Positions 1-64,000 of a DNA stretch of 64,000 nucleotides are shown here, piece by piece. The position numbers were made by a program, and so were the translations under genes. This DNA comes from an uncultured Holophagales bacterium (GTDB taxonomy: Bacteria > Acidobacteriota > Thermoanaerobaculia > Multivoradales > UBA5704): contig CAWJGT010000012.1 of NCBI GenBank assembly GCA_963842525.1, positions 32,001-96,000 on the forward strand, in the 5' to 3' direction. The notes below the pieces were generated by a model that did no database searches, was not told the DNA's origin, and saw nothing but the letters and a program-made list of their open reading frames with translations. Numbering within the stretch: the stretch's first letter is position 1; every line of letters begins with the position of its first letter.

Positions 1-30
1 GGGGCTCCAGGCTGAGGAAGGTCTCACGCG

Positions 31-300
31 ATGCCTGAGCCGGTGAGTCTGCTCATGATCGAATTCCTTGTCTGGATCTCGAGTCACCGGCGGAGCTATG
101 CCGAGGCGATGGAGGCCTGGCGGAGCACGTGCCCGCGTCATACCGTGTGGGAAGATGCTCTCGCAGAGGGTCTGATCCAGGTCGAGAGCGGAGGTACGCT
201 ACGCCAAGCAGAAGTCATCCTGACGCCGCGAGGCAGAGCGGTGCTCGACGAGAAGAACCAGGCTAGTGAAGGTCTTGGTGCACGCCACTTGAGCCCGTGA
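31..300 (+). CDS. Small hypothetical protein, possibly winged-helix-like
   Basis: 89-aa ORF preceded by GAGGAAGG; C-terminal VILTPRGRAVL resembles a wHTH wing. Confidence 0.6.
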   Translation: MPEPVSLLMIEFLVWISSHRRSYAEAMEAWRSTCPRHTVWEDALAEGLIQVESGGTLRQAEVILTPRGRAVLDEKNQASEGLGARHLSP

Positions 301-447
301 GGAAAAGGGTCCCCAGAGACGGCGTATAGAGCCAGTCCTGCCATCAAGCCATCTCTGGGGAATCGAAGGTTAGTTTAGGCGGTCCAGATTACGAACAACA
401 TTACGGCCGGTCCGGACGAAACACTGGATGACGGGGCCAGACGCAAC

Positions 448-1601
448 TCAGGGCAGAGGCTGTCCGGGAACCAGCCGGAGGAGGAAGTCTTCGCAAGGCA
501 GGCATCGAATGCCGTCGATGTCGAGAGCCTCCTGGCCGCGGTAGAGGAGACGGAGCTTCCGCTTCGGGGTAGTCCTCGCGAAACGCCCGTAACCCGCGAA
601 GGTCCGCCGGGCGGATCTCTCCGGTGTGCTTGACCTCCACGGCCCAGAAACCGTCCCGGCCATACACCACGAAGTCGACCTCGCTACCCGCTTTCGTCCT
701 CCAGAAGCTCAACGAGAAGTCGCTGCCCGTGTAGTCGATCCAGGCGCGCAGGTGCTGGGCGATCAGCCCCTCCAGGGCAGCGCCGGCGATCTCCTCGGGC
801 CGGTCGAGAGGGCCTGCGGGCCGGGTGGCAACGAAGACACCGGCGTCGAACCAGTAGAACTTGGGGTGGGAGACCAGGTGGCGTTGCGCCCGCTTGGTGA
901 AGACCGGGACCTGGAACGAGAGAAGGAGGTCTTGGAGGATCCCGAGGTAACCTTCCACCGTCTTGCGGCTGACCTGGCATTCGCGCGCCACGGCGGCAAG
1001 ATTGAGCACCGCCGCCTGCGAGAAGCTGACCGCTTCGAGGAACCGGGCAAACTGGCCGACCTGCCGCACCAGCCCCTCCATCTGGACCTCTTCCCGGAGG
1101 TAGAGGCCCGTGTAGGCCTTGAGAGCTTCGCCAGGCTGGTCTGAGTCCCAGATCAGCGGCACGAGCCCCTGCGAGAGAGCCCTGTCCAGGTTGAACCGGG
1201 GTCCGAGCCTCCGCGGCCATGAAAGGGTGGAGGAACCGCAGGAGCGCCCGTCCGGCCAGGAGGTCGACCCCCTCGCGCTTGAGCTTGCGCGCGCTGGAGC
1301 CGGTCAGCACGAAGCGCGGTCCGGCGCGCCGCTCGATCAGGTCGTGGACGACATCGAGCAGAACAGGGGCCTTCTGGACCTCGTCGATGACGACAACCAG
1401 CTTGTCCGGGTTCCCGGCAACCACCTCCCGTAGCCTCTCCGGCCGGGCGAGGTACAGGCGATGAACCTCCGGTGCCAGCAGGTCGATCCAAAAGGCATCC
1501 GGATACGTCTCCCGCAGCCACGTCGATTTGCCCGTGCCGCGCGGCCCGAACAAGAAATAGTGTATCCCGGGGTCCTGGAGAAATCGCCCTACTGTCGCCA
1601 T
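448..1601 (-). CDS. AAA+ ATPase (AAA_14 + DUF4143 type), split by frameshifts at ~1208 and ~560
   Basis: Walker A GPRGTGKST, Walker B VVIDEVQK, LTGSS, PKFYWFDAG and C-terminal EVDFV..AVEVK spread over three frames (684..1601, 401..1162, 448..663); TATACT and AAGGAAG upstream. Confidence 0.85.
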
Positions 1602-1695
1602 ATCTGCTTCCTTTTCGGCGAGAGTATAGCCGAATCTCCATCTGGGCGACAGGGCAGCGCGCGGTCGTGGGCGCGGCGATGCAGCCTTTTCCCTG

Positions 1696-1986
1696 TCAGC
1701 GGACCGTTTTCAGATCGCTGACCGTTTCGCGCGGCACAGGGGTCGTGTCGCGCACCGTGAGGCCAGCTTGGACGATCTGCGCCTCGAGAAGCTCCATCTC
1801 GCGGTGGCGCTTTTTTTCGAGAGTGCGGTCCGGGAGCGCCCCAACAAGACCAATTGTTACAAGCGGTTCAATGAGTAACGTAACAAATCCCCATAGGAGG
1901 GCCGAGTGGCCTATTTTACGAGATCGGTGGGCGACGAAGAAAATGAAGATGAAAAGCCAAAAGACTGCCGTACAGAATTGCTCCAT
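1696..1986 (-). CDS. Small membrane protein with two hydrophobic helices, last gene of the TIR/FHA/kinase operon
   Basis: 96 aa, AGGAGG RBS, two hydrophobic segments. Confidence 0.7.
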   Translation of the reverse strand: MEQFCTAVFWLFIFIFFVAHRSRKIGHSALLWGFVTLLIEPLVTIGLVGALPDRTLEKKRHREMELLEAQIVQAGLTVRDTTPVPRETVSDLKTVR

Positions 1987-2001
1987 CGATAGCCTCCTGC
2001 T

Positions 2002-2376
2002 TCACACAGGCAGCAGCGCCTTGGCCGCTACCATATATTCATGCAGCCTCGCTGCGAAAAGTGTGTTTTCCTTGCTGCCGCGCAGCTTGAAGGCCACTGT
2101 AGTCCGATGCCTACCTGAATCCTCGAAGACCACCTGGTGGTTGCGGCGTAAGATCTTCCCGGGTGGTCGGTAGCGGATGATTCGTGAATAGGGGATTGTC
2201 CGATACGTCTGCTCGGAGATGATTCGGTGATAGAAACGCAGAGCGAATGGGATGAGGAACTTCGGGAACTCCCCTTCGAGAATCAGCGCGGCATCCTGAA
2301 GATGGATTTTCCCTTTTCCATGGAACTGCAGGTTGCGTACTAAGGAGACCGCCTTGAATTTAGCGTCGAACCTCAT
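2002..2376 (-). CDS. Hypothetical protein, possibly PH-like fold
   Basis: ATG overlaps the kinase stop (ATGA); beta-rich pattern with IPYSRI and a C-terminal helix. Confidence 0.7.
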   Translation of the reverse strand: MRFDAKFKAVSLVRNLQFHGKGKIHLQDAALILEGEFPKFLIPFALRFYHRIISEQTYRTIPYSRIIRYRPPGKILRRNHQVVFEDSGRHRTTVAFKLRGSKENTLFAARLHEYMVAAKALLPV

Positions 2377-3989
2377 GCGGCAGCCCTCCCCGGAATCTCG
2401 CACCGTGCAGCCAAATCAGCAAATTCAAAGCATTGACCGGAGAGTGCGAGATAGCCGTTGCATACCGCCAGGCATTCGCGCAGGAGCCCTAACTCGAAGT
2501 AGCCATGGGCTAGCAGAAGGCTGGCTGCGAAATTATAGGGATCCACTTCCAGAATCAGCTTTGCTTCAACGATCGCTTCTCTGGTCCGGCCAACCGCGAT
2601 CAACGCCTGCACGTACTTTTCCCGAACACTTAAGTCTCCCGTGCTCACGTCGACAAAGCGCCGAAAGCCTTCGATGAGTTGTTCGCGGTCCGTTCCGGCC
2701 AGCCGAACCGCTTCGAGAAGGAAGAGATCTCGCTGCAAGCGACGAGCCTTGACGACGAAGTGGAGAGCCACCAGGAGTAGTGGAGTCTCGTACAATAGAC
2801 CTAGAACCAAGTACAAACCCTGAATGGCCTCAGGCTCAATCCCTAGGATGGTTCCCAGTAAACCTACAAACAGCACGCTCGCTAAGAATCCCAGGATCAG
2901 CAACCCGACTCCCCCAGCCACCTTCCCCCTCGACGTCTTCCGTTCTACCCCCGTGTAGATCAGGGCCGCGCCACCTACGGTCAACAAGCCGGGAAAAATG
3001 CCGGAGGAGATAAGCCAGAAAGCAAGGAGCACGGCAACCCAGGTCCAACTTTTCCGGAGAGTCTCGCGAGCCCTCTTCTCCCAAGTGGTCGTCCGCAGTG
3101 TTCTTTCCTCATGCGGGGCCTGCTCCTTGTCCGATGCTGGCGTCGCGCGTGCGGCTTGGTCGGGCGCGAGCCGCTGCAGCTCCGTAAGGAGTTCTTCCGC
3201 GGAGCTGTAACGCTGGATCAGATCCTTTTCGAGCAGACGGAACAAGATCCGCTCCAAGTCGGGCGCCGGCTCGCCGGTGATCTGGCTCGGCGGTACGGGA
3301 GTCTTGAAGAAGATTTCCTTTGAAAGGCTTTCGAGACTGTCTCCCTCGAATGGGAGCTTTCCCGTGAGCAGCGCGTAGGCTGTTGCTCCCAGAGCCCAAA
3401 GGTCGGACTGGGTCGTGGGACGGCCCCGCAACTGCTCGGGCGCCATGAAGTGATAGGTGCCGCGGAGGCTCCTCTTCAATTGAAGTCCGCCTACGATCCG
3501 GCTCACTCCGAAGTCAACGAGGACGAACCTGCGGTCGTTACCGGTGCTGCTCACCCGGATATTGCTCAGCTTGAAATCGCCGTGGACGATGTCCTGTCGA
3601 TGAGCGTGCGCCAACGCGTCCGCCATCTGGACGAGGAACTGGATCACTTCCGTGGCCGGCAGTCTACCCCTGGTCGCAAGCTCTTCTTGGAGGTCGTGCC
3701 CAGGGACCAGCTCCATGACCAGCACCACTTGGCCGTTTTCCAGGAAGTAGTCCTCGAGGTGGACGATGTTCTTGTGCCGGAGTCGCGACAGCAGCTCTGG
3801 TTCCACGAGCACGGAGTCGAGGCTCAGTGTGTCTCCGATCACCTTGAGTGCCAGCTCTCTCCCGGGCTCACCTTGGCGGTGACCTCGGTATACTGCGCCG
3901 TGTGCCCCTCTTCCAATCTCGCCGGTGGCCACATAGCCGCCGAAGCGCGGCAGCATGTCGCCCCGTGCGCCCGCCACAGGCTCAATCAT
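2373..3989 (-). CDS. Membrane Hanks-type Ser/Thr kinase (non-RD) with several TM helices and a C-terminal TPR-like region
   Basis: GRGAHG, ALK, HGDFKLSN, DFG, GTYHFMAPE, SDLWALG motifs; hydrophobic block after the kinase; ILEVDPYN TPR-like tail. Confidence 0.92.
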   Translation of the reverse strand: MIEPVAGARGDMLPRFGGYVATGEIGRGAHGAVYRGHRQGEPGRELALKVIGDTLSLDSVLVEPELLSRLRHKNIVHLEDYFLENGQVVLVMELVPGHDLQEELATRGRLPATEVIQFLVQMADALAHAHRQDIVHGDFKLSNIRVSSTGNDRRFVLVDFGVSRIVGGLQLKRSLRGTYHFMAPEQLRGRPTTQSDLWALGATAYALLTGKLPFEGDSLESLSKEIFFKTPVPPSQITGEPAPDLERILFRLLEKDLIQRYSSAEELLTELQRLAPDQAARATPASDKEQAPHEERTLRTTTWEKRARETLRKSWTWVAVLLAFWLISSGIFPGLLTVGGAALIYTGVERKTSRGKVAGGVGLLILGFLASVLFVGLLGTILGIEPEAIQGLYLVLGLLYETPLLLVALHFVVKARRLQRDLFLLEAVRLAGTDREQLIEGFRRFVDVSTGDLSVREKYVQALIAVGRTREAIVEAKLILEVDPYNFAASLLLAHGYFELGLLRECLAVCNGYLALSGQCFEFADLAARCEIPGRAAA

Positions 3990-5445
3990 CGTGGACCTCC
4001 GTTACCATGTCGCCGATGGTAGCTTCCAAAGTGACAATCGGGCCGCTCTCTCCCTCTGCTGGCTGCACTTGGAGCGCGCTCTGTCCTTGCCCGCTGGCGA
4101 TCCGGGCTCGGAACAGGACTTCGAGGGTGATCACTCCACCCAAGATCAACCGGTCTCCCGAATGGATAGGGATGGGCATCTCTGGTTCGAGGATCTGACC
4201 GTTGAGGCGGGTCAAGCCTCGGCTTTGGTCCAGGACGAAGTAGTCCTTGTCGATCCGCTGGATCTCAAGGTGTCGACGGCTGATCCGCAGGCTCGCTTTG
4301 TCGGAGCCCGGGACGCGGATCACGAGATCGTTTCCAGAATCAGGGGCTTCGCCGGATTTTCGGCGCTGCCGGCCGAGTCGGAGGATCTCGGTTCCAACCG
4401 GAGCCAGGTAGGCGTAGGGTGTGCCAAGGACCCGCAAGTAAAGGGCAGGCTCGTTTTCCGCGGCAGCGTCATGGCGAAGCCCGAGGAGACCAGGGTTTCC
4501 CTGCGTCAGGGCCGGATCAGCTTGCAGCAGGCGTTTGAGCTGGGCGGCTTCGACATAACCGGGATTAGAGGCCAGAGCCCGATTCAGCCGCACCAGCGCC
4601 TGCGCGATCTGCCCTTGCTCGGCGAAGCGCCGAGCTTCGTCCAGATCCGATTTCTCTTGGAAGCGTCTCGCCGTGACCTCGCGCTGATAGATTTCGAAGT
4701 CCCGCCGACGGCGGGCGCGGTAGCGGGCGATGAGCCCGGTGCGGAGCGCTGCGGCGATGGCCAAGAGAAGGATCAGATGGAGGAGCCGACGTCCCCAGAG
4801 CCCGAGCGGGCCCGTTTTCTCGCGCCAGACGAAGGACGGCACGCTCGGCATTTCCGCTGCATAGAAGGAGGCTCCGAAGGAGACCGCGAGGGGCCCGTCT
4901 TCGGCGGTCAGGACAAGGAGCGGCCTGCGGGCTCCCTTCAGGTACTGCTTCGCCTCGTCCTGATCGAGTCGTAGCTCTTCGTGAGGGACTATCCCTACCC
5001 TGGCTAGCAAAGCATCTGCCTGCTGCTCGGCGGATCCCTTCGCCGGGAGGACGCGATGGACATCGATCTGCTGCTCCTGGGGAGGCCATGGCAGCCTCAT
5101 TCTGCGCTTCCAACCGTGTCCGGACCCCTTGGCTAGGAGCTCGGCGCAGATATCGGCGGACTTGGCCATGATCTCTTGCCGGTCGGGGCGGAAGGCCCGG
5201 AAGCTCCAGACGCCCAGCAGTGCGACGAAAACGAGCAGGGTGATGTTGAGCCGAAGAATCCAGGGAGGGCGCTCCTCTGGATCGACCGGTTCGACCTCCC
5301 GCAGCGCAGGAACAGTCTCCGGCATTCCCCGCGGGCTCTCGAGGATCGTCGGTCCGGCATCATCTTCCAGCTTCTGGCCGCAGGACGGGCATTCGACTGC
5401 TGTCGGCGCCACCGCCGTCCCACAACGCGGGCATCGATCCATCAC
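3982..5445 (-). CDS. Zinc-ribbon / 2TM / TPR / FHA-domain protein
   Basis: CPRC..CPSC, two TM segments, ALASNPGY TPR-like helix pair, FHA motifs LGR and ISRRHL. Confidence 0.85.
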   Translation of the reverse strand: MMDRCPRCGTAVAPTAVECPSCGQKLEDDAGPTILESPRGMPETVPALREVEPVDPEERPPWILRLNITLLVFVALLGVWSFRAFRPDRQEIMAKSADICAELLAKGSGHGWKRRMRLPWPPQEQQIDVHRVLPAKGSAEQQADALLARVGIVPHEELRLDQDEAKQYLKGARRPLLVLTAEDGPLAVSFGASFYAAEMPSVPSFVWREKTGPLGLWGRRLLHLILLLAIAAALRTGLIARYRARRRRDFEIYQREVTARRFQEKSDLDEARRFAEQGQIAQALVRLNRALASNPGYVEAAQLKRLLQADPALTQGNPGLLGLRHDAAAENEPALYLRVLGTPYAYLAPVGTEILRLGRQRRKSGEAPDSGNDLVIRVPGSDKASLRISRRHLEIQRIDKDYFVLDQSRGLTRLNGQILEPEMPIPIHSGDRLILGGVITLEVLFRARIASGQGQSALQVQPAEGESGPIVTLEATIGDMVTEVHDD

Positions 5446-6467
5446 GTGAGCTCGAAGACCTCCGCTTGGAGAAAGAGTGACCCCATCTCAAGCTCGGTAC
5501 CTCGATCGAGCCGCGAGGCCAAGGCTGGATCATCGCCCGTGCGAAGGCAGTAGATCCCGTCTGCCTGGGAGAAAAGGCGGACCTCCCGCCCTTGGCCGAT
5601 CTCGACCGACTTGTCCGGTGCCAGCACGTAGCGCGAGAGCTCTTGCCCCGTCGGGCCGTAATAGATCAGCGTCCCGGCCGGTGAGTCTTCCCTCTCTTCG
5701 CGATGGAAGAGGAACCCGAGCGACGAGCCCAGGGACACGCGGTTGCCGCGGCCCAGAGGGGTGGCAGCAAGGATCTTGCGGCCGTCCACGTACGTGCCAT
5801 TGGCCGACTCCAGGTCTTCGAGAAAGAACTGTCGGCTTCCCGTGCGATAGGATAGCCGCGCGTGAAGATTGCTCACGCTCGCCGGGGCCCGCGTGAAGGA
5901 AAAGTCGCACTGTCGCGACCGGCCGAAGTCAGCTCTGGGGCCGAAGACGCAATGAACCTCCTCCGGCCGAGCTTTCGCGCGCAGCACGACCTTCCAGCGC
6001 CGCACAGCGGGTGCTGTGCCGCGCGAGATGTCTTCGGCGGCACGGCGGATTCCCTCCGCCACATTTTGCCACGCCTCGTCGGGGAGGCTCCACGCAACCA
6101 CGGCCTTACCGTCTTTCGGAAGGACCTGGAGCCTCGCGAACGGGGCTGACTTCCAGTCAGTCGGCCGGACAATGACCGGGATGACACGTGCTTCACCCCG
6201 CTCGTGGCGCTCGAGCGCCCGAGCCATTTCGATGTCATAAGAGTAGTCCGAAGCAATGAAATCGGCGCTGATCAGGAGCAGGATGATATCCGCCTGTTTG
6301 AGGTCCTCGTCAATCGCCCCCTTCCATTCCGATCCGGCCACGATCTTCCGATCGTGCCAGCTCTTAATGATGCCCTCCCGCTCCAACAGCTTGAGGTGGG
6401 TCTCGAGGGCGTCCCGAAGGAGCTCATCTTTGTGGGAATAGCTGTAGAAAAGCTTCAGAGCCTTCAT
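5442..6467 (-). CDS. TIR (TIR_2-like) domain + FHA domain protein
   Basis: LFYSYSHKD..WHD..ADIILLLISADFIASDY..IEM (putative catalytic Glu present); FHA FGRS..SNLHA..DLESANGTYVDG. Confidence 0.9.
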   Translation of the reverse strand: MKALKLFYSYSHKDELLRDALETHLKLLEREGIIKSWHDRKIVAGSEWKGAIDEDLKQADIILLLISADFIASDYSYDIEMARALERHERGEARVIPVIVRPTDWKSAPFARLQVLPKDGKAVVAWSLPDEAWQNVAEGIRRAAEDISRGTAPAVRRWKVVLRAKARPEEVHCVFGPRADFGRSRQCDFSFTRAPASVSNLHARLSYRTGSRQFFLEDLESANGTYVDGRKILAATPLGRGNRVSLGSSLGFLFHREEREDSPAGTLIYYGPTGQELSRYVLAPDKSVEIGQGREVRLFSQADGIYCLRTGDDPALASRLDRGTELEMGSLFLQAEVFELT

Positions 6468-6586
6468 CGCCGCTCATCCAGGGCAGGGTTGACAAACTCT
6501 GCGTTTAGAGTTAGAGAATGTTACAACACAACCCAGCCCCTTGACAAGGCCCAACGAAAAGGTGAGGCCCAGAAGGCCGCAGCCTC

Positions 6587-7975
6587 CTACTCTCCCTTGA
6601 GCCCCGCCTTCTTCGCGTAGTACCGGAAGCTGCGGAAGCTCATCCGCAGCAGCTCGGCGGCCTGGGTCTGGACGCCGCCTGTGCGCTCCAGGGCCTGCTG
6701 CATGAGCTGGGCGCGGATGCCTTCGAGGTGGGCTTCGAGGTCCAGCCCCTCTTCGGGCAGCTCGATGAGGCTCGAATCGACCCTGCGGTGGGTGAGGAGA
6801 TGCACCGGGAGGTCGCGCGTGGTGACGGTCTCGGCGTGGGAGAGAGCCAGAGCGCGCTCGATCAGGTTCTCGAGCTCGCGGACGTTGCCCGGCCAGTCGT
6901 AGCTCTCCAGCATCTGCATGGCCTCGATCGAGATCTGCCGCGGCGGCAGGTCCATCTGCTTGCAGTACTTCTGCAGGAAGAAGTCGACCAGCAGCGGGAT
7001 GTCCTCCCGCCGCTGCCGCAACGGCGGCAGATGGATCGGCAGGACGTTGATCCGGTAGTAGAGGTCCTCGCGCAGCTCGCCGGTCTGGATGCGCGCTTCC
7101 AGGTCCTGGTTGGTGGCGGCGATGATCCGGACGTCGACCGGCTCCTCCTCGGTGCCGCCCACCTTGCGCACGACCTTCTCCTGGAGCGCGCGCAGGAGCT
7201 TCACCTGCATGGTGGGCGTCATCTCGCCGATCTCGTCCAGGAACAGGGTGCCGTGGTGCGCCTCCTGGAACAGCCCCTTCTTGTCGCGCACGGCGCCTGT
7301 GAAGGACCCCCGCTCGTGGCCGAACAGCTCGCTCTCCAACAGGTTTTCGGGCATCGCGCCGCAGTTGATGGAGAGGAACCGCCGGGCGGAGCGCGGGCTC
7401 GCGTAGTGGATCGCGCGGGCGATCAGCTCCTTGCCGGTGCCGCTCTCGCCGTGGATCAGCACCGTCGAGCTGGTGCGGGCGATCCGCTCGACGAGCGAGA
7501 AGATGGCCTGCATGCGCGAGCTCTTGCCGATGATGTTGTTGAACGTGTACTTCTGCTCCAGCTCGCGGCGCAGGTAGACGTTCTCGTGGGCGAGCTCCTC
7601 GCGCTCCAAGGCCTTCTGGACCACGATTTTCAGCTCGTCGACGTCGAACGGCTTCGAGATGTAGTCCGCCGCGCCCAGCTTCATCGCCTCGATCGCCGAC
7701 TTGGTCGAGGTGTAGGCGGTCATCATGACGACCGGCGGGCTCGGCTCGGCCGTCTTGATCTCGCGCAGCAGGTCGAGGCCGCTGCCGTCGGGCATCAGGA
7801 CGTCGCAGAGGATCAGGTCGTAGCCGTTGCGGCCCAGCGCGCGGCGGGCGTCGCCGACGCAGCGGGCGGTCTCCACCTCGTATCCCTCCTGCTGGAAGAG
7901 CAGCGAGAGGAAGTCGAGGATGCTCTCTTCGTCGTCGATGAGGAGCAGGCGTCCTTCCATGCGGGTCGGTTCCAT
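6587..7975 (-). CDS. pilR: Sigma-54-dependent response regulator, PilR type
   Basis: Receiver [28 protein letters not shown], Fis-type HTH ending SFRSFRY; adjacent to pilS/pilC/pilT. Confidence 0.88.
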
Positions 7976-7988
7976 CAAGCCAAATCCA

Positions 7989-9803
7989 TCAGGGCAATTC
8001 CGAGGCGGCGAGCAGCGCCGGCTCCAGGGCGTTGCGGACCGCGGCGGCTTCATCCCGCGGCAGCTCGACGGTGATCGTGGTGCCGCTTCCGGGCCGGCTG
8101 TCGGCGTGCAGCCGGCCGCCGTGGTCCTGCACGATGCGGTAGACGATGGCCATGCCGATACCGGTGCCGCCATCGAAGAACGAGCGGAACGGATGGAAGA
8201 GGTTGGCCCGCTGCTCCTCGGACATGCCGCGGCCGGTGTCGATCACCTGGAACCGGTAGCAGCGCTCGGCGAGCCGGCCCACGACCCGCAGCCGGCCGCC
8301 GTCCGGCATGGCCCGCAGGGCGTTGCGCGCCAGGTTCCAGAAGATCTGGCTCACCTGGTCCGCATCTCCAAGCAGCGCGGCGGAGGGCGGGTCGAGGTCG
8401 AGATCCAGCCGGTGCCGGTCGGACACCTCGGCGCTGTTGCGGAGCAGCTCGAAGTTCTCGGCGAGGAGCTTCGCGATGTCGAACGGCGTGCTGGAGCGGT
8501 CGCGGGGGCGCGCGAAGCGGAGGAAGCCCTTGATGGTCCGGTCGAGGCGCTGGCTCTCCTTGAGCAGGATGTCGACCAGCCGGCGCTGCGCCGGATCGGT
8601 GGCCGCCGCGCTGGAGAGCATCTGCACCGAGCCGGAGATCGCGGCGAGCGGGTTGCCGATCTCGTGCGCCAGCCCGGCGGCGAGCTCGCCGACCGCGGCC
8701 ATGCGGTCCTTGACGCGCAGCTCGTCGCGCAGCCTCCGCCAGTGGGTCAGGTCCTGGAAGATCACGATGTAGCCGCTGTGCCGGCCGGCGGCCTCGGTGA
8801 GCTGCGAGATGGAGAAGCCGATGTAGGCCGTTTCGCCCTCGCCGCGTTCCAGCTCCACCTCGGAACGGAGCTTGCCGCGCTGCTCGCTGGCGGCGGTGAG
8901 CTCGCCCCACTGGCGGGAGGAGAAGAGGCCGGATTCCTGGATCGGCCGGCCCACCAGCTCCCCCTCGGGTTTGCTCAGGATGGCGAGCCCAGCCTGGTTG
9001 ACCAGCGCGACGACGCCGTCGAGGTCGGTCGTGATCAGGCCGCTGTTGATCGACTGGACGATGTCGCGGTGCATCACCTGAAGGTCGGCCAGGTGCTCGC
9101 TCTTCTCTTCCAGCGCCCGCTCGGCGCGGGCGACGTTGTGGGCCAGGTAGGAGGTCAGCAGCGCCACGGCGTAGAAGCCCGCGCAGTGCACCGCCAGGCT
9201 GTAGGCCACGCGCCAGCTCGCCACCTGGTCCGGAGCGCTCCCCACGGGTTGCAGCACTCCGAAGTAGAGCAGCAGGATCAGGCTGGCATAGAGGAAGTTG
9301 GCGGCGCTCGCCACGATCACGCCGGCGCGGCGGCGCAGCAGCGTCGAAGCCACCGCGATGACGATCAGGTAGAGCAGCGAGAACGGGCTCTCGACGCCAC
9401 CCAGGAAATAGACCAGCGCCGTGATCAGCAGCAGGTCGCCGAAGAACTGGAGATAGGCGTGGATCGCCGGGCGCTTCCGCAGGACCCGGAGCAGGACGAT
9501 GTAGAGCAGGGTGGCGAGGAAGGTGAGGCCGCCGAGCCGGAAGACGATCTCCGGCCGGATCGCCTCCTCCCCGAAAACCGGCCGGACCGGCTTCTCCACC
9601 GTGGCAGGCTCGGAAGGAGGCGGCGCCACGGCGGGCGGCACCGCCGGGGACGTGGGAGCCGCCGTCCCGGTCTCCTCCTCGGGCACCTCGGGCGGAGAGG
9701 CGGTCGGGCCGATCAGCAGCAGCCCATAGGGCAGCAGCACGCTGCCGATCGCCACCAGGCGGATGGCGATGTACCACTTGAGCTGCCTCTGGAGTGTCAA
9801 CAT
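7989..9803 (-). CDS. pilS: Membrane PAS sensor histidine kinase, PilS type
   Basis: Multi-TM N-terminus, PAS, AHEIGNPL H-box, N/G1/G2 boxes. Confidence 0.85.
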   Translation of the reverse strand: MLTLQRQLKWYIAIRLVAIGSVLLPYGLLLIGPTASPPEVPEEETGTAAPTSPAVPPAVAPPPSEPATVEKPVRPVFGEEAIRPEIVFRLGGLTFLATLLYIVLLRVLRKRPAIHAYLQFFGDLLLITALVYFLGGVESPFSLLYLIVIAVASTLLRRRAGVIVASAANFLYASLILLLYFGVLQPVGSAPDQVASWRVAYSLAVHCAGFYAVALLTSYLAHNVARAERALEEKSEHLADLQVMHRDIVQSINSGLITTDLDGVVALVNQAGLAILSKPEGELVGRPIQESGLFSSRQWGELTAASEQRGKLRSEVELERGEGETAYIGFSISQLTEAAGRHSGYIVIFQDLTHWRRLRDELRVKDRMAAVGELAAGLAHEIGNPLAAISGSVQMLSSAAATDPAQRRLVDILLKESQRLDRTIKGFLRFARPRDRSSTPFDIAKLLAENFELLRNSAEVSDRHRLDLDLDPPSAALLGDADQVSQIFWNLARNALRAMPDGGRLRVVGRLAERCYRFQVIDTGRGMSEEQRANLFHPFRSFFDGGTGIGMAIVYRIVQDHGGRLHADSRPGSGTTITVELPRDEAAAVRNALEPALLAASELP

Positions 9804-9882
9804 GGGACGGGAGGAACGGCCGGGAGCGGCTTTGTGAGCCGCTCCCGGATCAATTGTATACGGTCTCCGCGAGTCGAGCGTC

Positions 9883-11088
9883 CTACCCGATCTTGGTGAG
9901 GATCGAGTAGAGCGGCAGGTACATGGCCGTCACGATGGTGCCGATGATGACGCCCAGGATCGTGATCATGAGCGGCTCGATCAGCTTCATGAGGCCTGCG
10001 ACCGCGGTGTCGACCTCCTCTTCGTAGAAGTCTGCGATCTTCGACAGCATCTGGTCGAGAGCGCCGGTCTGCTCGCCGACGTTGATCATCTGGACCACCA
10101 TGGGCGGGAAGACCTTGGTGTCGCCCAACGGCTCGCTGATGGTCTTGCCTTCTTCGACGCTCTTGCGCACCGCCATGACCGAGTCCTCGATGATGGCGTT
10201 GCCCGCGGTCTTGGCGGTGATCTCGAGGCCGTCGAGGATCGGCACGCCGGACGAGGTCAGGGTGGCGAGCGTACGGCAGAACCGGGCTACCGAGATCTTG
10301 CGCAGCAGCATGCCGAGCACGGGGATCTTGAGCATCGCGCCGTCGATCACCCGCCGCCCGCGGTAGGTCCGGTGGTACCGGCCGATCGCCACCACGCCGG
10401 CCGCGAGCACGGGCACGATCAGGAAGAAGTAGCGGGCGACGAAGTTGCTGGCCCCGATCACCATCCGGGTCAGGAACGGCATCTCGCCGCCCAGGCCGGA
10501 GAAGAGCTGGGCGAACACCGGGATGACCTTCCACAGGATGATGAAGACCACGCCGCAGGCGATGACGATGATGCTGACCGGGTAGATCAGCGCCGACTTG
10601 ACCTGATTGTTGAGCTTGACGACCTTCTCGATGTAGGTCGAGAGGCGCTGCAGGATGATGTCGAGGATACCGCCCGCCTCGCCGGCCGCCACCATGTTGG
10701 TGTACAGGTCGTCGAACGCCTTGGGGTGCTTGCGCATGGAGTCGGCGATCGAAGAGCCGGACTCCACGTCGGTGCGCACCTGGTCGATGATCGACGCGAA
10801 GGCGCGGTTCTCCTCCTGGCCGCCCAGGATCTCGAGGCATTGGACGAGCGGCAGGCCGGCGTCCAGCATCACCGAGAACTGGCGGGTGAAGATGGCGATC
10901 CGTTTGCGGTTGACCTTGCGCGAGAAGCGCGGCAGGAGCTTGACCTCCCGCCCCTTCTCGCGGATGTTCATCACCTGGATCTGCTGGCGGCGCAGGACGG
11001 CGACGGCGGCGTCGCGGTTGTCCGCGAGCAGCACACCGTCCTGGACCTGACCGCCGCGGGCGCGGCCTCTCCATTCAAAGCTTGGCAT
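9883..11088 (-). CDS. pilC: Type IV pilus platform protein (GspF/PilC family)
   Basis: FTRQFSVMLDAGLPL, AGEAGGILD, GEQTGALD duplicated GspF motifs. Confidence 0.95.
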   Translation of the reverse strand: MPSFEWRGRARGGQVQDGVLLADNRDAAVAVLRRQQIQVMNIREKGREVKLLPRFSRKVNRKRIAIFTRQFSVMLDAGLPLVQCLEILGGQEENRAFASIIDQVRTDVESGSSIADSMRKHPKAFDDLYTNMVAAGEAGGILDIILQRLSTYIEKVVKLNNQVKSALIYPVSIIVIACGVVFIILWKVIPVFAQLFSGLGGEMPFLTRMVIGASNFVARYFFLIVPVLAAGVVAIGRYHRTYRGRRVIDGAMLKIPVLGMLLRKISVARFCRTLATLTSSGVPILDGLEITAKTAGNAIIEDSVMAVRKSVEEGKTISEPLGDTKVFPPMVVQMINVGEQTGALDQMLSKIADFYEEEVDTAVAGLMKLIEPLMITILGVIIGTIVTAMYLPLYSILTKIG

Positions 11089-11091
11089 GGC

Positions 11092-12216
11092 TCAACTCCT
11101 TGCCGAGGCCCCCGACTCCAACCCGACCGACGGGTTCAGAGAGGCGGGTCCTCGGGCGATGATCTCTTGCAGCTCGTCGGGCAGCGACGAGCGTGACAGT
11201 GCGGTCTCCAGGGTGATCAGGCGCTTGAAGTAGAGCGAGGCCAGCGACTGGTTGAAGGTCTGCATCCCGTGCTTGGCCTGGCCGGCCTGCATCATGCCGT
11301 AGATCTGGTGCACCTTGTCCTCGCGGATCAGGTTGCGGATGGCCGGGCTGGGGATGAGGATCTCCATCGCCATCACCCGCCCCTTGTTCCCGGTCTTGGG
11401 CAGCAGCGTCTGGCAAAGAATCCCCTCCAGCACCATCGAGAGCTGGGCCCGGATCTGCCCCTGCTGGTGCGCCGGAAAGACGTCGATGATGCGGTTGATC
11501 GACTGCGCCGCCGAGTTGGTGTGCAGGGTGGCGAAGGTCAGGTGGCCGGTCTCGGCGATACGCAGCGCCGACTCGACCGTCTCCAGGTCGCGCATCTCGC
11601 CGATCAGCACCACGTCGGGGTCCTGGCGCAGGGCCGAGCGCAACGCGGCGGCGAACCCGTGGGTGTCGGCGTGCACCTCGCGCTGGTTGACGATGCACTT
11701 CTTGTGCGAATGCAGGAACTCGACCGGGTCCTCGATCGTGATCATGTGCTCGTGGCGCTCGCGGTTGACCTTGTCGAGCATGGCCGCGAGCGTCGTCGAC
11801 TTGCCGGAGCCGGTCGGTCCGGTCACCAGGATCAGCCCGCGCGGCTTCTCGCACAGCTTCTCGACGATCCCCGGCAGGCCCAGCTCCTTGAAGCCCTTGA
11901 TCTCGAAGGGGATCTGCCGGAAGACGGCCGCGATCGCGCCGCGCTGGTGGAAGATGTTGGCGCGGAACCGGGCGAGCCCCTTGATGCCGAAGGAGAGGTC
12001 GATCTCCAGGTCCTCCTCCAGCCGGTGCTTCTGGTTGTCGGTCAGGATCGAGTAGGCGAGCTGCTTGGTCTCCGCCGGGGTCATCGGCGGGATGGCCTCC
12101 AGCGGTCGCAAATGGCCGTCCACCCGGATCTGCGGCGGCGAGTTGGTGGTGATATGCAGGTCGGAACCCCCTGCGGCGACCATGTCCTTGAGCAACTGAT
12201 TCAACGTCGGCGGCAT
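11092..12216 (-). CDS. pilT: Type IV pilus retraction ATPase
   Basis: GPTGSGKSTT, TIEDPVE, LRQDPDV, AETGHL, AIRNLIRE. Confidence 0.95.
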   Translation of the reverse strand: MPPTLNQLLKDMVAAGGSDLHITTNSPPQIRVDGHLRPLEAIPPMTPAETKQLAYSILTDNQKHRLEEDLEIDLSFGIKGLARFRANIFHQRGAIAAVFRQIPFEIKGFKELGLPGIVEKLCEKPRGLILVTGPTGSGKSTTLAAMLDKVNRERHEHMITIEDPVEFLHSHKKCIVNQREVHADTHGFAAALRSALRQDPDVVLIGEMRDLETVESALRIAETGHLTFATLHTNSAAQSINRIIDVFPAHQQGQIRAQLSMVLEGILCQTLLPKTGNKGRVMAMEILIPSPAIRNLIREDKVHQIYGMMQAGQAKHGMQTFNQSLASLYFKRLITLETALSRSSLPDELQEIIARGPASLNPSVGLESGASARS

Positions 12217-12386
12217 GTCGACAGACTCCCGGCTGACAGACTTGTTGAGCCCTGATGGGCGAACAACTGGGTGCACTAAGGGCTGGCCGGGAGTCTAACA
12301 CCATTCATGCTATAGAGGAAAGGGCATAAGTGGACTCGCGGTCGCCTGGGGTTTCAACCCCAGGCGGCGATTGATATCTTTGCCCC

Positions 12387-14306
12387 GTGACCGAGCCGAT
12401 CGCCAGCCATCACGAAGAGGAGGCCCTCGGCAAGGCCTACGACGCCCGCCTGATGCGGCGGCTCCTGGCCTATCTGCGCCCCTACCGGTGGATGACCGTC
12501 GGAGCGGTCGTCCTGATGTTCCTCTCCTCCCTGCTGCAGCTCATCGGGCCGCTCGCCATGGCCGTGACGATCGACCTGTTCGTCCAGCCCGTGGCGGGGA
12601 ATGGGAGCACCGGGGAGCTCTCGACCGTCAGCCTCTTCGTCCGCGACCAGCTCCTGGCCCGGGGGATCGACCCGGCACAGGCCCCGATGCAGGGCATCGC
12701 GGCGACGGCGGCCATCTACCTGGCCAGCCTGCTGCTGGCCTTCTTCGTGCTCTTCGCCGAAGGCTATGTGATGCAGCTCATGGGGCAGTACATCATGCGG
12801 GACATGCGCCAGCAGATCTTCGCCCATCTGCAGCGGCTGCCCGTCTCGTTCTACGACCGCAACCCCATCGGCCGGCTGCTCACCCGGGTGACGACCGACG
12901 TCGACGCCCTGAACGAGCTTCTCTCGGCCGGGATCGTCGCCATCATCGGCGACATCCTGGTCCTGGCCGGCATCGTCGGCGTCCTCTTCTGGCTCGACTG
13001 GCGGCTGGCCCTGGTGTCGTTCTCCATCCTGCCGCTCCTGATGCTCCTGACCGCGTGGTTCAAGGCGCGGGTGCGCGACCGCTTCCGCGACGTCCGCGTC
13101 AAGATCGCCCGCATCAACGCCTTCCTCCAGGAGCACATCACGGGCATGCCGGTGGTCCAGCTCTTCAACCGCGAGCCGGCCGCCTTCGACGAGTTCAACG
13201 GGATCAACGCCGCCCACCGCGACGCGAACATACGCGGTGTCTTCTACTACGCCGTCTTCTATCCCGGCGTCGAGCTGATCACCGCCCTCGGCGTCGGCCT
13301 GATCCTCTGGTACGGCGGCGGCCAGGTGATCGTCGGCGCCATGTCCATCGGCGGGCTGATCGCGTTCCTGCAGTATGCCCAGCGCTTCTATCAGCCGCTC
13401 GCCGACCTGTCGGAGAAGTACAACCTCCTGCAGGGCGCGATGGCGAGCTCGGAGCGGATCTTCCGGCTGCTCGACACCGAGCCGTCGATCCTGCCGCCGG
13501 AGCGGCCGTATCTCCCGGAGCAGGTCAACGGGGCGATCGACTTCGACCGCGTCTGGTTCAGCTACAAGGCCGAGGAGCCGGTCCTCAAAGGGATCTCGTT
13601 CCAGGTCCAGCCGGGCGAGACCCTGGCGGTGGTCGGGCACACCGGCGCGGGCAAGAGCACCCTGGCCAACCTCCTGTTGCGCTTCTATGACGTCGACGAC
13701 GGCGCCGTGCGGGTGGACGGCGTGGACGTCCGCGAGTGGGAGCCGGCGAAGCTGCGGCGCAGCATCGCCATGGTGCTCCAGGACGTGTTCCTCTTCTCGG
13801 GGACGATCGCGGCCAACATCCGGCTGGGCGAGGAAGAGATCGACGAGGAGCGCATCCGCTGGGCCGCCGCGGAGGTGCACGCCCTGCCCTTCATCGAGCG
13901 CCTGCCCGGCGGCCTCGACGCCCAGGTGCGCGAACGCGGCGCCGGCCTCTCGGTCGGCCAGAAGCAGCTCATCGCCTTCGCCCGCGCCCTGGCCTTCGAC
14001 CCGCGCATCCTGATCCTCGACGAGGCGACCTCCTCGATCGACACCGAGACCGAGCAGCTCATCCAGAAGGCGCTCGACCGGTTGCTCGTCGGGCGGACCA
14101 GCATCGTCATCGCCCACCGCCTCTCGACCATCCAGCAGGCCGACCGCATCCTGGTCATGCACAAGGGGGAGATCCGCGAGCAGGGCACCCACCAGGAGCT
14201 TCTCGCCCTGCGTGGCATCTATTACCGGCTCTACCTCCTCCAATACAAGGACCAGGAGCTGGAGCGGCGGACCACGCCGCACGAATCGCTGACGGTCAAC
14301 GCCTGA
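12387..14306 (+). CDS. ABC exporter, fused permease/ATPase (MdlB-like)
   Basis: TM domain plus GHTGAGKST, LSVGQKQ, ILDEATS, IAHRLST. Confidence 0.95.
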   Translation: MTEPIASHHEEEALGKAYDARLMRRLLAYLRPYRWMTVGAVVLMFLSSLLQLIGPLAMAVTIDLFVQPVAGNGSTGELSTVSLFVRDQLLARGIDPAQAPMQGIAATAAIYLASLLLAFFVLFAEGYVMQLMGQYIMRDMRQQIFAHLQRLPVSFYDRNPIGRLLTRVTTDVDALNELLSAGIVAIIGDILVLAGIVGVLFWLDWRLALVSFSILPLLMLLTAWFKARVRDRFRDVRVKIARINAFLQEHITGMPVVQLFNREPAAFDEFNGINAAHRDANIRGVFYYAVFYPGVELITALGVGLILWYGGGQVIVGAMSIGGLIAFLQYAQRFYQPLADLSEKYNLLQGAMASSERIFRLLDTEPSILPPERPYLPEQVNGAIDFDRVWFSYKAEEPVLKGISFQVQPGETLAVVGHTGAGKSTLANLLLRFYDVDDGAVRVDGVDVREWEPAKLRRSIAMVLQDVFLFSGTIAANIRLGEEEIDEERIRWAAAEVHALPFIERLPGGLDAQVRERGAGLSVGQKQLIAFARALAFDPRILILDEATSSIDTETEQLIQKALDRLLVGRTSIVIAHRLSTIQQADRILVMHKGEIREQGTHQELLALRGIYYRLYLLQYKDQELERRTTPHESLTVNA

Positions 14307-14310
14307 CCGC

Positions 14311-14339
14311 TTGACTCCCTCCCGCCGGTTCCCTAGCAT
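14311..14339 (+). promoter_or_regulatory. Sigma70-type promoter
   Basis: TTGACT-17bp-TAGCAT upstream of the 14393 ORF. Confidence 0.55.
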
Positions 14340-14392
14340 CGCTGTAACGGATTCCCGCGACGCCGTCGCGATCCCTTGGAAGGAGATCTCTG

Positions 14393-14896
14393 GTGCGAGC
14401 CGTGGACGACGAGCCGATCGTTCCTGTGGAGAACGAATTCACCCGCGACTTCTTCGCTTGGGTTGGCGAGCAGAAAGAGCTGCCGAAGATGGCTGATACG
14501 GGCGGAGCATGGTCCGTCGCGGAGGTCCCGGGTCAGGGCTTTTGTGTCTTCCGGGAGGGCGAGAGCGAGCCGCTCGCCGTCTGCGAAAAGGAGTCCGGAG
14601 CCTTTCTGACCGCGGCCGTCCTCATTGCCCAGTCCATGCTCGAGGGCGCGGTCTACCGCTTGCTGCGAGAGCCCGACGCGTCCGGTCAGTACCCGATCGT
14701 CGATCAGGACGGCCAGGTGGTGGGGAGCTCCGAAACCCTGGATGAGGACGGCGAGAAGCTCGTCAAGGCCATGGGGCTCGTCGAGCGGCTGCAGAAGTCA
14801 CCGGAGGCCCTGGCTTTCCTCCTGCGAGCCGGTGGCAGCCGCGCTCTGGAGCACGCCGGAGCGGTCCTCGCCCGGCGCACCGAGCACCAGCCATGA
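14393..14896 (+). CDS. Hypothetical protein
   Basis: 167-aa ORF with AAGGAG RBS, stop overlaps the GNAT start. Confidence 0.7.
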   Translation: MRAVDDEPIVPVENEFTRDFFAWVGEQKELPKMADTGGAWSVAEVPGQGFCVFREGESEPLAVCEKESGAFLTAAVLIAQSMLEGAVYRLLREPDASGQYPIVDQDGQVVGSSETLDEDGEKLVKAMGLVERLQKSPEALAFLLRAGGSRALEHAGAVLARRTEHQP

Positions 14897-15435
14897 TCCG
14901 CGGCCGGACCATCCATCTGCGCGTCATCCAGGAGAGCGATCTCGACGCCGTTCTCGCGTCCGAGAACGACCTCGCACGAAGAGGGGACTTCGTGATCAAC
15001 CGGCTGCGGGCGGAGCCGGCTTTTCGCAAGGAGTTCCAGGAAACCGGATTCCTGACCGAGGAGGCCGGCAAGCTGCTCGTCGTGGATGGAGAGGATCGGG
15101 TCCTGGGCAATGTGGGGTACTTCCGCCCGGAGCCCTACATGGACGGCTACGAGCTCGGCTTCTATGCCTTCGATCCCGCCCGGCGCGGCCAGGGAATCAC
15201 CACCGAGGCCGTCGGCCTGCTGGTGGACTGGCTCTTCTCGACGAAGAAGATCAACCGCCTGCAGCTCGGCATCCTCACCGAGAACACGGCCTCCAAAAGG
15301 GTGGCCGAGAAGAGCGGCTTCCGCTTCGAGGGAGTCCTGCGCGGCGCGATCTTCCTGCGGGGAGGGAACCACGATCTGGAGATGTGGTCGCTCCTGCGCA
15401 GCGAATGGGAGGCACGGAGGAAGTCCGAGGCTTGA
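14893..15435 (+). CDS. GNAT acetyltransferase (RimJ/RimL type)
   Basis: ELGF..RRGQGITTEA, NTASKRVAEKSGFRFEG. Confidence 0.9.
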   Translation: MIRGRTIHLRVIQESDLDAVLASENDLARRGDFVINRLRAEPAFRKEFQETGFLTEEAGKLLVVDGEDRVLGNVGYFRPEPYMDGYELGFYAFDPARRGQGITTEAVGLLVDWLFSTKKINRLQLGILTENTASKRVAEKSGFRFEGVLRGAIFLRGGNHDLEMWSLLRSEWEARRKSEA

Positions 15436-15468
15436 GGCAGGCGTTCACCCCCGCGATATCCTCTCCCC

Positions 15469-18400
15469 ATGCCGTTGCAGCTCAGTCTGTTTGACCGCCT
15501 CGAGCGTCCGCACGAGCCGGGCCAGGTGCTGGTGGCGCGGGGGCCTCGCGCGGCGGAGGCGATGCTGCTTGCCCGGATCGAGGCGCTGGTTGCCGCGGCG
15601 CGGAAGGACCCTTCTCTGCTCGCCCGGCCGGTGCGGATCGTTGTGCCCTCCCGCAGCCTCCGTGCTCATGTCGGAGCGGCGATCGTGCGCTCGCGTGGGC
15701 GATCGGTGGCGGGGCTCACAGTCCAGACCCTCTTCGGCCTCGCCTGCGAGGTGCTGGAACGGGGCGGCGAGCCGGCGCCTCGCGGCATGCCGCTCTTCGA
15801 CGTGCTTGCGCAGCGCTTGGCGCGGGCCGAGCCGGCTCTGCGCAAGGGGCTCGAAGGGCTGGTGGACGGCTATGCCGCCGTGATCGGTACGGTGCGCGAC
15901 CTCGTCGACGCCGGTCTGGAGCCGGAGCTTGCCGATGCGGTCGACGAGGCCCTCGCCACCGACGGACCGCGGGCCGCCGGACGGTCCGAGGTCGAGCGGG
16001 CCCGCGCTCTCGTGCGGGTGGCGGCCCACGCGGAAGATCTATTGCGCGGCCTCGGCCTCGGCCGCACCTCGACGCTCCTCCGCAAGGCCGCCGACCTTCT
16101 GACCACAGAGCCCGACCGCGCCCTGCCGGCCCGCGCGGTCCTGATCCACGGCTTCGCCGATGCCACGGGGGTGGCCAGCGATCTCCTCCAGGCCCTGCTC
16201 CGCAACGGCGCCACCCTGGTGCTCGACCAGCCGCCTGTCCACTCCCTGTCCCCCGATACGAGGGATGGGGGGAATGGGGTCGAACGCGCCTTCACCGAAC
16301 GCCTCTCCGAGCGGCTGGCCGGCGTCTCCCGGTTCGTGCCTCCGCCGCCGGAGCCGGCCGAGGCTCCTGTTCCCCGGATCGAGCGCTTCGAGGCGGCCGG
16401 CGTCGAGGCCGAGATGCGTGAGCTGGCCCGCCGTGTCCGCGCGGTCCTCGACGGCGGCGCTCGGCCCGAAGGCATCGGCGTCGTGGCGCGCGACCTGTCT
16501 CCTTATGCCCTGTCACTGCGCCGGGCCTTTCGCCGCCTCGGCATCCCGTTCTCGGGCGTGGGCGCGCGGGCGGCCCTCCAGCCGGCCGGCCGCGGTGTCC
16601 GGGCCTTCCTCGAGCTGCTGCGGCGTGGCGAGGAGGTGCCGTCCGACCGCTGGCTCGACGCCGTGGCCTCGCTCGCGCTCCCGGCCTCCGCGGGCACAGG
16701 CGGCCGGCCGACCCGGCGCAAGCTTGGCGGCCTGTTGGTCGACCTCCGGCTCGCCTTCTACGCCCTTGGCGCCGGGCGTCTCCGCGACGTCGCCGAGCTG
16801 CAGATCGATCCCTTTCTGAAAGAGGGCTTGTATCCGCTGCCGATCCGCCAGGGCCTGCGGTCGCCGGCCGGCAAGGACAAGGAAGAGGGAGAGGAGGGGG
16901 ACGACCGGGAGGCCTATGCGGCCCGGCGGCGGATCGACGGCGAGCTGATCCGTGCCGCGGTGCGCGCCGCCGGCCGCGTCCTGGAGCGGTTCGCCGGCTG
17001 GCCGGACGAGGCGAAGGCAAGCCAACACTTCCGGCGCCTGCGGGCGCTGCTCACCCAGGACCTGGGGTGGAGCCCGGGCTCGGAGCTGGGGGAGCCGATC
17101 CTGGCAGGCGTCGCGGAGCTGGAGCGCGAGATCCCCGGCCACATCCCCCTCAACCGCTGCGACCTCCGGCTCCTCCTCACCCGGGCGTTGGCCGGCGCGG
17201 GCCAGGACATGCTGGGCGGCGTGGGCGGCGGCGTCCAAGTGCTTACGGCGACCGAGGCGCGCGGCCGGACGTTCGAGCAGCTTTTCGTCGCCGGCCTCAA
17301 CCGCGACCTCTTCCCGCGCGTCGTGCGCGAAGACCCGCTGCTGCCGGACGAGCTGCGCCGGGTCCTCCGCCGGGTCCTGCCCGACGTGCCGGTCAAGAGC
17401 GCCGGGTTCGACGAGGAGCGCTACCTCTTCGCCCAGCTCCTGGCGGCGAGCCCCGCAGTCACCCTCTCCTGGCAGTCCGCGGACGCCGACGGCCGGCCGC
17501 TTTCCCCTTCGCCTCTGCTGCGCGGGGCGCGCGGAGCGGAGAAGGCGCCGCCGGTCTGGTCGCTGCGTGGCGGGACGCTCCGGCCGGCGGACGAGCACGC
17601 CGTGCTCGCCGCGCTCTATGGCCCGCGGCAGGGCTTCGGGCCAATCCTGGCGCTGGCGCTGGAGGAGGCCCTCTCCCCCCCGGCCCCCCTCTCCCGTGCG
17701 TCCTCCGGCCCCCACCCCGAACGGGAGAGGGGGGAGAAAGGCAAAGACCCGGTAGAGCTTGCTGCGGTGCGCCTTGCGGTGCTGGATGAGATGGATCCCG
17801 ACCTGCGGACACCTGAGGGGCGGGCGGCTCGGTCCCGGCTCGGCCCCTATTTCGGCTTCCTCGGCGCTCTTGGGCCTGGCCCGGACCCTCGGCACATGGA
17901 GATCCATGTGACCCATCTGGAGGCCCTGGCCGCCTGTCCGTGGCAGCTCTTCCTCGGCCGCCTGCTCCGCCTGGAGCCCACGCCCGACCCGCTCGCCTCC
18001 CTGCCGGGGGCCGATCCGCTGCTCCTCGGCAACCTGGTGCATTCGGTTCTCGAGAAGATCGTGCAGGAGCCTTTGCTGGCTCAGGGAGCTGGCGTGGGTG
18101 TCCCCTGGCCGCCGGAGGCCGACCTCGACCGCCTGCTCCGCGCGGAGGCCACACGCCTGCTCGCGGCCGAGGGGATCACGCTGCCCGGGCTCGCCCGCGC
18201 GCTGGCCGACCGCGTCCTCCCGATGCTGGTGGCCGCGCGCGATGCGGACTGGGGGCCGCTCGGCGCGGTCGTCCCGGTGCTGCGGGCCGAGGCGAGCGAG
18301 GCGCTCTCCCTGCGCGATGCCGCCGGCCGGCTGCGCACGGTCCGCTTCCGGGCCGACCGGGTCGACCTGGCCGCGGAGGGGCTGCGGTTCACCGATTACA

Positions 18401-18912
18401 AGACCGGCAAGCCGATCTCCACGGCGCGCAAGCCGGAGGCCCGCCGGAAGCACTTCCTGGACCGGGTGAAGGCCGGCACGCACCTCCAGGCCGTGGCCTA
18501 TCTGCTGGCGGCCCAGGGCGAGCCCGCGCTGGGCCGCTACCTTTATCTGAGACCGGACGTGGAGGACCGGGAGATTGGGGTGACCGACGGCGACCGCGAC
18601 TTCGCCGCGGCCTTCGAGGCCGCCGCGACCGCGGCGCTCGCGGCCTGGGACGCCGGCAGCTTCTTCCCCCGCGTAGTTGATCCCTCCGGCCGGGACGAGC
18701 CTCCCCGCTGCTCCTGGTGCGCGGTGGCCGAAGCATGCCTGCGCGGCGACTCCGGAGCGCGGCTGCGGCTGTTCGAGTGGAATGAGCGGAACGGGCAGAA
18801 CGGGCGGCCGGAGGCCCTCGGTTCCGCCGAAGAGGCCCTGCTGCGCGTCTGGCGCCTGCCTGCCAAACCGGGCCGCGCGGCAGGTGAGCCGGGAGAGGAG
18901 CCCGAAGCGTGA
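15469..18912 (+). CDS. addB: AddB-like subunit with PD-(D/E)XK nuclease and Fe-S cysteines
   Basis: Inactive helicase-like N-terminus, EERYLF, ACPWQLF, RADRVD..DYKTG, CSWC..C; coupled to addA. Confidence 0.75.
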   Translation: MPLQLSLFDRLERPHEPGQVLVARGPRAAEAMLLARIEALVAAARKDPSLLARPVRIVVPSRSLRAHVGAAIVRSRGRSVAGLTVQTLFGLACEVLERGGEPAPRGMPLFDVLAQRLARAEPALRKGLEGLVDGYAAVIGTVRDLVDAGLEPELADAVDEALATDGPRAAGRSEVERARALVRVAAHAEDLLRGLGLGRTSTLLRKAADLLTTEPDRALPARAVLIHGFADATGVASDLLQALLRNGATLVLDQPPVHSLSPDTRDGGNGVERAFTERLSERLAGVSRFVPPPPEPAEAPVPRIERFEAAGVEAEMRELARRVRAVLDGGARPEGIGVVARDLSPYALSLRRAFRRLGIPFSGVGARAALQPAGRGVRAFLELLRRGEEVPSDRWLDAVASLALPASAGTGGRPTRRKLGGLLVDLRLAFYALGAGRLRDVAELQIDPFLKEGLYPLPIRQGLRSPAGKDKEEGEEGDDREAYAARRRIDGELIRAAVRAAGRVLERFAGWPDEAKASQHFRRLRALLTQDLGWSPGSELGEPILAGVAELEREIPGHIPLNRCDLRLLLTRALAGAGQDMLGGVGGGVQVLTATEARGRTFEQLFVAGLNRDLFPRVVREDPLLPDELRRVLRRVLPDVPVKSAGFDEERYLFAQLLAASPAVTLSWQSADADGRPLSPSPLLRGARGAEKAPPVWSLRGGTLRPADEHAVLAALYGPRQGFGPILALALEEALSPPAPLSRASSGPHPERERGEKGKDPVELAAVRLAVLDEMDPDLRTPEGRAARSRLGPYFGFLGALGPGPDPRHMEIHVTHLEALAACPWQLFLGRLLRLEPTPDPLASLPGADPLLLGNLVHSVLEKIVQEPLLAQGAGVGVPWPPEADLDRLLRAEATRLLAAEGITLPGLARALADRVLPMLVAARDADWGPLGAVVPVLRAEASEALSLRDAAGRLRTVRFRADRVDLAAEGLRFTDYKTGKPISTARKPEARRKHFLDRVKAGTHLQAVAYLLAAQGEPALGRYLYLRPDVEDREIGVTDGDRDFAAAFEAAATAALAAWDAGSFFPRVVDPSGRDEPPRCSWCAVAEACLRGDSGARLRLFEWNERNGQNGRPEALGSAEEALLRVWRLPAKPGRAAGEPGEEPEA
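17669..17735 (+). repeat. Palindromic REP/MITE-like element inserted in frame in addB
   Basis: CCCTCTCCCCCCGGCCCCCCTCTCCC...GGGAGAGGGGG, translated as ALSPPAPLSRASSGPHPERERGEK. Confidence 0.75.
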
Positions 18913-21900
18913 GCGGCCGGGTCGTCCTCGGCCGCTTCGGCCCGCCGCGCGGAGAGTCGCTGCGGGTCATCGACCGGCAGGCGCGCCGGGAGGCGCAACG
19001 CCGGTTCGACCGGCCGCTGATCCTCCAGGCCGGCGCCGGCACGGGCAAGACCACCACCCTGGTGGCCCGGCTCCTCGCCTGGACCCTGGGCGCCGGCTGG
19101 AACCGGGTGCTGGAGCGCCGGGCCGCGCGGCCTGCCGCCCTTCCCGTGCTCCGTCCCGAGGGCGAGGCGAGCCCGGAGCGCACCGCCGCCGACGTGCTGC
19201 GCGGCGTGGTGGCCATCACCTTCACGGAGGCCGCCGCCGCCGAGATGGCGAGCCGGGCCGCGCGCGAGCTCGGCGTCCTCGCCCAGGAGCCGCCCGAGCG
19301 CTGGCCCGGCTGGCTCGACGTCGAGGTCCTGCCGCCGCCCGAGGAGACCGCCCGCCGCGCCCGCGCCCTCCTCGGCGCCCTCGACCATCTGGCCGTGCGC
19401 ACCATCCACGCCTTCTGCCTCGGCCTCCTCGCCGAGCATCCGCTGGAGGCCGGGGTCCATCCGAGCCTCATGGTCGACGCCGAAGGCCGCCTTCTCGAAG
19501 AGGTCGTCCGCGAGGTGGTCGAGGGCATGCTGCGCGAGGGTTACGGGACTCCGGGCGATCCGCACCTCCTGGGGCTCGCCACCCGCGGCTTCGGACCGCA
19601 GGAGGTCGCCGAGGCCCTGTTCGAGCTGGCCCGCGTGGGGCTGCCGCCCGCGGTGCTCGACGAGGATCCCTTCGGACCGGGGCCGATCGCGGACTTCCGC
19701 GAGCGCCTCACCCTGGCCGCCGGGCAGGTCTACGAGCGGATCGCGCCGCGCCTCGGCGGACCCGAGGGCAAGATCCGCAACGCCCGCGAGATCGAGCGCA
19801 GTCTTTCCACCTTGATCGAGCGGCTGACCCGCGAAGAGGACCAGGACGCAGGCCTTCAAACGCTCCGCGTCTGGGTGAGCGAGCTGCTCCCGGGCAATCT
19901 CGTGGGCCATCTCAAGAAATGGGGAAAATCGGATCTGAGCGCCACCGAGGCGAGCCTCCTGGGCGAGGTGCGCGACGAGCTGGCGGCCGGGTCCGCCGTC
20001 CTCTGCCGGCTGGTGGACCATCTGGGCAAGATCGACCCCGAGCTGCTGGAGCACGGTCGCCGCGCCCTCGGTCCGCTCCTCGCCGGCGTCGAGCGCGAGC
20101 TCCATGCCCGCGGCATCGCCACCTTCGACGCCCTGCTCACCGGTGCGGCCTCGCTCCTCGCCAGCCACCCCGAAGTCCGTTCGCGGGTGCGAAGAGGGAT
20201 CGACCAGCTCCTGGTCGACGAATTCCAGGACACCGACCGGGTGCAGTGCGACATCCTGCGCTGGATCGCCCTCGAAGGTCCGCGGGACGAGCGCCCCGGC
20301 CTCTTCCTCGTCGGCGATCCCAAGCAGTCGATCTATGGCTGGCGCAGTGCCGACCTGCGCGCTTACGACGGCTTCGTCGAGCTGGCGCGCAAGCACGGCG
20401 GCGAGGTGATGCCGCTGGTCGAGAACTTCCGCTCCGTGCCGGCCATCCTTGCCGAGGTGGCGCGTGTCGTCGAGCCGGTGATGCGCCACCAACCCGGCGT
20501 CCAGCCGCCCTTCGAGCCGCTCCTCCCCTGCGAGCGGCGGCAGGAAGATCCCGGTTTCGTCCGCGGCGGCCCCGCGATGCCCCGGGCCGCCGTGGAGCAC
20601 TGGGTCTCCTGGACCGCGGAAGACGGCGCGCCCGGGCCGGGGCGAGGCAGGGCGGTCGATCGGGTCGAGCTGGAAGCCGCGGCGCTCGCCGCCGACATCC
20701 GGGCCCTGCACGACGAGGAGCAGGTGCCCTGGAAGGACGTTGCCATCCTGCTGCGCGGCACCGGCGACCTCGACCTCTACCTCGAAGCTCTCCGCCGCGC
20801 CCACGTCCCCTTCGCCGTGGGCCGCGACAAGCAGTACTACCGCCGGCGCGAGGTCATCGAGGCCTCGGCCCTGGTGCGCGCAGTCCTCGACGCGGGCGAC
20901 CACCTGGCCCTGCTGACCGTCCTCCGCTCGGCCGTGGTCGGCGTTCCCGACGCGGCCCTGATCCCCCTCTGGCGGCGGGACTTCCCGAAGCACATGACCG
21001 AGCTGCGGGGCAGCGACGCCCGCCTGCCGGAGCGCCTGGCCAGGGTCCGCGAGGCGATCGAGGCGGCGGCGCGCGAGGTGCCGCAGGACGTGCCGGGCAT
21101 CGACCGGGTCCGCGGCTGGGAGAAGGGGCTGCTCGCGGCGGTCGAGCACCTGGCGATCCTGCGGCAATCATTTGAAACTGAGCCGGCGGACCTCTTCGTG
21201 GAACGGCTGCGCAGCCTTTTCCCGATCGAGGCCGTGGAAGCGGCCCGCTACCTCGGCCCATACCGGCTGGCCAACCTGGATCGCTTCTTCCGCCAGCTCC
21301 AGGGCGCCGTCGAAGAGGGCGGCGGCGACCTCACGGCGATCCTGCGCGCCCTGCGCCGCAGCGTGGCCGAGGCGCGCGAGGCCGAAGAGGGGCGTCCGCA
21401 GGAGGGAGCCGAGGACGCGGTCCAGGTGCTCACCATCCACGGCGCCAAGGGGCTGGACTTCGGCCACGTCTATCTGGCCCAGCTCCACAAGCCGCCGCGT
21501 CCCGAAGGCATCAACAAGACCGAGGCCGGCCGGCTCGCCGACGGCGGCATCGAGGTCCGCCTGTTCGGCGCGCCCACCCTAGGCTTCGACCGGGTCGAGG
21601 CCGAACGGCGAGAGGTCGAAGCCGCCGAGCGGGTGCGCACGCTCTATGTAGCCATGACCCGGGCCAAGGACCGTCTGGTCCTGGCCGCCGCCTGGCCGGA
21701 AGAGCCGGCCGCGCCGAGGTCCGTCGAGCACAGCCGCACCCATCTCGATCTCCTTCTCGCGCGGCAGGACCTCCCCGTCGAGCCGCTGGCCGTCCTGTGG
21801 GACAGGGGCCGGGCCGGGCAGGCCCCCGCGTTCGAGGACCCGGCCGGCGCCCTCTGGAAGTTCCCGGCGCACTGGCCCGCTCTACAGGATGGTGGAGGCC

Positions 21901-22685
21901 CGTTGCCCGAGAGGGACGGCGCCGGTCTTCCCGGTCCTGGCGAGGTCGCCCGCGCCTCGGCGCAGCTCGCCGGGCACCGAGCCGCGGCAGCGGCCCGCAT
22001 GGCGCGTCCCTGGGGAGCCGCCGCGTCCGAAGAGGCCCATGCACTTCTACGCGAAGAGCAGGCCGAGCGCCGCCTGGCCTCGGACGGCAAGGCCGCGCCC
22101 GCCGGAGAGCCCCCTGAGGAGCAGAGCGCCGAGCCCGCGGCATCGACTCCGATCGACCGGGAGACCGCCATGGCCGTGGGCAGCGCGATCCATCGTGTCC
22201 TGGAGACCTGGGACCTCGCCGCGGACCCGCGCCGCGAGCTGGCCCGCCAGCGTTCGCTCCTGCCCGCCTGGCTCGCCCCATTGGCCCGCGGCGAGGTCCT
22301 GGAGAAGGCCCTCCCGCACGCCGACCGTCTCCTCGACCACCTCGGAGGCAGCCGTCTCCTGGAGCGCCTGCGGACCCTGCGCGACCACGTCCTCGCCCGC
22401 GAGCTCGCGGTCCTCTTGCCCCCCTGGGAAGGCCCTCACGCTCCGGTCGGAGCCGTCACCGGAGCCGTCGACCTCCTCTACCGCGACCCCGACACCGGCC
22501 GCCTCGTCGTGGCCGACTACAAGACCGACGAGGTCACCGCCCCCGAAGACCTCCAGCGCCGCGCCCAGACCTATGCCCCGCAGGGAGCCACCTACGTCCG
22601 AGCCCTCCGCGAAGCCCTCGACCTCGCCGAGCCGCCTCGTTTCGAGCTCTGGTTCCTGCAGGCTGACCGGGTGGTGGAGGTTTAA
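18909..22685 (+). CDS. addA: AddA-like UvrD-family helicase-nuclease
   Basis: AGAGTGKTT, ITFTEAAA, VDEFQDT, VGDPKQSIY, TIHGAKGL, YVAMTRA, VDLL..ADYKTD. Confidence 0.85.
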   Translation: MSGRVVLGRFGPPRGESLRVIDRQARREAQRRFDRPLILQAGAGTGKTTTLVARLLAWTLGAGWNRVLERRAARPAALPVLRPEGEASPERTAADVLRGVVAITFTEAAAAEMASRAARELGVLAQEPPERWPGWLDVEVLPPPEETARRARALLGALDHLAVRTIHAFCLGLLAEHPLEAGVHPSLMVDAEGRLLEEVVREVVEGMLREGYGTPGDPHLLGLATRGFGPQEVAEALFELARVGLPPAVLDEDPFGPGPIADFRERLTLAAGQVYERIAPRLGGPEGKIRNAREIERSLSTLIERLTREEDQDAGLQTLRVWVSELLPGNLVGHLKKWGKSDLSATEASLLGEVRDELAAGSAVLCRLVDHLGKIDPELLEHGRRALGPLLAGVERELHARGIATFDALLTGAASLLASHPEVRSRVRRGIDQLLVDEFQDTDRVQCDILRWIALEGPRDERPGLFLVGDPKQSIYGWRSADLRAYDGFVELARKHGGEVMPLVENFRSVPAILAEVARVVEPVMRHQPGVQPPFEPLLPCERRQEDPGFVRGGPAMPRAAVEHWVSWTAEDGAPGPGRGRAVDRVELEAAALAADIRALHDEEQVPWKDVAILLRGTGDLDLYLEALRRAHVPFAVGRDKQYYRRREVIEASALVRAVLDAGDHLALLTVLRSAVVGVPDAALIPLWRRDFPKHMTELRGSDARLPERLARVREAIEAAAREVPQDVPGIDRVRGWEKGLLAAVEHLAILRQSFETEPADLFVERLRSLFPIEAVEAARYLGPYRLANLDRFFRQLQGAVEEGGGDLTAILRALRRSVAEAREAEEGRPQEGAEDAVQVLTIHGAKGLDFGHVYLAQLHKPPRPEGINKTEAGRLADGGIEVRLFGAPTLGFDRVEAERREVEAAERVRTLYVAMTRAKDRLVLAAAWPEEPAAPRSVEHSRTHLDLLLARQDLPVEPLAVLWDRGRAGQAPAFEDPAGALWKFPAHWPALQDGGGPLPERDGAGLPGPGEVARASAQLAGHRAAAAARMARPWGAAASEEAHALLREEQAERRLASDGKAAPAGEPPEEQSAEPAASTPIDRETAMAVGSAIHRVLETWDLAADPRRELARQRSLLPAWLAPLARGEVLEKALPHADRLLDHLGGSRLLERLRTLRDHVLARELAVLLPPWEGPHAPVGAVTGAVDLLYRDPDTGRLVVADYKTDEVTAPEDLQRRAQTYAPQGATYVRALREALDLAEPPRFELWFLQADRVVEV

Positions 22686-22722
22686 GAGGGTGTCTCAAAA
22701 GGTTTGCGGCGGCCCCGAAAGA

Positions 22723-22776
22723 CCCTCACCCCCGGCCCCTCTCCCATCCGCACTCACACCCGCCCGGGAGAGGGGG
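22723..22776 (+). repeat. Palindromic REP/MITE-like element, intergenic
   Basis: CCCTCACCCCCGGCCCCTCTCCC-loop-GGGAGAGGGGG. Confidence 0.8.
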
Positions 22777-22867
22777 AGCCCCCACCCAGGAGCGGTTGCC
22801 GTGTGGTATGCCCTCTCTGTGCACATCCACGTGCAGTAGAGGCGGTCACCGGCGATAGACTCCAGGC

Positions 22868-23389
22868 ATGCGGCTGGAAACGGAGCGGCTGGTCCTGCGG
22901 CCGTGGCAAACGGGCGATGAGAAGGCCATCATCCGCCATGCCAACAACTGGAACGTCTGGATCAACCTGCGGGACCTCTTCCCGTACCCGTACACGCTGG
23001 AGCACGCGCAGGAGTGGATCGTGCGGTGCTCGGTGACCGGCGACTTGCCGCACAACCTGGCTCTGGTGCACCAGGGGGAGCCGATCGGCAGCGTGGGGCT
23101 GAGCCCGATGACGGACGTGGCCCGTTTCACTGCGGAGATCGGCTACTGGCTCGGCGAGGCCTTCTGGGGGCGCGGCCTCGCCACCGAGGCGCTCCGCCGT
23201 TTCTCCGACTATGCGTTCGAGAGTTTCTCTTTCGAGCGCCTGGAGGCCTGGATCTTCGCGAGCAACCCGGCCTCGGGGCGGGTCCTCGAGAAAGCCGGCT
23301 ACGAGCTCGAGGCGACGCTGCGGCGCAGCTCGTTCAAGGACGGCCGGTTCCTCGACAGTCACGTCTATGCGCGGTTCCGGCCGCGCTAG
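22868..23389 (+). CDS. GNAT acetyltransferase (RimJ/RimL type)
   Basis: LETERLVLRP, AEIGYWLG..WGRGLATEA, NPASGRVLEKAG. Confidence 0.92.
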   Translation: MRLETERLVLRPWQTGDEKAIIRHANNWNVWINLRDLFPYPYTLEHAQEWIVRCSVTGDLPHNLALVHQGEPIGSVGLSPMTDVARFTAEIGYWLGEAFWGRGLATEALRRFSDYAFESFSFERLEAWIFASNPASGRVLEKAGYELEATLRRSSFKDGRFLDSHVYARFRPR

Positions 23390-23610
23390 GAACAGGGGGA
23401 AGCATGCCTGAGACGACCGAGCCCTCTGCCCCGCTCTCGACTACGACGGCGCGGGGAGCCGCATCCCGGGCATTCCCGTCTCCTTCGGAAAGTAGGGGGA
23501 TTCTATACGAGCCGTCTCTTGTCGCGCCTGGACGTCAACGGATATTTCAGTAGGCCCTCACGAAATCCAATTCTCGCGTGTGACACTCTTGGGTAGACCC
23601 GGAGGAGCCG

Positions 23611-25029
23611 ATGATCCTTCCTATCTCCCAAGAGCGAACGACCGTCCGCAAGCTTCCCTGGGTGTGCTTCGCGGTCATCGCTCTCTGCATCCTGGCCTAT
23701 TTCCTGACCCGGCCGGGGCTGTCGGCCGAGGCCGGCGCCGAGCAGGAGCTGAGTGCCGCGCTGGGCTACTACGTGGAGCGGCCCTATCTCCAGCTCGACG
23801 CGCGCCTGGCGCCGCCGGAGAGCCGGTCGATGCTGCGCGATCCCGAAGCCGCAGGGCGGAAGCCGGACGCCGCGACGATGCGCCAGCAGCAGGAGGAGCT
23901 GGACCGGCTCACCCGCGATTGGCTCGGCAAGGTCGAGAGGAACTCCATCTGGCGCTACGGGCTGGTCCCCGCGGAGATCCGGGTGATCAGCGTCCTCAGC
24001 CACATGTTTCTCCATGGCGGATGGCTCCACCTGTTCGGCAACCTCCTGTTCTTCTACGTGCTCGCGCCGTTCGTGGAGGACGCCTGGGGACGGAAGCGCT
24101 TCGCGCTCTTCTACATTGGAGCCGGGCTCTTCTCCGGCCTCGCGTTCGCGTTGCACTACCCGCACCTCTACCGGCCGCTGATCGGCGCCTCCGGAGCGGT
24201 GGCGGGGGTGATGGGTGCGTTCGTCGTGCTGTTCGGCCGCAGCCGTATCCGCTACTTCTACTTCCTCGGCCTGTTCTTCGGCACCTTCTACGCTCCGGCC
24301 TGGATCATGCTGCCGATGTGGTTTTTCGGCGAGCTCGCCTCGGCCACGATGGCGGACCGTCTCGCGCCCGGCGGCCTGCTGGGCGGAGTGGCCTACTGGG
24401 CACACGTCTGGGGCTTCCTCTTCGGGGCCGTGGTAGCGGCCGTGGCGCGCAAGATCGGTGGGGCGGGCGAGTGGGCGGGCGAGAAGGTCGATGCCGAGCT
24501 CGCGGCCGATCCGGCGGAGCTGACCATCCAGGAGGCCTGGCGGGCCGAGTCCGGCGGAGATTTCTCGGAAGCCTGGGGCCTTCTGGCCGAGGCGATGCGG
24601 CACGACCCCGGCAACCTGAAGCTCGCGGCGGCCTGGTGGGGGCTGGCCGTCCGCCAGGGCCGGGAGCGGGAGGTGGTGGCCGAGGGCGTCCGCCTGGTCC
24701 GCGTCGAGGTCCAGAGCGGCGAAGCCGAATCGGCGATCACCCACTGGCGCGAGCTGCGGCGCGCCGTCCCCGAGGTGAGGGATGCGGCCCTCACCACCCG
24801 CCTGAGCGAAGAGGCCTTGAAGAGGGGGTGGAAGGAGGACGGGCACGACCTCGTCCGGCAGGCCGTCGCCGACCTGAAACCCGAGACGCCGCTCGCGATC
24901 GCCATGAAGCTCGTGCGGATGTCCCCGGGCGTGGACCGGGCTCTGCACCAGGAAGCGGTCGAAAAGGCCCTGCAGAATCCCAACCTGACCCTCGACCTGC
25001 GCGAGCAGCTCGAGCGGCAGCGGATGTAG
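23611..25029 (+). CDS. Rhomboid intramembrane serine protease with helical C-terminal domain
   Basis: MFLHGGWLHLFGN, GASGAV, AHVWGF. Confidence 0.9.
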   Translation: MILPISQERTTVRKLPWVCFAVIALCILAYFLTRPGLSAEAGAEQELSAALGYYVERPYLQLDARLAPPESRSMLRDPEAAGRKPDAATMRQQQEELDRLTRDWLGKVERNSIWRYGLVPAEIRVISVLSHMFLHGGWLHLFGNLLFFYVLAPFVEDAWGRKRFALFYIGAGLFSGLAFALHYPHLYRPLIGASGAVAGVMGAFVVLFGRSRIRYFYFLGLFFGTFYAPAWIMLPMWFFGELASATMADRLAPGGLLGGVAYWAHVWGFLFGAVVAAVARKIGGAGEWAGEKVDAELAADPAELTIQEAWRAESGGDFSEAWGLLAEAMRHDPGNLKLAAAWWGLAVRQGREREVVAEGVRLVRVEVQSGEAESAITHWRELRRAVPEVRDAALTTRLSEEALKRGWKEDGHDLVRQAVADLKPETPLAIAMKLVRMSPGVDRALHQEAVEKALQNPNLTLDLREQLERQRM

Positions 25030-25085
25030 CCTCACCCCCTGTCCCCCTCTCCCATCGCCCCCCCTTCCACCGGGAGAGGGGGGAC
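25030..25085 (+). repeat. Palindromic REP/MITE-like element directly after the rhomboid stop
   Basis: CCTCACCCCCTGTCCCCCTCTCCC-loop-GGGAGAGGGGGGAC. Confidence 0.8.
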
Positions 25086-25193
25086 GTGGAGGATGCCGTC
25101 GTGCCGGAGCCGTAGCTCTTATTCCACAGGTATTTTGTTGAGAAACGGCTGCGCAGAACGATTGTACTCGAACGCCTGAAGCCTCCCGGCGCG

Positions 25194-25222
25194 TTGCGTC
25201 CCCGGAACCGGCGCGATAGCAT
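25194..25222 (+). promoter_or_regulatory. Sigma70-type promoter of the acyl-CoA dehydrogenase-meaB-mce operon
   Basis: TTGCGT-17bp-TAGCAT. Confidence 0.45.
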
Positions 25223-25300
25223 GGCCCGGCCTGTTGCAGCCCGCCGGCGGCACCTTCCTAGGAAGAGCCCCCAGGAGAGGAAGACTGGAGGAGTGGACCC

Positions 25301-26450
25301 GTGGACTTTGCCCTGACCGAAGAGCAGCGCGCCATCCAGGAGACCGCGCGAGAGTTCGCCCGCCGCGAGATCGACCCGATCGTCGACGAGATCGACGAGT
25401 CTCAGAAGTTCCCGCGCGACGTGATGGCCAAGGCCGGCGAGCTCGGCTTCCTGGGCATCATCTTCCCCGAGGAATACGGCGGCGCCGGTCTGGGCTACAT
25501 CGAATATGTGATCGTCGTCACCGAGCTTCTCCGCGGTCGATCCGTCGGTGGGGATCAGCGTGGCCGCCCACAACTCCCTGGGCACGAACCACATCTTCAA
25601 GTTCGGCAATGAGGAGCAGCGCCAGCGCTGGGTGGTTCCCCTTGCCCGCGGCGAGAAGATCGCCGCCTGGAGCCTGACCGAGCCCGGCGCCGGCTCGGAC
25701 GCGGCCGGCACCCGCAGCCGCGCCGAGAAGGTCGACGGCGGCTGGATCCTGAACGGCTCGAAGACCTTTACCACCCACGGCAGCGTCGGCGACATCTGCG
25801 TGGTTTTCGCGGTCACCGACCCGAACGGGCCGCGCCACCACAACATCTCGGCCTTCGTCCTCGAAAAGGGGATGGAGGGGTTCCGCCCCGGCAAGAAGGA
25901 GAACAAGCTGGGGATCCGCGCCTCGGATACGGCCGAGGTGATCATGGAAGACTGCTTCGTCTCCGAGGACCGGCTGCTGGGCGACGTCGGCGAGGGCTTC
26001 ATCCAGGCGCTCCAGATCCTGGACGGCGGCCGCATCTCGATCGCCGCGCTCGGGCTCGGCACGGCGGTCGGCGCCTATGAAACGTCGCTCCGGTATTCGA
26101 AGGAGCGCGAGCAGTTCGGCCAGCCCATCGCCTCGTTCCAGGCCATCCAGTTCGCCCTTGCCGAGATGTCGACCCGCATCGCCGCGGCCGAGATCCTGAC
26201 CTACGCCGCGGCCGATGCCATGGACCGCGGCACCCGGGTGTCGCGCCTGGCCTCGGAGGCCAAGCTCTATGCCGGCGAGGCCGCCGTGTTCTGCTCCGAG
26301 CGGGGGGTCCAGATCCACGGCGGCTACGGCTTCATCAAGGACTACCGGGCCGAGAAGTATTACCGCGACGCCAAGATCTGCACCATCGGCGAAGGCACGA
26401 GCGAGATCCAGCGCCTGGTCATCGCCCGCCTGCTGTTCAAGGGGCAGTAA
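25301..26450 (+). CDS. Acyl-CoA dehydrogenase (frameshift ~25528)
   Basis: FPEEYGGAG, LTEPGAGSD, LNGSKTF, QIHGGYG, IGEGTSEIQR over two frames. Confidence 0.92.
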
Positions 26451-27481
26451 TGACGCGAGGTAGCGTGGACGATCTCGTCCCACGGCTGCTGGAGCGGCAG
26501 CCGCGTGCGGTGGGGCGCGCCATCTCGCTGGTCGAGAACGGCGGCCCGGCGCAGCGCGAGCTCATCCGCCGCGTCTACGGGAAGACCGGCCGGGCGCGGG
26601 TGATCGGCATCACCGGCCCTCCCGGCGCCGGCAAGAGTACCCTGGTCGACCGCCTGGCCCGGCTCTGCCGCAAACGGGGAGAGACGGTCGGCATCCTGGC
26701 CGTCGACCCCACCAGCCCCTACTCGGGCGGCGCCCTGCTCGGCGACCGCATCCGCATGCAGACCCTCTATACCGACCCGGGCGTCTTCATCCGCTCGATG
26801 GCCACCCGCGGCGCCATGGGCGGGCTGGCCCGCGCCTCCAGCGACGCCGTGGACCTCCTCGACGCCGCCGGCTTCGACTGGGTCCTGGTCGAGACCGTGG
26901 GCGTCGGGCAGGACGAGGTGGACGTCGTGCGCACGGTCGACACGGTCGTGGTGGTGACCGTGCCGGGGATGGGCGACGACATCCAGGCGATCAAGGCCGG
27001 AATCCTGGAGATCGCCGACGTCTTCGTCATCAACAAGGCCGACCGTGACGGGGTGGACCGCACCGTGCGCGACCTGGAGATGATGCTCGGCCTCGGCGAG
27101 CATGGCGACTGGATCCCGCCGGTGCTCAAGACCGTGGCGAGCCGCGACGAGGGGATCGACCGGCTGCTCGCCGAGGTCGAGCGTCACCGCGAGCACCTGA
27201 TGACCACCGGCGGCCTGGAGAGCCGCCGGCTTTCGCACCTGCGGCTGCGGGTGGAGACCATCCTCAAGCAGCGGGTCGTGACCGCGGCCGACCGAGTCCT
27301 CGGTCTGGAGCGTGAGGTCGAGCGCGGCTTCGCGCAGCGGCTCGACCCCTACGAGGTGGCCGACCGGCTCTTCCTCGGCGTGGTGCGCGGCCAGGCGGTC
27401 GAGGAGGGTGACCTCGAATCTACGGCGGAGGCCCTGTCCGAGGACGGCGCCGCGGGAGCCTTGGAGGAGCGGGCGCCGTGA
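26450..27481 (+). CDS. meaB: Methylmalonyl-CoA mutase-associated GTPase
   Basis: GPPGAGKST, AVDPTSP, LGDRIRM, ETVGVGQ, NKAD. Confidence 0.93.
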   Translation: MTRGSVDDLVPRLLERQPRAVGRAISLVENGGPAQRELIRRVYGKTGRARVIGITGPPGAGKSTLVDRLARLCRKRGETVGILAVDPTSPYSGGALLGDRIRMQTLYTDPGVFIRSMATRGAMGGLARASSDAVDLLDAAGFDWVLVETVGVGQDEVDVVRTVDTVVVVTVPGMGDDIQAIKAGILEIADVFVINKADRDGVDRTVRDLEMMLGLGEHGDWIPPVLKTVASRDEGIDRLLAEVERHREHLMTTGGLESRRLSHLRLRVETILKQRVVTAADRVLGLEREVERGFAQRLDPYEVADRLFLGVVRGQAVEEGDLESTAEALSEDGAAGALEERAP

Positions 27482-27936
27482 TCGGCAGGATCGACCACAT
27501 CGGCATCGCGGTCCGCTCCATCGAGGAGGCCCGCAAGCTCTATGAGGCCCTAGGGCTCCACGTCGAGGAGATCGAGGAGGTCCCCGACGAGGGGGTCCGG
27601 GTCGCGATGATCCCCTGCGGGGAGACGCGCATCGAGCTGCTCGAGTCCATCGCGGACGACTCGCCCGTCGCGAAGTTCCTGGAGAAGCGCGGCCCCGGGA
27701 TTCACCACGTATGCCTGGCGAGCGACGACGTGCGGTCGGATGACGCGCGCCTGCGCGACGCCGGCTTCCAGGTCCTCCGCCCCGAGCCCACCCGGGGTGC
27801 CGGAGGCTGCTGGGTCCAGTTCGTCCATCCCAAGAGCACCGGGGGCGTGCTGCTCGAATTGGCGGAGGGAGCCCCTCACCCCCCAGCCCCCTCTCCCAAC
27901 CGCCCTCCCGCGCCTCCGGGAGAGGGGGAGCAGTAA
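27478..27936 (+). CDS. mce: Methylmalonyl-CoA epimerase; C-terminal tail encoded by a repeat element
   Basis: IDHIGIAV, IELLE, GIHHVC, FVHPKSTGGVLLEL. Confidence 0.9.
   Translation: MIGRIDHIGIAVRSIEEARKLYEALGLHVEEIEEVPDEGVRVAMIPCGETRIELLESIADDSPVAKFLEKRGPGIHHVCLASDDVRSDDARLRDAGFQVLRPEPTRGAGGCWVQFVHPKSTGGVLLELAEGAPHPPAPSPNRPPAPPGEGEQ
27873..27930 (+). repeat. Palindromic REP/MITE-like element forming the mce C-terminus
   Basis: CCCTCACCCCCCAGCCCCCTCTCCC..GGGAGAGGGGGAG, translated as PHPPAPSPNRPPAPPGEGE. Confidence 0.8.
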
Positions 27937-27937
27937 A

Positions 27938-28280
27938 TTGATCAAGCCCGGCACCATCGTCATCGTCCATCTGATCAACCCGACGGAGAAAGTTCTGGGG
28001 AGTGCTCCAGGACCTCGCCGTGGCGGGGGTGATCCTGCGCGGGATCAACATCTCCAGCTTCGACGACTGGATGGCCCAGGCGGCCCGCCCGGGCGAGCAG
28101 ACGCTCGGCCTCACCACCATGTTCGTCCCCCTCTTCCGCGTGGAGCGCATCTTCCTCGACGAGTCGGTCGGCGAGGTCGAGAGCTACCAGCAGCGCTTCG
28201 CCAAGCGCGTCGGCATCTCGGTCGAGCAGTACCTTGGCCTCGGCGACGCCGGGGAAGACGCGGGCGAAGTGCCGTCGTAG
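27938..28280 (+). CDS. Hypothetical protein (frameshift ~27990)
   Basis: LIKPGTIVIVHLINPTEK continues as FWGVLQDL...MFVPLFRVERIFLDE after a 1-bp shift. Confidence 0.65.
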
Positions 28281-28313
28281 GCGCCGCACGCGGTGCCCGT
28301 CTCACGTACCCTC

Positions 28314-28343
28314 TTGACCGTAAACGAACGTTCGTGCTAGAAA
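28314..28343 (+). promoter_or_regulatory. Promoter with palindromic operator in the spacer
   Basis: TTGACC-18bp-TAGAAA with perfect palindrome ACGAACGTTCGT at 28324-28335. Confidence 0.6.
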
Positions 28344-28364
28344 TTTGGTCGAGGGGAGACGACG

Positions 28365-29231
28365 ATGCGGAACCCATGTCAGGTCTCGGCAGTGCGGCTC
28401 GGATTTGCGGTGTTGGGAAGTGTATGGCCCTGGCTGGCGGCGTGGCTGGCGCTGCGCCTGTTCTCGACGCCCCGGCGTCATCCGCGTCCCCCGCGGGAGG
28501 CCGAGACCCTGGCGAGCGGCACGCCCTTGCGGCTGAGCTCCGGGCTGGCGGCGACCGCCTGGGGTGAGGGCCCGACGGTGCTGCTGGTCCACGGCTGGGA
28601 GGGGCGCGGCTCGCAGCTCGGCGCCTTCGTGGCGCCGCTGGTGGCGGCCGGCCACCGGGTGATCGTTCTCGACGGTCCCGCCCACGGCGACTCTCCGGGT
28701 GAGCGGACCAACGCGGTGCTCTTCGCCAAGGCCTTGCTCGCGGTGGACCGCGAGGCCGGCCCGTTCGCAGCCATCGTGGCCCACTCGTTCGGCGCCGCCA
28801 CTTCGACCCTGGCGCTCACCCGCGGGCTGCGGGCCGCGCGCATGGTAGCCATCGCCTCGCCGTCCGCCCTGACCAAGGTCGTCCAGAGGTTCCATCAGAT
28901 GATCGGCTTGCCGGAGCGGGCCGCGCGGCAATTCCACGACCTGCTGAAGCGGCGCGCAGGCGTCTCCGTCGAAGAGCTCGACATCGCCCGCCTGAGCTCG
29001 CGGCTCACCATCCCCGCCCTGGTCTTCCACGATCCAGCCGACGCCGAGGTCCCCTTCACCGAAGGACGCGCCATCGCCGCCGCCTGGCCCGGCGCCCGCC
29101 TGCGCGTCGTCCAGGGCGCTGGCCATCGCCGCATCCTGAGGACGCCCGAGGTGATCGCGGAGACAGTGGATTTCGTGATGGGCGAGCGGGTGGTTGCCGA
29201 GGTCGAGGAGATGGTCGCAGCGGGTAGATAG
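28365..29231 (+). CDS. Alpha/beta hydrolase
   Basis: LLVHGWEG, AHSFG nucleophile elbow, HDPADAEVP, GHRRIL. Confidence 0.92.
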   Translation: MRNPCQVSAVRLGFAVLGSVWPWLAAWLALRLFSTPRRHPRPPREAETLASGTPLRLSSGLAATAWGEGPTVLLVHGWEGRGSQLGAFVAPLVAAGHRVIVLDGPAHGDSPGERTNAVLFAKALLAVDREAGPFAAIVAHSFGAATSTLALTRGLRAARMVAIASPSALTKVVQRFHQMIGLPERAARQFHDLLKRRAGVSVEELDIARLSSRLTIPALVFHDPADAEVPFTEGRAIAAAWPGARLRVVQGAGHRRILRTPEVIAETVDFVMGERVVAEVEEMVAAGR

Positions 29232-29398
29232 GTCCTCACCCCCTGGCCCCCTCTCCCATCTCCCTTCCGCCCCCCGCCGGGAGAGGGGGGACGCATCCGG
29301 AGCCGTTCCACGAGCTCGCCACACAGACTTCAGCGACGTTCCCCCTCTCCCGGGGATGGGTGGGTGGGAGATGGGAGAGGGGGCCAGGGGGTGAGGAC

Positions 29399-29410
<12 letters not shown>
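29220..29410. repeat. Head-to-head dimer of the palindromic element with 45-bp perfect outer inverted repeats
   Basis: 29220-29264 is the exact reverse complement of 29366-29410. Confidence 0.9.
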
Positions 29411-31585
<2,175 letters not shown>

Positions 31586-31613
31586 ACCCTCCGTATCTCT
31601 TTACCACAACTGT

Positions 31614-31631
31614 GTGACGAAGGCATGGCAG
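31614..31631 (-). promoter_or_regulatory. Possible Pho box upstream of ppk1
   Basis: Minus strand CTGCCAT-GCCT-TCGTCAC (11-bp repeat) then 10 bp to TAAAGA. Confidence 0.35.
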
Positions 31632-31639
31632 GGCGCCCG

Positions 31640-31817
31640 ATGAGCAGATTCCAGCGTCTGACGAATGTTCCGCATTGCGTGGCGATTGGACGAGATGGCG
31701 GCCTATTGGTCATGGTCCCGTATGATGAGGAGGGTGAGACGGTGACTCCCGTCACCGTGCATCTCGACGCGGCAGCAGATCACCCTTCGGCTGCGGACAG
31801 GGAGGTTCAGGGCATGA
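31640..31817 (+). pseudogene. Remnant of a DUF4258-like toxin gene
   Basis: VAIGR..LVMVPYDEEGETVTPVTVH, frameshift, ISTRQQITLRLRTGRFRA* overlapping the next ATG. Confidence 0.5.
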
Positions 31818-32044
31818 AACCGAAGATGGCGTACTTCTCCCAAGAGGATGTTCTGCACCTCGTGATTTCTGAAGAAGACTAGGCGAGCAGCATCGAGCTG
31901 AGCCCCAACATCACGGCGGAGCTCAACGACAAAGGCGAGCTGATCGGGATCGAGATCCTCCAGGCCAGCACCTTCGTGAGGGACGCCATCCTGGAGGGGG
32001 TGCAGGCGAAGGTGCTCCACCTCAGTGTTGCCGGTGACTCCTGA
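31814..32044 (+). pseudogene. DUF2283-family antitoxin with in-frame TAG
   Basis: MAYFSQEDVLHLVISEED*ASSIELSPNITAELNDKGELIGIEILQAS; stop at 31880-31882. Confidence 0.7.
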
Positions 32045-32134
32045 AGTGCCTCCGGCAGCTCTACGATGCCCTTCGTCATACTCCGACAGCGAGTTGGAGG
32101 AGATCCGGGCACGTCTTGCGGCGAGCTTTACGCT

Positions 32135-32933
32135 TTAGACTGAAGTTCCCTTCGATCTCCGCGAGTTTCTCGGCCTAAGTTTCTGATGATAAATCACTTA
32201 CGGCAGGCGCGCCGGCCGGGCGTACTGTCTACAAAGAGACGGTAACGCCGAGGAGAGAGAAGGCCTTCTGCTGAAGGAGCGTGGGGCTGGTGAGTTTGTA
32301 GAAGGCGGGGGCGACCGAGCTCTTCAGTTGGAGCCGGTTCTTGTTCAGAGTCGCCAGATTCTTGAGGAGGGTGGCGAAGCTTTGGATCGGCAAACCATCG
32401 GCAGTGCATCGAGTGCTTGCTTTGAGCAGAGCACTCGGCGAACGCTCTGCGGGCGCAACAATTGAAGCGCGCTGCCTCTCGCCGACCTCCGGTTCTTCGT
32501 CGTCAAAGAGAATCGGCGCCAGCTTTTGGCGCATGTGCCATTCGACATAGTAAGCCAGCATACAGAGGAACACATGGGCCCGCACACGCTCAGGCAACTG
32601 ATGGTAGATGGGCCGCACATGCAGATCAACGGTCTTGTAGCTGCGGAAGGCCCGCTCCACTGTGGAGAGATCCTTGTACGAGCGGATTGCATTCTGCGCC
32701 GAAAGCTCGCTCTCAGGCACGTCTGTCCGGATGACGTAGATCCCATCGAGTGCCGCCTCGGCAGCGATACGCTTCTCATTACGGGTGACCGTGAGGGTGT
32801 CCTCCGTGATCTTGAGCAGAAAATGCTTGGCGACTTTAAACCGATTTAAAACTTTGCCCGTCCGCAGAGCGATTCGATCTTTTCCGCGCAGAGGCTTCTT
32901 GGATCGCTTGGTCGCTTGAACGATTGCCGCCAA
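32135..32933 (-). mobile_element. IS1634-family element, 3' remnant (transposase C-terminal 234 aa plus right end)
   Basis: LDGIYVIRT, YKDLSTVERAFR, RPIYH..RVRAHVFLCMLAYY; end sequence GGGAACTTCAGTCTAA. Confidence 0.85.
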
Positions 32934-33219
32934 GGAGATCCTCGATCATCTCGCCCGACCCCTGGGCCACCGCCTCGACCTGGATCACCTTGCCGCCTGG
33001 GGTACGCACACGGCTCTCGTTGAAGCGCGAGGTCACCGCATTGATCCACTCCTCCCTCTCCGACCCGTAGGTGAAGAGGAGCTTGAGGGCATTGGGATCC
33101 TCCGCCTCCGCCCCGGAGGACGGGGCCGGCTCCTCCGTGCGCACTCTGCAGGCGACGAGCCCGCCGAGGAGCAGGAGGGCCAACCAGAGACCGCAGATCG
33201 CAGTGAGCTTTCGCGTCAT
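32925..33219 (-). pseudogene. 5' fragment of a solute-binding lipoprotein gene fused to the IS remnant
   Basis: Lipobox LVAC, LLFTYGSE..WI..FN..GSGEMIED, then abruptly joins transposase DNA. Confidence 0.6.
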
Positions 33220-33372
33220 CCTGAGCCTCTCTGGGTGGGAGGATTCTAGGGCGCTGCAACAGCGCGGAAACGGCCCTCGCAGGATTGTTGGCGAGATGTC
33301 ACAGGGCCGTCACTGAATTCCGCGAGCCGTACAGAACTGCTATCCTAGCCGTACGGCGAAAGGAGAGGCACG

Positions 33373-33609
33373 ATGGAGACGACCAAGCTGACTGTGCGCC
33401 TGCCCACAAGGGACATCGAATTTGCCAAGCGGTACGCGCAAGAACATCAGATCACGGTGACGGAGCTCATTGACCGATACCTCCGCCGCCTCCGGAAAGG
33501 CCCGGATTCCGGGATTCATCCGGAGGTGGAGAAGATCAGCGGTTTGGTGCCCGCCGATGTCGATGCGACAGCCGAGTTCCACGAGCATATGGCGAGAAAG
33601 CACCGATGA
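33373..33609 (+). CDS. Antitoxin, RHH/DUF6364-like
   Basis: TKLTVRL..IEFAKRYA..TVTELIDRYL; stop overlaps the PIN gene start. Confidence 0.8.
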   Translation: METTKLTVRLPTRDIEFAKRYAQEHQITVTELIDRYLRRLRKGPDSGIHPEVEKISGLVPADVDATAEFHEHMARKHR

Positions 33610-34027
33610 AAGTGATGCTGGACCTGAACGTTCTGCTGACGTCGTCCAGAGGCGAGAGCCGTTCTATGACGCTTCCGCCCACGTCCTGAGCCGGATGATC
33701 GACCGGGAAGTTGCCGGTTGCATCCCGGGCCACGCCTTGACCACGGTCCACTACATCGTGCGCCGCAGTACAGGTAAAGAACAGGCCGACACTCTGATTG
33801 ACTTGCTCCTTGCCCATCTCGACATTGTTCCCCAGGAGAGATCACAGTTCCTTCGCGCCAGAAACCTGGGATTCTCCGATTTCGAAGACGCCGTGCTGGC
33901 CAGCGCTGCCGAAGCGGGCGGGTGCGAGTACATCGTGACCCGTAATCTGTCCGATTTCGAGGCCTCACCAATTCCCGCGGTCACGCCCGAAGAGTTTCTC
34001 GTCCTCGCTGACGAGCGGTCCCTGTGA
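33606..34027 (+). CDS. PIN-domain (VapC-like) toxin, frameshifted near 33640
   Basis: MKVMLDLNVL..REPFY..DFEDAV..YIVTRNLSDF. Confidence 0.82.
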
Positions 34028-34464
34028 TGGCTGGCTACTCGGGTACGCCATTGGCGAAGAAGCTGGGCATCAAAGAGGGCAGCAGGATCTTCCTTTCTGG
34101 AGCACCCGAGAATTATTGGGACCTGGTGGTGCCGCTGCCCGCAGACGTGCGAGCGGTGGAGCGGATCGATCGGCACACGGATCTCATCCATATCTTTTCA
34201 ACGGAGCAGGTCGATCTCGCGAGCGCGCTCCGGACCGCCTTGGAACAGATGAGACCTGACGCTACGATCTGGGTATCCTGGCCGAAGAAGGCTTCGAAGG
34301 TGCCGACCGACATCACCGAAGACGTCATCCGAGAGGTGGCATTGCCGATGGGCCTCGTCGACGTCAAGGTCTGCGCCGTCAACGAGGTCTGGTCGGGTTT
34401 GAAGCTGGTGGTGAGAAAGGAAAACAGAGCCGCTCGGGCTGAGCGCCTTTTCACATTGGGCTAG
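34027..34464 (+). CDS. DUF3052-family protein
   Basis: MAGYSGTPLAKKLGIKEG, IWVSWPKKASK, LVDVKVCAV..WSGLK. Confidence 0.85.
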   Translation: MAGYSGTPLAKKLGIKEGSRIFLSGAPENYWDLVVPLPADVRAVERIDRHTDLIHIFSTEQVDLASALRTALEQMRPDATIWVSWPKKASKVPTDITEDVIREVALPMGLVDVKVCAVNEVWSGLKLVVRKENRAARAERLFTLG

Positions 34465-34680
34465 TTCTCGTCGGCGCGCGAGATTATTCGGATATCTTTG
34501 GCGCTCAGCTCGGCGGCGAAGTCGACGCTGATCAGCTCGCGCAACGGCGCCTCCGCCTGATGGGGATCGCCTTCGGTGCGGACGAGAAGAACGAACGATT
34601 CAGCAGGCGGGGTCTGGGCGATCGGCCGATAGACCGCCAGCTCCCCCGCCCGCAGATCGTATCCGAACGATCGGCCTTCA
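34461..34680 (-). pseudogene. Possible fragment of an ABC (MacB-like) permease
   Basis: Start-less reading frame LAVYRPIAQTPPAESFVLLVRTEGDP. Confidence 0.3.
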
Positions 34681-34682
34681 GC

Positions 34683-34991
34683 TCAGGAGTCGTGCTCGAT
34701 ACGCCGGAGAACAATTTGCGGATTACGCCGAATATGGAAGCAGCCGAGGATCAACACCCGATCGGATCGGACTACGTAGTAGAGCAGGTAGGGGAAACCC
34801 TGTACCGAAGCCCTCCGCACCTGCCGGTGAACGGCACGAAACATCAGCGGCGAATTGCCGAGTAGCTTGAGTAGATCGTCAACAGACTGGCGAAACTGGC
34901 TGCCGAGCCCCGACCGCTTGTTATCGTACCAAAGCTGGGCTTCCCGGAGGTCTTGCTCCGCCAGCGAACGGACAGCGATCTGATACTTCAC
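34683..34991 (-). CDS. RelE/ParE-family toxin
   Basis: AEQDLREAQLWY..GLG..F, RRASVQGFPYLLYY, CFHIRRNP. Confidence 0.88.
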   Translation of the reverse strand: MKYQIAVRSLAEQDLREAQLWYDNKRSGLGSQFRQSVDDLLKLLGNSPLMFRAVHRQVRRASVQGFPYLLYYVVRSDRVLILGCFHIRRNPQIVLRRIEHDS

Positions 34992-35209
34992 CGTGCCCGC
35001 TCAAGCCGGGCGCGGACCTCCTCCCAGGGGCTCTCTGCGTCGGGGTGCTCGTCCAGGTCGGCCAGACGGCGGTCCAACTCGGCCCTGTGGGATTCAGGGA
35101 AAGGGAGCTCTTGGGGCTCGGAGGCGACGGTATCCCAGATCGCCTCGACGAGCTCGATCCGTTCGGGTACGCTGAGCTTGGCTGCCTCGGCAAGCAGGGA
35201 CTGTTTCAT
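34988..35209 (-). CDS. Addiction-module antitoxin (TIGR02574-like)
   Basis: LSVPERIELVEAIWDT..ELDRRL..WEEVRARL. Confidence 0.9.
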   Translation of the reverse strand: MKQSLLAEAAKLSVPERIELVEAIWDTVASEPQELPFPESHRAELDRRLADLDEHPDAESPWEEVRARLERAR

Positions 35210-35389
35210 AGGGCTCAGTGTATCTCAACTTAGCCCCCGGGGCGGACCGAAGGTTCTAGTCGCGCGGACCGCGGTCCCTATCAGTGGTCCGAAAACGCGG
35301 CTCGGGTCTTCCGGTCCGCGTCACAGGGACCGCGGTCCTCCTGTGCGGACCACCCAGAATAGGTGGCTGGCACCTCTCCCTCTGGGTCG

Positions 35390-36271
35390 TTACTCCAGGC
35401 TGCCGCCCGAGACGTTGTTGGCGGCCGACCAGACGTAGCTCTTTCCACCGCTGCTCGGAATGTCGCACTGCTGTCTGGACTGGCCGACCTGGTATTTGCC
35501 GGTGAAGGTCGGGCACTCACACTGAATCGGATCGCCATCGGAGGGCGGCTGCTTCGCGCCCTCCGGGAAGAAACAGGGTGCGGTCATGCACCCCGCGTAG
35601 CGCCCCTCGCAGTGGGGGGTGGTGCCGATCTGATAGTCCGCGGCCATGGCGGTCATGCTGAAGGTCGAGATGAGGTCGGCCTTCGGCATCAGCGAGACGG
35701 TCGGGTCGTTCGGGTTCTGATTCTGGACGTACTGGCACACCGGCGCCTGCGGGAGCTGGCTGCATGTCGATTTGGTGCCGTCCTTGCCGCAAGTGGAAAG
35801 GTTCGCGCACCCCGAGCCGTCCTGGCCGCAGAGCTGCACCGTCTGCTGGTAAGCGCCGAGGTTCAGGATCCCGTTGATGTCGACGAAAGAGGGTCCCGCG
35901 GTGAACACCTGGCACGTACAGTTGGCGATGTCACCGTTCAACACGCAGGGCAGCGGCGGATTGTCGGGATTCTTGCCCGTCGGCGTCGGCGGGCCGGAGA
36001 AGAAGCAGAGGGCATAGGCGCCTTGATCGCAGTACAGCAAATTCGTCGGGCCCTCCACGACGTCTGCCCTCGCAGGGCCATGCTTTGTCGTCCAGCAGTC
36101 CGTGGGGTAGAACGGATAGTTACTGCAGTTTTCTCCTTCTGCACAAGGCGAACATGGGGCAGGGATAGCCGCCGTCTTGGTCGGCTGATGGGATGTGGCG
36201 CACGCCGTGAAAAGTATGGCCGTAACAGCAACTCCCAGGATTTTCGCCAGTACGCCTGCACTTGCCTTCAT
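35390..36271 (-). CDS. Cysteine-rich lipoprotein
   Basis: AAGGAG RBS, lipobox LFTAC, 20 further Cys in 293 aa. Confidence 0.8.
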   Translation of the reverse strand: MKASAGVLAKILGVAVTAILFTACATSHQPTKTAAIPAPCSPCAEGENCSNYPFYPTDCWTTKHGPARADVVEGPTNLLYCDQGAYALCFFSGPPTPTGKNPDNPPLPCVLNGDIANCTCQVFTAGPSFVDINGILNLGAYQQTVQLCGQDGSGCANLSTCGKDGTKSTCSQLPQAPVCQYVQNQNPNDPTVSLMPKADLISTFSMTAMAADYQIGTTPHCEGRYAGCMTAPCFFPEGAKQPPSDGDPIQCECPTFTGKYQVGQSRQQCDIPSSGGKSYVWSAANNVSGGSLE

Positions 36272-36446
36272 TGTAGTCTCTCCTTTTCTAGTGGATGAGG
36301 TTAGAGCCCATGCCGGTGCCCGAGCTTCGCAGCCGGCCGCCGCTTCCTTTATACCAGAGTGGGACGTGCCGAGCCTTTATCGCAGGCGGCGCGCCTCGAC
36401 GTAAGAATCGCCCCCCAGGCTGACCATGGGTGATAATGATTCTGAC

Positions 36447-37850
36447 ATGAACCTTCCTGCCGCCCTGGCCTTCCTCATCCTCGTCGCTTGCGGTCCCGCG
36501 GCCGGCCCGCCTCCGCTGGTGCTGAAGGACGTTACCGTGATCGACATGGTCGGCGCCGGGCCGCGGCCGGGCATGACTGTCGTGGTGCGGAACGGCCGCA
36601 TCGAGGCCGTCGCGCGCGAGCTCACCGTGCCCAAGGGGGTGCAGGTCGTCGACGCCCGCGGCAAGTTCCTGATCCCGGGCCTCTGGGACATGCACGTCCA
36701 CCTGTGGGACGCCGAGCGGCAGATGCCGCTCTTCCTCGCCAACGGGGTGACCGGCGTCCGCGACATGGCCAATCGGCCCGAGGTGGTGTTCCGGCTGCGC
36801 GAGGAGGTGAAGACCGGCAAGATTCCAGGGCCGCGGATCGTGGCCTGCGGGCCGCAGGTGGACGGCCCCGGCCAGGCTCCCGGGCACGCCATTCCGGTCT
36901 CCAACGCGGCCGAGGCACGGCAGGCCGTGCAGCGCCTGAAGGCGTTGGGCGCCGACTGCGTGAAGCCGCACGACCGCGTCCCGCGCGACGCGTACCTCGC
37001 CCTCGTGGACGAGGCGAAGCGGGCCGGCCTCCCCGTGATGGGCCACGTGCCCAACGAAGTCGCGCTGGAGGAGGCGTCGGATGCCGGCCAGCGCAGCATC
37101 GAGCACCTGGGCGGCATCTTCGACGCCTGTTCCTCGGCCGCGGCCGAGATCGGGCGCATGAAGTCGCTTCCTCCTCCCGCGGACCCCTCGGAGTTCCCGC
37201 AGCGCATCGCAGCCCGCGGCACGCTCGCCCTGGACACCTACAGCCCGGAGATCTGCGGCAGGCTCTTCGACCGCTTCGTCCGCAACGGCACCGCGCAGGT
37301 CCCGACCCTTGCAACGACCTACGCCCGCACCTTCATCGACGACCTCAGCCGGCAGGACGATCCCCGCCTGCGCTACATCCCGAAGGAGCAGTGGGAGCGC
37401 TGGAAGCCGGAGAACGATTTCTTCGCCCGCTTCCGCACTCCCGAGTACGTGGCCTATCAGAAGAGCTACTACGCCGAGACGCTGAAACTGGTCGGCGCCA
37501 TGCACCGCGCGGGCGTGCCCATCCTGGCGGGCACCGACCTCAGCCTCGCATACGTCTATCCCGGCTTCAGCCTGCACGACGAGCTGGCATTCCTCGTCGA
37601 AGCAGGTCTCCCTCCCCTGGAAGCGCTGAAGGCCGCCACGATCGGTCCGGCGCGCCTCCTCGGCCTGGAGAGCACCCTCGGCACGATCGAAGCCGGCAAG
37701 ACTGCCGACCTCCTGCTCCTCGATGCCGACCCCCTGGTCGACATCCGCAACACCCGACGCATCTCCGGCGTGGTCGTGAACGGCCGCTGGCTGGGACCGG
37801 ACGATCTGAAGAATATGCTCGATCAGGTCGCGGCCGACGCGGCGCGCTAG
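36447..37850 (+). CDS. Secreted or lipoprotein amidohydrolase
   Basis: LIPGLWDMHVH, GVTGVRD, SIEH, AGTD, GTIEAGKTADL; N-terminal LVAC. Confidence 0.92.
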   Translation: MNLPAALAFLILVACGPAAGPPPLVLKDVTVIDMVGAGPRPGMTVVVRNGRIEAVARELTVPKGVQVVDARGKFLIPGLWDMHVHLWDAERQMPLFLANGVTGVRDMANRPEVVFRLREEVKTGKIPGPRIVACGPQVDGPGQAPGHAIPVSNAAEARQAVQRLKALGADCVKPHDRVPRDAYLALVDEAKRAGLPVMGHVPNEVALEEASDAGQRSIEHLGGIFDACSSAAAEIGRMKSLPPPADPSEFPQRIAARGTLALDTYSPEICGRLFDRFVRNGTAQVPTLATTYARTFIDDLSRQDDPRLRYIPKEQWERWKPENDFFARFRTPEYVAYQKSYYAETLKLVGAMHRAGVPILAGTDLSLAYVYPGFSLHDELAFLVEAGLPPLEALKAATIGPARLLGLESTLGTIEAGKTADLLLLDADPLVDIRNTRRISGVVVNGRWLGPDDLKNMLDQVAADAAR

Positions 37851-37921
37851 GGCGAGATCCCGGGTGACAGAGCGTATTACGCCGTCTCCGCCCCCCCGCG
37901 GATTCCGCTCAATCGATACGT

Positions 37922-37956
37922 AAAAGGGGGCCAAAGCTGGCCTTCGGCCCCGTTTT
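37922..37956. terminator. Possible intrinsic terminator between convergent genes
   Basis: AAAAGGGGGCC...GGCCCCGTTTT. Confidence 0.5.
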
Positions 37957-37966
37957 CCGGAGAGCT

Positions 37967-38305
37967 CTAGATCGGCATCGGGCAGCCACGCTTGATCGGC
38001 GTCACGCACATCCAGCAGCCACTGTCATCCCCCTCGGGCGGGTTGCCACACATGTAGCAACAGAGCTGGCCCGTCGGGCACTGATAGCTGCCGGCGCAGC
38101 CGGTCATGAAAGAGGGAGCGGGAACCAGATCGTTGGGAGTCTGGGCCTGCGTGCCCGACAGGGTCGCCAGGAACGCAGCCACGTCAGGCGCCGGGGTTGC
38201 CACGGGATTCGAGGCAGGTACCTCCACCGGCGGCGTCTGGGCCATGGACTGCGCGAACGAGATGAGGGAAAGAAGGGCGAGAAGGAAAAGAACGGGCCTT
38301 TTCAT
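37967..38305 (-). CDS. Secreted prepropeptide with an 8-Cys C-terminal domain
   Basis: GGAG RBS, signal peptide, P/A-rich linker, C-x5-C-x5-CC-x2-C..C-x2-C..C. Confidence 0.75.
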   Translation of the reverse strand: MKRPVLFLLALLSLISFAQSMAQTPPVEVPASNPVATPAPDVAAFLATLSGTQAQTPNDLVPAPSFMTGCAGSYQCPTGQLCCYMCGNPPEGDDSGCWMCVTPIKRGCPMPI

Positions 38306-38539
38306 AGGTTCATCTCCCAGGTTGACGGGACCGGCAGGAAACCGGCCGCCTCCAAAGGCAAAGGTGCACTGGCGTACCCGGACCGAGACCTTCCAGCGCT
38401 ACGCCAGGAACAGCCTCCTGGCAGGAACCGCCGGCGTGCCGCTCACTCCTCTCCACTCAACATCTGCACGAACCGTTTCCGCAACTCCTTGTCGACGGCT
38501 GCGATGCGCGCCCGGAGGCGCCCTTCTCCCGCGGCGTCC

Positions 38540-38721
38540 TGGTCGGCCAGACGGCGCGGTCCAGCTCGGCCCTGTGGGATCCAGAGAAAGGGATCTCTTG
38601 GGGCTCGGAGGCGACGGGGTATCCCAGATCGCCTCGACGAGCTCGATCCGTTCGGATAGGCTGAGCTTGGCTGCCTCGGCAAGCAGGGACTGTTTCATAG
38701 GGTCTCAGTGTATCTCAACTT
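38540..38721 (-). pseudogene. Degenerate second copy of the addiction-module antitoxin and its promoter
   Basis: Near-identical to 35050-35231 (MKQSLLAEAAKLSL.ERIELVEAIWDT), frameshifted, toxin absent. Confidence 0.85.
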
Positions 38722-38765
38722 TCAGGCTCTTGACTCGCCACTGACCTGCTATCATTTTCATCACA

Positions 38766-39272
38766 ATGCGCTCCAGATCCCTGGTTCTTGCGGCCTTCCT
38801 GCTCACCCTCTGCCTCGCGGCTCTTGCCAGACCAACCGTTGCTGATGACCGGCCCGACGACAGCGCGGACGAGTCAGGGCCACACTTCACGCGCGCCCGT
38901 GAGCTGTACGCGCTTGGACCGACCAAAGCCGAAGAGATTATCGCGGAGCTTGACTTGGAGTTGCGCGAGCACCCGGAAAACGTCAAGGCCTTTTTGCTCA
39001 AGGCGACGACGCAGATGGGAATTGCGCGATTCGATGCCGCACTGGCGACGCTCGACCAGCTTTCCGACGTTGCGTCCAAGACAAAGACCATCTATCCCAA
39101 TGCCGTGCTGCTTCGTGCGCGGTGTCATTTCTACAAGGGCGATTATGAGACGGCGAAGCGGACGCTTGAGCCATTCTGGGCGTTCTTTCAGGATGACGCC
39201 GAGATCAAACCGCTCTACGACAGCCTCATGGCCGCTATCACGGAAAAGCTGCAAAAGCCGAAAGAAGAGTGA
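38766..39272 (+). CDS. Secreted TPR-repeat protein
   Basis: Signal peptide; HPENVKAFLLKA and LLRARCHFYKGDYETA TPR patterns. Confidence 0.75.
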   Translation: MRSRSLVLAAFLLTLCLAALARPTVADDRPDDSADESGPHFTRARELYALGPTKAEEIIAELDLELREHPENVKAFLLKATTQMGIARFDAALATLDQLSDVASKTKTIYPNAVLLRARCHFYKGDYETAKRTLEPFWAFFQDDAEIKPLYDSLMAAITEKLQKPKEE

Positions 39273-39489
39273 GGCGGACCGGCTGTGGCCTCTGGAAGGA
39301 CGTCGCAGCTGCTGCTGCACGTGATCCCGGGGGTGCTGGTCCTCACAACCCTGGCCAAGGCCTGGGGGCCGCTGAGCCGGACCTGAGCCGCTGGCACGAT
39401 CCGGAGACCGACCGGAGGTACTCTCTTGACGATCGGGTGTTCTGCCTGCCAGAGTCAAGCGTCTCTAAAAGCGCTCGGACAGGTGGAAA

Positions 39490-39793
39490 ATGGGCTCGAC
39501 GAAAAAGAGGCTTGGGAAGGTTCGCTTCTATATCGATCCGGAGACGGAAGAGCCACATATCTACGAGCATGGGGTCACCGAGGAGGAAGTCGAGGAGGTT
39601 CTACGCGAGCCAGGCGACGACTTCCCGGCGAGGAACAACTCTCGGATTGCTCTGGGCTCGACGAACTCCGGCCGGCACCTCCAGGTCGTGTACGTCCCTG
39701 ACTCCGACGCTCATGACGTTTTCGTGGTGACGGCGTATGATCTGAGAGACAAGGCCCTTACGGTCCTTCCGCCGTCGGAGGAGGCGCAGATGA
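39490..39793 (+). CDS. BrnT/DUF4258-like toxin (1-bp insertion ~39762 fuses it to the antitoxin)
   Basis: HIYEHGVTEEEVEEVL..ALGST..GRHLQVVY..FVVTAYDL; shifted frame ends FRRRRRRR* overlapping the ATG at 39790. Confidence 0.75.
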
Positions 39794-40032
39794 AGGCAAA
39801 CAAATTCCCTTCCGGCTGGGACGAGCAGCGTGTCCGGGAACTCATCGAGCACTACGATGGCCAGACGAACAAGGAGGCTGCCGCCGAGCACGAGGCCGCC
39901 TTGTCGAGCCCGGCTGGGACGCTCATGGAGATCCCCACGGAGCTGGTGCCTCTCGTACGAGACCTCATCGCCCGTCACGATAGGAAACGAGAAACCCGGA
40001 AGACGACCCGCGTACCGTCAAGCTCAAGGTGA
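39790..40032 (+). CDS. Putative antitoxin
   Basis: NKFPSGWDEQRVRELIEHY..MEIPTELVPLVRDLIA; ATGA coupling. Confidence 0.7.
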   Translation: MKANKFPSGWDEQRVRELIEHYDGQTNKEAAAEHEAALSSPAGTLMEIPTELVPLVRDLIARHDRKRETRKTTRVPSSSR

Positions 40033-40060
40033 CACGCTAGACGCCGAAGCTGCGCATCCA

Positions 40061-40097
40061 AGAAAAGGGCCCGTCATCCTGACGGGCCCTTTCTCTT
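40061..40097. terminator. Bidirectional intrinsic terminator
   Basis: AGAAAAGGGCCCGTCA-TCC-TGACGGGCCCTTTCT. Confidence 0.85.
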
Positions 40098-40113
40098 TGG
40101 AAGCGATAGAGCG

Positions 40114-42723
40114 TCAGAACGCCGACGTGTCCGCCAGGTTCGCCAGGCTGCCCGGCAGATTGTGGTAGGTCTTGACCTTGCCGGTCTGGGTGTCGGTCAC
40201 CTTCACCCAGGACTCCACGTCCGACAGCGACCCGTAGAAGACCCAGAACTTGCCGTTCAGGGGTCTGCCGTCGAGCACCTTGACCACCAGCTCGACGTTC
40301 TCCGCGTCGAAGAACCAGAAGTAGCCGGTGCTGCCGAGGCCGGGCACCGCGCCGCCTGCACCGGTCGCGCCGCCGTTCTTCCAGGTCACCTCGACCAGGA
40401 AGCGGCCGGCCAAGCAGAGGGCGTTCGGCCCGGCCACACAGGCGGACGGCGACTGCGCCGGACCCGTTTCGGCCACCGGGGCCGCCGGGGAGGGGTTCAA
40501 GGTCCGGACCTCGCGGATCGGAGCAGGGGACGGCTGGGTCGGCAATGTGTCGGTGAAGGCCGACGTGTCCGCCATGCCGCGCACGTCGCCCGCCCGGTTG
40601 TGGTAGATGCGGGCCACGCCGTTCTGGGTGTCGGTGACCTTGACCCAGAATTCGAGGTCGGTCAGCGACGAGAAGAAGACCCAGAACCGCTGGTTGAGCG
40701 GCCTGCCGTCGAGCACCTTGAGGATCAGCTCGGTGTTGCCTGGATCGAAGAACCAGGCCGTGGCGGTCTTGTCCGAGCTGCGCACCAGGGTCCCCCGGCC
40801 GGTCGTCCCGTTGCCTTGGCGCCAGTCGATCTCGACCCGGAACCGGCTGCCCAGCAGGCAGAGGGACGGGCCGTCCTCGCCGCAGATCGAGGCGGGAGAG
40901 GAAGCCGGCGTGGTCAAGGCCGCCGGGTTGCTGTAGGCGGAGAAGCCCGCCGCGCCGGCAGCACGCACCCGGAAGGTGTAGGCGGCCCCCGGCGTCAGGC
41001 CGGAGACGAGCGTGCCCAGGGCGTTCGCCGGCTCCGTGCCCACCTCCTGGAACGCGCCGCCGCCGGTGGAGCGTTCGATCCGGAAGCCGGTCTCCCCCTG
41101 CGCAGCGTCGCGCCAGGAGAGGTACGCCTCCGTGCCCGAGTGGGCGACGGCCACCAGGCTCGTGGGCGCGGCAAGCGGAGGCGTCGCCGGGATCTTGATC
41201 GACGCTGCATTGCTGTAGCCGGAGGCCCCATCGCCGTTCACCGCGCGCACCCGGAAGGCGTAGGTAGTCCCGGCCTGCAGGCCGCCCACGGTCGCCGTGG
41301 CGGTCCCCGCCGGCAGGCTCAGGATCTCGCGGAACCTGCCGCTGTTGATCTTGCGCTCGACGCGAAAGCCGGTCTCGTCGTCGGAGGTGTCCGTCCAGGT
41401 GAGCACGGCCGAGGTGCCCGCTTCGACCCGGGCAGCCAGCCCGGTGGGCGCCGACGGCCCCCCCGCTGGAGGAGGCGGAGGAGGCTCCTGGCCGTCGGAG
41501 GGATAGAGCGAGGCGATCGCGTCCTTGTCGTCCCGGCTCAGCCGCGCGCCGCGCCCGTCGCCTTTGGCGAAGGCAAACATCAGAGCGTCCCCGTCCTGCG
41601 AGTGGCCGAGCCCCAGGGTGTGCCCGAGCTCGTGGGCGAAGACCTCTTCCGCCGACCCTGCCCTTCTCGTGAAGAAGCAGTCGGTGCCGTCGTTGGTGAT
41701 GATGTCGCCCTCGACGGCCCGGTGGACCTCCTGGCCATTCCATGTGACGGTGTTCCGCTGGAAACGGGGGCCGCCGATCGCGATGACTCCGCCGCCCGGG
41801 CAGGCGAACGACTCCTCGACCTGCCCGTTCGGATCGTCGAAGAGGATCGCGTTGGTCCTGTCGCTGCTGCCGGTACCCGTGGAGGACTCCGTGGTGCCCG
41901 CGTAGCTGTAGCGGACGCTCGAGCCCGCATCGCCGTTCCACGCCTGGATCGCCGTCCTGAAGGCCGCGATGGTGGCGTCGAGCCCGAGGCCGCTCTGCCC
42001 GGCGGAATGGACCCGCCACGGCTCGGACCGCCCCTCGTCGAAGGTGAACCAGCGGACCGGTTTGCCGTCGTCCCCGGTGATGTAGCTGAAGGGCTGGACC
42101 GCCTGTCCCATCCCATCGCTCCCATCGCCCACCTGGCCGGTCACGACATAGTCGCGCGCCCGCACGATGCCCTCGGCGCGGTCGGCGAGCCAGCCGGTGA
42201 ACCGTTCGAAGTCGCGCGGCTCATCTTTCCCCGGCACGATCCCGGTGGCGGTCACCTCGTGCGTCTCGGAGAGATCGCGCAGGACGACGCTCCGGCCGGC
42301 CAGGGTCCGCCGATGAAACGCGCCGAGCATCAGATGGAGGATGCGGTAGGTGCCGTCGCCGGCCGGATTCAGGAAGAGCAGAGCCCGCTCGCCCGGGGCG
42401 AATTCGGGAGCGCCCCAGATCTTGAGGTCGAGGCCGTCGAGCCCCATCCCTCCGGGCACGCGCACCACGACGGTGCTGCCCGGGAGATGACCCTTGAGCA
42501 CGCGCTCCACCTCGACGACGTAATCGGTGACCGGGTTGCCGTTCGCGCCGCCGGCCGAGCTCTCGACCTGCGTCACACGGACATCGACGATCGCCTTCGC
42601 CTGGTCGGCGAGGAGCGGGTCGTGGACCATCTGGTAGGTGGTGGCTGCCGCGGGCAGAGCGGCCCAGAGGGAGAGCAGGGCGATGAGAGCGAGGGGGGGC
42701 GAAAACCGGATCGTGAGCTTCAT
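40114..42723 (-). CDS. Secreted metzincin (matrixin-like) protease with 2 FN3 domains and 2 C-terminal beta-rich repeats
   Basis: Signal peptide, HELGHTLGLGH, Met-turn ALMF, two FN3, duplicated LCL..RF.V..W..WFFD..N.EL..KVLDGR..N..FWVF. Confidence 0.9.
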   Translation of the reverse strand: MKLTIRFSPPLALIALLSLWAALPAAATTYQMVHDPLLADQAKAIVDVRVTQVESSAGGANGNPVTDYVVEVERVLKGHLPGSTVVVRVPGGMGLDGLDLKIWGAPEFAPGERALLFLNPAGDGTYRILHLMLGAFHRRTLAGRSVVLRDLSETHEVTATGIVPGKDEPRDFERFTGWLADRAEGIVRARDYVVTGQVGDGSDGMGQAVQPFSYITGDDGKPVRWFTFDEGRSEPWRVHSAGQSGLGLDATIAAFRTAIQAWNGDAGSSVRYSYAGTTESSTGTGSSDRTNAILFDDPNGQVEESFACPGGGVIAIGGPRFQRNTVTWNGQEVHRAVEGDIITNDGTDCFFTRRAGSAEEVFAHELGHTLGLGHSQDGDALMFAFAKGDGRGARLSRDDKDAIASLYPSDGQEPPPPPPAGGPSAPTGLAARVEAGTSAVLTWTDTSDDETGFRVERKINSGRFREILSLPAGTATATVGGLQAGTTYAFRVRAVNGDGASGYSNAASIKIPATPPLAAPTSLVAVAHSGTEAYLSWRDAAQGETGFRIERSTGGGAFQEVGTEPANALGTLVSGLTPGAAYTFRVRAAGAAGFSAYSNPAALTTPASSPASICGEDGPSLCLLGSRFRVEIDWRQGNGTTGRGTLVRSSDKTATAWFFDPGNTELILKVLDGRPLNQRFWVFFSSLTDLEFWVKVTDTQNGVARIYHNRAGDVRGMADTSAFTDTLPTQPSPAPIREVRTLNPSPAAPVAETGPAQSPSACVAGPNALCLAGRFLVEVTWKNGGATGAGGAVPGLGSTGYFWFFDAENVELVVKVLDGRPLNGKFWVFYGSLSDVESWVKVTDTQTGKVKTYHNLPGSLANLADTSAF

Positions 42724-42817
42724 CAGGCCTCCTGCTGGCGATTCGTGGGTCGCTCAGGTGAGAACAGGCGGCAGGAGGGGGTTATTTCGAGATGGGAATG
42801 TCCTCGCCGGAAGGGTT

Positions 42818-43180
42818 TCACTCCGACTCGGAGCCCTTGCTCGCGGTGGAGGCGGCCTCTTTCTTGGTGTCCGACTTGGATTCGGTCTTGGATTCGGTCT
42901 TGGTGTCCGATTTGGATTCCGACTTGGATTCCGCAGCTCCCTCGCCCTTTTCGCTCTTTTCGCTCTTCTCGTCCTTGTCGGACTTTTCGTGCTTCCCACC
43001 CTTGGCGGCGTAGTCGGTCGCGTACCAGCCGGTCCCCTTGAACTGGAACGCCGGGGCCGAGAACATCTTCTTGACCTCGCCGCCGCAGGCGGGGCAGGCG
43101 GCGAGCGGCGGATCATCCATGCGCTGGATAAGCTCCGTCCTTTTGCCGCAACTGCGGCACTCGTACTCGTAGATCGGCAT
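42818..43180 (-). CDS. FmdB-family zinc-ribbon protein with K/E/S low-complexity tail
   Basis: MPIYEYECRSC..CPACGG..FKGTGWYATDY. Confidence 0.92.
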   Translation of the reverse strand: MPIYEYECRSCGKRTELIQRMDDPPLAACPACGGEVKKMFSAPAFQFKGTGWYATDYAAKGGKHEKSDKDEKSEKSEKGEGAAESKSESKSDTKTESKTESKSDTKKEAASTASKGSESE

Positions 43181-43190
43181 GCACTGGCTC

Positions 43191-44006
43191 CTAGCTGTAC
43201 TTGTCGCCCTGGGTCTTGAACCGGATCTTGATGGCGCCGGTCCCCGTCTCCTCGCGCGGCCGTTCGACCTCAGGCGATCCGACGGCGACGCCGCGGACGA
43301 GCTGGAGCACCTGGAAGGCGTACATCAGCTTGCCGTTCTCGGCCGCGCCGTGGGGCCCCTGGGTGCAGACGTCGAAGAGCGTCCGCCGGCCGTCGACGAG
43401 CTGGAGGAGGCGAAACTCGTCGCCGTCGAGCGCCAGCTCGACCAGGTCCTCCACCCGATAACAAGGTTCGAAGACCGTCTCTTTCCGCCCGAGCCGCGCG
43501 ACCAGGGCCTTGGCGTTGGGCGCCCGCTTGATCCCCTGCAGGATCACCTGGGGCATGGGGAGCTGGATCTTGACGGCGTCCGACTCCCGGAAGTCGCCGA
43601 TGCTGAAGACGACGCCGCCGTCCTGCCAGTAGAAGAGGCTCCAGACGATGGCCTCGATCTGCTGGCGGATGGCGCGGTAGATCTCGGCGGGCGAGAGGAC
43701 GCCCTGCTCGATGAGGATCTGTCCGTAGCGTTTGTTGAGCCGCTCGCGCTCCGCCATGGTGTGGGCGAAGACCTCGGGCGAGATGGTGCCGCTGCGCTGC
43801 AGCCAGTGGCCCAGGCTGTCGTCCCGGTCGGAGGACGAGGCGTGGACCACATTGCCCTCTTTGATGTAGACCCGCTTGACGACGCCTTCGCGGGCGGCCT
43901 CGATGACTCCCGGCACCTGGAAGCGGTCGATCGTATAGAGGATTTCCGGCAGCGCCGTGTGCGCCAGATCGCCGCGATACTGGAATGTGCTCTCTACGGT
44001 CGCCAA
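43191..44006 (-). CDS. DUF4388-domain protein
   Basis: YRGDL..LPEIL..G..VYIKEGNVVHA..LG..L..LFYWQDG.VVF; TTG start after GAGG. Confidence 0.8.
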   Translation of the reverse strand: MATVESTFQYRGDLAHTALPEILYTIDRFQVPGVIEAAREGVVKRVYIKEGNVVHASSSDRDDSLGHWLQRSGTISPEVFAHTMAERERLNKRYGQILIEQGVLSPAEIYRAIRQQIEAIVWSLFYWQDGGVVFSIGDFRESDAVKIQLPMPQVILQGIKRAPNAKALVARLGRKETVFEPCYRVEDLVELALDGDEFRLLQLVDGRRTLFDVCTQGPHGAAENGKLMYAFQVLQLVRGVAVGSPEVERPREETGTGAIKIRFKTQGDKYS

Positions 44007-44081
44007 AGGGCACCTCTCCTCCCGTACCCGGAGGGATCGAGCGGACTGGACGAAAAGCGCGGCGAGTATACCATCTTGCCC

Positions 44082-45320
44082 ATGTTGCACCCTGACGAAG
44101 CCTGGCAACGCATCGCCGAGCACTGCGCGCCGCTCCCCGCGGAGACCGTTCCCCGGCGGGACGCGGCGGGCCGTGTGCTCGCAGACACCCTCCACGCCAC
44201 GGTCGACGTGCCGGCCCACGACGTCTCGGCCATGGACGGTTTTGCCCTCGCCGGCCCGGTGCCGCCCGGCGAGCCGCGGCAGGTGACAGCCATGATCGCG
44301 GCGGGCGATCCGCCCGGTTTCGAGCTGGTTTCCCCGGACATCGTCCGCATCATGACCGGCGCGCCCATTCCACGCGGAGCGGACCGGGTGATTCCGGTCG
44401 AGGCGAGCAATGTCCGCAGCGAGCGCGGCGGGCGCGGCGGGAGCCGGACAACGGTGACCTTCCGCGCCGAGGCCGGCCCGGGGGACCACATCCGCCGCCG
44501 CGGCGAGGTGGTGCGCGCGGGAGAGCCGCTCCTGCCGGCCGGCGCGCTCGTGACCCCCGGCGCCCTCGCGCTGCTCGCCACCCACGGCTTCACCGTCCTG
44601 CCGGTGCACCGCGTGCCTACCGTGGCCGTGCTGACTACCGGCGACGAGGTCGTCCCGCCGGAGGCCGAGCCCGCGCCCGGCCAGCTCCGCGACTCCCACA
44701 CCGACTTCCTGCTCGCCGCCGGCGCCTCCCTCGGGCTGCGCTTCGAGCCGCTGGGCATCGCGCCGGACCGCGTGGACGAGCTGAAGCGCCGTGTCGCGGA
44801 GGGGCTGCGCTCCGACGTCCTGCTCCTCTGCGGCGGGGTGTCGATGGGCGAGCTGGACCTCACCGAAGGGGTTCTGGCCTCCTTTGGCTGCCAGGCGCAC
44901 TTCGATGCAGTCTCCATGCAGCCCGGCAAGCCCCTGGTCTTCGCCACCCGGCCGTCCGATGCGGGGGCCGGGATCGTCTTCGGCCTGCCGGGCAACCCGG
45001 CCTCGGTGATGGTGAGCTTCTGGCTCTTCGTCCGCCCCGCCCTGCGGCGCCTGCTGGGATTCGCGGACGGCTGGTGGCAGGGAGCGCTCGCGGGCACCCT
45101 GGCCGCTCCCCTGCCGGGCGCCGGGGGACGCGACCGCTTCCTGTCCGCCGGCGTCGAGGCCCGCGACGGCATCCTGCGGGTGACCCCCTATCCGTCGAAA
45201 GGCTCTCACGACCTCGCCGCCTACGCCCGCGGCACCGCGCTCGTGCGGGTGCGGGCCGGCTCCGCTCCCGCCTCCGTGGGGACCTCCTGCGAGGTGCTGC
45301 CGATCGGCCCGCTGGCATGA
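44082..45320 (+). CDS. moeA: Molybdopterin molybdotransferase
   Basis: SAMDGFA, IMTGAPIP.GAD, TTGDEV, GGVSMG, QPGKP, GLPGNPAS. Confidence 0.93.
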   Translation: MLHPDEAWQRIAEHCAPLPAETVPRRDAAGRVLADTLHATVDVPAHDVSAMDGFALAGPVPPGEPRQVTAMIAAGDPPGFELVSPDIVRIMTGAPIPRGADRVIPVEASNVRSERGGRGGSRTTVTFRAEAGPGDHIRRRGEVVRAGEPLLPAGALVTPGALALLATHGFTVLPVHRVPTVAVLTTGDEVVPPEAEPAPGQLRDSHTDFLLAAGASLGLRFEPLGIAPDRVDELKRRVAEGLRSDVLLLCGGVSMGELDLTEGVLASFGCQAHFDAVSMQPGKPLVFATRPSDAGAGIVFGLPGNPASVMVSFWLFVRPALRRLLGFADGWWQGALAGTLAAPLPGAGGRDRFLSAGVEARDGILRVTPYPSKGSHDLAAYARGTALVRVRAGSAPASVGTSCEVLPIGPLA

Positions 45321-47834
45321 TGGGGCCAATCCCCTGGGAGGCGCTGGCGCGGCTGGCCGTCTGCCTGGCTCTGGGGCAGGGCCTCCTCGCCCTGCTGTCC
45401 CGCGGGCTTGGCTCTCGCATTCCATGGAGGACCGCGGCCGGCAGCCTCGCCCTGGTCCTCCTGACCCTCTCCCCCTGGCTGGTCACGGACCGCCTGCTGG
45501 CGCCGGTGGACGAGCCGATTGACAACAACGTGCCAGGCGCCCCGGTGGTGCCGGACCCCGACCGGCACGGCCTCTACAACGACGTGGCCCTCCAGCTCCT
45601 CCCCTGGGAGATCGAGGTGCGGCGCGCGTTCGCAAGCGGCCGGCTGCCGCTCTGGTCGGACCTCCTGGACGGCGGCAGCTCACCGTGGGTCAACCCGCAG
45701 GCCGCGGTGCTCTCGCCGATCGCCCTGCTGGCCCGCCTCCTGCCCATCGAGCACTTCCTGCTGGCCGCCCTGGCGCTCAAGATGCTCGTCGCCTCACAGG
45801 GCACCTGGCTGCTGGCGCGCCGCCTCGGAGCGGGCCGCACGGCCGCGGCCCTGGCAGGCGCCGGCTACGCGCTCGGCGGCGGGGTCATGGCCTGGGCGCT
45901 CTTCCCGCTCACCAGTGTCACAGCCTGGACGCCGTGGCTCGCGGCGGGGGTGGTGGGGCTGTGGCGGCGGGAGTCCCTCACCCCCAGCCCCTCTCCCAAC
46001 CGCCCTCCCGGACCCCCGGGAGAGGGGAGCCACGATCTCATGTCCTCCCCCCTCTCCCGGTGGATGGGAGGGCGGTTGGGAGAGGGGGGTCGGGGGGGTG
46101 AGGGGCCCACCACCGCCCTCCTCTTCGCCTTCCTCCTCCTGTCCGGCCACCCGGAGGCAGCACTCGCGGGCGCCACATTCGCGCTGTTCGCCGGGCTCGC
46201 CTTACGCCGCCGGCGCACCCCGGTCCTGCCGACGTTGGGCAGGACAGCCCTGGCGCTTGCCCTGGGACTCGGGCTGGCGGCGCCGCACCTGGTGCCGTTC
46301 CTGCGCATCCTGCCCGAGACGCAGCGGGCCGTGCGCACTCTCGAAGAGGGGCCGCCCCCGGCGGCCAACACCGGAGCATGGTTTCCCGGCACCAACGCCC
46401 GGCTGCTCCTGGCGCCCGCCAACCCGCGCGTCTATGGCCGGCCGTTCCACGAGCCGTATCGGGGTCCCCTGACCTGGAGCGCCTCGGGAGCGGGCTATGC
46501 GGGGCTGCTTGCCTTCGCCGGCACCCTGGCCGGCCTTCTTGCGCGCCAGCGGTGGAAGACCTTGCTCCCCCTGCTCGCCTTCGCCGCGCTCTGCTTCCTG
46601 CTCGCGGCCGGCTTCGGTCCTCTGGAGAGGCCGCTTGACCGCCTTCCCTTCCTCGGTGCGGTGGCCTGGACCCGCTTCCTCCCTGCCGCCGGACTGGCTC
46701 TCGTGCTGGCCGGGGCGCTGGGGATCGACGGCCTCCTGCGGCGGCGCGCCCGGATAGGCGCCTGGATCGGGCTCGGCGTAGCGGCGGCGGCCAGCCTGGC
46801 GCTGGAGCACAGCCTCCTCGTCGCCGCCGCCTGGGCCCTGCTCCTGGGCGGCGCTTTGTTGGCCCGGAAGTCACGGCCGCTGGCGGGAGCGCTCCTCGCC
46901 GCAGCCCTGCTCGTCGACCTGCTCCCCTGGGCCTGGGACCTGTTGCCGCGCGGCCACCGCGAGCTTCTTCTATCCGCAGACCCCGCTGGTCGAGGCCGCC
47001 ACGGCGGCGGTCGCGGAGGGCGGTCCCTGGCGGGGCGCGGCGCACGGTTTCCTCTTCTATCCTTCGCTGCTGCCGGTCTACGGCGTCGCCGAGCTGCGCG
47101 CCCACAACCCGGTGGCCTTGCGGCAGCAGCTCCTGCCTCTCCAGGAAGCCTTCCGTTTCCGGCCCGAGGGGAGGCGCTACAAGAGCGGCTTCCGCAACCT
47201 CGACCACCCGCTGCTCGACTTCCTGAACGTCCGGCTGGTGATTGCCAAGGACGGCCAGCCCGAGCCCCGTACCCTGGAACGCTTCGACGCGGGCCAGCTC
47301 GCGCCCATGCGGCTCTACATCAATCCAGAAGCCCTGCCGCGGCTGTTCCTGCCGGTTGCGGTCCAGGTGGTGGAACGGCAGGAAGCCCTCCCCGCGGTCG
47401 CTCGCCTGAAGAATCCCCGCCGGGTCGTTCTCATCGCGGAAGAGACCCAGGGCTGGCGTCAGCCGCGCCGGCCGTGGGACCCGGACGCCGTGCGGATCGT
47501 CTCCTGGGAGCCCGGGGGGATCGTCGCCGAGCTGCCTCCCGAGGGAGAGAAGCTCCTTGCCACCTCGCTCTCTTTCCCCGCAGGCTGGACAGCCCGCGCC
47601 GGGGGCGAGCGCCTGCGGACACTGACGGTCAACACCGCCTGGCTGGGGGTCGTAATGCCGAACGGCTCCGGACGGGTCGAATTGGCATTCCGTCCACCGG
47701 GGCTGGGCCTGGGGACGGGGCTGTTCGTGCTGGCGCTGCTCGGAGTCGCCGCCTCGTACACATACACGATCTGGCGGTTCCCCCGCCACATACCAGTGCC
47801 GGGCCGCTCTCCAAAGCGGGCGGCGAGCCGGTAG
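45317..47834 (+). CDS. YfhO-like polytopic membrane protein / GT-C glycosyltransferase (frameshift ~46970)
   Basis: GRLPLW..GG.P..NPQ, many TMs, LLSGHPE, then LLDFLNVR, NPEALPR, GWTA in the second frame. Confidence 0.75.
45975..46105. repeat. Inverted dimer of the palindromic element, in frame inside the YfhO-like gene
   Basis: Translated as SLTPSPSPNRPPGPPGEGSHDLMSSPLSRWMGGRLGEGGRGGEG between two TM helices. Confidence 0.85.
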
Positions 47835-49288
47835 CGATCGCGGGCCCGTCCCCGGGCGACAAGCTCGTTCAGCGACATCCCTCCGCGACGTTCGAATTCG
47901 CCGGTGACGAGGAACCGGTACCCGCCGTGGCGGCGGAGGCGCGGACGCGCCCTCTCGACAGGCAGCACGGTCGCCCGCGGACCCAGACGCCCGACCTCGC
48001 TGCGGACGATCGCCAGCTCCTCGGAGACGAGGACTGCATCGCCCGGTCCGGCATGCTCGCGGAGCCAGTCGACCGCCTGCACGCGCGAGTCGACGAGGGT
48101 GGCCCGGTTGCGGGCATAGGCAAGATCGGCCGGCAGGAAGAGACCCGCAATCAACAGGGACGCGGCGGCGTCCACCCAAGCCGGCCGGGGCACCCTCTCG
48201 CGGATCTTCGCGGCGAGAAGCCCGACGAGGACGCAGGCCAGGGGGACCAGCGGCAGAAGGTTGCGGAACGGCTGAAAGGTATAGCGCAGGAGGATCAGCA
48301 CCAGGGCGATGCCCCAGACGGCCCAGCCCAGGGCCGAAGGCCGGGTCCGGCGGTCCGCCACGGCGGAGAGCCAGCCCGCGGCGACCAGGGCGAGGAAGGC
48401 CAGGCCGAGCTCGGGGTGGTCGAGCGGCTGGTCCCACTCCGCGCGCCGGACGATCTGGTCCCAGAGCGGGACCATCTCCAGCCGGGCATAGAGCACGAAT
48501 TGCCGGCCCACATCGGTGAAGACGCGGTGGGGCTTCAGGAACAGGGCCGGCATGACTGCGAAGACGGCCACCAGCCCGCCGAGCGCAGCGAGCTCCAGCC
48601 GTCGGATGCGGCCCGTCCATCCGCCCTCTCCACGCAACAGCGAGATCGTCACCGGGATGGCGGCCAGGATGCCCGGGTACTTGGACGTGAGGGCGAGCCC
48701 CGTCATCGCTCCCGCGAGGAGCGCGTCCCGCCGCGGCGTGCCGCCGCGCAGCGACCTCTCGCCGAAGAACACTGCCGCGAGGCAGAAGAAGGCCGCATAG
48801 GGGTCCACGGTCACGAGGGCGCTCCGGATCACCAGCGCCGGGACGAGCGCCGCGGTCCAGGCCGCGACGAGCTCCGCGGACGGACCGCCGAGCCACCGCG
48901 CGAGCCGGCCCGTCAGCACCACGGTCGCGAGCCCCGCGGCGAGCGTGAGCAGCCGGCCGAGCACGATCAGATCCGCCGGCTCGACCAGGTCGTAGTACTT
49001 GGGCGGAAAAACCGAGAGGTCGTCCCGCAGTCTGTGCCCATGCACGGCTTTGTAGACGGGCGCCTCGGCCGTGGCCGCCGCGCGCACCGCAACCAGAGGC
49101 AGCGCCGGGTAGAGATACCAGAGCGGGTCCCACCGCCGCTCCCGGAGCATCCGCACCACCCGGTGCAGCACGTGCCCCTCGTCCACATAGTTGAGATACG
49201 GGAGCCCCGCCCACACCGTCGGCAGCCGCAGGCCGAGGGCCACGGCCAGGATCAGGGACCAGCAGGCGAGGCGGAGTCGGCGCGACAC
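47459..49288 (-). CDS. GT-C (family 39/ArnT-like) glycosyltransferase
   Basis: YVDE, YPAL, GRLL, TVD, GLALTSKYP, FRNLLPLVP; 3' end overlaps the YfhO-like gene. Confidence 0.8.
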   Translation of the reverse strand: MSRRLRLACWSLILAVALGLRLPTVWAGLPYLNYVDEGHVLHRVVRMLRERRWDPLWYLYPALPLVAVRAAATAEAPVYKAVHGHRLRDDLSVFPPKYYDLVEPADLIVLGRLLTLAAGLATVVLTGRLARWLGGPSAELVAAWTAALVPALVIRSALVTVDPYAAFFCLAAVFFGERSLRGGTPRRDALLAGAMTGLALTSKYPGILAAIPVTISLLRGEGGWTGRIRRLELAALGGLVAVFAVMPALFLKPHRVFTDVGRQFVLYARLEMVPLWDQIVRRAEWDQPLDHPELGLAFLALVAAGWLSAVADRRTRPSALGWAVWGIALVLILLRYTFQPFRNLLPLVPLACVLVGLLAAKIRERVPRPAWVDAAASLLIAGLFLPADLAYARNRATLVDSRVQAVDWLREHAGPGDAVLVSEELAIVRSEVGRLGPRATVLPVERARPRLRRHGGYRFLVTGEFERRGGMSLNELVARGRARDRYRLAARFGERPGTGMWRGNRQIVYVYEAATPSSASTNSPVPRPSPGGRNANSTRPEPFGITTPSQAVLTVSVRRRSPPARAVQPAGKESEVARSFSPSGGSSATIPPGSQETIRTASGSHGRRG

Positions 49289-49370
49289 GCCGGAAGCATA
49301 GTGAAATCAGTTGCTCATGCGCGCCGAGCCCGCTCTTCGCCTTGGCGACCGGGACAGGAGAAGCTCGCGG

Positions 49371-49589
49371 CTATGGCGAGCAGGAGGAGATGCAATGCAT
49401 CTTCTGCTCGTCGCAGGCGTTATAGCAGGCCCAGTCCCCCTGACAACACCAGGACGCGCACTGCTGAGCATCATAGATGCACCCGTCGATGCAGTCAGCC
49501 GACGCCGCTCTCGGCCCGGGGAATCCGCCGCCCAGGACCATCCCGACCAGCACGAGCATCGTGAACAGCAGGATACCTCTCTTGAGCAT
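49371..49589 (-). CDS. Small secreted Cys-rich peptide
   Basis: AAGGAGGAG RBS, signal peptide ending ASA, 9 Cys. Confidence 0.8.
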   Translation of the reverse strand: MLKRGILLFTMLVLVGMVLGGGFPGPRAASADCIDGCIYDAQQCASWCCQGDWACYNACDEQKMHCISSCSP

Positions 49590-49665
49590 AGCTCCTCCTT
49601 TCGTCGTTCACCATCCATAGAAGAAGGGTGTGCGGAGAGGAGAAAGGGGAGCCGCCGGGCGAGGG

Positions 49666-50454
49666 CTATTCCTGGGCGTCCTTGACCAGCAGGCGCTCGA
49701 TGCCGCGCGCCTTGCCGGTGTCCTCGTCGATGTCGATGACGACACCGGCAAGGCGGACGTCCCTCTTGGCCACCTCGAAAGAGGAGGGGGTCTGGAGGAG
49801 GAAGCGCTTGAGGACCTTGTCGACCCGCATGCCGATGACCGACTCGTAGGGGCCGGTCATGCCGGCGTCGGTCAGGTAGGCCGTGCCGTTGGGCAGGATG
49901 CGCTCGTCGGCCGTGGGCACGTGGGTGTGGGTGCCGACCACGGCGCTCACCCGGCCGTCCAGGTAGAAACCCAGGGCCTGCTTCTCGCTCGTGGCCTCGG
50001 CGTGGAAGTCGACGAAGACCACCTTGGCCTTCGCTCCGATCTGCTGGAGCAGCCGGTCGGCCACCCGGAAGGGGGACTCGAGGTTGCTCATGAAGACCTG
50101 GCCTTCGAGGTTGATCACCGCCACCGGGATGCCGGCCGCGGTCTCGCCGATGTAGAGCCCCTTCCCCGCGTTGCCCTCGGGATAGTTGGCCGGCCGCAGG
50201 AGGCGCGGATCGCGGTCCAGGATCTCGACCCCCTCCTTCTTGTCCCAGACGTGGTTGCCTGAGGTGAAGCAGTGGATGGGCAGGTCCGCGATCTCCGCCA
50301 TCACCTCCGGGGTGACGCCGAAGCCGCCGGCGGAGTTCTCGACGTTGACCACCACGAAGTCGGCGTTGTGACGGTCCACCAGCCGGGGGAGGAGGTTCTG
50401 CAGGGCCCGGCGGCCCGGCTTGCCGATGACGTCGCCGACGAAGAGGAGCTTCAT
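49666..50454 (-). CDS. ymdB: TIGR00282-family metallophosphoesterase
   Basis: [31 protein letters not shown]. Confidence 0.93.
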
Positions 50455-50471
50455 CGATCCGTCTCTAGCTT

Positions 50472-52039
50472 CTAGCGGGCGTACTCGACGGATCGGGTCT
50501 CGCGGATCACGGTCACCTTGATCTGGCCCGGGTAGGTCAGCTCCTGCTCGATCTTGCGCGCGATGTCCTTGCGACAGCCAGAGGGCCTGCTCGTCGCCGA
50601 TCTTGCCGCTGTCGACGATGATGCGGATCTCGCGGCCGGCCTGGATGGCGAAGGTCTTCTGCACCCCTTTGAAGGCGCCGGCGATCTCCTCGAGCTTCTC
50701 CAGGCGCTTGACGTAGGTCTCGAGCACCTCGCGCCGGGCGCCGGGCCGGGCGGCGGAGAGGGCGTCGGCGGCGGTGACCAGCACGGCCTCGACGGTCTGC
50801 GGGTCGTAGTCGCCGTGGTGGCAGGCCATGGCGTGGACGACCTCCTCGGTCTCGCCGAATTTGCGCAGCAGGTCGATGCCGATCTGCAGGTGGGTGCCGT
50901 CCATCTCGCGGTCGATCGCCTTGCCGATGTCGTGCACCAGGCCGGCGCGGCGGGCGACCTGCGACGTTGACCTTGAGCTCGGCGGCCATGGTGCCGGCGA
51001 GGAAGGCGACCTCCTTGCTGTGATGGAGGACGTTCTGGCCGTAGGAGGTGCGGTAGCGGAGCCGGCCGAGGAGCTTGACCAGCTCGGGGTGCATGCCGGG
51101 GATGCCCAGCTCCAGCAGCGCCGCCTCCCCTTCCTGCAGGATCTTCTGCTCGAACTCGGCCTTGACCTTCTCGACGATCTCCTCGATGCGCGCCGGGTGG
51201 ATGCGGCCGTCGACGATCAGCCGTTCGAGCGCGACCCGGGCCACCTCGCGGCGGAACGGGTCGAAGCCGGAGAGGATGACCGCCTCGGGCGTGTCGTCGA
51301 CGATCAGGTCGACGCCGGTGGCCATCTCCAGGGCGCGGATGTTGCGGCCCTCGCGGCCGATGATCCGCCCCTTCATCTCGTCGTTGGGAAGCATGACGAC
51401 CGAGACGGTGGTCTCGGAGACGTAGTCGGAGGCCGACCGCTGGACCGCCATGCCGATGATCCGCTGCGCCTGCCTGGTGGCCTGCTCGCGGGCCTCGTCC
51501 TCGATCCGCTTGACGATGTGGGCCGCCTCGATCTTGGCCTCGTCCTCCATGACGCGGACCAGCTCGTCGCGCGCCTGCTGGGCGGTGAGGCCGGCGATCT
51601 GCTCGAGACGGCCGCGCTCCTCCTCCACCATCCGGTCGAGGTCGCCTTCCTTCTTTTCGAGGGTCTTCTCGCGGCCGGCCAGGGAGCGGTCGAGCTGGTT
51701 GAGCTCCTTCTCCCGCTTGGCCTGCTCGTCGGTCTTCTTGTCGAGGTTGTCTTCCTTCTGGGTGAGGCGCCGCTCGAGGGCCTCCAGCTCGGTGCGCCGC
51801 TTGCGCGACGCCGACTCGAATTCGCTGCGGGCCTGGAGGAGCTTCTCCTTGGCGGCCACGTCGGCTTCGCGCAGACGGGTCTCGCTCTGCCGCCGCGCGT
51901 CTTCGAGGACGCCGTCGGATTCGCGCTGCGCCTGGGCGAGGATGCGCTTCGCCTCCCGGCGGATCCCGAACCACCAGATCAGGAGGAAGATCACGCCCAC
52001 GGCAAATGCCGTAGCAAGAATGATGATTTCGGTAGTCAA
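50472..52039 (-). CDS. rny: Ribonuclease Y (frameshifts ~50960 and ~50572)
   Basis: N-terminal TM, coiled coil, [15 protein letters not shown] domain, HDIGK HD motif, [12 protein letters not shown]. Confidence 0.95.
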
Positions 52040-52103
52040 CGTTGCCCCCTGCTCTCGCGAGTAGGGGGGGTCAGGGTCGAGACGGGAGAGCTTTCGATAA
52101 AAA

Positions 52104-52291
52104 CATCCCCCGCACGGCCGTGAGGGCCCGAGCGTTTAGAACCTGAAACGCACCAGGTGGGTGTCCGCTCCACGAGCCGTTAGCGTCCTCGTCGATGCGA
52201 GGCTGGCACGGGCCACGCGGGTAAAAGACTCCCTGGGTATAAATGTTGGTTCTAGTATCGTGGTACCCATCACGCACCGCACAGGGGATGC
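52104..52291 (-). ncRNA. ssrS: 6S RNA
   Basis: Closing stem CATCCCC/GGGGATG, internal GAACC/GGTTC pairing, central A/U-rich bulge and CACCCACCTG motif; canonical position between zapA and rny. Confidence 0.85.
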
Positions 52292-52338
52292 AAATCTGTC
52301 TGACATATCGCGCGTCATGGCGGATTCCGCAGTCCTGC

Positions 52339-52626
52339 TCAACTCTCCAGGGCGCGGCTTAATTCCTCGGTCAGCTCCGCCACCTTCTCCTTGATCTCGA
52401 CCCGTTCCCCTTCCTGTCGTTTCTGCACCCGCAACAATTCGTCTGCCAGGTTGAGCGCCGCCAGAATCGCGATCCGTGCCGTGTCGGCCGAGGTCGCATG
52501 CTGGGCGACCTCCCGCATCCTGCGGTCCACGAGGTCGGCCAGACTCTGGAGGTACCCGGAGTCGTCGGTTCCGCGCACATGGTACACCGAGCCGAAGATC
52601 TCAACAGCGGTGTTGGCTCCTGGCAT
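52339..52626 (-). CDS. zapA: Cell division protein ZapA
   Basis: [31 protein letters not shown]. Confidence 0.9.
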
Positions 52627-52731
52627 GGCGCTCACGTACGCACTTCGTGCCTTCACCGGCAAGTCACATCGGGCCAGCGAGTTGGCGGAGGCCACTATAG
52701 CACACGGCCCGAAGTTACAATGCCCCCTGCC

Positions 52732-53801
52732 ATGCCACTCCCGGGCTACCCCGCCCTCCGCAAGCTGCTCTTCCGCCTCGACCCCGAAGCGAGCCACGGC
52801 CTCGGGATCGGAGCCCTCCGCGCTCTCCAGTCCGTGCCCTCTTTGGCCCGGGCGGTGGAGCGCAGGTATCGGATCGACGCGGCGCCGCTGCGGCAGACCC
52901 TTTTCGGCCGGGTCTTCCCGAACCCGGTCGGCCTCGCCGCGGGGTTCGACAAGGACGCGGTCGCCGTCCGCGGCCTGGCGGCGCTCGGCTTCGGCTTCGT
53001 CGAGGTCGGGACCGTCACCCCCCGGCCCCAGGCCGGCAACCCGCGCCCGCGGCTGTTCCGCCTGCCGGAGGCCGGCGAGCCTCCAGAACGCCCTCGGCTT
53101 CAACAACGCCGGCATGGAGGCCGCCCGCCGCCGCCTGGAGACGGCTCTATCCGGCTCCGGTCCCCCTCGGGGTGAACGTCGGCAAGAACAAGGCGACGCC
53201 CCCGGAGGAGGCGCTCGGCGACTATGAGATTCTGATCCGGACGCTCGAGCCGTTCTGCGACTACCTGGTGGTGAACCTCTCCTCGCCGAACACCCCGGGC
53301 CTGCGCGACCTCCAGAACGAGACCTTCGTACGCGCTCTGCTGGCCGCGGCCTCCGGTCTCACGCGTAAGCCGGTCCTGGTCAAGATCGCTCCGGACCTTG
53401 ATCCTGACGCTGCCGCCACCCTGGCCGAGGTGGCGGTCGAAGCGGGCGCCGCCGGGATCGTGGCCACCAACACGACCAACGACTACTCTCTCCTGCCCGG
53501 GGTGAGGGATTTCGGCGGCTTGTCCGGCAAGGTGCTGCGGGAGAAGAGCTTCCGGGTGTTCGAAGCCGTAGCCCGACGCCTCTTCGGCCGCGCCGTGCTC
53601 ATCAGCGTCGGAGGGATCGACTCCGGGGCCGAGGCCTACCGGAGGATTCGAGCCGGCGCCTCCCTGGTGCAGGTCTACACCGCGCTGGTCTACCAGGGGC
53701 CGTCGCTCGCCCGCCGGATCAACGAGGAGCTGCTGGCGCTGATGGAGCGGGACGGGGTGAAGGAGATCGGGGAGGCGGTGGGGGCGGACGTCACTCCCTA
53801 G
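52732..53801 (+). CDS. pyrD: Quinone-dependent dihydroorotate dehydrogenase (frameshifts ~53075-53160)
   Basis: [51 protein letters not shown]. Confidence 0.92.
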
Positions 53802-53803
53802 CC

Positions 53804-53853
53804 GCCCGGGCATGAATGCCCGGGCTAGGAACGGCGCCGGGTAAACCCGGCTT
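53804..53853. repeat. REP-like double hairpin after pyrD
   Basis: GCCCGGGCAT-GA-ATGCCCGGGC followed by GCCGGGT-AA-ACCCGGC. Confidence 0.6.
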
Positions 53854-54273
53854 CAAAGCCCCAGTCATGGGGCGCCGACGGAGTAAGAAGGCCGAGCAGG
53901 GATGCCGGCGCTCCCAGGCCCACGCCCCGCCCCAAGGACGATCCCACCGTACTGATCTGGGCAATTCGGACTGTCGCCTCTCCAGGCCCTTGATTCTACG
54001 CTACTTAACTCCTGCTCGGCCGTTACCCCCCTTTCTGGCCTGTGCGGAAGTCCTCCCGGGAGTCGTTTTTCAGCTTCGTTCACGCTTGTAACTCTCGTCT
54101 TTTCAGTGAATTGAGCTCTCCGCCGTTACCCCGCTGACAAAACGCCATTTTTGAGCTGGCATGATTTGTGACCGGCACGATTCTTTCCTGGCTGGACGGG
54201 TTGTCAAAGAGCGCGTCTCACCTGCTGTCTACTTCGACACGGTCCGCCGGAGATCTGTTGGACGCGGTTTCTT

Positions 54274-54330
54274 CCCTGGGAGCGCCGGCATCCTCGCGTC
54301 TGAGCCGGCGGGACGCCAGCGTTCCCAGGG
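54274..54330. repeat. REP-like palindrome of a second family; half copy at ~53895-53918
   Basis: CCCTGGGAGCGCCGGCATCC...GGACGCCAGCGTTCCCAGGG; GGGATGCCGGCGCTCCCAGG near 53900. Confidence 0.65.
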
Positions 54331-54340
54331 CCCACGTCCC

Positions 54341-54991
54341 CGTCGCAACATGTCCATCACCCGTCGCAGAGCGTAGAGACACTGTCGCAGTGTAAAGTGT
54401 CGAGCCCGTCGCATCGCGGCGCTTTGTCGCATCGCATTGGGCACTGTTACAGCGTAAGCTCACGCTGTCGCAGAGGATGGATGCTCTGCGACAGCGTGAG
54501 CTTACACTGTCGCAGAGGCAGCTTACGCTGCGACTGCGGAGCTTGCACTGTCGCACGGTCTTGCGAGCCCCGGACGATGCCTCCTCACTCCGGCACAATG
54601 CAGCCAGACAATGTCGCACATGCTTCCAGTCATGTTGCAGAGTGTTGCCGCATCGTCGCGCAGTCTCCAGGCGCTGTCGCGGAATGCTGCTACGCTGTAG
54701 CGGCGTCGCCTGATCTGTTTCAGCGTGGGGTACACCTGTTGCATCGTCCAGGAGCGTTGCCGCAGGTCTCGTTGGCAAGGGGTCGCCGCGAGCCGGCACT
54801 ACGTAAATGCCTGGTGCGTTGCGACAGCGTCGAGGGGCAACGGGCCGGTGTCGCTCCGCCCGATTCAACGGCAAGCTGACACTGTCGCAGCGTCAGCATA
54901 CCTGCGACAGAGCAAGCGTGCAGGGGGTGCGGTTCGGCTTGGTTGCGACACCGCAGATCGCTTCAGGAGAAAGCTGCGTGACGTTGCGACA
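54341..54991. repeat. Non-coding array of TGTCGCA/TGCGACA heptamers with 20-21-bp period
   Basis: Motif or near-motif starts at 54341, 362, 383, 425, 445, 466, 487, 508, 529, 549, 612, 633, 654, 675, 696, 716, 737, 758, 820, 883, 903, 944, 985. Confidence 0.85.
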
Positions 54992-55014
54992 GCCTCCGGA
55001 GAGACGAGATGAGG

Positions 55015-55284
55015 CTACTCCAGCAGCCCTCCCAGGTGCTCGACCAGCCGCTCGACCCGGCCGCGGATCTCCTGGCGCTCCTCGACCCAGCGCTGGGCCT
55101 CGCCGGGGGAGGCCGCGGCGGCGAGGCGCTCTTCCAGCTCCTCGATCCGCCGGTGGAGCGCAGTGTTCTCGCTCCGCAGCTCGCGGAGGCGTTCGCCCGC
55201 GGCGCGGACCTTCTCCTCCAGCACGGTCATCCATTCGGTGCCGGTGTCCGCCATGGGCGGCTCGGCGGTTGCAGTCTTGGCCAT
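55015..55284 (-). CDS. ZapB-like coiled-coil protein
   Basis: LEEKV..LRELRSEN..EERQEIRGRVERL; TGATG-coupled to pheT. Confidence 0.7.
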   Translation of the reverse strand: MAKTATAEPPMADTGTEWMTVLEEKVRAAGERLRELRSENTALHRRIEELEERLAAAASPGEAQRWVEERQEIRGRVERLVEHLGGLLE

Positions 55285-57359
55285 CAGGACCTCCATCCGA
55301 AGCGGCGCTCGAGCTCCGCCGTCAGGGTGCTCTGGCGCTCGTTGACCTCGTCCTGGGTCAGGGAGCGCTCCGGCGAGTTGTAGAGGAATGAGATCGTCGT
55401 GTTCACCGCCCCCTCGGGCACGCCCTGGCCCTGGTAGCGGACCTTGAGCCCGTACCAGACGAGGTCGGCCGGCCGCAGCCCGGCGATCACCCGGTCGATG
55501 TCCACCCAGGGGGTGGCGAGCGCGTGCGTCAGGGTGAAGTCGGCGTCGATGGCCGGGTGGCGCGAGGGGATCTCCACGGCCAGGCTCTGCTCGCCGCCCG
55601 TCAGGCCATCCAGGGCGACCTCGGCGACATAGAGAGGGTAGCCCTCGTCCTCCTCGACCCGACCCAGATAGCCGATCACCTGGCTGTCCGCCGAGGTCCG
55701 GTCCGGCCGGAACAGCTCGGCCGTGTTGCCGGCGAGCAGCCCTTTGAGCTCGGCAGGCCGTGCCTCCAGAGGCACCCCGAGCGCCTCGGCCAGGCCCTCG
55801 ACGGCGCCCTTCAGGTCGAAGAAGTCGAGCTCCACCTCCCGCTGCCAGGGGTTGCCCACCGTGCCGCCGCAGACCAGGCCCAGGACCTCGGGCTCGTCCG
55901 CCGGGTCGGGGGTTCCCTTGTAGAAGACGCTGCCGATCTCGAACAGCCGCACCGCGGGGAGACCCCGCCGCTGGTTGAACCGGGCGGTCTCCACGAGGTT
56001 GGGCAGGAGCGACCGGCGCAGCACCGCGTAGGCCTCGGAGAGCGGGTTGGCGAGCGCCACCGGCTCGGCAGGGGGGAGCAGGCTGTGGAAGCGCGCGTCC
56101 TGCGCCCGGCTCTGGAAGACGAAGTGGACCGCCTCGGCGTAGCCGGCCGCCGCCAGGTACCCGCGGACGCGGTCGCGCAGGCGCTGCCGCGGCGTCCGCG
56201 GGCCGTCCGAGCCCATCAGGCTCGGCAGGGTCGACGGGATGCCGTCCAGCCCGTGGATGCGCAGGACCTCCTCGAAGAGGTCGGCCTCGTAGGCGCTGCC
56301 GTCCGGCCGCGGCTGGAAGTCGAAGAGGCGCCAGGAAGGGACCGTCACGTTCCATAGACCGTCGCCGGTGCTCTCCAGCCTGAAGCCGAGCCCGGTCAGC
56401 CAGCGCTCGGCGTCGGCCGCGCGGATCTCGATCCCGGCGAAGGCGTTCAGCCGGGCAAGGTCCAGGCGACCCCCGAGAGGCTTGGGGAAACCTTCCCGCC
56501 GCTCGTCGATCGCTCCGGCGAGGACCGTCCCACCTGCGGCCTGCGCGATCAGCAGGGCCGCCCGGCTGGCCGCCTCCAGGCAGGCTTCGGGGTCGGCCCC
56601 CCGTTCGAAGCGGTGGCTTGCGTCGGTGTGCATGCCGAGCCCGCGCGCCGTGAGGCGTACCTGCTTGCGGTCGAAGTGCGCGCTCTCGAGCAGGATGTCG
56701 GTCGTCGCGTCCGTGACCTCGCTGTCGGCGCCGCCCATGACGCCGGCGAGGCCCACCGGCCGCTCGGCGTCGGCGATGACCAGCATGCCGGGAGCGAGCT
56801 TGCGCTCGACGCCGTCGAGGGTGGTCAGAGCCTCGCCCTCGCGCGCAGGCCGCACCACGATCTTCGCGCCGGCCAGCTTCGCGAGGTCGAAGGCGTGGAG
56901 CGGCTGGCCCATCTCCCAGAGGACGAAGTTGGTGACGTCCACCACGTTGTTGATCGACCGCAGGCCGATGGATTCGAGGCGCTTGCGCAGCCAGTCCGGG
57001 CTCGGGCCGATCCTGACGCCGCGGACGACCCGGGCCACGTACCGCGGGCAGCCCTCGTCGTCCTCGACCTCGACGCTTGCGGCGTCCTGGCTGCGCTCCG
57101 TGCGCTTCGGGCGGGGCGCCGTCGGGCCGAGGGGCCGGCGCAGCGGCCGGTCGTAGAGGACCGCCGCCTCCCGCGCCAGGCCGAGATGGTTCATGGCATC
57201 GGGCCGGTTGGTGGTGACCTCGACGTCGAAGACGGCGTCGCCGTCCCGCTCCTCGATGCTGTCGGTGTTGAGCCCGGCGGCGGTCAGCCGCCGGGCCAGC
57301 TCCTTGGGATCGGCCGGGAGGTCGACGTACTCGGCGAGCCAGCTCCGGGAGAACAGCAT
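55284..57359 (-). CDS. pheT: Phenylalanine-tRNA ligase beta subunit (short form without the OB tRNA-binding domain)
   Basis: WLAEYVD, TNRPD, INNVVDVTN, GQPLHAFD, ASHRFERG, LFEEVLR, C-terminal anticodon-binding domain. Confidence 0.95.
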   Translation of the reverse strand: MLFSRSWLAEYVDLPADPKELARRLTAAGLNTDSIEERDGDAVFDVEVTTNRPDAMNHLGLAREAAVLYDRPLRRPLGPTAPRPKRTERSQDAASVEVEDDEGCPRYVARVVRGVRIGPSPDWLRKRLESIGLRSINNVVDVTNFVLWEMGQPLHAFDLAKLAGAKIVVRPAREGEALTTLDGVERKLAPGMLVIADAERPVGLAGVMGGADSEVTDATTDILLESAHFDRKQVRLTARGLGMHTDASHRFERGADPEACLEAASRAALLIAQAAGGTVLAGAIDERREGFPKPLGGRLDLARLNAFAGIEIRAADAERWLTGLGFRLESTGDGLWNVTVPSWRLFDFQPRPDGSAYEADLFEEVLRIHGLDGIPSTLPSLMGSDGPRTPRQRLRDRVRGYLAAAGYAEAVHFVFQSRAQDARFHSLLPPAEPVALANPLSEAYAVLRRSLLPNLVETARFNQRRGLPAVRLFEIGSVFYKGTPDPADEPEVLGLVCGGTVGNPWQREVELDFFDLKGAVEGLAEALGVPLEARPAELKGLLAGNTAELFRPDRTSADSQVIGYLGRVEEDEGYPLYVAEVALDGLTGGEQSLAVEIPSRHPAIDADFTLTHALATPWVDIDRVIAGLRPADLVWYGLKVRYQGQGVPEGAVNTTISFLYNSPERSLTQDEVNERQSTLTAELERRFGWRS

Positions 57360-58402
57360 CAGGCGCGCACCTGCCGCAGCACCCGCTCGTCGTTCTCGAA
57401 CAGCAGGCGGATGTTGGGGATGCCGCCGTAGCGGTTCATCGCCACCCGGTCGACGCCCATGCCGAAGGCGAAGCCGGAATAGACGTCCGGGTCGATGCCG
57501 CACCCGGCGAGCACCCGCGGGTCGACCATGCCGCAGCCGAGGATCTCCATCCAGCCAGTGTTCGAGCAGACGGCGCACCCGGCGCCTTTGCAGGTCTGGC
57601 AGGTGACGTCCACCTCGGCGGACGGCTCGGTGAAGGGGAAGAAGCTCGGCCGCAGCCGGATCTTCGTGTCGGGCGTGAAGAGGCGGGTGAGGAAGGCCTC
57701 CAGCGTCCCCTTCAAGTCCCCCACCGTGATCCCCTCGGCCACGGCCAGGGCCTCGACCTGGTGGAACATGGGCGAGTGCCGCAGGTCGTTGTCGTTGCGG
57801 AACACGCGGCCCGGGCAGATGACGCGGATCGGCGGCTTGCGGGCCAGCATGGTCCGGATCTGCACCGGCGAGGTATGGGTGCGCAGCAGATAGCCGTTCT
57901 CCAGGAACAGCGTGTCCTGCGTGTCGCGCGCCGGGTGGTCCGGCGGGAAATTCAAGGCCTCGAAGTTGTGGTAGTCGTCCTCGACCTCGGGCCCTTCGGC
58001 GACGCTGAAGCCGAGCTCGGCGAAGATGTCCTCCATCTCGCGGACGACCCGGGTGATCGGATGAAGGGTGCCGAGGGCGGGCCGGCGGCCGGGCAGGGTG
58101 ACGTCCACCGCGGCGCTCCGGCGGGCCGCCTCGCGCTCGCGGGAGACGATCACCTCGTCGAGCTCGGCGAGGCGGGCCTCGACCCGCTCCTTGAGCGTAT
58201 TGACCGCCTGGCCGTAGGCGCGCCGGTCCGCGGCCGGCACCTCGCCGGTGCGAGCGAGGAGGGAGCGGACGATCCCCTGCTTGCGCCCGATCCAACGCAG
58301 GCGCAGCTCTTCCCAGGCCTCACGGCCGGGGACGCCCGCAGCCTCCCGCTCGAACTGTTCGGCGAGCGCAGTGGTTTCCGGGGTGTCCGCCCCGTCCGCC
58401 AT
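57359..58402 (-). CDS. pheS: Phenylalanine-tRNA ligase alpha subunit
   Basis: HPARDTQDT, LRTHTSPVQ, FPFTEPS, GFAFGMG. Confidence 0.97.
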   Translation of the reverse strand: MADGADTPETTALAEQFEREAAGVPGREAWEELRLRWIGRKQGIVRSLLARTGEVPAADRRAYGQAVNTLKERVEARLAELDEVIVSREREAARRSAAVDVTLPGRRPALGTLHPITRVVREMEDIFAELGFSVAEGPEVEDDYHNFEALNFPPDHPARDTQDTLFLENGYLLRTHTSPVQIRTMLARKPPIRVICPGRVFRNDNDLRHSPMFHQVEALAVAEGITVGDLKGTLEAFLTRLFTPDTKIRLRPSFFPFTEPSAEVDVTCQTCKGAGCAVCSNTGWMEILGCGMVDPRVLAGCGIDPDVYSGFAFGMGVDRVAMNRYGGIPNIRLLFENDERVLRQVRA

Positions 58403-58404
58403 CC

Positions 58405-58809
58405 TCAGGCCTCCGCGGGGGCCGGAGCCGTCTGCTGCTCGTTCTGTCCGGCGGCCTCGAGCGCGTTCTTGGCCGTCTCGGCGATGCGGGCGAAGCCTTC
58501 GGCGTCGCGCACCGCGATGTCGGCGAGGACCTTGCGGTCGAGGTCGGAGCCGGCGGCCTTGAGGCCGGCGATCAGCTTGCTGTAGTTGAGCCCGTGCAGG
58601 TGCGCCGCCGCGTTGATCCGCACGATCCAGAGGCTGCGGAGCTGGCGCTTCTTCTGGCGCCGGTCGCGGTAGGCGTAGTTGAGGGACTTGTCGACCGCCT
58701 GCTTGGCGATGCGGTGGGCTTTCGACTTCAGGCCAAAGTAGCCCTTGGCAAGGCCCAGGATCTTCTTGCGGCGCTGGACGCGCTTGTTTCCACGCTTGAC
58801 ACGTGCCAT
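58405..58809 (-). CDS. rplT: 50S ribosomal protein L20
   Basis: [33 protein letters not shown]. Confidence 0.97.
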
Positions 58810-58967
58810 GTCTTGACCTCGTTCCTGCTCCCGCGCGCCGGTGATCCCCGGGGGGAGCGGTCAGGCCCGCAATGGCTCCAGGGGAGCGCCGGATGAAACC
58901 GGCCGGGCTCCGGCCCCCGGTGGACAGGTCCTTTTCCCACCGGCAGCCGATCGTTTGTCCGTCTGTC

Positions 58968-59165
58968 CTACTGCGAATGCAGCATCGCTCGGATGGTGCG
59001 CGAGAACGCGGGCGAGACCGCAGTGGATTTGCGCAGGTTGCGCTTCCGCTTGGTGGTCTTCTTCGTGAGGATGTGGCTGTGCATCGACTGGTGACGCGTC
59101 ACCTTGCCAGTCCCCGTGACCTTGAACCGCTTCGCGGCACCCTTGTGTGTCTTCTGCTTCGGCAA
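58968..59165 (-). CDS. rpmI: 50S ribosomal protein L35 (TTG start)
   Basis: [26 protein letters not shown]. Confidence 0.95.
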
Positions 59166-59261
59166 GGGTCCTCTCCTTTTCTGGACAAAAATACGCCCCT
59201 GACCCGGTCCGGACCTCACTCCGAGGTCGGGTCAGCGGCTGTTCCTGAAGCTCCACGAGGC

Positions 59262-59795
59262 TCAGGAAGCCGTCTTCTTGATCCCGTGGCGCGGCGGACC
59301 GTAGATGACGTGCATCCGGTTGCCCGCCATTTCGGGGCGCGATTCTAGCACCGCTCGCTCCCCCAAGTCTTCCGTCAGCCGCGCGATCAGCTTGTGGCCC
59401 AGGTCCTGCCGCGCCATCTCGCGGCCACGGAACTGGACGGTGGCCTTGACCTTGTCGCCCTCTTCCAGGAAGCGGATCGCGTTCTTGAGCTTGAAGTCGT
59501 AGTCGTGGTCGTCGATGTTCGGCCGGAACTTGACTTCCTTGACCTGGATGATCTTCTGCTTCTTCTTGGACTCGTGGGACTTCTTCTTCTGCTGGTAGAG
59601 GAACTTGCCGAAGTCCATGATGCGGCAGACCGGCGGCTTGGCCGTCGGCGCCACCTCCACCAGGTCGAGCCCCTGTGCCTGCGCCATGCGCAGTGCCTCC
59701 TCGATGGGGACGATCCCCGCTTGGCCGCCTTCGGCGTCGACGAGGCGCACTTCGCGAACCCGGATGCGTTCGTTGATTCGGGCCGTTCTGTCGAT
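59262..59795 (-). CDS. infC: Translation initiation factor IF-3 (probable ATC start)
   Basis: RINERIRVREVRLV, DLVEVAP, PPVCRIMDFGK, FRGRE; SD GGGGGTGA 7 nt before ATC. Confidence 0.93.
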   Translation of the reverse strand: MDRTARINERIRVREVRLVDAEGGQAGIVPIEEALRMAQAQGLDLVEVAPTAKPPVCRIMDFGKFLYQQKKKSHESKKKQKIIQVKEVKFRPNIDDHDYDFKLKNAIRFLEEGDKVKATVQFRGREMARQDLGHKLIARLTEDLGERAVLESRPEMAGNRMHVIYGPPRHGIKKTAS

Positions 59796-59869
59796 AGTCA
59801 GCTCACCCCCTGGGAGCGCCGGGCCTCCATGGGCCCGGAATGGTCGTTCACTTTCAAGGTCTCCTCCTC

Positions 59870-61816
59870 TTACAGATCAGTGCTGCGGCCGGCCACGAGC
59901 GATCCCACCCGCTCGAGGAACGCCGTCGCCGGCATGGCGCCGAGGTCCGCGCCCGAACGCCGCCGCACCGAAACGGTCCCTTCGTCCTGCTCGCGCGCAC
60001 CCACCACCAGCATGTACGGCACCTTCTGGAGCTGGGCCTCGCGGATCTTGTAACCGAGCTTCTCGTTGCGCGCGTCGAGCTCGGCGCGCACCCCCGCCGC
60101 GGCCAGCTCCGCCCGCACCCGCTCGCCGTAGTCGGCAAACTTCTCCGAGACCGGCAGCACCACCGCCTGGACCGGCGCCAGCCAGAGCGGGAAGGCCCCG
60201 GAGGTCTGTTCGATCAGGATCGCCAGGAAGCGCTCGACCGAGCCCAGCATGGCGCGATGGATCATCACCGGCCGGTGCTCGCCGCCGTCCGCCGCCACAT
60301 AGGCGAGGCCGAAGCGGTCCGGCATCTGGTAGTCGAGCTGGATGGTGCCGAGCTGCCAGCTCCTCCCGAGCGCGTCGTGGACGTGGAAGTCGATCTTCGG
60401 CCCATAGAAGGCGCCGTCGCCGGGGTTGACCGTATACGGGGTGCCCCGCTTCTCCAGTGCCGCGGCCAGAGCCGCCTCGGCGCGGTCCCACACCTCGTCG
60501 GCGCCGATCCGCTTCTCCGGCCGGGTCGACAGCTCGAGCTGGACGTCGGCGAAGCCGAGCGTCCGGTAGACCTCCAGGATCATGTCGGTCAGCCTCAGGA
60601 CCTCGCCCTCGATCTGCTCGTCGGTGCAGAAGGCGTGAGCATCGTCTTGGGCGAACGAGCGCACCCGGAACAGGCCGTTGGTGACGCCGCTGCGCTCATA
60701 GCGGTGGAGGCGCCCGAAATCGGCGTAGCGGATGGGCAGGTCGCGGTACGAGCGCAGCCGCGTGCCATAGATCAGGCAATGGGTCGGGCAGTTCATCGGC
60801 TTGACCGCCATGTGCTGCTCGTCGATCTCGACGAAGAACATCCCCTCCCGGTAGTTGTCGTAGTGACCCGAGGTGTGCCACAGGTCGACATCGAGCACCT
60901 GCGGGGTGATCACCTCGCCAAAGCCGTAGCGGACGTGGAGCTCCCGGACGTAGTCGACCAGCGCGTTGTAGACGAACGCCCCCTTGGGATGGAAGAACGG
61001 CATGGCCGGCGCATAGGCATTGAAGCTGAAGAGGTCGAGCTCCTGGCCCAGGCGCCGGTGGTCGCGCGCCCGGGCCTGCTCGATCCGCTCCAGGTACTCC
61101 GCCATCTCCTTCTCGGAGGCGAAGGCGGTGCCGTAGATGCGCTGCAGCCGCTCGTTGGCCTCGTCGCCCTTCCAGTAGACGCCCGAGGCTTCGAGGAGCT
61201 TCAGGGCGCCGATCTGGCCGGCGGCCTGGGCGTGCGGCCCGCGGCAGAGGTCGACGAACCGGCCGTGCCGGTAGAGGGTGATCGTATCGCCCGCGGGGAT
61301 GTCCTTGAGGCGCTCGACCTTGAGGCTCTCGCCCATCTCCCGGAAGATGCGCTCCGCCTCCTCGCGCGAGACCTCGGTCCGCTCGAAGGGGCTCCCCTCG
61401 GCCACGATCTCGCGCATTTTTTCCTCAATGGCCGCCAGGTCCTCGGGGGTGAACGCCCGCGGGAAGCGGAAGTCGTACTGGAACTTCTCGCTGTGGTCCT
61501 GGCGCCCGACGTCGATCTCGGCCTCGGGCCAGAGCCGCTTGACCGCGTCGGCGAGCACGTGCTCCGCGCTGTGGCGGACGAATTCGCCGGCCTCGGGGCT
61601 CTTGACCGTGAAGATGCGGAACGCGCCGCCCGCGGCGAGCGGATGGCGGAGGTCGATCCTGCGGCCGTCGACCTCGGCTCCCACGGCGTCCCTGGCCAGG
61701 CGGGGTCCGATCGAGGCGGCGACCTCGAGGGGTGTCGTCCCGGCCGGCACGTCGCGGACAGAGCCGTCGGGCAGCGTGAGGCGGATCGCCTCGGTGGTGG
61801 TCTGCATCATCTCCAC
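59870..61816 (-). CDS. thrS: Threonine-tRNA ligase
   Basis: TGS domain, RHSAEH, DLCRGPH, DHRRLG, KPMNCP, GAFYGPK, PLWLAP. Confidence 0.97.
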   Translation of the reverse strand: MEMMQTTTEAIRLTLPDGSVRDVPAGTTPLEVAASIGPRLARDAVGAEVDGRRIDLRHPLAAGGAFRIFTVKSPEAGEFVRHSAEHVLADAVKRLWPEAEIDVGRQDHSEKFQYDFRFPRAFTPEDLAAIEEKMREIVAEGSPFERTEVSREEAERIFREMGESLKVERLKDIPAGDTITLYRHGRFVDLCRGPHAQAAGQIGALKLLEASGVYWKGDEANERLQRIYGTAFASEKEMAEYLERIEQARARDHRRLGQELDLFSFNAYAPAMPFFHPKGAFVYNALVDYVRELHVRYGFGEVITPQVLDVDLWHTSGHYDNYREGMFFVEIDEQHMAVKPMNCPTHCLIYGTRLRSYRDLPIRYADFGRLHRYERSGVTNGLFRVRSFAQDDAHAFCTDEQIEGEVLRLTDMILEVYRTLGFADVQLELSTRPEKRIGADEVWDRAEAALAAALEKRGTPYTVNPGDGAFYGPKIDFHVHDALGRSWQLGTIQLDYQMPDRFGLAYVAADGGEHRPVMIHRAMLGSVERFLAILIEQTSGAFPLWLAPVQAVVLPVSEKFADYGERVRAELAAAGVRAELDARNEKLGYKIREAQLQKVPYMLVVGAREQDEGTVSVRRRSGADLGAMPATAFLERVGSLVAGRSTDL

Positions 61817-61884
61817 AAAGCTGAAAGGAATTCTGCCGCTACCGGGCGGCAGCCCGCCGGGAAGGTTCTCACGGAAGGAAGGGA

Positions 61885-61961
61885 TGGTAGGCGCTAGCGG
61901 ACTCGAACCGCTGACCTCTACCGTGTGAAGGTAGCGCTCTAACCAGCTGAGCTAAGCGCCT
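61885..61961 (-). tRNA. tRNA-Val (CAC)
   Basis: Cloverleaf; anticodon arm CTACC-TTCACAC-GGTAG, GGTTCGAGTCC, CCA end. Confidence 0.95.
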
Positions 61962-62064
61962 GGGGTTCAAAGCCGCACACCACGGACGGGCAGCTCGGGA
62001 ACCAGATCCTCCGGCCTCGCGAGCGTCCGTCGTTCCTCGATGCGTGCGGCTCTCTCCATATCCT

Positions 62065-62141
62065 TGGTAGGCCCGAGCGGATTCGAACCGCTGACCTCTA
62101 CGATGTCAACGTAGCGCTCTAACCAACTGAGCTACGGGCCT
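62065..62141 (-). tRNA. tRNA-Val (GAC)
   Basis: Cloverleaf; anticodon arm CTACG-TTGACAT-CGTAG, GGTTCGAATCC, CCA end. Confidence 0.95.
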
Positions 62142-62187
62142 GTTTTTGCCAAAACATGACCCCCCGGCAGACCGCCGGGGAGGACAG

Positions 62188-62216
62188 AGGCTAGCAAACG
62201 CGGCCGGGGGTGTCAA
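62188..62216 (-). promoter_or_regulatory. Sigma70 promoter of the tRNA pair
   Basis: TTGACA-17bp-TAGCCT on the minus strand. Confidence 0.75.
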
Positions 62217-62285
62217 CCGAGACGGAGCCTCCTGACATTCCCTGTCCTCCCCGGGCAAAGAGGCTACGCCGCTTCGGCGATCCGA

Positions 62286-64000
62286 TTAGGGGGGCAGGCC
62301 GGGATGGAGAGAGAGGGTCCCTCCGGCGGCAAGCATACCGGTGTCGCAAACGCCTCCCGCATCCTGCCCGGCAGACTCGTGCCCGCGTTGGACCAGACAG
62401 GTGCGGTACCCGCCTGGTGCGACATTGGGGACACGGAGTTTCGTCCCCTCGCTGACCGTGCCCTGGTCATAGGCCCATTGCCGGAGCAGGCCCACAGGGA
62501 TCGGAAGCCCGTTCTGGAAAATGGCAACACTGAGATCCTCGCGGAGAAGATCCCCGCCGCTCCCGGGCAGAACGATCTCGAGGGTGCCCGCTTCCTCCGA
62601 AACGCCCAGGCTCAAAGGTCCACCGGCCACCGGACCGAAGGCCCGGAGGGCAAATCCCGGCGCGCTCACAATGGCCGCCAACGGGCCGGCGGATTCCGGG
62701 ACAGTGATGTCGAAAGCACCTTCCATGTCAGTTGTGCCGGCCCTCCCTCCTGCACCGGGTGGTAACGCCATCACCGTGACATTCGATCCCGCCACCGGCC
62801 CCCGAGAGGAAAGGACATGGCCGGTGAGCCGCTTCACGGGGCGCAACACCAGATCGATCGGGCCTGCCGCACGGCCCGCCGCCAGGGAAGTATGCACGAG
62901 ATCGCTGTTGCGGGATGCCGACTCCGCTCCCAAGGTCACAGGACCCTCGGCAAGGCCGCGCACCTCGAAGGCCCCTGAGGAGTCTGTCGATACCTGCTGG
63001 TCCAGGCTCTTTCCCTGGATCACCACGTGCGCCTCAGGCACGGGCCTGCCTTGCTCATCGGAGACGCGGCCGAAGATGCGGGTGTCCGGCAGGTCGATCT
63101 TCAGGCTCGCGACGCCGGACGCGCCTGCCTGCACCTCGACGCGCGTGCGGGTCTGCAGCCTTGGATGCGTTGCCTCGATGTCAATGTTCCAGAAACCCTC
63201 TCGGGGGAGAGGGCCGAAAAACCGGCCTTCCTCGTCGGCTTCCATCCGGACGGATGTCGTACCGCGGCGTCCGCCGAACCAGAGGACACCTGCGAAAGGC
63301 TCTCCTCCCAGGCGGAGCTCACCCTTGAGGTCGATGAATTTGATCTCGATAGGGAACGCTGCCTGACCGGGGGCGTCCACCTGAATGTCATCACCGGAAT
63401 ACAGCCGGTTGCCCAACGAATCAGCAACTTCGACCCGGTATCGTCCCGGCGACTGGCCGGGGACGGAGAAGCGTCCCTCTCCGTCGGCTGCTCCGTTGAA
63501 CACCACGGGCGCAATACGGACGGCCGCGTCACGCACGCGAAACACCTTGGCGCGCCACGGTTTTCCGAGCCAATCGAGAGGCGGGTTGATCGTAAAGGCA
63601 AGATCCAGGGGATGCGTCAAGACCAGAGGATCACGGAGGAATGTCTCCGCTTCTCGATTCACCTGAACGGGTGAGAGCTTGACCGGGTTGTACCCGGGCT
63701 GCCGCACCTCCAGGGCATAGACGCCCGCTGCAAGTCCGGTGAGTTGAAAGAAGCCATCGCCGCGGACCGTCTTCTCTACGCTGGTCCGCTCGAGCTCCGC
63801 AGACCTGGAGATGCCTGTTCCGCCTGCAAGCAAAAGGGCCAACCGGACGACGCACTGCTGGGGATCGATGGCTCCCTCCTCGACTGCCACCCACCCTGCA
63901 ACAGACGCGCCGCGCTCCAGCTCGATGGTTCCGAAAGAGAGCTTCCTGCCGGCCGGGACCTCTACGCCCCACCGGTATTGCGGCGTGAGGCCCTCTGCCG
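62286..64000 (-). CDS. Carboxypeptidase-regulatory-like (Cna B-type) repeat protein, 5' end outside the window
   Basis: Repeated GRV.D..G.PV..A.V..TD..G.F...GL..G.Y.L beta-sandwich motifs; frame appears to stay open to the window edge. Confidence 0.75.
   Translation of the reverse strand, partial: AEGLTPQYRWGVEVPAGRKLSFGTIELERGASVAGWVAVEEGAIDPQQCVVRLALLLAGGTGISRSAELERTSVEKTVRGDGFFQLTGLAAGVYALEVRQPGYNPVKLSPVQVNREAETFLRDPLVLTHPLDLAFTINPPLDWLGKPWRAKVFRVRDAAVRIAPVVFNGAADGEGRFSVPGQSPGRYRVEVADSLGNRLYSGDDIQVDAPGQAAFPIEIKFIDLKGELRLGGEPFAGVLWFGGRRGTTSVRMEADEEGRFFGPLPREGFWNIDIEATHPRLQTRTRVEVQAGASGVASLKIDLPDTRIFGRVSDEQGRPVPEAHVVIQGKSLDQQVSTDSSGAFEVRGLAEGPVTLGAESASRNSDLVHTSLAAGRAAGPIDLVLRPVKRLTGHVLSSRGPVAGSNVTVMALPPGAGGRAGTTDMEGAFDITVPESAGPLAAIVSAPGFALRAFGPVAGGPLSLGVSEEAGTLEIVLPGSGGDLLREDLSVAIFQNGLPIPVGLLRQWAYDQGTVSEGTKLRVPNVAPGGYRTCLVQRGHESAGQDAGGVCDTGMLAAGGTLSLHPGLPP

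Follow-up and report, generated by a model that had tools for sequence, protein, structure and literature searches.

A candidate kinase/FHA conflict cassette with a swappable effector position

Introduction

In the TIFA/ALPK1 pathway of animal innate immunity, one protein combines an FHA domain with a short disordered stretch holding a target threonine; once this is phosphorylated, the FHA domain binds that stretch in another copy, and the oligomer activates a downstream effector. The FHA domain of Bdellovibrio DgcB reads the phosphorylated terminal tail of the same protein family and thereby switches the attached enzyme on. The threonine phosphorylation pathway of type VI secretion (PpkA, Fha1/TagH, PppA) uses a membrane Hanks kinase and an FHA scaffold to assemble the machine after a membrane cue, and PknB/FhaA regulate housekeeping in actinobacteria. 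TIR NADases require oligomerisation to form their active sites.

Two described groups of bacterial systems join related parts to variable outputs. TIR, CHAT, caspase, trypsin and EAD-linked domains are presented as death or immune effectors in passages of Kaur et al. 2020 (PMC7159879). By passages of that paper, FHA and kinase domains are only sporadic effector-side domains in EAD systems and most of the kinases are inactive; its supplements may list such architectures (PMC7159879). In the Esr systems of Actinomycetales, as outlined in parts of a preprint (bioRxiv 10.64898/2026.09.08.750141), a threat sensor acts through a Ser/Thr kinase on a threonine in the disordered region of an FHA output protein whose non-FHA part is variable.

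Here we analysed a window of 64,000 nucleotides from an uncultured Holophagales bacterium that contains a five-gene cassette. With a probability of roughly 60%, we consider the cassette to be an undescribed kinase/FHA conflict system, serving anti-invader immunity or programmed cell death, in which phospho-dependent assembly would activate death effectors.

Organization and distribution of the cassette

The cassette consists of the following genes and upstream region:

6468..6586, minus strand: intergenic region from the pilR-like gene to g1, with one promoter-like site at 6547-6518
6467..5442, minus strand: g1, 341 aa; TIR, FHA1 and a C-terminal beta-rich domain
5445..3982, minus strand: g2, 487 aa; zinc ribbon, TM, ectodomain, TM, helical region, FHA2 and a disordered tail
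3989..2373, minus strand: g3, 538 aa; Ser/Thr kinase, ~4 TM and a TPR-like domain
2376..2002, minus strand: g4, 124 aa counted from ATG; PH/PTB-like protein
1986..1696, minus strand: g5, 96 aa; 2TM protein with a cytoplasmic helix and tail

The original prediction, of five same-strand genes whose first four overlap at start and stop codons in DNA more AT-rich than the pil genes, agrees with this layout. All five lie on the minus strand, with overlaps at the g1/g2 (acgTGATGg), g2/g3 (8 nt) and g3/g4 (a common ATGA) junctions, and g5 follows g4 after 15 nt, preceded by AGGAGG. The g4 start was taken here as an ATG, where the ORF list instead has a GTG at 2403. GC was 0.55-0.65 over 1500-6500 compared to 0.64-0.73 in the pil region, and GC3 was 0.63-0.76 in cassette genes compared to 0.93-0.96 in pil genes. 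Because of this difference in GC3, the cassette is identified as foreign DNA, acquired horizontally. The promoter-like site was not above chance (one found, 0.8 expected). Flanking the cassette in the window are pil genes (pilS/pilR/pilC-like) and a frameshifted AAA_14 ATPase.

Within the limits of each contig, searches with tblastn and blastp recovered the order FHA1 module, g2, g3, g4, g5 in 18 of the 19 related loci, confirming synteny conserved across phyla; L012 is a variant locus outside this type. Genes g2-g3-g4 occur together in 12 loci, ten of which also have g5 and two of which stop at a contig edge. The related loci come from cyanobacteria, Desulfobacterales, Saprospiraceae and metagenomes, and in six cyanobacterial loci the FHA half of g1 and g2 form a single polypeptide. 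The cassette is accessory: none of 5 genomes from the same genus, 19 from the same family or 400 others from the phylum yielded it, nor did the viral contigs and plasmids searched, and g4, used as a marker gene among 401 genomes of the phylum, had a match only in G000. Neighbouring genes differ in every locus, and therefore there is no conserved housekeeping partner. The co-location with defence islands that had been proposed as a check was not seen: PADLOC matched one of ten flanking proteins from four loci (L006, L011, L014, L015), an IetA-like AAA ATPase, and the others were chemotaxis proteins, porins, glycosyltransferases or proteins with no assigned role. The cassette contains no conserved phosphatase gene, which fits a one-way switch.

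A putative effector slot precedes FHA1

Three domains were delimited in g1:

6000..6455, minus strand: TIR domain (residues 5-156), Glu80 retained, from Pfam, PADLOC and alignment
5727..5927, minus strand: FHA1 (residues 181-247), with G182 R183, S199-x-x-H202 and N223 G224
5445..5705, minus strand: C-terminal domain (residues 255-341), with invariant E, R-Y and G in the homologue alignment

Pfam placed TIR_2 at residues 7-114 and FHA at 181-247, and the PADLOC ThsB1 model matched residues 5-156 (E 4.4e-63). Glu80 was conserved in all eight aligned TIR-bearing homologues and lined up with the Glu that is conserved in the Cat1 TIR. Both the catalytic-position Glu and the intact GR/SxxH/NG motifs claimed for this protein are present. 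The TIR shares 60-70% identity with TIRs found in fusions to COR/Roc/LRR, WD40, TPR, NB-ARC or CHAT, FHA1 is homologous to the first FHA of ~740-aa cyanobacterial fusion proteins, and the C-terminal domain showed no similarity to FHA1 by hhalign. Full-length homologues of g1 were limited to P0002-P0004. The genome has 15 further ORFs with a TIR of this type.

On the N-terminal side of FHA1 lies a position that, judged by the domains found there, acts like an effector slot. A TIR fills it in the window, L008, L020 and L024, and also in P0002-P0004; elsewhere it holds EAD11 (L011, 47 bits) or takes the form of a CHAT-FHA fusion (P0150). The TIR is thus not the constant part it had been taken for, as most relatives were found without one. 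In cyanobacteria the slot is occupied by an EAD9-like adaptor, and genes directly upstream encode matching CHAT or trypsin proteins, namely CHAT with EAD9 (L007, L014), CHAT (L015) or trypsin (L013, E 2.5e-14; L009, weak). Over ~55 aa, the C-terminus of these upstream proteins and the N-terminus of the FHA scaffold are 31-45% identical (E down to 2e-11). Members of the FHA2-tail family carry N-terminal fusions to caspase (P0152, P0327), CHAT (P0333, P0150), TIR (P0155, P0334) or kinase (P0154, P0325) domains. No effector gene adjoins the cassette in the Nostoc locus L006, so a death enzyme may not be needed for the core to act. Read from sequence, a swappable TIR/CHAT/trypsin/EAD slot combined with caspase fusions of the FHA2-tail module is a signature of immune and cell-death systems.

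Membrane proteins, kinase and the common tail motif

Features of g2, g3 and g5 are as follows:

5368..5436, minus strand: zinc ribbon of g2 (residues 4-26), Pfam Zn_Ribbon_1 at 25.2 bits against a cut-off of 25
4807..5187, minus strand: predicted extracytoplasmic alpha/beta domain of g2 (residues 87-213), flanked by TM1 (60-86) and TM2 (214-242) in the TM scan
4105..4449, minus strand: FHA2 of g2 (residues 333-447), with G358 R359, S389 R390 R391 H392 and N415 G416
3994..4026, minus strand: C-terminal tail motif of g2, E474-A-T-I-G-D-M-V-T482-E-V, disordered in the AF2 model
2400..2660, minus strand: TPR-like C-terminal domain of g3 (residues 444-530), TPR_19 with many invariant columns; predicted docking site of the g5 helix, interface 444-505
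1699..1728, minus strand: C-terminal tail motif of g5, E-T88-V-S-D91-L-K-T94-V-R, the same motif as in the g2 tail

The zinc ribbon, two TM helices and FHA domain predicted for g2 were recovered by Pfam and the TM scan, and the predicted TPR had no Pfam match within the protein. The zinc ribbon is present in unfused homologues and missing from the fused cyanobacterial forms; the gene caller's version of g2 (P0121, 447 aa) lacks this ribbon that homologues conserve. AF2 pLDDT was 80-90 across the ectodomain, a candidate sensor. Pfam placed FHA in g2 at residues 357-436, and the GR, SRRH and NG motifs are invariant columns among homologues. Compared to solved FHA domains, FHA2 gave VIA-align Z scores of 11-12, and among its structural neighbours are 6hc0, a DgcB FHA-tail complex (Z 11.7), and TIFA 4zgi (Z 8.6); the two DgcB structures, 6hc0 and 6hbz, spanned Z 11.7-12.0.

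The C-termini of g2 and g5 have one common Thr-bearing motif. It occurs in 58 of 60 FHA2-family proteins (60 clusters) and in every locus whose 3' end lies on the contig, and 24 of the 25 matches to the pattern [TS][ILVM][SG][DE]xxT in 351 locus ORFs were g2 or g5 C-termini. FHA domains prefer pThr, and some favour the pTxxD pattern given by the first motif position. A point against phospho-tail binding is that most cyanobacterial g2 tails have Ser there. The 11 g5 orthologues all keep D91 and T94, and nearly all keep T88; also unfavourable is that the invariant second Thr lies two residues from the C-terminus and hence has no +3 residue. The ~27-residue linker could also permit the g2 tail to bind its own FHA2 in cis.

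As predicted, g3 is a kinase with TM helices and a TPR-like tail: Pfam placed Pkinase at 20-267 and TPR_19 at 463-530, with ~4 TM helices at 314-413 in the TM scan. All catalytic residues are kept, and K49, E63, D138, K140, N143, D159-F-G and P184-E185 are invariant in 12 orthologues. The non-RD assignment holds for the window, where the catalytic loop reads HGD (1/12), and is no family trait, as the loop is HRD in nine and HSD in two of the 12 orthologous kinases. With a mean column identity of 58%, g3 is the best conserved cassette protein. PADLOC kinase models matched its kinase domain at E 1e-56 to 1e-21, with PD-T4-6 and MADS mad6 at 1e-56.

No match to g4 was found in Pfam, NCBIfam or PADLOC. 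Seven strands plus a C-terminal helix make up its AF2 model (pLDDT 85.5), and among the Foldseek matches listed (the best 50, leaving out similar chains of listed entries) all were PH, PTB or other PH-superfold domains, two with non-explicit titles, in agreement with the PH-like protein originally proposed. The g4 family comprises 217 representatives at E<=1e-3. The TM scan found the two helices expected of g5. A model of the g3+g4+g5 complex scored 0.67, compared to 0.05 for the best of three controls; the mark for such models is one that 58 of 80 solved complexes pass, as do 2 of 110 mismatched pairs, a calibration that holds only roughly for the custom alignments and three chains used here. 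Contact agreement between runs was at least 89%, and partner pLDDT was at least 71. The lowest-error contacts join invariant g5 residues R60, E63 and L67 to g3 470-478, which includes invariant A472 and E475. The model predicts that g5 docks on both the TM bundle and the TPR domain of g3, and marginally places g4 on the same parts.

Proposed mechanism and alternative explanations

Our best reading of the cassette is a mobile, self-contained conflict system with a core formed by a membrane kinase complex and FHA scaffold, and a swappable death effector as output. From their conserved residues, the kinase and both FHA domains look functional. A membrane disturbance would be sensed by the g2 ectodomain or the g3/g5 TM bundle and turn on g3, which would phosphorylate the tail threonines of g2 and g5. 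FHA1 and FHA2 would then bind the phospho-tails in trans, as in TIFA, clustering g1 at the membrane, where the gathered TIR domains would break down NAD+ and so arrest the cell; the corresponding assembly in relatives would activate CHAT, caspase or trypsin proteases through proximity. The originally predicted TIR/FHA/kinase phospho-signalling defence unit is partly supported, as one conserved unit with its kinase and FHA residues kept, and went too far in that the TIR is not constant, the non-RD loop is not conserved and no defence island was seen around the four loci whose flanks were checked. The analogy drawn to Toll-Pelle is loose, and TIFA-like assembly of FHA domains and phospho-tails fits the anatomy better.

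Three membrane proteins and a kinase whose best NCBIfam match, below cut-off, is the PknB family also resemble ordinary Hanks-kinase signalling. The cassette could then be an envelope, motility or cell-surface signalling module without a conflict role, comparable to PknB/FhaA or PpkA/Fha1, with the TIR as a protein-interaction domain. The adjoining pilS/pilR/pilC-like genes, the placement of L015 between CheR and MCP genes, the flanks without a defence-island signal and the effector-free surroundings of L006 are consistent with such a role. We consider it rather unlikely, however, as neighbours change per locus and offer no conserved housekeeping partner, GC3 sets the cassette apart from the pil genes as foreign, and same-genus (5), same-family (19) and other phylum genomes (400) yielded no cassette. 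The slot contents also argue against it, with a TIR bearing the catalytic-position Glu, CHAT, EAD adaptors with CHAT or trypsin, and FHA2-tail-caspase fusions.

Two further readings place the conflict role elsewhere. If g1 were a ThsB-type TIR whose ADP-ribose-derived product signals to a distantly encoded effector, and the kinase and FHA domains did no more than gate its synthesis, the ThsB1 match across residues 5-156 (E 4.4e-63) and the 15 further ORFs with this TIR type would be explained. This seems quite improbable, given that PADLOC found no ThsA-type gene in or adjoining the cassette (g2-g5 and the neighbouring ATPase) and that proteases or protease-recruiting adaptors at the TIR position of orthologous cassettes suit a terminal effector better. 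There is also a slim chance that the kinase is itself the effector, as in Stk2 or PD-T4-6, and would arrest growth by phosphorylating many host or phage proteins, with FHA, g4 and g5 as regulators and the TIR or proteases optional. The PD-T4-6 and mad6 matches, the high conservation of g3, the lack of an adjoining effector in L006 and of a conserved phosphatase point that way, but the PADLOC matches are limited to the generic kinase domain, proteins that join the FHA2-tail module to caspase, CHAT or TIR carry no g3-type kinase, and paired EAD9 adaptors suggest that effector recruitment is built into the scaffold.

Comparison with known systems

Consistent with the claim that the combination is not a named system, PADLOC had no system model covering the cassette, with domain-level matches to g1 and g3 and no match to g2, g4 or g5. 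Like Thoeris ThsB, the g1 TIR matches the ThsB1 model and keeps the catalytic-position Glu, but it is fused to an FHA inside a kinase cassette with no adjoining ThsA, and proteases replace it in orthologues. Stk2, PD-T4-6, MADS mad6 and BREX PglW resemble g3 in the Hanks-type kinase domain only, and are without FHA proteins, a PH-like protein, a 2TM protein or the g3 TM-TPR tail. The type VI secretion pathway likewise joins a membrane Hanks kinase to an FHA scaffold, and its TagH model matches both cassette FHA domains weakly (23-26 bits, far below the cut-off of 120), whereas the cassette has neither T6SS genes nor a PP2C phosphatase. DgcB also combines a bacterial FHA, a phosphorylatable terminal tail (predicted in the cassette) and an attached enzyme; there the enzyme is a diguanylate cyclase and the tail is N-terminal, with no membrane complex or effector swapping.

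TIFA resembles g2 in holding an FHA domain and an unstructured Thr segment in one protein, and 4zgi is among the FHA2 neighbours (Z 8.6). Sequence kinship does not extend beyond the FHA fold, the cassette tail is C-terminal, its kinase is a Hanks-type membrane protein rather than an alpha-kinase, and its oligomerisation is inferred. Esr, in the parts of the preprint considered (bioRxiv 10.64898/2026.09.08.750141), shares a surface or membrane sensor, a Ser/Thr kinase and an FHA output with widely varying partner domains. It differs in its MoxR, vWA and beta-propeller surface filaments, genes that the cassette lacks, and in its transcriptional and Esx secretion output, where the cassette outputs would be death effectors. 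The EAD conflict systems of multicellular bacteria, in the passages drawn on here (Kaur, Burroughs, Iyer, Aravind 2020, eLife, PMC7159879), have the effector pool of TIR, CHAT, caspase and trypsin in common with the cassette, a like grammar in which the effector is fused or recruited via a matching adaptor on effector and core (EAD9 pair, EAD11), and like hosts, namely filamentous cyanobacteria and large-genome soil bacteria. Their core is an NTPase (STAND, MoxR-vWA or GTPase), in contrast to the cassette's membrane Ser/Thr kinase, predicted to be active, with two FHA domains, a PH-like protein and a 2TM protein.

Gene layout and composition of the cassette

The five minus-strand genes proposed as an operon were confirmed at window positions 1696-6467, with ORFs and domains as described apart from small corrections. 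The genes g1 through g4 overlap or abut at their junctions as originally read, and the start of g4 was corrected to 2376.

Genes of the cassette (window coordinates)
6467..5442, minus strand: g1, TIR-FHA protein, 341 aa
5445..3982, minus strand: g2, zinc ribbon-FHA protein, 487 aa
3989..2373, minus strand: g3, kinase-TPR protein, 538 aa
2376..2002, minus strand: g4, PH-like protein, 124 aa from an ATG sharing ATGA with the g3 stop
1986..1696, minus strand: g5, 2TM protein, 96 aa, preceded by AGGAGG

Pfam assigned TIR_2 and FHA to g1, a zinc ribbon and FHA to g2, and Pkinase and TPR_19 to g3, and gave no match of any kind for g4 and g5. The TPR-like tail proposed for the kinase corresponds to TPR_19; the TPR region proposed for g2 had no Pfam TPR match. 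By hydropathy, g2 and g5 each have two transmembrane segments and g3 has about four. As first noticed, the cassette is richer in AT than its surroundings, and the contrast with the adjacent pil-like genes is sharper at third codon positions (GC3 0.63-0.76 for g1-g5 versus 0.93-0.96 for the pilS/pilC-like neighbors) than in overall G+C. Scanning for promoters and terminators returned one promoter-like and five terminator-like sites, no excess over shuffled sequences. The neighboring pilR-like sigma-54 activator (6587-8173, minus strand) was called as a 528-aa frame whose long N-terminal extension, rich in Pro/Ala, runs into the pilS-like gene, and the true start of the activator probably lies further downstream.

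The cassette is a conserved and transferred unit

Scanning species genomes with the g2 alignment A1 found nine loci, in Nostoc, Aulosira, two Okeania, Moorena, an uncultured cyanobacterium, Desulfobacterales, Saprospiraceae and Planctomycetia, and a second scan of metagenomes found ten more. The order FHA1 module-g2-g3-g4-g5 held in 18 of the 19 loci, up to contig ends, in line with the conserved synteny that had been set out as a check. The g2-g3-g4 run was seen in 12 loci, ten of which also have g5; the other two (L008 and L023) stop at a contig edge. Because gene order is conserved across loci, chance juxtaposition of the five genes was ruled out. The variant locus, L012, encodes a protein with a caspase, FHA2 and the g2-type tail next to a different kinase. 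Frame breaks split some cassette copies, with g2 or g3 interrupted in L010 (7383-9329), L014 (7092-9105 and 9377-10983), L009 (5992-7965) and L021 (16-882); these split cyanobacterial and metagenome copies may reflect decay or assembly errors.

The cassette is accessory and was acquired by transfer. In the five same-genus and 19 same-family genomes searched, g2 was not found, and a g2 search of 41 genomes gave only weak matches in three others (21-84 residues, E 2e-4 to 6e-4). With the g4 profile, a phylum-wide sample of 401 genomes gave a single match, the source genome (G000). No cassette relative was found among viral_contigs (18 pattern matches, none confirmed) and no match in the plasmid collection at E 1e-8. 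A search for an insertion site found no tRNA in window 1-8000, and 1-7000 was likewise free of boundary repeats and inverted repeats. The families are small: the module of FHA2 plus tail forms 60 clusters at 90% identity among 5.8 billion, and g4 has 217 representatives at E<=1e-3, or 103 at <=1e-10, among 1.84 billion.

Location in a defense island was not seen, which is a weak point of the mechanism proposed below: one of ten flanking proteins matched PADLOC, and no recognized defense gene was present among the ten ORFs scanned in the left flank on the same contig. That flank (G000:C12:12001-32000) contains a group II intron reverse transcriptase/maturase and a DDE transposase fragment (5304-6641 and 8811-9401), both lying 11-15 kb beyond the left end of the window, where GC3 is again low (0.72-0.80). 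Next to g5, an AAA_14-type ATPase gene (window 401-1601, minus strand) appears frameshifted into overlapping ORFs at 684-1601 and 401-1162, and its N-terminal part matches PADLOC candidate PDC-S01 models (E 3e-15). Since its GC3 of 0.77 is low like that of the cassette, this gene may be part of the same foreign island. The uncultured cyanobacterium (L014) has an eCIS core domain protein (2220-3866, minus strand) and an AAA ATPase with IetA-like PADLOC matches (3939-5933, plus strand) upstream of its cassette.

TIR and FHA domains retain their functional residues

Judged from their sequences, the cassette components look functional. The catalytic-position glutamate noted in the TIR domain is Glu80, which is kept in all eight TIR-bearing homologs and aligns with the conserved glutamate of the Cat1 TIR. 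The FHA motifs reported for g1 are likewise intact (G182 R183, S199-H202, N223 G224), and those of g2 are G358 R359, S389-H392 and N415 G416, such that FHA1 and FHA2 both keep the Gly-Arg, Ser-x-x-His and Asn-Gly loops of phosphothreonine readers and are predicted to bind this mark. FHA2 from the AF2 model of g2 superposes on solved FHA domains with Z of 11-12, and the structures of TIFA and DgcB are among its matches. The C-terminal domain of g1 was considered as a degenerate second FHA and rejected, as hhalign comparison of its alignment (A6) to the FHA1 counterpart (A7) gave a probability of 0.7%.

Searching VIA with the whole g2 model returned a list filled by FHA matches that barely probed the ectodomain, and residues 87-213 of the ectodomain gave no usable match in the structure atlas search. 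The g2 zinc ribbon (window 5368-5436; loci L008, L011, L018, L019, L020, L022 and L024) goes with separate g1 and g2 genes and is missing from the fused forms; the ribbon may be a docking site for g1. Outside the window, 15 further ORFs of the source genome have a g1-type TIR (27-51% identity, in frames of 81 to 1006 aa), which suggests a large repertoire of TIR-bearing proteins.

A shared threonine tail on g2 and g5

The C-terminus of g2 reads E-A-[TS]-[ILV]-G-D-[ML]-x-T-E-V in 58 of 60 family members, the two exceptions being one D-to-N change and one truncation. A related motif, [QE]-[TS]-[ILV]-[SG]-D-x-x-T-[IVM]-R, ends g5, with D91 and T94 invariant in 11 orthologs. When written as a regular expression, the tail motif matched 25 times in 351 locus ORFs, 24 of them at g2 or g5 C-termini; the other g2 copies encode it in another frame or with N in place of D. 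In the model, the g2 tail has a pLDDT of about 30 and is disordered. Together, two FHA domains, two matching threonine tails and a kinase suggest a writer/substrate/reader set. Two features are weak points for this mechanism: the first motif position is serine in many cyanobacterial g2 tails, and the invariant g5 threonine lies two residues from the C-terminus. The tails may also bind FHA domains in cis, a further weak point.

The effector slot is variable

Full-length TIR-FHA homologs are rare, as only four of the best 120 g1 matches cover the whole protein; the others match in the TIR only, at 60-70% identity, and are fused to COR/Roc/LRR, WD40, TPR, NB-ARC or CHAT. The TIR of the window is fused directly to the core FHA protein g1. 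One protein of ~740 aa combines the FHA half of g1 with g2 in six cyanobacterial loci, and in it a short helical segment replaces the TIR in the slot N-terminal to FHA1. The gene directly upstream of this fused scaffold encodes CHAT with Pfam EAD9 (an effector-associated domain, 30 bits) in L007 and L014, CHAT in L015, and a trypsin-like peptidase in L013 (E 2.5e-14) and, weakly, in L009. The last ~55 aa of all five upstream proteins are homologous to the first ~55 aa of the FHA scaffolds (31-45% identity, E down to 2e-11). This homology is the arrangement of paired adaptors on effector and core that defines effector-associated domains in Kaur et al. 2020 (PMC7159879).

Other occupants were found as well. 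The slot contains EAD11 (47 bits) in the Saprospiraceae locus and CHAT directly in protein P0150, and eight further proteins join just the FHA2-tail module to caspase, CHAT, TIR or kinase. Since slot contents vary across relatives, the TIR is predicted to be one among several interchangeable death effectors on a constant kinase/FHA core. The Nostoc cassette has no adjacent effector gene, which is a weak point for an effector mechanism.

g3, g4 and g5 are predicted to form a membrane complex

K49, E63, D138, K140, N143, DFG and APE are invariant in 12 orthologous kinases, and the most conserved non-catalytic part of g3 is the C-terminal TPR-like domain. The non-RD character put forward as a trait of the system is instead peculiar to the window copy. 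Its catalytic loop (gene at 2373-3989) reads HGD, two orthologs (L020 and L023) have HSD, and the other nine, including the TIR-linked L008, have HRD; a missing RD arginine may be tied to a single subclade of high-GC cassettes.

The AF2 model of g4 (pLDDT 85.5) is a seven-stranded beta sandwich (strands within 2-98) with a C-terminal helix at 101-121. The PH-like assignment was upheld by Foldseek, whose matches listed to rank 50 (similar chains of listed entries omitted, two titles non-explicit) were all PH/PTB or other PH-superfold domains, including the Exo84 Ral-binding domain and CheF, at E 1e-3 to 1.5e-2 and TM 0.46-0.64. No sequence family in Pfam or NCBIfam matched g4. Its PH-like N-terminal half also begins proteins of 600-880 aa that run into TPR_12 arrays or WD40 propellers; relatives noted are P0215, P0239, P0248, P0272, P0276 and P0293, and a further class of ~185-200 aa matches in two stretches. 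g4 may thus serve as an adaptor domain outside this cassette as well. For g5, the atlas search returned unnamed clusters only, at 0.89.

A model of g3, g4 and g5 with g5 as the scored partner reached 0.67, compared to 0.05 for the best of three controls; 58 of 80 solved complexes attain the mark for this score, as do 2 of 110 mismatched pairs, a calibration that is only rough here given author-made alignments and three chains. Model runs share at least 89% of contacts, with partner pLDDT of at least 71. The modeled g5 transmembrane helices pack against g3 residues 337-409, the cytoplasmic helix 52-74, where R60, E63 and L67 are invariant, sits against the g3 TPR-like region 444-505, which includes invariant A472 and E475, and g4 residues 39-53 contact g5. 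We propose that the three proteins form a membrane complex, as predicted by this model. The confident interface leaves out the motif-bearing end of g5, which would therefore be free.

A candidate phosphothreonine switch

Bacterial TIR, caspase-like and other effectors are known to be triggered via NTPases, nucleotide second messengers or direct binding of phage proteins, and the cassette suggests a further principle, FHA-read protein threonine phosphorylation. TIFA and DgcB provide precedents in which FHA domains bind phosphorylated tails. In the proposed mechanism, a membrane or envelope disturbance would be sensed by the g2 ectodomain or the g3/g5 transmembrane bundle and activate g3, which would phosphorylate the g2 and g5 tails. 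FHA1 and FHA2 would bind the phospho-tails in trans, like TIFA or DgcB, and the resulting clusters would switch on the TIR NADase, or proteases in relatives. A more far-reaching reading, to which we give a probability of roughly 0.35, is that bacteria have a TIFA-like immune switch, in which conserved C-terminal threonine tails marked by the membrane kinase complex drive head-to-tail FHA polymers and proximity activates whichever death enzyme is attached, be it TIR NADase, caspase, CHAT or trypsin.

If true, this would be a prokaryotic, phosphorylation-driven counterpart of animal co-operative-assembly immunity (TIFA/ALPK1, Toll-Pelle-Pellino). The parts are testable: a single kinase, two readers, a short tail motif carried by two membrane proteins and a defined effector slot. 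Confirmation would establish a new core type for effector-adaptor systems of multicellular bacteria, offer a biochemical handle on TIR-domain clustering, bear on the origin of FHA/kinase logic in animal innate immunity, and give functional context to g4 and g5, families without any annotation.

Comparison with known systems

Where the original prediction expected no hit for a new system, PADLOC (v2.0.0) gave domain-level matches only, with the TIR matching ThsB1 and the kinase domain PD-T4-6/mad6, and NCBIfam had no cassette match above cut-off. The likeness to Thoeris lies in the TIR, where g1 residues 5-156 match PADLOC ThsB1 (PDLC00420) at E 4.4e-63. No ThsA (SIR2, Macro or TM with SLOG) lies beside g1: g2, g4 and g5 have no PADLOC match, g3 matches kinase models only, and the neighbors are the ATPase, which matches PDC-S01 only, and the pilR-like gene. 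Thoeris membership was rejected because an adjacent ThsA is missing. Similarly, g3 resembles PD-T4-6/Stk2 as a Hanks-type kinase (PD-T4-6 models, E 1.9e-56) with invariant catalytic K49, D138, N143 and DFG, but the matches span only g3 ~16-300 and, unlike the single-gene PD-T4-6/Stk2 kinases, g3 is always accompanied by g2, g4 and g5. Threonine phosphorylation in T6SS also involves FHA proteins, and the TagH/Fha1 model TIGR03354 scored only 26.1 and 23.2 bits versus a cut-off of 120; across the 19 loci no T6SS or PP2C gene, and no extra flanking gene other than the upstream peptidase, was conserved.

No description of the cassette was found in the literature search, which covered openly accessible articles and preprints; an earlier description may exist. 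The accessible parts of the Aravind-group papers touch on FHA and kinase only in passing. Permuted-FHA systems in the 2026 ParA preprint from this group were rejected as a match since they lack the His and have an Ig-like domain, both differences from the cassette. The Esr pathway (bioRxiv 10.64898/2026.09.08.750141) is a functional analog built from different parts.

The systems of Kaur et al. 2020 share direct effector fusion (the TIR in the window) and adaptor domains (the EAD9 pair and EAD11) with the cassette. No NTPase domain is present in g1-g5 to match their NTP-dependent core (STAND NTPase, MoxR-vWA or GTPase), and the frameshifted AAA_14 gene next to the cassette has no conserved counterpart at that place in other loci. 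Membership was rejected because this NTPase core is missing, and we rated the cassette as an effector-adaptor conflict system with an undescribed phospho-relay core.

Follow-up and report, generated by a model that had tools for sequence, protein, structure and literature searches.

Arrays of short repeats bound by the product of an adjacent gene are known already from plasmids, where iterons, centromeres and the KfrA operator exemplify them. In the iteron/Rep, parC/ParR, tubC/TubR, pSK1 par and StbA systems, short repeats spaced ~11–22 bp apart lie beside the gene of their binder, which often carries a winged helix and, in complex with its sites, wraps or forms a filament along a single DNA face. 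Iteron origins comprise tandem 17–22-bp iterons beside a rep gene, an A+T-rich unwinding element and DnaA boxes, and partition loci are operons that unite centromere repeats, a binding protein and an NTPase (ParA, ParM or TubZ). CRISPR arrays consist of direct repeats of ~23–50 nt and unique spacers of similar size, flanked by a leader and cas genes, and REP/BIME elements of clustered imperfect palindromes of 20–40 nt, with a REP-associated tyrosine transposase encoded in the genome. For Rok of Bacillus, we know of no dedicated phased arrays beside its gene.

KfrA of plasmid RA3 combines a small DNA-binding domain with a self-associating alpha-helical part and is encoded by a monocistronic gene (PMC7783346). 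Its plasmid-borne operator lies upstream of that gene and comprises five contiguous 9-bp repeats, in both orientations, over one promoter; its strength follows repeat number, not orientation (PMC7783346). TIGR arrays alternate two distinct repeats of 8–12 nt with 9–12-nt spacers in a unit of ~36 nt, and are paired with a Tas protein bearing a Nop domain (PMC12045711).

The window, i.e. the whole 64-kb stretch of DNA analysed here, contains a 1.2-kb gap without a credible gene (53814–55015). It separates two convergent genes, a pyrD-like one on the plus strand that ends at 53801 and a zapB-like one on the minus strand (55015–55290; Pfam ZapB, 2e-8), beyond which lie pheT and pheS. The features of this junction are as follows.

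53800–53877, no strand assigned: dispersed repeat of 76 nt, directly past the pyrD-like stop codon, forming the left edge of a mosaic
53941–54264, minus strand: degenerate solitary CRISPR repeat (53941–53977) with leader-like sequence, recognised by its similarity to CRISPR leaders
54274–54330, no strand assigned: dispersed short palindrome of CCTGGGAGCGCCGGC type, present twice, bordering the array on its distal side
54341–54991, no strand assigned: phased array of 32 lattice nodes with a period of 20.785 bp; core TGTCGCA, extended site CTGTCGCAG, in both orientations
54454–54505, no strand assigned: inverted repeat or hairpin (20 pairs) that covers two convergent array sites, retained in a paralog on contig C34
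54998–55011, plus strand: remnant of a lost gene (gene X, see below), a GGAGAG ribosome-binding site and ATG, recognised by alignment to the end of the C3:355.6k array

The window contains 19 exact copies of TGTCGCA or its reverse complement TGCGACA, of which 12 fall within 54383–54991. One hundred dinucleotide shuffles of the window yielded a mean of 6.95 exact sites and a maximum of 14, none reaching 19. When up to one mismatch was allowed, 22 sites fell within 54300–55010. Rayleigh R at 20.8 bp was 0.989 for the 12 exact sites and 0.816 for the 22 sites, vs. a mean of 0.507 and a maximum of 0.705 for randomly placed sites (n = 2000, each maximised over periods of 5–60 bp), and base autocorrelation of the array peaked at lags 21, 42 and 63. 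A least-squares lattice gave a period of 20.785 bp with residuals of at most 1.0 bp across 602 bp. Its 32 nodes are occupied by 12 exact sites, 19 sites with at most one mismatch and 24 with at most two; the corresponding numbers on the 31 nodes of a control lattice shifted by half a period are 0, 1 and 6. An earlier note on this DNA had counted at least 23 copies or near-copies, in agreement with the 24 nodes at up to two mismatches. Its further claim, a spacing of 20–21 bp and multiples thereof in both orientations, was borne out by the 12 exact sites on one lattice, shared by plus and minus sites, and the periodicity, which it had proposed to check by autocorrelation and shuffling, exceeded that of all random placements.

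Plus-orientated sites prevail in the left half of the array and minus-orientated ones in the right half, both being present. The middle (54560–54800) is the most degenerate section, and Tandem Repeats Finder detects solely the freshest one (54449–54555), with periods of 21 and 42. The sites conform to the consensus aC.CT GTCGCA gcG. G+C content stays at 0.61–0.65 along the whole array, with no A+T-rich stretch. As had been noted earlier, the spacers are divergent; they are not unrelated, however, several carrying a common AGCTYAC sub-motif, and overall they give the impression of a single 21-bp unit whose copies have decayed.

The gene order rny, zapA, pyrD and convergent zapB is common to four congeners (G001–G004). 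Their pyrD/zapB gaps measure ~5 bp (G003), ~150 bp (G002) and ~110 bp (G004), while in G001 an unrelated IS occupies the junction, and TGTCGCA sites were found in this gap in 0/4 of them. Because the 1.2-kb block is absent from the pyrD/zapB gap of all four congeners, it is an insertion, array included. The inserted mosaic is composed of the 76-nt repeat, the CRISPR repeat and leader remnant, the palindromic repeats and the phased array, the latter sitting inside a 132.8-kb contig with conserved genes on both sides. Many copies of the 76-nt repeat exist on several contigs, most with 91–97% identity over ~72–78 nt. The CCTGGGAGCGCCGGC-type palindromic repeat likewise has many copies in this genome and its relatives and also borders the distal end of the C9:1898k array; one of its copies at 54274–54330 is perfectly complementary to 53900–53918.

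The leader-like sequence at 53941–54264 is 72–81% identical to CRISPR leaders from contigs C14, C22 and C3, and contains a promoter-like site on the minus strand (54207 to 54180). With its one degenerate repeat it lies 150 bp from the phased array and points away from it, and no such remnant was found beside the C34 paralog; the CRISPR remnant is a component of the inserted mosaic, separate from the phased array. The true CRISPR repeat of this genome is 37 nt long and spaced by ~72–85 nt, mostly 73–79, and cas1/cas2-like genes were identified by eye on contig C14. This repeat starts with GTCGCA, a 6-mer in common with the array core, which we treat as a coincidence because other leaders in this genome adjoin cas genes, without phased arrays beyond.

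The genome comprises 9.95 Mb on 34 contigs and contains 838 exact sites, compared with ~1080 expected from the scaled window shuffles; outside arrays, exact sites are not enriched over composition. Ten TGTCGCA clusters, at eight loci, stand out genome-wide. Distances between exact sites at the eight loci concentrate at 20–22 bp (n = 17), 40–42 bp (n = 15), 62–63 bp (n = 14) and 82–84 bp (n = 7), followed by higher multiples of ~20.8 bp that continue to 208 bp; just five distances miss the lattice. At the C34 locus lies a paralog of the entire window array, with 68% identity over 664 columns. Cores are better conserved between the two (172/224, 77%) than spacers (259/428, 61%; Fisher p 2.8e-5), in an alignment partly anchored by the cores themselves. 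The largest indel measures exactly 21 nt, i.e. one period, others include 1, 2 and 8 nt, and each of the two arrays keeps 12–14 exact heptamers on the lattice. The window consensus recurs in the C9:1898k (with intact gene X), C3:355k, C3:1116k and C34 arrays and is distinct from the AATGTCGCAAT and AGTCGCAA subclasses; sites of the C9:477k array are nearly all direct (+++-++++).

Four sibling arrays adjoin a divergently placed gene whose product starts MSRSQSVAEW, here termed gene X. A profile search recovered 14 full-length and four broken copies in this genome. Stretches of 20/21-bp periodicity, called without regard to motif, occur at most 800 bp upstream of 11 of the 14 full-length copies, vs. 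187 of 4371 control genes (4.3%; binomial p 2.8e-13). In other genomes, titled Thermoanaerobaculia, family Thermoanaerobaculaceae or Acidobacteriota and searched with a five-row gene X alignment, 38 of 43 gene X loci have a periodic stretch upstream, compared with 0 of 40 scorable downstream controls. Phased arrays linked upstream to gene X hence recur in other genomes, where the earlier note had suggested looking for similar arrays and their neighbouring genes. No conserved neighbour gene was found around gene X at the 43 loci, and because of this the module consists of array plus gene X.

Upstream of different gene X paralogs lie different cores, namely TGCGACA, TGCCGCA, AGTCGCA, GGCGCAA, CACCGC(A) and GTTGCA, and the classes differ in period: 20.62–21.00 bp for the GTCGCA type (ten arrays), 20.14–20.34 bp for the GCCGCA type and ~19.7 bp for the CACCGC type. 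In a period test, 16 of 24 arrays scored above all 300 random placements. The proposal that sites lie two helical turns apart therefore stands for the class of the window array (20.6–21.0 bp) and does not extend to its sister classes (19.7 and 20.1–20.3 bp). Mapped onto a quick gene X tree, the core labels require 31 changes, vs. a shuffled mean of 40.7; this clustering is confounded between co-evolution and co-duplication because gene X and its array duplicate together.

The window array is an orphan, with only a ribosome-binding site and start codon left of its gene X. Window positions 54878–55013 align at 74% with that end of the C3:355.6k array which adjoins gene X, as far as the gene X start. 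The remnant reads GGAGAG-N5-ATG; its ATG (55009–55011) is followed by 3 nt (55012–55014) and then by the stop codon of the zapB-like gene (55015–55017). The statement that no cognate protein gene is adjacent was literally correct, the array ending in the ribosome-binding site and ATG of the lost gene. The C34 paralog is truncated at about the same point. At two further sibling loci (C3:355.5k and C3:1116k) gene X is truncated, and at another two (C9:1042.7k and C13:51.7k) it is frameshifted.

Base autocorrelation at lags 20/21 was scanned in 300-bp windows of the genome irrespective of motif. This returned 353 periodic stretches, ~248 of them outside likely genes and 73 mostly inside; some 21-bp arrays elsewhere in this genome are coding. 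Of the arrays with a gene-X-type core (n = 27), 8 have a gene X match no more than 900 bp away and 19 have none. A further ~220 non-coding 20/21-bp arrays have unrelated cores and no gene X, and a lineage-wide process may generate 20/21-bp arrays regardless of a binder. Seven proteins sampled from families that recur next to arrays of other core types comprise one with TPR repeats and six without a Pfam match.

BLAST of the window array against 40 relatives did not find the array and returned solely the palindromic repeat (54300–54333). A degenerate spaced pattern, phased TGYSRCA, was used for the cross-genome array search instead and is present in 13 of 40 other family genomes with gene X and in 0 of 20 without, the genera not being independent. 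At 14 loci found by this pattern, one per genome, gene X lies within 1.5 kb in two cases and in none of the other 12. Relative G020 carries near-identical 20-bp units, all direct, at no fewer than eight loci, some with a common ~200-bp flank; these arrays look like a recent spread, not old constraint.

The gene X product is ~170 aa long and matches no Pfam family at E ≤ 0.01. At E ≤ 1, 7 of 31 members match DUF3253 (PF11625; best 4.3e-7), the copy nearest to the window array class being without a match. Among 1.84 billion cluster representatives, the family numbers 462 (E ≤ 1e-3), nearly all of 160–175 aa. A word-based homolog search yielded 13 matches, three titled “hypothetical protein” and the others unnamed, and the few sources that label gene X call it “hypothetical”.

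An AlphaFold model (mean pLDDT 81) predicts a helix at residues 7–72, a disordered linker at 68–89 and a winged helix at 94–166. Compared with a Fur domain (VIA-align), the winged helix aligns over 71 residues with Z 9.6 and rmsd 3.0, from which the general fold alone can be claimed; in Foldseek it resembles Fur-, PadR- and Rok-type DNA-binding domains at E 3e-3 or weaker. The homodimer model reached ipSAE 0.61 vs. 0.01 for the best control, with contact agreement of at least 69% between runs and partner pLDDT of at least 72 (own alignment); among benchmark proteins, 20 of 30 homomers of solved structure attained this mark, as did 1 of 23 single chains. In this model, residues 7–60 pair antiparallel, centred about residue 31. 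His28 and His35 are invariant and Glu32 near-invariant, all three beside the modelled dyad.

Taking these observations together, we consider it probable on balance that the array provides gene X dimers, acting in trans, with a multi-site docking platform of duplex DNA. We favour this reading because both site orientations share one lattice, because the period is close to two helical turns and because the arrays are linked to a predicted winged-helix dimer. In complete modules the array immediately precedes gene X; the window copy is such a module minus its gene. The window array may be bound in trans by the gene X products encoded at C9:1898274–1898780 and C30:111741–112244, the arrays at these two loci having the same extended site. 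Each winged helix would read one CTGTCGCAG core. At 1.5 Å per residue, the coiled coil of residues 7–60 would span ~80 Å and separate the two DNA-binding domains by roughly a single lattice step (21 bp × 3.4 Å = ~71 Å); we infer this placement of the domains at the rod ends from standard helix and B-DNA dimensions. With the predicted coiled-coil span close to the lattice step, dimers might connect adjacent nodes along the same helix face and thereby assemble a continuous nucleoprotein filament. At gene-linked copies such a filament could autoregulate gene X, a step limited by the fact that no promoter was mapped in the gene-linked arrays searched: a sigma-70-type promoter was found neither in two gene-linked arrays nor in the window array at its end towards the lost gene. 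At orphan copies the filament might act as a sink or an architectural element. A bolder version, which we hold to be distinctly unlikely, has paralogous “ruler” proteins each read their own array class, defined by core and a period of 19.7–21.0 bp, the orphan arrays being coated and possibly bridged nodes of the chromosome; if true, paralog-coded filaments would be a means of organising or insulating the chromosome, and the His28/Glu32/His35 cluster could render their assembly metal-dependent.

Points against the docking platform are that orphan arrays outnumber gene-linked ones, that ~220 arrays have unrelated cores and no gene X, and that the G020 arrays look recently spread. The window array might instead, though this is unlikely, be what remains, in decay, of a selfish or mobile module of array and gene, functionless here, with a lattice that survives through youth or gene conversion. 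Such a history would suit the loss, truncation and frameshifts of gene X, the insertion at a junction that lacks the block in four congeners and received an IS in G001, the varied contexts of the module without conserved neighbours, the dispersal of near-identical arrays in G020 and the degenerate middle of the window array. Yet the copy is not young, being 68% identical to its nearest paralog while both retain their exact heptamers on the lattice; cores outlast spacers, and the sole large indel is one whole period. The module contains no transposase or terminal repeat, an IS91-type element near two sibling loci being a separate recent insertion (98% identity), and relic status would be compatible with binding. 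Markedly less probable is a platform for another protein or purpose, i.e. an origin with iterons, the centromere of an integrated element or titration of a regulator, with gene X a mere neighbour. Neither Rep, ParA, TubZ nor any other conserved gene was found with the arrays, G+C is uniform without an A+T-rich stretch, gene X linkage is specific and recurs from genome to genome, and exact sites are not enriched beyond arrays; these points stand against the period and site size, which match those of plasmid iterons, the majority of arrays in this genome without gene X, and the presence of TTATCCAC in the sister arrays C9:107.8k and C1:320.7k. The latter sequence resembles a DnaA box; such cores are confined to sister arrays, and no DnaA box of TTATCCACA type was seen in the window array.

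Folding potential raises another alternative, in which the array is a structured nucleic acid (a regulatory or processed hairpin transcript, or DNA hairpins or cruciforms) with the motif as a stem element. RNA folding z-scores are −5.0 for the plus and −8.6 for the minus strand (20 shuffles each), and with mostly plus sites on the left and mostly minus sites on the right the whole array can fold back. In the 20-pair hairpin at 54454–54505, comparison of two sequences, the window array and its C34 paralog, reveals two pairs changed on both sides, one changed from GC to GU and none broken, with a diverged loop. The site-by-site binding model does not predict these compensatory changes; homogenisation of the palindrome arms could be an alternative source. 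We nonetheless rate this alternative very improbable: same-class arrays in relatives are purely direct, making such hairpins impossible, the C9:477k array here is direct as well, and what stays constant throughout is the lattice, whose period near 2 × 10.4 bp is a property of duplex DNA. Rfam at gathering thresholds identified two tRNAs and a 6S RNA in the whole window and nothing else, and a permissive scan of 53750–55050 gave solely sub-threshold hairpin-like matches (36.7 bits vs. a gathering score of 68); a promoter or terminator for such a transcript was not found. A reader of duplex DNA accounts for sites in both orientations on one lattice, and a single-strand reader does not. That the array encodes a heptad-type repeat protein, or is an assembly artefact, borders on the negligible. 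While 21 bp equal seven codons, open frames of 218 aa (minus strand) and 160 aa (plus strand) cross the array and likely genes contain most of the length of 73 of the 353 periodic stretches, G+C remains flat at 0.62 whichever codon position and whichever of the six frames is taken, vs. a GC3 of 0.78–0.92 in four neighbouring genes. The crossing frames match no Pfam family at E ≤ 0.01, and a coding repeat was rejected on these grounds together with the 20-bp steps and the 1-, 2- and 8-nt indels relative to the C34 paralog; the position inside a 132.8-kb contig between conserved genes, the diverged paralogs and the counterparts in other genomes argue against an artefact. The array had earlier been called non-coding, and this assessment stands: a conserved translated frame does not explain the periodicity. 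Of the functions suggested at the time, a protein-binding platform is the best-fitting reading, with binding predicted from sequence and model. The labels centromere and iteron fail for want of a linked NTPase or Rep gene, and a processed repeat–spacer RNA is at odds with the use of both orientations, with direct-only arrays of identical “spacers” in relatives and with the lack of a linked guide-type protein.

In literature searches, we found no description of such phased arrays or of the gene X family, and nothing on DUF3253; gene X is a family without a Pfam entry, a name or a publication that we found. Differences from the plasmid systems are the chromosomal setting, the larger scale (20–32 sites per array), the 14 gene X copies, dozens of related-core arrays and ~350 periodic 20/21-bp stretches in one genome, the class-specific cores and periods, and the many arrays without a gene. 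If binding were confirmed, the module would provide a tractable model for the readout of helix spacing by a dimer of fixed span and for the diversification of specificity among paralogs, and would test whether bacteria employ dense site arrays as architectural or buffering elements. For genome annotation, it matters that phased arrays escape gene callers and largely also tandem-repeat finders.

Set beside the known systems, the window array departs from CRISPR arrays in its core of 7–9 nt, its period of 20.8 bp and its use of both orientations, and a CRISPR array was rejected; the contrast with the genome's own 37-nt repeat upholds the earlier statement to this effect. With TIGR arrays it shares very short conserved repeats, short variable stretches, a regular array and, at other loci, a small protein gene nearby. 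It differs from them in having a single core in either orientation, a 20.8-bp period in place of the 36-nt two-repeat unit, from which the period had been said to differ, and “spacers” that are identical in young arrays, and a TIGR array was likewise rejected. The Nop domain PF01798 gave no match at E ≤ 0.01 in this genome (96% complete), a search in which the Nop domain of Tas may be too divergent to register; the same model obtained matches in four archaea. Like REP/BIME elements, the arrays are dispersed, multi-copy and extragenic, partly alternate in orientation, have hairpin potential and occur at convergent gene junctions; unlike them, they are built from a 7–9-nt unit on a strict lattice, exist in direct-only form and, in the case of gene X arrays, are linked to a winged-helix gene.

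Iterons and centromeres differ from the arrays in their Rep family, NTPase partner or A+T-rich unwinding element, none of which was found here, and the present arrays are chromosomal, several times longer and number dozens in a genome with 14 gene copies. An iteron origin was rejected: its period fits, but gene X has no Rep match, G+C is 0.61–0.65 and the window copy has no gene. Partition centromeres of types I–III were rejected for lack of a conserved neighbour gene at the 43 gene X loci. By its sequence, the gene X module appears to belong to none of the repeat-binding systems compared.

In logic, the module is closest to KfrA of RA3, an analogy resting on shared architecture: complete gene X modules are predicted to combine a DNA-binding domain and a coiled coil with upstream repeats and a single gene. 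Differences from KfrA are the ~20–32 sites, 20–21 bp apart over 400–650 bp, the chromosomal location, the many paralogous copies, the orphan arrays and the reversed domain order, and Pfam families of KfrA or pSK1-Par type were absent at E ≤ 1 among the families listed (all of those for the first member, and 25 of the 32 matched by 31 members). WHD_Rok and Rok_N were absent from the same 25 of 32 families at E ≤ 1 for the 31 members. As leads, the Rok DNA-binding domain is among the Foldseek matches of gene X (5zuz, E 6.5e-3), and a Rok-like cluster is the second-nearest named protein-atlas cluster (score 0.85). In protein architecture, the modelled gene X product is closest to Rok: in both, a helical domain for self-association would form the N-terminus and a winged helix the C-terminus, with a flexible linker between.

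The convergent pyrD/zapB junction that hosts the phased array takes insertions repeatedly, since in a congener (genome G001, locus L105 2796–4440) the same junction holds an unrelated insertion sequence with inverted ends (ctaggagcctgtcgg...). Two features of the junction in the window are:

Window 53800–53877: dispersed palindromic repeat of 76 nt, directly after the stop codon of the pyrD-like gene.
Window 53941–54264, minus strand: degenerate solitary CRISPR repeat with ~250 nt of leader-like sequence.

The palindromic repeat occurs in many copies on several contigs, at 91–97% identity. The leader-like sequence shares 72–81% identity with array leaders from three contigs of the same genome (C14, C22 and C3) and encloses a promoter-like site (window 54207 to 54180, minus strand); neither spacers nor cas genes were found near the solitary repeat. 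The 37-nt CRISPR repeat of this genome begins with GTCGCA, which is also the core of the phased array, a correspondence that we treat as coincidental.

A mobile element was found near TGTCGCA arrays:

L006 6874–9765 (a numbered locus); contig C3:356326–359213; contig C25:537196–539904: 2.9-kb element encoding a tyrosine integrase and an IS91-type transposase (Y2_Tnp + Zn_Tnp_IS91).

Its three copies are 98–99% identical, and two of them have entered TGTCGCA array loci at the distal end, beside a short palindromic repeat distinct from the 76-nt one.

Periodicity of 20/21 bp recurs in ~350 stretches across the genome, ~248 of them outside likely genes, for example:

C9:191401–192351; C9:1069651–1070451; C22:16451–17251; C34:675101–675851; C12:120551–121301: periodic stretches.

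Their cores (GAGGTACC, CTTCCGGA, GACCTGCGG, CAAGCTTC and AGCTCCGC, among others) are unrelated to that of the phased array in the window, and some stretches repeatedly adjoin TPR proteins and small gene families without Pfam matches.

Elsewhere in the window, a 6S RNA (Rfam RF00013, 73 bits; 52103–52290, minus strand) lies directly downstream of zapA. The RNase Y gene (~49666–52039, minus strand) reads in two overlapping frames: one, of 500 aa, terminates in a tail rich in proline and arginine, and the other carries on the HD-domain part. The cause is either a frameshift or an error in sequencing. Only 343–386 of the 500 residues align with congeners in a single frame. Tandem repeats with periods of 12/24/36 and 9/27 (TRF scores ≤119) occupy 42862–43004.

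In an alignment of the array-associated gene X family, His28 and His35 (numbering of the L006 copy) are invariant and Glu32 nearly so. All three residues occupy one face of the long helix, beside the dyad in the antiparallel dimer model, and could form a metal site. Two paralogs are preceded by the following arrays:

C9:107801–108501 and C1:320701–321451 (loci L052 and L053): arrays upstream of gene X, with 20-bp units TAAGCTTATCCACCGCGACA.

These arrays contain 14–18 repeats of TTATCCAC, which resembles the DnaA-box consensus.

Follow-up and report, generated by a model that had tools for sequence, protein, structure and literature searches.

What is a long, nearly perfect hairpin doing within a phased array of short repeats, and does it record the way in which that array grew? 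The question is raised by a locus in the genome of an uncultured Holophagales bacterium (NCBI GenBank assembly GCA_963842525.1), in a 64,000-nucleotide stretch of contig CAWJGT010000012.1 (positions 32,001 to 96,000 of the forward strand) that we refer to as the window and whose numbering we use for this locus. The original prediction, which had been made from the letters of the window, was that the array grows by inverted duplication or template switching, or else that its units are invertible.

Results

An orphan lattice of phased cores between pyrD and zapB

The array occupies a 1.2-kb spacer between pyrD, encoding dihydroorotate dehydrogenase, whose 3′ part lies on the plus strand at 53172–53801 (PF01180, E = 5.9e-45), and a minus-strand gene for a ZapB-like coiled-coil protein at 55015–55296 (PF06005, E = 2.1e-8) that is the last gene of an infC-rplT-pheT block. 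In particular, positions 54340–55013 (plus strand) form a lattice of 12 exact and 10 one-mismatch copies of a core that reads TGCGACA in one orientation (denoted here by >) and TGTCGCA in the other (<), with the cores placed 20.8 bp apart. The 22 cores with at most one mismatch fall in 54341–54991 and the 12 exact ones within 54383–54991; these 12 are among 19 exact matches in the whole window, where 6.95 would be expected, and their phasing resultant at the 20.8-bp period is 0.99. Because 20.8 bp corresponds to two turns of B-DNA, all of the cores would lie on one face of the helix. The G+C content of the array is 61%, with no A+T-rich block.

The right end of the lattice is its gene-proximal end. 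It is homologous to the gene-proximal end of another array in this genome (C3:355573–355708), and homology to the gene-proximal end of the array that we call C3a extends to position 55013, which is 2 bp from the zapB stop codon. Positions 55009–55011 (plus strand) read as the relic ribosome-binding site and start codon of a cassette (ggagagacgagATG); no protein gene follows, and a tblastn search with 14 paralogues of the cassette protein described below gave no match in the locus around the window array (L005).

A coding role for the array was rejected, as the open reading frames that cross it (54397–54879 on the plus strand and 54218–54874 on the minus strand) match no Pfam family and a 20.8-bp period is not codon-like. 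A further plus-strand frame that overlaps zapB (55009–55383) reads as antisense noise, the Pfam match there being to ZapB on the minus strand. We also set aside a chromosomal replication origin, given that there is no GC-skew turn in the window and that many copies of the array exist. CRISPR arrays of 62 bp and 77 bp that we met in passing are separate things.

The hairpin lies where two facing cores meet

The predicted hairpin was borne out both by its pairing and by its predicted fold. Its left arm (54449–54475, plus strand) is made up of a spacer, S1, followed by a < core (TGTCGCA, 54466–54472) and GAG, and its right arm (54484–54510, plus strand) of CTC, a > core (TGCGACA, 54487–54493) and a spacer, S3. 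The arms, 27 nt each with 8 nt between them, show a single mismatch (26 of 27 pairs), and a repeat search lengthens them to 35 nt (54444–54478 and 54481–54515) with 89% complementarity. Folded as single-stranded DNA, positions 54441–54518 give −34 kcal/mol, as against a mean of −13.0 (s.d. 2.3) for 200 dinucleotide shuffles of the same interval, none of which folds equally well (z = −9.1); the longest hairpin with one mismatch is 27 nt, as against 8–10 nt in 30 mononucleotide shuffles of 53800–55010.

From 54445 to 54555 the orientation of the cores alternates every 21 bp, and a tandem-repeat search reports a 42-bp unit, present in 2.6 copies at 54449–54555 on the plus strand (TRF score 130, 81% matches; cores −, +, −, +, −, +), that is an inverted pair of 21-bp units. 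The AAGCT/AGCTT-type spacers said to recur in neighbouring units do so: spacers between convergent cores read GYGTRAGCTYACRC and are near-palindromes. Alternating cores together with near-palindromic spacers yield a long hairpin as an arithmetical result. Nor is this the sole inverted pair of units, as others exist, including the one proposed near 54875, which we find with arms at 54871–54890 and 54902–54921 (80% complementary) around a second head-to-head junction (54871–54921; < core at 54883, > core at 54903). The hairpin, in other words, is the meeting point of two facing putative docking sites inside a lattice and not an isolated hairpin.

Kindred arrays adjoin genes for a small protein

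The genome (G000; 9.95 Mb in 34 contigs) contains at least eight TGCGACA arrays, which we name by contig, C12 being the window array and C9a, C9b, C3a, C3b, C30 and C34 paralogous ones. Two of eight are accompanied by a gene and six are solo or decayed. The intact TGCGACA-class cassettes are C9:1898259–1898780 and C30:111729–112244, in which the arrays (at C9:1898780 and C30:112244) stop 24–66 bp before the ATG of paralogous proteins of 172–174 amino acids; beside the arrays at C3:1116408 and C9:1148675 only a gene stump is found, and further arrays have no gene. The family to which these proteins belong is represented at 19 loci spread over 9 contigs, the longest of them reaching 2 Mb (a genome search counts 21 matches). 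Arrays upstream of other paralogues use other cores (TGCCGCA, AGTCGCA and TAAGCTTATCCACCGC) with periods of 19.6–20.8 bp, and the phasing is weak upstream of 4–5 of 15 paralogues.

Alignment of paralogous loci with each other indicates that the duplicated unit is the array plus the gene and nothing else: homology spans both and then stops, as in L044 (5530–6658) against L045 (7240–6089). A Pfam scan of the flanks of 15 loci found different flanking genes at every locus and no recurrent neighbour, genes of the NTPase, helicase, primase and partition types included. (One FtsZ gene lies 3 kb from locus L040 and looks like the cell's own.) The window array is a gene-less copy of a module that consists of a lattice and a gene for a small, putatively DNA-binding protein and that occurs many times over in soil Acidobacteria.

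The cassette protein is predicted to be a dimer with a winged helix at each end

The structure predicted for the cassette protein of about 170 amino acids (AF2, 14-row alignment, pLDDT 80.9) comprises a helix (residues 7–68), a disordered segment (68–89) and a winged helix (94–166). Its nearest folds in Foldseek are generic DNA-binding winged helices of Fur/Zur, PadR and Rok (best E = 2.4e-3), with the winged helix of Rok (5zuz) at rank 33 among the fold matches; the nearest named Atlas clusters are HARE-HTH (0.88) and then Rok-like (0.85), both of which serve as leads only. DUF3253 (PF11625) was matched by 3 of 14 family proteins scanned, at 30.2, 26.3 and 22.0 bits against a curated cut-off of 22.1, and the other 11, the P0001-type protein among them, had no match. 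A search of PDB sequences with the family profile returned nothing below E = 0.4, and Pfam, PDB sequence and fold searches revealed no recognisable catalytic domain.

A model of two copies passed its controls: it scored 0.58 where the best control scored 0.01, the runs shared 56% or more of their contacts, and the pLDDT of the partner was no lower than 71. Among proteins with known structures, 20 of 30 one-chain pairs attain this mark, as does 1 of 23 single chains; both counts apply only roughly, since the alignment was our own. The modelled contacts (21:42, 28:35 and 32:32) are antiparallel, so that the protein is predicted to be an antiparallel coiled-coil dimer with its two winged helices at opposite ends. 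At the predicted dimer dyad sit four invariant residues, H28, E32, H35 and R36.

Homologues in other genomes also have a phased array upstream

The protein family is present in 72 of 92 genomes of the host's family, with 1–21 matches each, and a search of 1.84 billion proteins gives 459 cluster representatives with E ≤ 0.001, as against 125 with the stricter E ≤ 1e-30. The named relatives that carry the protein are metagenome-assembled genomes of Holophagales, Thermoanaerobaculia and Acidobacteria. Outside this genome, a phased array with a 20–21-bp period lies upstream at each of the 28 homologue loci that we examined: 8 of 8 from those named relatives, and 20 of 20 in a set of one locus from each of 20 further genomes of the family, where the best period is 20.0–21.0 throughout and phased 6-mer pairs number 25–644 upstream as against 9–32 in a downstream control. 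The arrays themselves evolve too fast for DNA-level search. When the window array was compared with 40 relatives by blastn, only a short REP-like part (54300–54342) was matched, and a search with 54400–54640 gave no match in five same-genus genomes.

Positions and orientations of the cores are conserved among paralogous arrays

Numbered from the real or relic start codon, the cores follow one plan (−24>, −65>, −106>, −127<, −190>, a run of <, −524> and −545<) that recurs in six to seven arrays, the window array included, and in outline in a pair of AGTCGCA-class cassettes, the proteins of which share about 41% identity with that of the TGCGACA class. The hairpin junction, < and then >, is found at about −545/−524 in C12, C9b, C3a and C30; in C34 it lies 20 bp closer, after a deletion of one unit, and C3b has a < core at −546 with no > partner within one mismatch. 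A search for the palindrome CTGTCGCAG-N12-CTGCGACAG, which in the window forms a putative dyad operator at 54465–54494 (lattice positions −543/−522), found it without mismatch in C12 and C9b (C9:1899297) and with one or two mismatches in C3a, C3b, C30 and C34; the genome-wide control for this search gave 2 matches per strand. The second junction, at −127/−107 (−126/−106 in the window), is present in 6 of 7 arrays mapped, C9a being the one that differs.

The window array is homologous to C34 (C34:414666–415296), with 68% identity over 664 aligned columns. None of the cores common to the two differs in orientation; an extra, overlapping site is found in C34, two of whose cores are without a scored counterpart in C12. 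The arrays differ by exactly one 21-bp unit, so that array length does vary by whole units. With the cores defined in a third array, C9b, the two agree in 61 of 70 core columns as against 367 of 570 columns elsewhere (Fisher p = 7e-5), and all 20 listed pairwise comparisons point in the same direction, with 76–96% identity at cores and 41–70% elsewhere, in alignments that the cores themselves help to anchor. With that caveat, the cores are still preferentially conserved in the gene-less window copy.

Origin of the paired arms

We can now return to how the hairpin arose. That it records a recent inverted duplication or a template switch by which the array grew, or that the units can invert, would account for the 42-bp unit repeated 2.6 times, for the other inverted pairs of units, for arms that match at 26 of 27 positions in an array only 68% identical to C34 overall, and for the whole-unit difference between these two. 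The arrangement is not peculiar to the window, however: the corresponding part of C34 shows the alternation as well, and the junction occupies its usual lattice position in C9b, C3a and C30, so that it predates the divergence of arrays that are 68–78% identical. No core shared by C12 and C34 has been flipped, orientation is conserved in the other arrays, and no recombinase was found among 12 open reading frames scanned at 45–62 kb, 6 of which matched no family. Given this sharing of core positions and orientations among paralogous arrays, neither a recent inverted duplication nor invertible units is supported.

Template switching fares differently. Of the 14 pairs that spacers S1 and S3 form, two have changed on both sides in a compensatory way between C12 and C34 (T·A to C·G and G·C to A·T), and one is broken by a single change; S1 of C34 pairs with S3 at 12 of 14 positions and is self-complementary at only 8 of 14, and by our own rough arithmetic a chance match of both S1 changes has a probability of about 0.004. 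Such changes are what one-step correction of a quasi-palindrome would be expected to produce, and selection for two-fold symmetry fits them too. By a hand count from the sequence, the equivalent spacers of C9b pair at only 7 of 14 positions; with C9b as the sole comparison, the extended 27-bp complementarity thus appears specific to the C12/C34 lineage. On balance we regard duplication, switching or inversion of units as an unlikely explanation of the hairpin.

The same changes bear on whether the stem-loop itself has a function, be it as a DNA cruciform or as a transcript hairpin for processing, attenuation or termination. They keep the arms of C12 and C34 paired, the predicted fold is strong, and minus-strand transcription of the pheT-zapB operon would run on into the array. 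Against this, 53700–55400 contains no T-run and no terminator-like site, and a search of Rfam for an RNA gene (E ≤ 1, 53000–56000) gave only sub-threshold, microRNA-like matches on both strands, the best of them scoring 36.7 and 32.6 bits where the gathering score is 68. A non-integer spacing of 20.8 bp kept over 650 bp suits the helical phasing of a duplex and not an RNA, and paralogous arrays retain the facing cores, C9b, the one array checked (by hand), doing so without the long-arm pairing. We therefore consider a functional stem-loop very unlikely.

The window array is an insertion relative to kin, and solo arrays may be copied

The convergent neighbours pyrD and zapB are found in all four of the same-genus genomes compared (4 of 4), where the spacer between them contains no cores; it measures about 30–300 bp in three of these genomes and holds 1.6 kb of other sequence in the fourth. 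The window array is thus an insertion relative to its kin and not ancestral at this position.

An array that is absent from kin might be a non-autonomous mobile element, that is, a foldback or MITE-like derivative of a cassette moved by the small protein or by an unlinked transposase. C12 and C34 both lack the gene yet are homologous from end to end, so that a solo array seems to have been copied. Moreover, another genome of the set, G091, has 39 matches of the two-core pattern, and each of six solo arrays that we inspected in it can be aligned over its full length, with sharp boundaries, to the array upstream of the sole cognate cassette (G091:C28:44844–45344); their 13-nt ends match in inverted orientation at roughly 9–11 of 13 positions (hand count). 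Similarity between ends is expected anyway, however, in a lattice of bidirectional motifs, and no target-site duplication could be defined at the solo arrays inspected in G091. IS21, IS91 plus an integrase, IS110 and IS66 adjoin several arrays, but these come from four unrelated families, and the cassette protein has no catalytic domain that we can recognise. That the C24 array is a transposon end of the neighbouring rve/Mu-type gene, with this gene as the binder, was considered and rejected: the gene belongs to an IS21 istA/istB pair, lies more than 300 bp away and is absent at other arrays. We judge a mobile element of this kind improbable, although the idea is compatible with a lattice that binds protein.

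Discussion

What, then, is the lattice for? The account that we favour, and hold to be probable though well short of certain, is that it is the docking surface of the cassette protein, that the centre of the hairpin is a site of facing cores and that the window copy is filled in trans. On this view a cassette has two parts, the lattice acting in cis and the gene that lies downstream of it in intact copies. The protein, with its 62-residue N-terminal helix, disordered linker and C-terminal winged helix, would dock on the cores along one side of the helix, each core taking one winged helix. The two head-to-head junctions would be the best match for a dimer with two-fold symmetry, which is why the dyad at the hairpin centre may bind with high affinity or act as a nucleation site, the lattice then filling cooperatively from there. 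Proteins from C9:1898259–1898780 and C30:111729–112244 would occupy the window array, which has lost its own gene, in trans, and candidate roles include autoregulation, an architectural or bridging complex, and maintenance or spread of the cassette. As part of this account, and with the same degree of confidence, the hairpin would be a by-product of protein-site geometry for which folding is not required.

The proposed link between protein and lattice is supported by adjacency, co-variation by descent and conservation, and indirectly by the winged-helix fold. Because kin cassettes share protein and array by descent, however, the differing cores of the paralogues are not independent proof of recognition. 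Two observations sit awkwardly with a binder: most cores are direct repeats, to which a strict two-fold dimer is ill-fitted unless a flexible linker helps, and the compensatory changes lie in spacers S1 and S3 and not in the cores, which binding does not predict.

A more ambitious version, which we think quite doubtful, is that the cassettes are sequence-addressed modules for chromosome bridging, in which dimers tie together cores on two segments of DNA. A rod of about 9 nm with one winged helix per end could link cores in this way; the eight dispersed TGCGACA arrays would pair into loops or hubs while other core classes formed separate sets that do not cross-react, and solo arrays, whether selected or spreading, would be further anchor points. 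The residues H28, E32, H35 and R36 at the dyad might then make bridging dependent on a metal or a ligand.

Several known systems resemble the cassettes in part. In ParR/parC (R1, pB171, pSK41) and TubR/tubC (pBtoxis) the binder coats one DNA face of a phased array to build a higher-order complex; the operons include a motor (ParM or TubZ), ParR is a ribbon-helix-helix protein, and the repeat periods are 11–12 bp. The cassettes share with these systems a putative binder gene downstream of a phased repeat array, but no NTPase (ParM, ParA or TubZ) recurs beside 15 cassettes, the predicted fold is a winged helix and the period is two turns. Nor is the window array on a replicon of its own; it is chromosomal, between pyrD and the infC-rplT-pheT-zapB block.

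Plasmid iterons provide a second parallel. These are units of 17–22 bp, spaced by about 22 bp directly upstream of an initiator gene and often accompanied by inverted copies, which in iteron/Rep systems (P1, F, pSC101, R6K, pPS10) are used by dimers. With its period of about 20–22 bp and its place upstream of a putative binder gene, a cassette has the same layout, and the window array might accordingly be what is left of the iterons of a plasmid-type replication origin, now decayed, that had integrated into the chromosome. Yet one chromosome carries 19 gene loci plus solo arrays, the array has no A+T-rich region for unwinding, a single winged helix plus a coiled coil takes the place of the two-winged-helix Rep fold, and neither replication genes (helicase or primase) nor partition genes are recurrent neighbours of the 15 loci; we find this origin extremely improbable. 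On the features tested, the cassettes do not belong to any plasmid-partition or origin family.

In predicted architecture the cassette protein resembles Rok, H-NS and Lsr2, with an N-terminal coiled-coil oligomeriser, a flexible linker and a C-terminal DNA-binding domain. Proteins of that type show little specificity in binding A+T-rich DNA and are not known to have a lattice of their own beside the gene, whereas the cores described here are G+C-rich, specific and strictly phased, in a lattice that adjoins the gene.

By layout, intact cassettes also bear comparison with StbA/stbS, a centromere-like site and its autoregulated HTH protein, for which no NTPase partner is needed. The stbS site of plasmid R388 consists of two sets of five 9-bp repeats with 2-bp spacers, giving an 11-bp cycle; StbA is dimeric and binds cooperatively; and the phased repeats lie directly upstream of the binder gene, with small groups of repeats elsewhere on the replicon and no dedicated motor required (bioRxiv 10.1101/2022.04.29.490116). 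The cassettes are alike in having phased short repeats immediately upstream of a small putative binder gene, further arrays elsewhere in the genome and no motor gene alongside. They differ from it in period (20.8 bp instead of 11 bp), in number of cores (about 22–30 over 650 bp instead of 10), in their fixed pattern of two orientations, in having conserved solo arrays, and in being chromosomal with up to 21 matches per genome; the predicted DNA-binding domain is C-terminal, behind a 62-residue helix, where that of StbA is N-terminal. A literature search that left most subscription journals outside its scope found no description of a module made up of such a lattice and a binder.

If the binding account is correct, a large group of soil Acidobacteriota has up to about 20 private pairs of a lattice and a small binder per chromosome, and solo lattices also stay under selection. 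The cassettes would then be a chromosomal, multi-copy counterpart of plasmid centromere or iteron modules, distinguished by repeats two helical turns apart and by a fixed orientation code, and a single small protein with 670 bp of DNA would offer a simple test bed for how phased arrays build higher-order nucleoprotein complexes. For annotation, such lattices would account for long, gene-free, hairpin-rich spacers in these genomes without recourse to RNA genes or switches.

Short repeats and a CRISPR-like piece in the pyrD–zapB spacer

The sequence that precedes the phased array (54340–55013) in the window contains a single degenerate CRISPR repeat (53941–53973) followed by approximately 220 bp, and the whole stretch (53941–54194) is 80–81% identical to the flanks of three CRISPR arrays located on C14 (some 60 repeats, with a period of 77 bp). 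The same stretch is 72–78% identical to stretches on contigs C22, which carries a CRISPR array with 8 repeats, and C3. This piece looks like an orphan CRISPR leader-plus-repeat. It is bracketed by a perfect 19-nt inverted repeat (53900–53918 and 54275–54293), the arms of which are separated by 356 nt; these arms may represent two paired REP units or, alternatively, the ends of a small element. Two REP-like dispersed short repeats are also found here. The first (53816–53877) comprises two small G+C hairpins and is present in at least 12 copies in the genome, at 85–97% identity, and 13 further genomes of the family share the second (54300–54342; GGGACGCCAGCGTTCCCAGGGCC). In one genome of the same genus (G001), the pyrD–zapB spacer is 1.6 kb long (positions 2795–4438 of extracted locus L034) and contains ORFs of 206–293 aa in place of an array. 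The spacer seems to be tolerant of insertions.

Tandem arrays with a hairpin-like stretch elsewhere in the genome

Three very homogeneous 62-bp tandem arrays are located elsewhere in the genome that contains the window: at positions 776100–776700 (about 10 units visible) and 831800–832230 (7 units) of contig C3, and at positions 133130–133420 (5 units) of contig C32. The 62-bp unit is made up of three sub-units, each approximately 20.7 bp long, whose cores are CTCCGCAAA, CTGGCGCAG and CTGGCCCAG, and it contains a 26-nt stretch with 92% identity to the left arm of the window's hairpin (54449–54475). None of these three arrays is adjoined by a gene of the cassette-protein family.

Invariant residues of the cassette protein

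Within residues 22–39 of the protein-family alignment (numbered as in family member P0003), R22, H28, E32, H35 and R36 are invariant. These residues share one face of the N-terminal helix and sit where the predicted antiparallel dimer has its dyad; they could form a metal or ligand site.

Mobile elements and solo arrays

At two extracted loci, a tyrosine-recombinase gene together with an IS91-family (Y2) transposase gene (L014, 7297–9357; L019, 7393–9453) begins some 600–700 bp past a TGCGACA array. The two gene pairs are 97% identical, whereas the neighboring arrays are only 75% identical, and the pairs reflect either targeted insertion or later conversion of the pair. Beside the array on contig C24 (locus L013) is an IS21 element (istA and istB; 1151–3633), which adjoins a TIR-domain fragment (78 aa) as well as a NACHT-associated endonuclease-like gene. 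Across the array from these, a penicillin-binding protein gene is broken into two ORFs.

In G091 (loci L020–L025 and L085), a genome of another genus, the two-core pattern was matched 39 times, and solo arrays of approximately 250–300 bp were present at all six loci inspected. These solo arrays have sharp ends and reproduce the entire upstream array of one cassette (contig C28, 44844–45344), a sequence arrangement that may possibly reflect MITE-like spread.
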